A program made the position numbers and the translations under genes. From NCBI RefSeq assembly GCF_033153115.1, contig NW_026889785.1, positions 930,001 through 994,000 of the forward strand: 64,000 nt of DNA, written 5' to 3'. The notes beneath the pieces were generated by a model. It saw nothing but the letters and a program-made list of their open reading frames with translations, was not told where the DNA came from and searched no databases. Positions 1 through 64,000 of this stretch are shown here, one piece after another. The stretch is from Saccostrea echinata. Taxonomy: Eukaryota. Position 1 is the first letter of the stretch, and every line of letters begins with the position of its first letter.

Positions 1-38078: not shown

Positions 38079-38373
38079 TTTGATTAAGTTCTACTTTGTT
38101 GAAAAAAAATAAAGATAGAAGAAACAGACGTGTTGTTGATTAACTATCAGAAAGTCCGACAGAAAATCGAGAGTGAAATGTTTATGATTGTTATCAGAAA
38201 ATCCGACAACAATCAAATCTAAATGAAAAAATGAGAAAAAAGATAGGAAATGATAGAAACCGCCATTGAATTTATTTTTTGAAAAAGAATTTTATTTGAT
38301 AAGAATAACGAAAAAACAAAGAAAAAAAATGGCGCGAAATATGAACACACAATGTCGCACTTAACCGATCGGG

Positions 38374-38393
38374 GAATCCTACCGGCGACGCCA
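38374..38393 (-). promoter_or_regulatory. Primer binding site, tRNA-Ser-like
   Basis: Reverse complement tggcgtcgccggtaggattc lies next to the 5' LTR; complementary to a tRNA 3' end GAATCCTACCGGCGACGCCA. Confidence 0.75.
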
Positions 38394-38394
38394 A

Positions 38395-38649
38395 TGTTGT
38401 GAAGTGCGTTAGTATAAGGGAGTACAATATTTAGTTAGTATAACTTGTGAAAATGGTGAGGGGTAACATAGGTTACAACCCACCTGAGCTGTGGACTCCG
38501 GACGGGACAGGTGTCAACAGACTTCCGTATACATCCAGGGTAAATTCACAACTGGTTTGATATGGTATTTCAGTGATCAGCTGATCGTGACGTATACAAA
38601 TATATACATCCCGAACCCGAACTATTTTATAAAACCTTTTATAACTACA
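38395..38649 (-). repeat. 5' LTR
   Basis: Near-identical to 30171-30425. Confidence 0.95.
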
Positions 38650-38689
38650 AACTTTCTAGTACTCTCATCACTAGTAGCAAAACGGATTT

Positions 38690-41140
38690 ATAAAAAATAT
38701 GGAAGTTGTATATTTGAAAGCAATCTGTATGAACTTGAGAAAAAGGATAAATATAAACTTAAGTGTGCAAGAAATAAACACAGATCGGAAATGACTAAGA
38801 AATTGAATTTTTTAAGCACAACAAATCCTAAAGAATATTGGAAAATTCTAAATACTAATGAGAATAAACCAAAATGTAATGCTGACATTCAGGGTCTTTT
38901 TAATTCTTACAAGGAATGCCGTAATCTAACTTCAGATAATGAAAGCCATTATGTATTAAATAAGGAAGATCTTCAACCTCTCTCAAATGTAGAATTAAAT
39001 CATGATATAAATCAACCTTTTACATTTGAAGAGGTATCTATATGTATACGCATACCCATCTATAAAAATAAGGGTGATAGTACTGATCCAAAGAATTATA
39101 GGCCAATTACCTCAATTAGTTGTCTGGGTAAATTTTTTACTTCTGTTCTGAATGATAGAATAAGTATAAATACAGAAAGCATTTCCCTTATATTGGAAAA
39201 TCAAGCTGGTTGGAAAGTGTTTTAGAATAATTAAAAATATGTACAAAAATATTAAGTCCAAAGTATTTTGTAATGGACAAAGCTCTGATTTTTGTACTGT
39301 TGGGGTAAGACAGGGGGAAAACCTGTCACCTATTCTTTTTTCACTATATCTTAATGATTTAGAAGAATTTCTTGTTGTAAATGATGTTAATGATTTATCA
39401 ACATTGTCAGATATAACAGAAAAGAGTATTGGCTTATATATGAAACGGTATGTCTTGTTATATGCAGATGATACTATTTTGCTCTCAGAAGACCAACATG
39501 ACTTTCAGCATCAATTAGATATTTTTTTCTAAATATTGTGAAAAATGACATTTAAAGGTGAATATTAACAAAACTAAGATTATTATTTTTGTCAGAGATA
39601 AAGTGAACCACAATATAGTTTTTAGATATAATGAAGTCCCATGGGAAGTTGTTAGCAAGTACAGATATCTTGGTATTACATTTTGCAAAAGTGTGTCATT
39701 TAATTTGAATATAAAAGAGTTTATGACAAAGCAACAAGAGCAATGTATGGAGTAATTAGCAAAGCCACAAGACACAATTTATCTATGAAATGCAAGCTTG
39801 GCCTCTTTGATAAAGTTGTTAAACCTAATTTGTTGTGAAGTATGGGGTTTTAATAAGTCCTTGTTAATTGAAAAACTACATCTTAAATCTTAAATGTGAA
39901 GTCATCTACTCCTAATTCAATGGTATACGGTAAACTGGGAAGATATCCAATGTTAATTAATATTAAGGTTAGAATGATTACTTTTTGGGCTAAGTTGATT
40001 GCATCAAACAATTCAAAAATATCTTCAAAACTCCTGAAACACATGGTGTAAATTTGTACAACAAATTTTAAATGAATGTGGTTTATCATATATGTGGAAA
40101 TGTAATACGATTAATGTCAAGTGATTAAAAAGTAAAGTATGTCATACTCTTATAGATCAATTTCAACAATCATTGTATAGTGAATTGTCCAATTCACCAA
40201 AAGCACTTAATTATAGGCTATTTAAGAGTACATTATCCTTTGAGAAATGTTTTGACATTTTACCAGTGAAATTTCTGAATTTTTTTTTTTATATTTAGAA
40301 AACTGATAACGCTAGGCTCCCTATTGAAACAGGGAGATGGCACGGTATATCTAGAGAATCAAGACTCTGTAATCTATGTAATTGTAAAGAATTTTGTGAT
40401 GAGATTCATTATTTATTCAATTGTACTGACGCAATATTAAAACAATCAAGGTCATAACATTTATCTAATTATTATTCTGTGAATCAGAATGTATACAAAT
40501 TTGAGAATCTGTTTAAAATTACAAAAAAGAAACAGTTGATAAAGCTATGTAAATTTATAGAAAAGATTATCGAGAGAGTTCGCTCTCCTGTTTAATTTTA
40601 CCAAGCAATGCGCATTGTCATTTATATGTAGATAGTGGTAGATATATCAGAAAATTGAGACTGGTTCAGGTTCAAATATTTGATAAGATGGTAAACAAAA
40701 ACCTGAAATATTACAATTACACACAACATATAGACGACATAAAACACATAGACGAACATTTAGACAGACATTTAAAACATACTATACTTTACTTAGGAAA
40801 CATTTTATAACTTAAAGTTCTTATCGGGACACATGAGCAAAGTAACAAATATTGCTATCTGTTTGGAAGTTACGTCTATCCAATTCAATGGCTAGGCAAG
40901 GAGTGCCCGATGTTAGTAAATGAAAGCCGGAATTTAGTGAATAGAATTGTAAAGTCATGTGACCAGTGTCTAAAACTAACAATACCACATTCACACAAAG
41001 TCTTTCATACCACATACTCACACATACGCAGCATATTTTGCATTCAATATTTTAATAGTACATAACCCTGGTTACATATATTTGTTTCAATTATTGTTTT
41101 CTACAACTGTAACCAGTTTTATGAGAATAAAGTCATTGTA
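38690..41140 (+). mobile_element. Degenerate non-LTR retrotransposon ORF2 (RTE-X-like) with 3' UTR
   Basis: NYRPITSISCLGKFF, GVRQGENLSPILFSLYLNDL, LLYADD and C-terminal RLPIETGRW...RLCNLC...DEIHYLFNC; many deletions. Confidence 0.8.
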
Positions 41141-42439
41141 TCGTGTGTTGTGTGTATGTAATTGTTAAATTAATGCAGTTCGTAAAAAGCCGACAAACCT
41201 GATCAATAAGTAATTTTGGATTTGTTTACGATGAATGTAAAAGCCATAATTTAGCATTACTAATTTTTCAGATTTGTTTCCCTTTTGTTAATAGCTACGC
41301 TTGCATATTTTATACGATGTGAAAGTAGAAATCTAGTATAGCAGTTGACGAAAATGATGTTGAGATCGGTATCTATCCGGTTCTTTTATCAAATTAACGA
41401 GAAATGTGTTTTTAATAATGTATTAAGCAACTGGAGTTCAGTGTCACAGTACTTTTTTTGTTTGCTTAAAGAACCAAAGCTGATTTGACTGACGATTTGA
41501 ACCCAAAGCTGATTTGACGGACGATTGCATGATCACAGTGCAGGTAAAAATAGATAAATACAATTATCATCACAGTATATATAATAATGACTTAAACATA
41601 TATCAAAAATTAATCCAACTCTTTTTTTTTCTACAGAACACTTATAAAAATATGTAAGGTTCGTATATATGTATATAAATATAGAACTTGCTGGCTATAA
41701 AAAAAATATGAAAAACTTTAAGGCTATACTACATCGTCTCGGGGATAATGACTTTCAGGTACAATTACCATGTACTGCTCTATGCAGCTTTAACTACTCT
41801 AAAGATCTGGTCTTATAAAACTATAAAACAGCAATAACCTGTACTTTAACGCATACTAACTGGATAAATACGTGTAATAACACTTTACTCGTCTTAGTTT
41901 GATCAGATTTTAAAATATTTGACAAAAAAAAATGAAATTTGCAATATGAGAAATAACGCTATTTTGAAAATTATGGCAGCTATTCTGAAAATGGCCGAAA
42001 CTTAAATGGCCAACAATATTTCCTTTTCAGGTAGTAAACGGTTTAAACCGCCCTTTCGCACAAACATTTAGTTAGTTTTATAGCTATTTGTTTAAGTTAC
42101 ATTTCAACTTAACATTTGCTCTTTTAATATTAATTATGCATTTAAATACTTTTTCAATCTAGGCCATTGTTTTTTCTCGTTTACTGTTTGCCACCATTTA
42201 TATTTCACGCAAGACCTGAACAAAATTTAAAATCTATAAAAAAATAATCAAAATATCACTCTGTCACATTTTTGCAACTCTTGGGAAACATTATAAATAC
42301 TGTTACATTTTAGTTCTAATGTATGATTTTTTAAAAAACAATTTTAAATTAAGCTGAATTTTGTTTGACTTCATACAAGGTTGCAAGTCATTACTTGATT
42401 AGAACACATATAAAAGTAAAGTTTTGCATTCTTAATATT

Positions 42440-43212
42440 AATAAACTTGGGTGTTTCAAAGAACACATGTGTCGCCTGCTATAGCATCATAAAAAGGAAG
42501 AGTAATAATCAATAGAAAGTTAGAAAAGTTACAATCAATAGAATTTCAAGTTATAATGAATAATTGAATTGAATTAACATTTCAAAAAAAATATTTATTC
42601 ATGAGTTCATTTCAACAATCTCCCATTTTTAACGAAGCCAAGTTGGTATATTGATCCAAACATCACAAGGTCTTTTCAGTCAATGCTTAAAAATACCTAT
42701 CTCGGGTTACGGAAAAGGTGTTGTGACAATCCGACTGTTAAGCATTTCAATTTTAGTTTGTGTGGTCAGTGTAGCTATTCCAGCTTGAATATAAGTGTTC
42801 TGAGGTTGTAAACATGTATATTAATGTTAGTTATCAAAGCCTCACCTCTCAAAATCTAAACTGAATGGTTTGCAGTATTCTTGATAAATAGATGTTAGGT
42901 GAACTCTAAAACTGATATCTTTTCAACATTTTTTTATGAGAAGCTGTACACTTGTCAACTATCACAGACCTACCGGGGGTACCTCTCAGAGGTCAAAGAA
43001 TATGTTTTTATCGGCACTATGGTGTATTTTGAAAAGTAGGTCAAAGTCAAGTTTAAAGGTCAAGATGTCAGTACCCCTGTTTTTTTCATGCAATATATGA
43101 TTAAGATATCAAATCCCACCTTTAACAGTTCTCAAGCTATTAAGTGTGATAGACGGTCAGGATGACAGACGGACGAATAGATGTCGCTCTATTCTTCAGG
43201 CGACACAAAAAA
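42440..43212 (-). mobile_element. HINE, reverse orientation
   Basis: tgtgtcgcctg near the left end pairs with caggcgacaca at the right end; gacagacggacg microsatellite. Confidence 0.6.
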
Positions 43213-43599
43213 TACCAAAAGACATTTAAATGGTAAGCATCATTTTCGCAAAGCCAAGGGTTTTCATTATGCTTTAGTCTCCACAAACAATGATAGAATA
43301 CACATCTTAAACTGGCCTGTATATGAGAAACCTTCTGGACGCACTAAATCTTAACTCTGGATTCTAGCCAATCAAGTAACGGTTTATAAGTTGTAGTTGG
43401 GTATCCATTGTTAACAAAAATGAAGATGTACACAAAAAAAAAAAGACTGAAGAACAGCAGAGAACACGGAGTAGCAAAACGTTTATAGATGATTGTTTGT
43501 CAGTTGTTTCTTTTAATGACGTAATGCGACATGAAAGATGTCTACTCATTGGCCCCGGGGGTGTAGCTTGGAAGAAACACCATATCAGCCACAGTTTTA

Positions 43600-43950
43600 T
43601 TTGATTGATTGATTGTTTGTTGTTTTACGTCCCATTCGAGTATTTTCACTCATATTGAGACATCCCCATATACCGGTGAAGGGCTTCAAATTTTGACCTT
43701 TATTCGGCATTCAGGGTCATTGAGCAGTGAGGGATCTTTATCGTGCCAACATCTGTCGTGACACGGGGTCTTGGGTTTTAAGGTCTCATCCAAAGGACCC
43801 TCAACTTTCACTTCAAAGTGCTGAGCGCATAGCGAAGGAACAGTTGCTACCCATTTTTTATTGACTAACATCAGTCGCGGCCGAGATTCGAATTCACGAC
43901 CTCCCAATCACGCAGCGAGCGCTCTACCGACTGAGCTACCTGAACGGTTT
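43600..43950 (-). mobile_element. Full-length tRNA-derived SINE
   Basis: Reverse complement head ggtagctcagtcggtagagcg...gtgaattcgaatctc; core ggatgagaccttaaaacccaagacc; (caat/caaa)n tail. Confidence 0.85.
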
Positions 43951-44289
43951 AGTTGTATTTGAGTAAGCTGTCCAGTTTTTTTTCGGGGTGGGGGGGGGGG
44001 GCAAAAACCCTTGGTTTGCTAAGATGGGTACGCATGGAACACCTTTTCCCTTTTTTTGGAGACAACATTAGCATTTAAAAACAATTTTGCATGTACATGT
44101 ATTACTTACTGTAATAAAAAGTTTAATGATCCAAGATAACCTCCTCCGTCACGAAATGTTGTTCGAAATATAAACGTCTCGGATCTAAATCTCGACTTTT
44201 ATATTTCCAAACAACATTTCTCGACTTCAAAGGTTATCCTGCAACATTCACGAGATACTGTACTGACTATAGACGATAAGGAAAGGAAC

Positions 44290-45915
44290 TAAATTGTATG
44301 ACAAACGAGATGATTTCAGCTTTTCCATTTTCAATTTTCCTTGTATGTAGCTTGCTCTTTGTACGACAAATTTTATAGCGATGCATGCTGCTTACTGATA
44401 AGTTTATGTTAAAGGGATTTCAACAGCCTCGTCGAAAGTCGGTATTTCGTAAATTCTATGGTCATTATAATTACTTTGTTAGCAAGTATGACCTATCATT
44501 GGGTCGTATTTCGGCTGATATCTTGCAATTGTTAGGCTTTTGTTTTTTTTTTATACTGAATTTTAGTACCGAAAAGTTCGTCTACCTGATCAATATATAT
44601 GCCCACGGTGGAAGTGAACGGTCAACAAGGGATACTTACTCCTCCTAGTCACCTGATCCCACCTCTGAAATTTCCAGGGGTCCATGTTTTATGATCTCTT
44701 CACATATTTGCATTATTTATAGATTTTTTGAGAACGATCACTGTTCGAACCTTCACCTTTTACATATCAGAGCGTGTGTAATATAATTGTTATGGGGCAT
44801 GTGTGTGTAAATTGCAATGAAGACCTCAAATAGTTGAATGACCTGACATCCCTAGGTACGGACAAGCCAAAGGGTATATAAAGCCAATCTTTGGATAAGA
44901 GAGAAAATCAGAAGTACACTCGCGGTACGCGTACACACCTCCACATCATCGCGGTTTGCGTTATTGGTATCACAAACTCGAGTTACTTCCTCCAATTAAA
45001 GAAAATTTATCTTGCCATAATTGTGATAATCATTCTAGGATTTACAGTTAGAAATAATTGTTAAATTATTTTTCAATATCTATGTGATCATTTTATCTTA
45101 ATCTAGTTTTTTTTTTATAAGTTATCCAAATTATAAATTCAAATTATGATCCGCGTCAAGGTGTGAGCGAGGTGAGAAAATTTTTAATAAACACCTGTTT
45201 TTATTTTCCAAGTCACCCTTTTCTGTAAATTTTTTATTCTATAAACGTTGAAAGAACTTTGCGTCTCCATATGATTAATTTCTCACAATTAATTTCATAA
45301 CTAAAAGATATCCGTATATCGTTGAACTTTTATGATCTTTGAATCTGTACATATTTCTCAAGTTTAAAATTTGTCACATGATATACAGCCGGGTTAATAT
45401 CGTCGCTTTGGTCGAACACAGCAGAGACCCAATATATAAATCAGATTTTCCATCGTTAAGTCTCCTCATTAATATAGTAATAATCCGCTATCAACAGCAT
45501 ATGGCGTTCATTCTATACGCACTAATAAGCTCTGAGTATAAATAATTTTTAAACCGAGACAGGCTTTTGACAGATAAGTTGACGTTTAAGCGATTTCAAC
45601 AACCTCATTTAAAGTCAGCGTTTGATAAATTTTATGGTCATTATAATGACTATGTTGAAAAATATAGTTTATCATTGGATCGAATTTTGACTTCTTCCAT
45701 TTGTAAGGCCTTTCTTTTTATACTGAATTCGAGTACGGAATGTTCCGTCTGACTGATCAACACATAAGACTTACGGTCGGTGTGACCGATCATCAGGGAT
45801 CTAAGTATCTGATCTCACCTCTGAAATTTCCGGTTTCCTTTTTTATGCCCTGTTCACAGATTTGTAATTTAAATAGATTTTTTTTTTAGATAAATCACTT
45901 TTCACCTTTTTCATT
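44290..45915 (+). mobile_element. Two Penelope-like 3' fragments (~44290-44765 and ~45550-45915)
   Basis: LLTDKFMLKGFQQPRRKSVFRKFYGHY and TDKLTFKRFQQPHLKSAFDKFYGHY, each followed by the 3' motif. Confidence 0.75.
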
Positions 45916-47419
45916 GTAAAATTATATACTCATGATTTAAATCCATTCCATTGGAAGATAAACTTCAAATTATACTATAAATTCGATGCAAAAAGCCATC
46001 CAATTCTGTAAAAACACAATACATGGACATATGTTCCAATTATTCCTGAGAATAAGGTAAGGGGCGTAAGCTGAAAAAAGCGAAATTTTGACAAAACGTA
46101 GAAATCTATCAAGTTTAACTTTAAACTTCATATCCTCAAACCAAATGATCCAGAATGAGGAATTAATAACATATGCAGATAACGAACAGTAATTAAGCTC
46201 ATAAATCCATTGTGGCAATGCACTAAAGTACAATAAATTTGGAACAAAATCAACGCACTTTGAAAATTAAATTCAATGTGCGTAAAATTTGGGACAAAAT
46301 CAACGCACTTTGAATTTTTTTAAAAAGTTCGTTAAGAGTGTACATCAACATTTTAACTATGGAGACACTCAACGCACTCTGAAAAAACTATGGAGACACT
46401 TAATGCACTCTGAAAAAATATGTATAAAATTAAAATTCTGGACTCGGGAACGAGGAGAAGACAGGTATTCAAAATGTATCCACAATGATTCCTCAGAAAA
46501 AAAATGGCATTTCAGGGTAACTAAAACATGCTTTTTGACATGTCTAGCCTTTTTATGATATCAAATTACAGATTTAGAATTATTCTGACTGCATAACTTT
46601 CGCTTACAAGATTTTGTTGAGAAAAAGTTATTAGTGAACGAGGTAAAAATTTCAGTCGAGTGAGTAATGTGGCTAAAGCTTATTTTTTTTAACCATCAAA
46701 TAAATGAATCAACCATTGTTTCATATATGTTCACAATAGAAAGATAGATGAATATAATCGATTGATAGATAGATAGACTGATATATAGATAGATTTTAGA
46801 GAATGAGAGATAGAGAGAGAATTTTCATGGTATGGAAAAATCATAATTGCTCCCTTTTCCCTAAGAAAAATGCGATGCTTTAAGTCACTTATTGACCCCT
46901 ACTTATTTCAGACTGGATAAAATAAAAGAGAAACGAAATTGTGCTATTAAACAATCATTCTTTCATCATTTCTAAAAGACCCATTTTCCTTTTATAACAT
47001 TTACGAGAACCTTCGGGAACAAACCAACCTCTAAAAGTCTTTATAACGTCTATATCTCAGATCCTGAAGTGACTTCATCACCGAAAAGTTATCTAACTAG
47101 ACTCAAATAATTATTTATCATACCCAAAGTTGCACGAATATAAAACAAGCCTTGCACGTTTTTTTTTTTTTTTTTTTTCAAAATAAGTTAATATGGTAGA
47201 TATTAACGCACTTTGAAAAGAAATATTTTTTGTCAGAGTGCGTTAACTTGGTCCCAAAATTAACGCACTTTGAATTTATTTTCAAACGTTATAACAGTCC
47301 ATTGAAACAATACAAATCGGTACACTCAGGGATTCTCTCCTTCATGTACAATACACAGGATTTTATGAATGTAACAACTGGGAGACATAAACCCGATGTG
47401 CAAGTGATAAGGGTCATAT

Positions 47420-48040
47420 TTCTACATATGTGAGGGAGGTTGACAATAGAATAGGTGAAGTCATCACGTTTATAATAAAGTTTTATATTTAGGGTACCAT
47501 ACACGTCTTTTTCAAGTAAAATATCCAAATATAAAACAGAGTCAGACTCTATTGCATCTTTTATTTCATGTTCACTGTGATATATAGAGTCAACATATGA
47601 ATGGAAGAAACTATTGTTATTTGATAATAAGTCGTCGATATATCTAAATGTCGAGTTGAAGGCCATAGCAGATGTATAAATTTTTAAATAAATTTATCTT
47701 CATATGAATACAAAATTTGATCTGCTAATATCGGGGCGCAATTGGTACCCACGGAAATTCTAAGAAGTTGTTTAAAAACTTGATCTCCAAAAAACTACAA
47801 AGATATTCTCAATCAGAATCTAAAGCATATTTTTCATATCAACTGCAGAGTACTTTTGTGTACAATCAGAATGTTGTTAGCAAAAAGATTTTGCAAATGG
47901 CCAATAACAGGGTAAATAAATTTAAGAGATTATTTTATTGAAAAATAAGCTTCCTGTAATTTCAAAAAGGTTTGACTTCAATTTCTCGTGGGGAATGGTT
48001 GTATGAAGTGTTTAAAAGTCATTACGTTTTGATGTTTTGA
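47420..48040 (-). mobile_element. Penelope-like RT core fragment
   Basis: AFNSTFRYIDDLLS...LYLDILLEKD...KRDDF; upstream GIPMGTNCAP-like remnant (GTNCAP visible). Confidence 0.8.
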
Positions 48041-48608
48041 TTTCCATCTCCTTAAAAGTTCCTTTGAGTTTTTAAGTATTAACATCTGATTTAATCCCCT
48101 TTTCGAATATACTGATTAAAATTTAAATTAAATAAAAATGAACAGGGAATCATTGTATTGTTTAAATTAAAATCTGATTTGTAAGTATTCGGCGTTAAAA
48201 GATAAAACGGAATCAAAACACACAATGAAGATTCAGAAAATAAGACACAAATGTTACATTTGAAAATGGTCTCTTTGTTGGTCGTGTAGTTTGCCGTCTA
48301 ATGGAAGCATTTGCCATTTAAGGAAAACTTTAATTTTATATAATCATTTGGACATTTTTTGTGTTACAGCGTATCAATTCTTGCGAGTTAATCTGAATAT
48401 CTTAACCTTTTTATCTGAAAATAATTCTAAGGAGAATAAGTGCAGTCGTTACTTTGTTAACAAAACGGCTTTTATTATTATTTTTTTTTATACCAAATTA
48501 ATTTTGATGGTCTTTATATATTTAAATCCTCCGTTTAAAAACAAGTATAAAACAATTCTATGTATATTGATGTTTTTTTTTTTTAATTTTGTTTACAGTA
48601 TCTGTGTC

Positions 48609-49140
48609 ATGAATCTCCGAAACAGTGATCCTCTCTGTGCCCTGTGTAACGCACCTGCATTACAGAGTTATTGTAGTACTTGTCATATTTATGTATGTAC
48701 CTCCTGTCTACAGTATCATATTTCAAAAACACACAATGTTGTACCATACAAAAAAAGAAATTTTATGCATAAGTACCCAAAATGTCCAAACCACACCAAG
48801 GAACATTGTGAACTTTACTGTGAGAAATGTGACATTCCCGTCTGTTTTAAATGCATCATTCTTGGTAAACATAATGGTCATCACCTCACAAATATTACGC
48901 AAAAACTCAGTTCAACATCAGAAACAATCCCACCTCAAAGGTTTATGGCATATATGAAAAAAGGAAAGACTGCAGTTCGCCACGCTCGAGGAATCGTGGT
49001 AGGATGTGCTGGAGCTGGCAAAACGTCACTTTTATATAGACTATTGGGAAAAAGTCTTGACGAAATAAATAAAATAGAATCGACTAAAGGACTTCATGTC
49101 TACGAACACATTTTTTTGGTAAAAAATGACGAATTGATTG
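48609..49140 (+). CDS. Roco-like B-box-Roc-COR-HEPN-CaaX gene, coding exon 1 (two B-boxes, Roc G1/G2)
   Basis: Acceptor ttacag|48599; ATG at 48609; CALC..YCSTC..VCTSC..H..H and CPNH..LYCEKC..VCFKC..H..H; GCAGAGKTSL; donor g|gtaag. Confidence 0.85.
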
Positions 49141-49213
49141 GTAAGAGTTATTTTATATTTTATTCATTTATCTAAGTTTAACAATGAAATCAATTCTGCC
49201 ACCGGACTTCATG

Positions 49214-49215
<2 letters not shown>

Positions 49216-49291
<76 letters not shown>
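49216..49291. repeat. (TA)n microsatellite
   Basis: Direct observation. Confidence 0.95.
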
Positions 49292-49294
<3 letters not shown>

Positions 49295-51419
49295 CACTAA
49301 AAATGACCAACGACAGGAACAATAGAAATTGTCAAATTTTCGGGACGTCCTGTCCCTTCCTCAGGACAAAGTAAGAAGTTAAGAAGTCATAAAAATAAAA
49401 GAAATAGAAAAACAAAAACGGCTAGTACTACTACTAAACTACCAAATACTATTTATTTACAATGTTACATGTTTATTTGAAGTTTATAATCAGTTGTAAA
49501 GAAAGAAATCCGGACCGCTATGAAATACGTCCGGTCTCTCGGGTGTACTCTGGTAAGGTGCGATTTACTTAATTGAACGAATCAATTATCGCTAATCAAT
49601 TACGGCCAAGCAGTAAATCGTACACTGTCTTATTCTCTCAAAATAGCGTAACTTTACTTGATAAACAGAAACCAAAGAGAAATAATTTAGATGCATTATA
49701 CATGTCATTTGGAAATGTTTTAGGACTGTTTATCGGATAAAAGAAATAATTAACAAAAATGTAAGCAAAAAATCTGTGCGTGGGTTGTTCAAATTCGGAT
49801 AAGTTATCTGGGTAAAATCTAGGAAAAAATTTTTTTTTTTCTTGAGTTGATTTTTTCAAAAATTGAGAATTGTTAATTGAGTTTGATCATGTAACACCTA
49901 TTATAAGTGAATATTGAGAGTTTTTCAACAATTTTTAGCATTTTTAAAAAAGTGAATTCTAAATGTACCCATGGTTTTTAATTACTTAGAGATATATTAT
50001 AAATTGTTTCTTTATAGTAGAGGTGGCAACAATGTGTCATGTTTTTTTGTGAGAATGGTTTGTTTGTTTTTATTGGTCTTTATGGGCTCAATATAAATTC
50101 AAAGTACCTGAAAATCTCAATTTCCCCAATCTTTTCGGCTGTTACCATGGCAACCAAGACACATAGCAAACACATTTTTATGAAATATGTTTATAGTGTC
50201 AAGTTGTAATAATGATAAAACTTTCATCAAAGTTGGAGAAAATGCGTGGCAAAGAAGTTTAAGTATATACCAAGAATAGATCTTTAACTTAAGAAATAAA
50301 TCTGACAATATGAACTTTAGTAGTAAAGGGATGCAAAAAATATTCGGGTAGCCCATCTCTTTCCTATTGACTGTTTTTACGAACTTTGTAGAGCTTAGTG
50401 ATATTTTTTCACATTTTGAAAGAATATAAAAGAGATATTTTGTTGCAGTGTAAAAGAATATCAGAAGTATGGCAAAACTCTCAATTTTCCTTACCTTCCA
50501 AAAAAATGTTGTAAAATTGTAAAACAATACCCACTGGCCTCAGTGAAAGTGGAGAGAAAGTAAAAATCTATAATGACAAGGATTAATCTGCCAAGGTTTC
50601 TCTGTTGTGAAAAAAGACAGAAGTATTTTCCTGTCCGGAAACATTATATTACGCATTGGCATGTGAACATTAACCCCCCCCCCCCCCCTCACACATACAC
50701 AGTAAGTACACCAGAGCCCAGTGATTTTTTAAGAAAGTTTTTTTTATTTAACTAGACATACCATTTATCCAGTACACATGCACTTGCAATATTTCTTGTA
50801 TAAAAATACCAATATGGACCCCACTCACAGTGCTTTTCTCTTAAAAAGATGGATATTTATTGGGTGGCCCTCAGATCTATATCTTTGGCGGCCGCATGAA
50901 ATTTATATGGTCATTAATTGATGTGGCGACCGCCTGATAAGTTTCATGTGACTACTAGAAATATTTATTTTGTGATCGCCAGATGTCTTTATTTGACGAT
51001 AAATTTATCTGGCGGCCGCCAAATAATATTATTTTTATCTGGCACCTACAGGCTTCCGTATAGAATAAACTGGAACACATTGACAATTTCATTACACGGT
51101 TACAGCCTAAAATATTTACCAAAAATATGATGACACATTATTTGCGATAAACAAGGTACATGACGTTTGAGGCCGATTTTTTTTTTTTACATAAAATTTA
51201 CGGACCATTTTTATTATTTTTAGAGCAGGAATCATATACAGAAAATGTATGAATTCTTCGAAACACCTCTTCTCAGCTCCAGGGTATTCACCTAAGAAAG
51301 TTTTAAATGCATGGTTATGACAAACAGGGGTGCCTTTTCTAAAGTTGTTAATTTTCTGGAAACTTGGTTAGGGGTTCTGGTGTGACAGCAGAGCTTAATT
51401 GATCATATAGTGAAAAAAA

Positions 51420-52075
51420 TAAATATGAAGATGTCAAATAGTAATTAGGCTCAAAGTCCATTGGAAGAATACTACATGTTGTAATGCGAGCAGAGCAAAC
51501 ACAGATGTCTCAAAGATCAGAGGATGGATCAGGTGCCATGGAACAGTAAACATCCCTTGTAGACCAGTCACTCAAGCCGTGTGCTAATTGACATGATCAA
51601 GCAAACGGAAAAAATCCGTACAAAAGTCATGGTGAAAAAAATGGCCTCACAATTTGCATAGAAAACGTCATTCAACATTTGACTTAACGATAGATTGTAT
51701 TTGCTTACAAGGTCATTGTATCGACCATGGAATTTTCATTATGTTGACTTTAAACGGGACTGTTGATATCTTTGTATCATCAGCTTACTTAACAATATCT
51801 TGCCTCGTTTAAGTAATTATTCGAATGTAGAGCATGACGTTGCTACATTTATGATGGAAGGTGATAACAGAAAAAGATACAATCATTACGTTTATCATAA
51901 AGATTTGTTGTTAGGTTGCCATTAAAGCCTTTTCCTGTAAAATAACCAATTATTTAACAGATGTGTCGGACTCTATGGTGTCCTTTATTTTGCGTCAAAA
52001 GGATATATTGAATCAACGTACGAATGAGTATGAATATTGTTTATTGATAAAAGGTCGTCAATATTGTTGGAAGAT
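51420..52075 (-). mobile_element. Penelope-like 3' fragment in intron
   Basis: Reverse complement of the RT C-terminus and the conserved 3' motif (gatcaggtgccatgg...). Confidence 0.7.
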
Positions 52076-52493
52076 TTTATCTCCCAAAATTACATATAAA
52101 ATGTATTTTTCTTTTTAAAAAACGTCTTCTCTGTCTATGGGTATTTAGCAGATAAAATGACCGCATGGTTATGATTAGCAAGCATGCATCTTTCAAAATT
52201 CTGAAATTCATAGCCCCTAAGTCAGAGGTTTTTATGTAAGGGAGGGACTCAAAGATATCCGTTAACTATGAAAGAAACAGAACATACTGAAACGAAATGT
52301 TTTTGGAGGTCCGTGTTTGCTCTGCTTTCGATTTGTGTTGTTTAAATGGACTTTGAGCTTGAATACTGTTCGCTATATCCATATTTCACATAAAAATTAT
52401 GACATTGCTGTTCTAGAGAATCCACTTTTAAATAGTTAAGTTTGATATTCAAGTTTGCATTCTTATTTATGTTTTGGCCATGATACATTGTAG

Positions 52494-52889
52494 CATCCAG
52501 TGATAATGCCTTAAACAAACGACTGATCAGAGTCCCATTGTCTGCACTTCAAAAGATCGAGCAAAGTGATGAAAAGGAATCAATGAATAGAAACCATTTT
52601 GAAAGCCCATTGCCAAACACTGCATTGGGTCTGAATGAAAATGATACAGATGATCTACACCTGACACAAGATGAAATGAGAGAAATACTAGATGCAAAGG
52701 AAAATGAAACAAGTGTCAGTATGATTGATTTTGCAGGACAATTTGCTTATTATGCTTGTCATCAGATCTACATGAGATCGGAAGCATTCTACATACTGGT
52801 GATGGATATGAGTAAAGCTTTCCAAGATGCGGTTAATAGTGAAACAAATGAACGCCAGGGTTCTATCTTTTCTACGTGGACTTACAAAG
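52494..52889 (+). CDS. Roco-like gene, coding exon 2 (Roc G3)
   Basis: Acceptor ttgtag|; SMIDFAGQFAYYACHQIYMRSEAFYILVMD; donor g|gtatg; phases 1/1. Confidence 0.9.
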
Positions 52890-52999
52890 GTATGATATTT
52901 ATAAAACAGGATTACCAAATACTCCAAATCTAGACATCATATTCTCTTCAATAAAAGAAGGTCAAACTTGAAGTTCTCTGGCCTTGTTCGACCAAATAG

Positions 53000-53430
53000 G
53001 ATTCGATACGCAAGAGCATGCTCTACGTATAAACAATTTCTAAAACAAGATAAATTATTGACAAACAAGATGATGAAACAAAAATATAAGAAGTCTCGTT
53101 TAAAGACATCATTTCGTTAGTTCTATGGTCGATACAATGACCTTATCAGCAAATACAGTTTATCATCAAGTCAAATGCTGACTGACGTTTTTCATACTAA
53201 TTGTTAGGCCATTTTTACACACTGAATTGTCGACGGATTTTCCCGTTATTTCCCGATCATGACAAGGAGCACACGGCGGGAGTGACCGGTCGGCAGGGGA
53301 TGCTCACTCCTCCATGGCACCTGATCCCACCTCTGATGCTTTGGAGGTCCGTGTTTGCTCTGCTCCTATTTTGTATTGTTTAATGGACTTTTGAGCTTGA
53401 ATACTGTTCGTTATCTCTATATATTTCATT
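53000..53430 (+). mobile_element. Penelope-like 3' fragment (well preserved)
   Basis: Near-identical to the reverse complement of 18885-19305. Confidence 0.85.
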
Positions 53431-53896
53431 CAAAGATTTATAAGAGAAGCATAATTCTCATAAAGAACAAAAAAGGCACCACAAAGCCGACAATTCCTCG
53501 CAAGAGAGTACGATTCCTGTAACGCACATCCCAGTAAATGGACGTTACATTAACCCTCTCACCTACTTCCACGAAAAGACGAAACGAAATTCCCATATCA
53601 AAGGGACTCGAAATTAAAGAAACCACAGAGTCTTCCAAATCTGCTTTTTTTTTTATATTTTACAGAAAATAGATCATAGTGGTCATCTCGCACGTAAACT
53701 GCATGATAAACGATATGACTTCAACTTTTACATGGTCGACTTTCCAACTTCGATATATAGGGTTTACGGCGGGTCAACAGTGACACTTACTCCTCCTAGT
53801 CATTTGATGCCAGCTGTTAAGGTTCCGGGGTCTGTGTTTTATTCCCTGTAAACAAATTTGTTTTGACTTTAAGAATTTTAAAGTCTATGTATGTAT

Positions 53897-56784
53897 GGCC
53901 ACACCAATAACATTTCTTGTTCTTTCGACAACTGACCCCCCTAAAATTGGGGAGAGCAAGCGATTTGATAATCATAATATTAATATTTTTTATCAACATA
54001 ATTTCCAGGCGAAGAAGTCAAATAACGAAGCGAGCAATTGTATATTTTTTTTGTTTTCCTTTACATTTCTAGAGTAAATCATTATGAAGTCTTTTCCAAG
54101 TCCCCTGATCATATAAGCCATTCAATATTCTATACTTATGCATAAATAAAACAGTCATAACAATATTGTTGCTATGGTTTCTCACTTTAATTACATAATG
54201 ACTTTCCTCAATATGTACAAAAACAATTAAAAAAAATATATATATTATATTCATTCGTTTACATGTTTAGAACATTATAGGACATTTGATACAGGTTCTT
54301 TAAATGTTTTCATAAAGGTACAAAATTCTGTACATAAATCTACTGATGATATAAGACATTAACTCTCCTATGCACATCAAACCTTTGGTCCATGTTTTTG
54401 CCCTGTTCATAATTGGAATTACATTAAACTACATTTATGAGATTTATCACTGTTTGTTACCTTCATTTGAAAACTGTATTCACAAAATGTGATGTGAACA
54501 GACTATATATACAATCATATAAAAACTGGCCAATTCAAGCAGCACTATTATTATTATTATTACTCTGTATTTATGCACAATATCAGAAGCCATTGTCCCA
54601 AATTTTAATTCACATAATAAAAAAAGGCACAGTAGAACCGTCAACAAGTATGTGTCACTACTATTTATCATTTACAATTAATGCCAGCAGTGATAAGTTA
54701 TTATTACATATAGTAGGTCACAAATATATATATTAAAATATAATAAACACTGAGCTCAGAATAACAAGGTTGAACATCAGTTATAAAATGAAAAAATATT
54801 ATTAAAACCAAAACTAGTTTTTTTTTCTCAAGAGTTGGCTGATATATATTTAGAAATAAAGTGTCAAAGTTGTTTAAATTTTATGGGAAGCTACTTCGAC
54901 GAATCAAGGAAGATAGATACTTTGATTTCTTCTGGCTGATCCACGACAGCTTGGAATAAGTACATGTAAAAAAGGAATCTGTTAAAGAATTGTCTGAGGT
55001 GGATACCAATTACCGGTATTCTATGGCATTATGGAAATATTATCTACCTTCAGTTTGCATGCACTGTGGTTCAGCTGAAGATCTTCTTGAATGGTGTCTG
55101 CACTATATGAACAGTTCTCAGTTGTGAGTCAGAGTCCAGTTTATTTTCACTGTAGAAATTCAGGAAATACCACCAAATCTTGCTGGAGCTAGGGCTTCAA
55201 CACTCAATATCCAAAGGAAATAAATGAAGTAGCTTAGAAGTCTACCTAAAATAAAATAGATGCAGCTTAATAAAATTGTTTAATACATGGTTATTCAGGG
55301 AAAAAAAATGTATATATGCATTTTTTTCTAGTCTTAATTCCTTACACTTACGTCTAGGCATCTCCACAATTTGATTTATGTCCATGGTGTTTTTATCTGC
55401 CTAAACATAACAGATCTGCTCTTTCCAATCCTCACTGTTCACCACGATGGAGGTATTAATTTAACTTGTTTCCTTTGCCGTAACTCTAAGAAGCACCACA
55501 GGAGTTCGCAATTTTATCAATAAAGTCAATAAAAATCACTCGATTGACCAAGCCATGAGCCATGCGTTAGCATAGCGAACAGGAATGCAACGCGTTTTGG
55601 GAGAAATTTACCAATTTGCTTTTATCCACCGCTTATTCAATACAACTTGTTAGCATTCATGTCAAACAACATTTCTCTGCTAAAATTTGTTCTCTAACCC
55701 TTCTCGAATGCTGTCAATACCCACTTTCTTCGATTTCGCGTAAACATTCGTTTTACCGAGAAGCCATTGCGTGATGTCACATCAAACCCGAACCTGACAG
55801 ATAATTATTAAATTAAAAAAAAAGATAGCGAATGAACTTTAAATTATTTCCTGTTGCTTTATATTATCTCCTACTTACCAAATTGTACCAGCAAAGTTGT
55901 TGGACACGACGAATTTTCCATTTTCCTTACTCAATATTTCAATTTGCGCGCACATACAACTGAAATTATCGCCCTTTGTTTTTGAACAGCTCGACATGGT
56001 TTCTCGTCACAAAAAAATATAATCGGGGGATATTAAGCATTATGATTTATTCAATTTATTTATAAAATAAAATATGTACAATAATTGACAACGTGTTTAT
56101 TCATTTTTTTTATTTAAAACAATCGAATAATATATTTGTCGGGTCCGGGTTTGATGTGACGTCACGCAATGGCTTCTCGGTAAAACGAATGTTTACGCGA
56201 AATCGAAGAAAGTAGGTATTGACAGCATTCGAGAAGGGTTAGAAAGCAAATTTTAGTAGAGAAATGTTGTTTGATACGAATGCTGACAAGCTGTATTGAA
56301 TAAGCGGTGGATAAAAGCAAATTGGTAAATTTCTCCAAAAACGCGTTGCATTCCTGTTTGCTATGCTAACGCATAGCTCATGGCTTGGTCAATTGAGTGA
56401 TTTTTATTGACTTTATTGATAAAATTGCGAACTCCTGTGGAAGCACGCTTAAAACAGTTTGTGCAACTGTGTGTGCCTCATTGGAGTTAATGACCGTGTT
56501 TTTTTTTACGACAGATACCGTCAAATTAGCTCAATAGTCAATGCATGTAACTGTCCAGAGTGTCAAATGTCCTTTCTCATGCAAATTGATCAATGTTGTC
56601 TCAGTTTTGCCGACGCGTAAAATTTACTACTTATTACCGAGCATTAAAAATAAAACAAAAAAATGGGGCGGGAAATGGAACAAAAATTTCCGGAAGCAGG
56701 AAATTTAATATAATATTATTTTTTACGTTTCTTTAAAATACGAGCGCGCGGGTCCGACGTACAAGAAATTTTATTAATGTGGCC
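53897..56784. mobile_element. Possible DNA transposon (GGCC-terminated, Zator-like) hosting the foldback element
   Basis: ggccacaccaataa ... ttattaatgtggcc imperfect TIRs; appears to interrupt a Penelope 3' tail. Confidence 0.4.
55497..56439. mobile_element. Foldback element with ~305-bp TIRs and 7-bp TSD (P-superfamily/Galileo-like)
   Basis: gaagcac|cacaggagttcgcaat... and ...attgcgaactcctgtg|gaagcac; arms ~55497-55802 and ~56134-56439. Confidence 0.85.
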
Positions 56785-57287
56785 TTTGTTTCATTTACCT
56801 TTTTATTCATACAAAATCTGCTTAACCTTCATCACAATATTACTTACGAAAACAATGTTCCAATCCGCTTGAAGTTACTCTTACATGTAAAATTCGCACC
56901 ATTATGAAGAAAAAAAAATTATTTATACTAAATAAAAGAAAACTAAATGAGAAAGCATGAGTTCAATAGGTACTCAAGTTATATAAACTTGTATTACCTT
57001 GGTCAGAACGGTTAGGCTTTTTAATTAACTATTTTGCGACTTATAAAGAATAAAATGCAATAACTCCCTTTATTCAATATAACATGAGCTGCAATTTTCA
57101 TTCCTTGATATAAAGTTTGCATTACAATTGCTGTGATAAATGATTTAAAATGAAAGTTTACATAAGGGATTTATTTTTGGTCCAGGTAATTATCATGGTC
57201 CATCGATCTCGTATGTCCATTTTCTACGTTTGTGTTTATTAATAATAATTGAAATGAATTATATTTATTACTGCAATTTGTTACTAG

Positions 57288-57385
57288 ATTATCTTTACTT
57301 CTGGCTTGACTCCATAAAATCGTTTAGTGGAACTTCTGCACAAATTCTTGTGGTGGCTACGCATGCAGAAGGCAAGACAGATGAG
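57288..57385 (+). CDS. Roco-like gene, coding exon 3 (Roc G4)
   Basis: Acceptor tactag|; DYLYFWLDSI...ILVVATHAE; donor |gtattt; phases 1/0. Confidence 0.85.
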
Positions 57386-57487
57386 GTATTTGACATACGT
57401 TTTATGACAGATTCCTAATGAGTAAACTGTTGTAAAGCTCCAATATAATGCACCAAAATATCATTCAATAAATAACCTGCTTTTATA

Positions 57488-58750
57488 TACTAGCGAAAAA
57501 AAAGAAACTGCACAATACTTAAAGTATAAAATATAAGAATTAAATATTAACGACTATAGATTTAAATCAGTAGCATGATTTAAAATGCATTGTTTACAAA
57601 TATGTGGGATTAATTTGTGTTAACGTCATAAAACATCACTTGTAGGACGGTAGAAAGACACATTTACTTGAAAGGCGATTCACAAACTTAATACCGCGTA
57701 TGGCCACCATTTGAATTCACGCATGTTTAACACAGGCGTCTCATTGATGATACTTAATTATCTAAAAATTCCTGGGGAATGTTGTTCCAGACATTGGTCA
57801 ATTCCTGGCCTAAATCGTCCAATGGTTTAGTTAATAACGTAACCGTCTTTTCAATTCATTGCATGTGTTCAATTGGCGATACGTCGGGCGAAACTGCTGG
57901 GTAATAACATCTCTGACAACACGGGCAATGCGGTCTGACGTTATGCTGTTGCAATGTAATTGGATTTTGTTGTCATTACGCTATAACCTTCAAATTGTCG
58001 ACGTTGCAGTACACACGCATCCAAGTAACTCTCCCCATTCCGAAGATAAAACCTGTCACTGCTGTCCAAATGAAATCTTGATTCATCAGTGAGCAAAAAA
58101 TAGGCCCATTCTTAAAATCGGTATCTTAGATGTCTCTGACACCATCTTGTGACGTTGAAGTAGTATTGGACGTATCGGAGGACGTCTATGTCTTACGTTA
58201 TACTCACACAAGTGATTATTTTTAGTTCTTGTACTTAAACCGGGGATGCTACGAGCAGTCAAACTTGCTGTCTGAAAATGATTTTGCAGATGCATGCTAT
58301 GGTTATCTTTGCGAACCTACGACTCATGGGGGCGTCCTGAACGTTATCGATCCAAAGCGTAGCCGCATTGTTTGAACCGTCTCCATAATGTCAGGTTAAT
58401 GTTTCTGACACCAAATTGTCGTGCAACAACGTTTTTGGCCATCCAAGCCTGCAACATTCCAGCAACATAAAGATATTGATTTTCATTTAGACTAAGCAGA
58501 TTTATAGATCCTGATAATACCAAAGTGAATTTGTCTCATACAAACATCATTTACCTGAGATACCATGCGAGTACGATTCATTCAAAAACCAACATGTGGT
58601 TGCCCACCATGTAAAATCCGTCCAATAGTCCAAGCCTATTGTCATTAATATCACTACATCTATCGAATATTAACCGCTCATAAATATAAACAATATGCTT
58701 TGAGTCCTATCTTATATATACTAATGCAGTTTCTTTTTTTTTCGTTAGTA
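57488..58750 (-). mobile_element. Degenerate Tc1 transposon
   Basis: TIRs tactagcgaaaaaaaagaaactgca / tgcagtttcttttttttt cgttagta flanked by TA; minus-strand remnants VVARQFGV, RSGRP, DESRF, WNNIPQ and GGHTRY. Confidence 0.85.
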
Positions 58751-59132
58751 TATTTATTATCTTTCAATGTTGGGGTTGGAGTTAAAATAAGAATAATGTG
58801 AGTAAAATTTGCTTTATTATTTTCATTGAACCGTTTGAAGCACAATAATACAACTTACAATTTTTTTAAAAAATCTTAGTGACTTATACATTGCATGCGT
58901 TTACTCCTCAAAACTATTAATTTCCGGATTTTTTGAAGACGTGTTATTTGCCTAGATTACTATGGCACGACAAGTCAAGGAAAGCCTTGCAACGTTATAA
59001 TAAATAAAGTTTTTGATGTTTCTTGTCGGTATTTTTCAGGAAATTCAGAGCTTATTTTGATGATGAACACAATTGTGACCTTGTTTTTATTTTACTTTTT
59101 GTACACCTAGTCGTTATAAATTTTCAAAATAG

Positions 59133-60302
59133 GAAAAGGACTCTTTCTGGGAGAGTCTTTGGACGTTATTACCAGAGTATGATAAGACGAGGATTTACGA
59201 CAGTGACTTTGCATTAGGACTACTGGAGATGAATGAACAAGGGAGGCATGCTCTGGAGAGTCTAAAAACATCAATAGCAGACGTAGTATCGCAAATCATG
59301 GACACAGGGATAGAAGTTCCCTCAGCTTGGGCTCTTCTTGAGCATCTCTTGAAAAAAACAGAAAAACCTATCTTGTCAATCAGTGACATCAACGAAGAGA
59401 ATAAGAAACTTCCTGAAGAATACCAATTGAAAAGTCAAGAAGAAATATATGATTTTCTGTCCTTTTTCCATAGTCATGGAGTGTTACTATTTTTTATGGA
59501 GGAAGGACTGAAAACACACGCAATTCTCGGTATACAATGGTTTTCCGATGCATTCAGTAAACTTATTGCCGACAAGAGCCACATAAATAGAGACTGTCAA
59601 CGACGACATATCAAGGAATGGGACTATTTTAATGCCACGGGAAATCTGAAGAATTCACTTGTAGATGCTCTTTGGAAAAAGGAACAATCTTATTTGGAAC
59701 ACAAGACTGAGCTTATGGCATATATGGAGAGACTACGAATGTTAGTCAACATTGGTGAGTCAGAAGGCGAAATATCTTGGTATGTTCCTTGCATGAACAA
59801 TAAGCGTTTTACACGGGATGTTTGTAGATGGGAAAGGAAATACTCGTCAATTTTGAGTTTTCGGTTCATATCCTTTGCCATGTTCGTGTATTACAGACTT
59901 ATTGCATATTGCATGAGTTTCCTCAAGTGGAATGTGCAGTTGGATAAAGAAAACAGCCTATGTCTTTATCACACAGCAGCAATTTTTGAAACCCAAAATC
60001 ACACAGTTATCGTTGGTATAATTGATAATGACCTCCAGATTCAAGTCCTCCGAATCAAGAATCTGAATCCCAAAGTTTCATGTGAAATTGGAAAAACAAT
60101 CGAATTTGCCTTAACAGAATTGACGAAGACATTTGATGAGAAGAAGTCCTTCGTAAAAGGTTACAAATGTTTGAATCTGTTCTGTAGTGAAGATGATATG
60201 TCATTTATTCCAGAAAATAAACTGTCTGGGGTCCAATGCAACTGTCCAATTGAGGAAAAACATGAAATGGATGTACAATGGACGCTCTATTTTTGGATGG
60301 AG
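59133..60302 (+). CDS. Roco-like gene, coding exon 4 (end of Roc plus COR)
   Basis: Acceptor aaatag|; EVPSAWALLE, FLSFFHSHGVLLFF, IQWFSDAF, WYVPCM and VYYRLI are COR-like motifs; donor |gtgcgt; phases 0/0. Confidence 0.85.
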
Positions 60303-60512
60303 GTGCGTACCATGTTTTTGTTTTTAAACCAAAGCAAAAATAATAGAAAAATCTGTAAGTCTCTCCTTTGGACTTACTTTGACACGAAGTGATACGTCAT
60401 GGCCACGATTTAAGGGTTTTTGTAAAACTTTTTTTTTAATTTAAAGCTTTTATGTGTGCTTTTCTTTTGTAGTATATATATGTTGTATTTAGAACAAAAA
60501 TATTTCAAATTC

Positions 60513-60646
60513 NNNNNNNNNNNNNNNNNNNNNNNNNNNNNNNNNNNNNNNNNNNNNNNNNNNNNNNNNNNNNNNNNNNNNNNNNNNNNNNNNNNNNNNN
60601 NNNNNNNNNNNNNNNNNNNNNNNNNNNNNNNNNNNNNNNNNNNNNN
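60513..60646. other. Assembly gap (N run) inside intron 4
   Basis: Run of n. Confidence 1.
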
Positions 60647-61721
60647 AAAAACTTCACTGGGAAATGGGTTGGTACATGATCAAAACTTCGGAGGTCTGAG
60701 GTCTTCACAGGATTTGTTCACGAGACCAACCCACTTCATTTCCCAGTAAAGTTTAAAAACTTGTTATCTATTTCTAAAATAAACTTGGTAAATATAATAC
60801 ATATCACAAATAGGTTTCCAGTGCTCTTCATAATCTAAAAATATAAAATTTCTTAATATTGTCCCCACAATATTATCTAGCATTGAGATGCTTAGTTTAG
60901 GCACATTTTTAACCTTCTAACAAAAATTAATTGTTTAACAGTAAATATTAATATATTCTGTAGCTTAAACATGTTTTTATTGTTGAGTTTGCCAAAAAGG
61001 ATATCTTTTCTATCAAAATTCATGGAAAAATGAAATTTATTAATAAACCACTTCTCAAGATGACACCATATTTTTTTTTACATGGACACATTCGAAAAAT
61101 AAATGTTCAATTGTTTTAACATGTTGCAAAAGGAGCATGCAGGTGTTTCAATTAGTTTAAGTTTATCTGGTGCAATAATCCTGTGCAAAAAATGAATCTG
61201 CAACCAGTGAAACTTTGCTTCTTTACTTACTTTAAAAGTAAGTTCAAGTATTTTGTTCCATTCTATATCCCAAAAAATATTCCATTATTTTTCCTTTTTT
61301 CCATTGCCTTAATTGTTTATATTTTTCTTCTTCCTAATGAGAATACTGTACATATTTATACAGCGTTTGTTGCTTTTGTAAAAAAAATTATATAATGGGA
61401 TTTAGGGATGAATGGTTAATTTTCTTCTCTTTTTTTCAATTTTTGTACTTTTCAATATTTTTAAAACATCTACTTTTAAACCCGTATATTCTACAAAATT
61501 TGTTTTTACATTTAGATTTGTGAGGTATTCAAGGTTTACAATTTTTTTAAACTTTGATTGCCATTTTTTTTAGTTAAGATAATAAATAATCGGTCTATAG
61601 TCATCTTGGAAATACAATTTTAAGTATATGAAAATTAAAAGAAAATTGACACATCGCAATTTGCAAGCCCACCCCTTTAAGAATATAATAGTCGTTTACT
61701 AATGAACAACTATATTTTCAG

Positions 61722-62424
61722 GATATTGTTTGCGACAAGAATCCAAAGTCGTTTGGAAGAAATCTTGACGGTCGTACTAGATTTGCAAAACTTGGAATGG
61801 CAATAAATGATGTGTTAACTCAGACATATAGAGACATTTTAGAGAAAGAGATTCCCTCTTCTCAGATAATGGGTAAAGTGGAATTAACAAAAAGATATAA
61901 AAACCTCCACTGTGAACAACAAAATCTTTTGAAGGACGCCAAAAACTCTGGTTATAAAAAATTTGATATAACTCTTCTCTATACTCTGATGAGAAACTTT
62001 TCTACAACAACCCCGAGGCCAACACATGGTTGGGGTTTAAAGGCCCCACCTGCAGCAGGGGAGATAACTGTGGGGGATGACATTGAAAGGATCCGACTGA
62101 TTCGAAACAAAGTGTATGGTCACGTTAATTCAGCTTCAGTCTCACAAGCAGAATTTGATGATAACTGGTCAATCATCTCTGATATCTGCAAACGACTTGA
62201 AACATATACTGGAAAAAGCTACTCAAATGAACTTGATAACATTAAGAAACTTTCCTTGGGAGAAGATAGCCGAGAGGCAATTATAGAAAAAATTAAAGTA
62301 AACAAAGAAATACTCGATAAAATGCAGTCAATGGAAACTGGTATACAGTCTATACAGATAGATGCAAACTTAATAAAAGCAGATTTGCAAGAAATAAAAT
62401 TAGCTGTGACTTGTGAGAGGAAAG
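61722..62424 (+). CDS. Roco-like gene, coding exon 5 (DZIP3/hRUL138-like HEPN plus coiled coil)
   Basis: Acceptor tttcag|; FDITLLYTLMRN...PTHGWG...VGDDIERIRLIRNKVYGH; heptad-like tail; donor g|gtaac; phases 0/1. Confidence 0.85.
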
Positions 62425-62890
62425 GTAACCATATATTTTCATGTATCTGTGAAAATTTGCTAGTAGTAAAACATTAAGGTACTGAAAAAAGAATATTTTA
62501 GCAAAATATATTAGGGGGGACCAATCCACTGATATGAGTTAAATTAAAAACATTGACTTTTATGTACTTTTGCCTGTATTTTTCAAATTATATACAAGAT
62601 TGGATTGTTGACTTAGGACAAATATAACTTTTGCATGACTTGTCAAAGGTTCAACAGGTATGTTGTCAATCACCCCTCCCCCCAATGAAAAGGAGGGTTT
62701 GTTTGTTGTCATCCTTGTAGTAACGTTTCATAATGTTGTCAAATATAATGAAAATACATTTAAAAGAAGTAAACATTTTGATATACCTGGATTAAGATCA
62801 CCCTTATGAAATGAAGAATATCACAAAATTTAATACTACGCTTATGAGAAGAGATGAAATTATCATTGCTTCCCTGTCTTATTTTTTCAG

Positions 62891-62934
62891 ATGAAGAGGA
62901 GTCTTGTTGGCCAAGAAGGTGTGGAATCTTGTAA
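62891..62934 (+). CDS. Roco-like gene, terminal coding exon ending in CaaX (CGIL)
   Basis: Polypyrimidine acceptor attttttcag|; phase-1 join gives DEEESCWPRRCGIL*. Confidence 0.7.
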
Positions 62935-63633
62935 ATGTAAATGTACTGTTTGCTTTCAAATAACAGAAAAAGGATATTACACTGTAGTGAGAAAAACTTA
63001 TTTTATAGAATGTTATCAATTATACATTTAGAGCAAACATATATTTTACTTTATTTACATTTGCAAATATTTTTCTTAGATGAACCTATTGAAGAGAAAA
63101 TATGTTCAATTCTGTATGAACTTATTAGGGGGTAAGAGGTCATGGCTTGACCGAATCACACAGCGAGACGATATATTGTCTACATATTTCTGTCACAGTG
63201 AAACTGGTTTCGGAACTTATTGAAAAATATATTTTTTTTCGTTCAACAAATGATCATTAGATCTTTCTTCGGTGTGAAGAATGTTTTAATTAGCCTAAAA
63301 TCACGCTTACCTCTCTAACCCGAAATTCCTTTGAAGGTATGTAAACTGAAGACGATAGCACCGCTTTTGACTTCATATATAAAGAACTCATACAATAATA
63401 TTAGGATAATTCCCAGTAGCGATCATTGTTTTTTTTATTATGAACAGATATTTCCTGAACTGGACTGCTGAACATCAATGTAAATATTCAAATGTTGGAG
63501 TGAGACGAACTCTCAAGACCAAACAGCTTCTAGGTTATTGCGCGTCACAGCATAGCAATACGGCGGGCCGTTCGTGTAATAAATGCAGTTCTATCAAGAA
63601 TATTCGTCTCAAATGTAAATAAAAGTAATAAAC

Positions 63634-63770
63634 AACAATGTTAAAAATTTCACTGGGAAATGAACTTGGTTGGTACGTGATCAAATCTTCTGAGAAGCCC
63701 TTCGGGCTTCACAGGATTTGATCACGTGATCAACCAAGTTCATTTCCCAGAGAACTTTTTAACATTGTTT
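63634..63770. repeat. Long palindromic element with gcccttcgggc apex; related copies at ~60647-60760 and ~1620-1680
   Basis: aacaatgttaaaaa...ctgggaaatgaacttggttg...gtgatcaaatc / gatttgatcac...caaccaagttcatttcccag...tttttaacattgtt. Confidence 0.8.
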
Positions 63771-64000
63771 TTGATTTCTTAATTAATTTACAAAGTTCTC
63801 ACCATACCATAATTCAGAAATATTAACTAAACTGTCATGCCATGTGCATATTTGTTCAATTCCATTACCTGTATATACTAAAATTGCCAGGCATATCTTC
63901 CTGTGAATCAATGCACTAAGTGTCTGCTGAATTTATACAATGAACTGATTCTATATCATTCGTATTACATACGTTTTGACTTTTGAGATGATTGATATGG

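What the first reader, a model, noticed from the sequence alone, without database searches (positions are those of the whole stretch)
48609..62934. Candidate new system: B-box - Roc - COR - HEPN RNase - CaaX protein (~980 aa)
Seen: six exons (48609-49140, 52494-52889, 57288-57385, 59133-60302, 61722-62424, 62891-62934) join by GT-AG with matching phases 1,1,0,0,1 into 2943 nt with no internal stop. Motifs are two B-boxes, Roc G1 GCAGAGKT, G3 DFAGQ, G4 THAE, a COR region, a DZIP3-like HEPN with R-x5-H, a coiled coil and CGIL*. Known: Roc-COR modules (LRRK2, DAPK1, MFHAS1) are nucleotide-regulated dimerisation switches, and HEPN RNases (RNase L, Cas13, Csm6) need two HEPN domains to form an active site. 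Inferred: a GTP-gated, membrane-anchored ribonuclease, conceptually like an RNase L-type antiviral or cell-death effector built from different parts. I do not recognise this architecture among characterised proteins; it lacks the LRR, kinase and death domains of known Rocos.
Basis: partly seen in the sequence, partly recalled or inferred. Interest (0 to 1): 0.9.

Follow-up and report, generated by a model that had tools for sequence, protein, structure and literature searches.

The report
Oyster Roc-COR GTPase fused to HEPN RNase
This is a real rock-oyster gene that joins two B-box zinc fingers, a LRRK2-type GTPase switch, a predicted HEPN ribonuclease and a lipid-anchor signal, but it is one member of a large bivalve gene family that public annotation already holds as unnamed proteins, not a one-off new system.

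Summary
All six exons, their GT-AG borders, the phases 1,1,0,0,1 and the open frames are as described. Pfam finds two B-boxes, Roc, COR-A and a DZIP3-type HEPN on separate exons.

The assembly gap at 60513-60646 lies inside intron 4, so reading frame is not at issue there.

The genome is Saccostrea echinata. It starts at a different small first exon (51484-51532) and so lacks the B-boxes and the P-loop.

The genome holds at least 36 loci with a COR exon followed by a HEPN exon. Relatives carry a trypsin-like protease or a Death domain in the HEPN position. The GTPase and HEPN catalytic motifs are conserved across the family.

The most likely function is a nucleotide-switched, dimerising RNase effector of innate immunity or cell death, geranylgeranylated in this small subclade. 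This is inferred, not shown. No RNA evidence could be obtained.

I rate it a new variant of a known kind. A word search of the scan's earlier notes found no record of this family on other DNA.

The parts
48609..49140 (+). Exon 1: B-box 1 (about 48633-48725), B-box 2 (about 48771-48893) and the Roc P-loop GCAGAGKT (49002-49025), all in one open frame. A strong pyrimidine tract and AG end at 48598, 11 nt before the ATG.
   Evidence: All Zn ligands are conserved against S. cucullata XP_062584881.1. Only this locus and its twin on C5 match over residues 1-177.
51484..51532 (+). Alternative first coding exon used by RefSeq XP_061170565.1: ATG plus 16 codons plus 1 nt, donor GT at 51533, phase 1. 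It gives an 819-aa isoform without B-boxes and without the P-loop.
52494..52889 (+). Exon 2: a variable insert, then Roc switch II / G3 DFAGQ (52727-52741).
   Evidence: D78 is invariant in 154 relatives.
57288..57385 (+). Exon 3: Roc G4 THAE (57359-57370).
   Evidence: T and H are near-invariant; E in 91 and D in 12 of 103 rows.
59133..60302 (+). Exon 4: end of Roc, COR-A (about 59319-59765) and COR-B (about 59766-60302).
   Evidence: COR-A, 49.5 bits; the AF2 model matches the C. tepidum Roco COR domain 3dpt at E 2.5e-11, then LRRK1 and LRRK2; the profile hits 3dpu at E 8e-4.
60513..60646 (.). Assembly gap (N), inside intron 4 (60303-61721).
   Evidence: Continuity across it is argued. Its letters were not looked up anywhere.
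61722..62424 (+). Exon 5: DZIP3-type HEPN domain (about 61896-62270) with R-N-x4-H at 62103-62123, then a 53-residue helix (about 62262-62420).
62891..62934 (+). Exon 6: terminal mini-exon ending in CGIL (62920-62931) and TAA. This is a CaaX box of the geranylgeranyl type.
   Evidence: RefSeq uses the same exon; homologous mini-exons ending in CRIL in the two closest paralogs; CKIL in S. cucullata.

Best explanation
The locus is an intact six-exon gene of the rock oyster Saccostrea echinata. It belongs to a large bivalve-specific family of ROCO proteins (Roc GTPase plus COR-A/COR-B) whose C-terminal position holds an exchangeable effector. The effector is most often a DZIP3-type HEPN domain, and in relatives a trypsin-like protease or a Death domain.

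This gene has two extra parts. One is an N-terminal B-box pair, most similar to the very large B-box/NHL gene family, fused in the same exon to the P-loop. The other is a terminal mini-exon with a C-x-I-L prenylation box.

Most likely mechanism (inferred). The Roc-COR module acts as a nucleotide-dependent switch of oligomeric state. That switch controls whether two HEPN domains pair to form the composite R-N-x4-H RNase site, cutting cellular or viral RNA in an immune or cell-death response. The geranylgeranyl tail and basic residues place it on a membrane. The B-boxes add self-association or recognition.

Shown: gene structure, domains, folds, motif conservation, family size, effector exchange, a predicted HEPN homodimer. 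Inferred: GTP dependence and its direction, RNase activity, prenylation, the immune role.
For: Gene model
- Searches confirm the exons, frames and domains.
- XP_061170565.1 matches exons 2-6 at 99.7-100% with exactly one junction residue at the two phase-1 junctions.
- S. cucullata XP_062584881.1 (64% identity) has B-box x2, Roc, COR-A and HEPN_DZIP3, ends CKIL, and aligns across the 1-2 junction with no missing exon.

Family
- The genome holds at least 150 HEPN exons and at least 110 COR exons.
- 36 of 68 listed COR exons are followed on the same strand by a HEPN exon (median spacing 1.27 kb). None has one on the opposite strand.
- 58 of 213 fetched COR proteins carry HEPN, 55 of them C-terminal.
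- Effector exchange: HEPN, Trypsin_2 or Death in the same position.

Motif conservation
- HEPN R and N are present in 55 of 55 relatives. H is at x5 in 42 and at x4 in 13.
- G1 GxxxxGKT and G3 D are invariant. G4 is TH-x-E.

Folds
- COR model against C. tepidum Roco 3dpt, E 2.5e-11.
- HEPN model pLDDT 93.3. Its top VIA hit is the Csm6 HEPN at Z 8.3, rmsd 3.2 A, 112 aligned. Other HEPN proteins (AbiF, Swt1, sacsin, Cas13) are also among the listed hits.

Homodimer
- ipSAE 0.37 against a best control of 0.00. The mark was reached by 21 of 30 proteins solved as pairs of one chain and by 0 of 23 solved as single chains.
- The runs agree in at least 86% of contacts. Partner pLDDT is at least 77.
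- The interface includes residues 123-142 around the catalytic helix.

CaaX
- C-x-I-L is conserved in the two closest paralogs and in S. cucullata.

Published concept
- NTPase plus HEPN as an RNase-L-like defence or apoptosis device: PMC3710099.
- Oyster HEPN expansions: PMC9646362.
Against:
- The only RefSeq model of this gene starts at another exon and lacks the P-loop, so the main product may have no working GTPase.
- No DZIP3-family HEPN has a demonstrated RNase activity in the papers I read. Human DZIP3 is known as an RNA-binding ubiquitin ligase (my own knowledge).
- G4 has Glu where guanine-specific GTPases have Asp, so the nucleotide may not be GTP.
- In the C. tepidum Roco protein, GTP binding favours monomers (PMC5714945, PMC11052575), so 'GTP switches the RNase on' does not follow.
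- The HEPN fold match (Z 8.3) is below the level the tool regards as safe for helical bundles.
- The dimer score is a model's confidence and may reflect memory of solved HEPN dimers.
- No obvious sensor domain (LRR, WD40, TPR) is present.
Confidence: 0.6

Rival explanations
1. The HEPN domain is not a nuclease here. It is an RNA- or nucleotide-binding or scaffolding module, as proposed for sacsin and as DZIP3 is usually described. On this reading the protein is a signalling adaptor or sensor, not an RNA-cutting effector.
For: - No DZIP3-family HEPN RNase activity was reported in the papers read.
- Recent work reports RNA binding for the isolated sacsin HEPN domain (PMC13669270, seen).
- Relatives put a Death domain, an adaptor, in the same position.
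Against: - R128 and N129 are invariant in 55 of 55 relatives, and His is kept at x4 or x5 in all of them. That is the pattern of catalytically active HEPN families (PMC3710099).
- A trypsin-like protease, an enzyme, also occupies the same position.
- The predicted dimer places the motif helices at the interface.
Confidence: 0.2
2. The product actually made is the RefSeq-type 819-aa isoform, started at 51484 and lacking the B-boxes and P-loop. Exon 1 would then be unused or belong to a rare isoform, so the protein is not nucleotide-gated and the B-box fusion is not functional.
For: - XP_061170565.1 uses the first exon at 51484-51532.
- No protein model containing exon 1 of this species was found.
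- The window's own copy on C36 has no separate protein in the database.
Against: - Exon 1 is open and in the right phase.
- It carries the only G1 motif of a Roc domain whose G3 and G4 lie in exons 2 and 3.
- All B-box Zn ligands and the P-loop are conserved with S. cucullata XP_062584881.1 and XP_062583390.1, which keep the same fused exon.
- Five S. cucullata and S. echinata models splice the P-loop exon to the exon-2 equivalent at the same residue.
- A strong acceptor sits 11 nt before the ATG.
Confidence: 0.15
3. The locus is a recently duplicated, decaying copy, or an assembly artefact across the gap: exons from two genes placed side by side.
For: - There is an N gap in intron 4.
- A near-identical copy exists on contig C5.
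- Some close paralogs have stops in their COR exon.
Against: - There is no stop or frameshift in any of the six exons.
- The exon 4 to exon 5 spacing is 1419 nt here and 1421 nt on C5.
- Orthologue and paralogue proteins align across the junction with no missing residues.
- 36 loci show the same order and strand.
Confidence: 0.05

Closest known systems
RefSeq XP_061170565.1, uncharacterized protein LOC133179905 (Saccostrea echinata)
   Same: It is the same gene, read from the near-identical copy on the 18.6-Mb contig C5. Exons 2-6 and all four junctions are identical, and it ends in CGIL. There is one amino-acid difference (M/K at exon-4 residue 389).
   Different: It starts at the small exon 51484-51532 instead of exon 1, so it has no B-boxes and no P-loop. 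It is unnamed and unstudied.
RefSeq XP_062584881.1, uncharacterized protein LOC134246510 (Saccostrea cucullata), 1164 aa
   Same: It has the same full architecture: two B-boxes, Roc, COR-A, HEPN_DZIP3, a basic tail and a C-x-I-L end. It is 64% identical over 93% of the 819-aa model.
   Different: It has about 165 extra residues in the variable insert between G1 and G3. Its CaaX is CKIL.
NACHT/Death/TRADD-N proteins with DZIP3-type HEPN in oysters and cnidarians (PMC3710099, PMC9646362, PMC8195603)
   Same: They share the same HEPN family, lineage-specific expansion, and an NTPase or adaptor module coupled to a HEPN effector. An antiviral or apoptotic role has been proposed for them.
   Different: Their switch is a STAND ATPase (NACHT), usually with HEPN at the N-terminus and repeats at the C-terminus. 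Here the switch is a Roc-COR GTPase with HEPN at the C-terminus and no repeat sensor.
ROCO proteins: LRRK1/2, DAPK1, MFHAS1, C. tepidum Roco
   Same: They share the Roc-COR-A-COR-B tandem. The fold match to 3dpt, LRRK1 and LRRK2 is clear, and G4 begins TH as in LRRK2.
   Different: This gene has no LRR, ankyrin, kinase or death domain. Its output domain is a HEPN. Its G4 ends in Glu. It has a long insert between G1 and G3.
RNase L / Ire1 (KEN-type HEPN)
   Same: The working logic is similar: a HEPN RNase whose activity depends on ligand-driven dimerisation of a neighbouring regulatory module.
   Different: They belong to a different HEPN family, and their regulator is a (pseudo)kinase with ankyrin or lumenal sensors. 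This is not a homologous architecture.
Bacterial AP-GTPase (Roc-COR) conflict systems with variable C-terminal effectors (PMC8195603)
   Same: Both have a Roc-COR core with an exchangeable effector position.
   Different: The bacterial proteins carry N-terminal LRRs. The HEPN version in animals was not described in the papers I could read.

Membership tests
ROCO (Roc-COR) GTPases | Ras-like Roc domain with G1, G3 and G4 motifs | tested here: met
   Pfam Roc scores 30.4 bits against a cut-off of 27 on exon 2. G1 is GCAGAGKT, G3 is DFAGQ and G4 is THAE. All three are conserved in 103-154 relatives. G4 has Glu instead of Asp.
ROCO (Roc-COR) GTPases | COR domain (COR-A plus COR-B) directly after Roc | tested here: met
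   COR-A scores 49.5 bits against 35.3. The AF2 model matches the C. tepidum Roco COR domain 3dpt_A at E 2.5e-11 over 312 columns, then LRRK1 and LRRK2. The profile hits 3dpu at E 8e-4. COR-B is also suggested by features, score 0.94.
ROCO (Roc-COR) GTPases | Guanine-nucleotide binding and hydrolysis; nucleotide-dependent dimer-monomer cycle | not testable with these tools
   This needs biochemistry.
HEPN superfamily, DZIP3/hRUL138-like family (PF18738) | Profile match above the curated threshold | tested here: met
   81.8 bits against 27, E 5.5e-23.
HEPN superfamily, DZIP3/hRUL138-like family (PF18738) | R-x4-6-H motif with a polar residue after the Arg | tested here: met
   R128-N129-x4-H134. 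R and N are present in 55 of 55 relatives; H is at x5 in 42 and at x4 in 13. The motif is nearly invariant in 31 paralog exons.
HEPN superfamily, DZIP3/hRUL138-like family (PF18738) | Four-helix up-down HEPN fold | tested here: inconclusive
   The model is confident (pLDDT 93.3). Foldseek finds nothing. The top VIA hit is the Csm6 HEPN at Z 8.3, rmsd 3.2 A, 112 aligned. AbiF, Swt1, AF_0298, sacsin and Cas13 are also listed. However, Z lies below the tool's caution level for helical bundles.
HEPN superfamily, DZIP3/hRUL138-like family (PF18738) | Dimerisation that brings two motifs together; RNase activity | tested here: inconclusive
   The predicted homodimer passes: 0.37 against a best control of 0.00. 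The mark was reached by 21 of 30 solved pairs of one chain and 0 of 23 single chains. Contacts agree in at least 86% of runs, and pLDDT is at least 77. The interface includes residues 123-142. Activity is not testable here.
TRIM / tripartite-motif proteins | RING, then B-box(es), then a coiled coil directly after | tested here: not met
   Two B-boxes are present, but there is no RING and the P-loop follows directly. This gene is therefore not a TRIM. Its B-box pair is up to 59% identical to RING-less B-box/NHL genes of this genome.
CaaX-prenylated proteins (GGTase-I substrates) | C-terminal Cys-aliphatic-aliphatic-Leu/Phe | tested here: met
   This gene ends in CGIL. The two closest paralogs have CRIL and S. 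cucullata has CKIL. Only 2 of 52 annotated C-terminal-HEPN relatives end this way, so the feature is subclade-specific. Lipidation itself is not testable here.
RNase L / Ire1 | Kinase or pseudokinase domain followed by a KEN-type HEPN | tested here: not met
   No kinase domain is found on any exon, and the HEPN family is DZIP3, not KEN. The likeness is in working logic only.
NLR / STAND receptors | NACHT or NB-ARC ATPase with a repeat sensor | tested here: not met
   Pfam finds neither.

The most novel reading that the evidence does not exclude
In bivalves, ROCO GTPases have taken on the role that NLR/STAND ATPases play elsewhere. They would form an expanded family of intracellular immune switches that release exchangeable effectors (HEPN RNase, serine protease, Death domain). 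This gene would be a membrane-tethered, B-box-assembling version that cuts RNA at membranes, for example at viral replication sites. It would be the first animal RNase controlled by a Roc-COR GTPase.
Probability: 0.25. Interest if true: 0.75.

Novelty: new variant of a known kind. Interest (0 to 1): 0.5.

Why it matters
ROCO proteins are studied almost wholly through LRRK2 and its kinase output, and what the Roc-COR switch is for remains debated. This family is a natural experiment. The same switch is wired to at least three different outputs (RNase, protease, Death domain) in dozens of copies. That argues Roc-COR is a general controller of effector assembly.

The family also offers small, kinase-free proteins in which nucleotide-dependent dimerisation could be read out as RNA cleavage.

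For bivalve immunity, it adds a large, so far undescribed class to the repertoire of expanded HEPN genes. Bivalves lack adaptive immunity and suffer viral mass mortalities.

The single gene on its own is an ordinary member of that family. Its unusual features are the captured B-box pair and the conserved prenylation exon.

Tried and rejected
RNA evidence

Joined protein
All searches were done exon by exon, by reference.

Gap
- I did not read or count the letters opposite the gap in the second copy. Locus L001 was fetched automatically and was never opened.
- Continuity was argued from coordinates and protein alignments only.

Searches that found nothing
- Single-sequence PDB searches with exons 4 and 5.
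- The HEPN profile against the PDB gave only chance-level rows.
- Foldseek with the HEPN model.

Literature
- One search ('HEPN' plus 'Roc') was swamped by 'rocuronium' and ROC curves.
- Only five papers hold both 'ROCO' and 'HEPN' (four were listed), and of the three I read (PMC8195603, PMC9334734, PMC7159879) none describes the fusion in animals; the fourth listed paper, on bacterial resistance to phage, I judged from its title and abstract only and did not open.

Ideas rejected
- That an exon is hidden in intron 1 or in the gap. Relatives align across both junctions with at most 1-2 extra residues. The 165 extra residues of the S. cucullata protein lie inside the exon-2 variable insert.
- That the gene is a TRIM, because it has no RING.

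Full report
**1. Observation**

I read all six proposed exons and their borders.
- The ATG is at 48609-48611.
- Every donor is GT and every acceptor AG at the stated positions.
- The lengths (532, 396, 98, 1170, 703, 44 nt) give phases 1,1,0,0,1.
- The stop is TAA at 62932-62934.
- Each exon translates without a stop in its frame.
- By arithmetic the product is 980 aa.

Everything below was done exon by exon, by reference.

Pfam on the separate exons gives:
- zf-B_box, two stretches, E 6.8e-14, plus weak Roc/Arf P-loop matches on exon 1;
- Roc on exon 2 (30.4 bits, cut-off 27);
- COR-A on exon 4 (49.5 bits, cut-off 35.3);
- HEPN_DZIP3 on exon 5 (81.8 bits, cut-off 27).

**2. The gap**

The N run at 60513-60646 lies within intron 4 (60303-61721). 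It is 210 nt after the donor and 1075 nt before the acceptor. Frame is therefore not at issue; the question is whether the two sides belong together. Four lines of evidence say they do.

(a) Second copy. The genome (923 Mb, window = contig C36:930001-994000) holds a near-identical second copy on contig C5. There exon 4 and exon 5 lie 1421 nt apart, against 1419 nt here. I compared coordinates only. I did not open the letters opposite the gap.

(b) RefSeq model. Protein XP_061170565.1 (P0155) runs from the last residue of exon 4 straight into the first residue of exon 5 (residues 571 and 572).

(c) Relatives. The S. cucullata relative P0154 and the S. echinata paralog P0156 align across this junction with only 1-2 extra residues. 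No exon is therefore hidden in the gap.

(d) Paralogous loci. Of 68 listed COR exons in this genome, 36 are followed on the same strand by a HEPN exon, with a median spacing of 1.27 kb. None has a HEPN exon nearby on the opposite strand.

**3. What the gene is**

The closest database proteins are all from rock oysters.

P0155 = XP_061170565.1, 'uncharacterized protein LOC133179905 [Saccostrea echinata]', 819 aa.
- It matches exon 2 (100%), exon 3 (100%), exon 4 (389 of 390 residues), exon 5 (100%) and exon 6 (100%).
- It has exactly one residue (Asp) at each of the two phase-1 junctions.
- Its contig length (18,600,107) is that of C5. C36 is 11,009,474 bp.

So the genome is S. echinata.

The first 16 residues of that model come from a small exon at 51484-51532 (ATG, donor GT at 51533, phase 1). 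The RefSeq protein therefore lacks both B-boxes and the P-loop.

No protein containing exon 1 of this species, and no separate protein for the C36 copy, is in the collection.

**4. Is exon 1 part of the gene?**

I think so, at about 0.75, for these reasons.
- The B-boxes and the P-loop are in one uninterrupted frame of one exon, so that fusion does not depend on splicing.
- The Roc domain's G3 and G4 are in exons 2 and 3, and its only G1 is in exon 1.
- A long pyrimidine tract and an AG end 11 nt before the ATG.
- S. cucullata XP_062584881.1 (P0154, 1164 aa) aligns to exon 1 over residues 1-177 with every Zn ligand and the P-loop conserved (52% identity). It then continues directly into the exon-2 equivalent.
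- Pfam reads P0154 as B-box x2, Roc, COR-A, HEPN_DZIP3.
- Five further models (P0002, P0151, P0001, P0156, P0152) start at the Met equivalent to residue 113 of exon 1. They join the P-loop exon to the exon-2 equivalent at the same residue.

What remains open is which first exon is used, and how often. Only RNA can settle that, and I could not obtain it.

**5. The family**

Size in this genome.
- A six-frame search finds at least 150 DZIP3-type HEPN exons and at least 110 COR exons.
- They form clusters on contigs C29, C46 and C51.

Architectures among fetched proteins.
- Of 213 proteins with a COR match, 58 carry this HEPN: 55 after COR and 3 before Roc.
- Relatives place other domains in the HEPN position. 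Trypsin_2 occurs in P0004, P0152, P0158, P0159 and P0172. Death occurs in P0014, P0016, P0017 and P0160.
- N-termini also vary: B-box, NHL or a second HEPN.

The upstream neighbour.
- It is XP_061191668.1, LOC133199866, with the architecture HEPN-Roc-COR-Trypsin_2.
- Its last exon lies in the window at 2699-3361.

Range outside Saccostrea.
- The Roc-COR-HEPN order is found in unionid mussels (Potamilus, Sinanodonta), and a COR-plus-HEPN fragment in Ostrea edulis.

**6. Two features special to this gene**

The B-box pair.
- Only this locus and its twin match exon 1 over its whole length.
- Other hits are either P-loop exons of paralogs starting near residue 93-105, or B-box pairs (up to 59% identical) at the start of single-exon genes of about 570 aa.
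- One such gene reads as B-box x2 plus NHL repeats. More than 1000 candidates were found in the first look.
- The B-box pair therefore looks captured from that family.

The CaaX exon.
- Among 52 annotated relatives with a C-terminal HEPN, only this gene (CGIL) and P0154 (CKIL) end in a CaaX box.
- A scan downstream of the ten closest paralogous HEPN exons found homologous mini-exons behind strong pyrimidine tracts in the two closest paralogs.
- One of these encodes a peptide clearly related to exon 6 and ends in CRIL. The other is basic and also ends in CRIL.
- C-x-I-L with upstream basic residues is thus conserved in a small subclade. By general knowledge, a C-terminal Leu directs geranylgeranylation by GGTase-I.

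**7. Motifs and folds**

Motif conservation across relatives.
- G1 Gly, Gly, Lys and Thr are invariant or nearly so.
- The G3 Asp is invariant, and the Gln after DxxG is present in 148 of 154.
- G4 is Thr-His-x-Glu (Glu 91, Asp 12 of 103). The Glu is a family trait, not a lesion. It leaves the base specificity open.
- In the HEPN domain, R128 and N129 are present in 55 of 55 relatives. His is at x5 in 42 and at x4 in 13. An E-R-I-R stretch before the motif is also invariant.

COR (exon 4).
- The AlphaFold2 model (pLDDT 81.5; the first 58 residues are poorly predicted) matches the COR domain of C. tepidum Roco (3dpt_A, E 2.5e-11, 312 columns), then LRRK1 and LRRK2.
- A profile of 21 paralogs hits 3dpu at E 8e-4.

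HEPN (exon 5).
- The model is confident (pLDDT 93.3) and ends in a single 53-residue helix, residues 181-233.
- Foldseek finds nothing.
- The exhaustive aligner puts Csm6 of S. mutans first (Z 8.3, rmsd 3.2 A, 112 aligned). It also lists AbiF, Swt1, AF_0298, another Csm6, sacsin, Cas13 and HepS among the rows at Z 5-6.5.
- This is consistent with HEPN, but it lies below the tool's own caution level for helical bundles.

Homodimer.
- Two copies of residues 15-190 passed the test: ipSAE 0.37 against a best control of 0.00.
- The mark was reached by 21 of 30 proteins solved as pairs of one chain and by 0 of 23 solved as single chains.
- The runs agree in at least 86% of contacts, and partner pLDDT is at least 77.
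- The symmetric interface includes residues 123-124, 127, 131, 134-135 and 137-142, that is, the catalytic helix and the loop after it.
- This supports the canonical arrangement but does not show it, and it may reflect memory of solved HEPN dimers.

**8. How it most likely works**

Shown: a ROCO core with intact nucleotide-binding motifs; a HEPN domain with intact catalytic residues under long-term constraint; a C-terminal helix; a conserved prenylation box; and exchange of the effector among paralogs.

Inferred from established knowledge of the two families:
- Roc-COR proteins cycle between monomer and COR-mediated dimer with the nucleotide state (PMC5714945, PMC11052575).
- HEPN RNases need two domains to build the active site (PMC3710099).
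- Coupling the two would give an RNase whose assembly is set by the nucleotide state.

In the bacterial Roco protein GTP favours the monomer, so I do not commit to 'GTP on'.

The case for an immune or cell-death role is circumstantial:
- the exchangeable effector position (RNase, protease, Death);
- the copy number and the tandem clusters;
- published readings of oyster HEPN expansions (PMC9646362) and of NTPase-HEPN fusions (PMC3710099).

No sensor domain is evident. The variable insert between G1 and G3, or the B-boxes, are candidates.

**9. Comparison and novelty**

- The gene is a member of the ROCO family and of the DZIP3-type HEPN family. Both membership tests are met.
- It is not a TRIM (no RING). 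It is not an NLR. It is not a relative of RNase L, which it resembles only in logic.
- The papers I could search describe DZIP3-HEPN fused to NACHT, Death, CARD, TPR, LRR, RING and TRADD-N.
- They describe ROCO fused to TIR or Death in Aplysia, and bacterial Roc-COR with many effectors.
- None of the papers I read describes Roc-COR-HEPN in animals.
- Dozens of such proteins already sit in RefSeq as 'uncharacterized' or are mislabelled 'kinase pats1/roco5'.

I therefore rate it a new variant of a known kind, of moderate interest. The interest lies more in the family than in the single gene.

**10. Limits**

- No expression data could be obtained.
- No joined-protein analyses were done.
- The gap's letters were not looked up.
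- A word search of the scan's earlier notes found nothing on this family elsewhere. The near-place notes on the CaaX exon and the HEPN motif agree with what I found.

Noticed in passing
window 2699-3361 (+), also 1756-2091 (+): The last exon of the upstream neighbour lies here. That gene is XP_061191668.1, LOC133199866, with the architecture HEPN-Roc-COR-Trypsin_2; its trypsin-like protease end matches 2699-3358 at 100%. A 70%-identical second copy of part of the protease region lies at 1756-2091. The neighbour's COR exon is just outside the window, at C36:924730-925890.
   Followed up: partly
window 48609-62934 versus G000:C5:68604-82422: The whole gene exists twice in the assembly, on contigs C36 and C5, with matching exon spacing and one amino-acid difference. 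Several neighbouring paralogs are duplicated in the same way. This may be a retained haplotig or a very recent segmental duplication. Only the C5 copy has a RefSeq protein.
   Followed up: partly
window about 31484-38078 (-): An LTR-retrotransposon-type element carries gag (Retrotrans_gag, zinc knuckle), reverse transcriptase and integrase. These are split over several ORFs, so it is probably degenerate. I describe it only.
   Followed up: partly
G000:C13:3234300-3236700 (L033) and more than 1000 first-look candidates genome-wide: There is a very large family of single-exon genes of about 570 aa with two B-boxes and NHL repeats and no RING. Their B-box pairs are up to 59% identical to exon 1 of this gene. 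They are the likely source of the captured B-box module.
   Followed up: partly
window 48570-48572: An in-frame ATG lies 13 codons upstream of the proposed start, inside the pyrimidine tract before the AG at 48597-48598. It would be used only if exon 1 is a first exon and not preceded by a 5' UTR exon. The frame stays open upstream to about 48291 in this copy.
   Followed up: no
window 4054-4674 (+): An open frame is made of about three and a half tandem copies of a unit of roughly 60 aa. It has no Pfam match.
   Followed up: no
L003:2734 and L004:3025 (paralogs at C5:497507 and C32:4844986): Unannotated candidate terminal mini-exons ending in CRIL lie behind strong pyrimidine tracts. The RefSeq model that appears to correspond to the first paralog (P0156) ends differently, so the annotation may miss the prenylated end there.
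   Followed up: partly
P0024 (Logan assembly, 3026-nt contig): A 487-aa open frame from an unnamed public run carries COR and HEPN in one uninterrupted frame. It may be a transcript-derived contig showing co-transcription in some bivalve.
   Followed up: no
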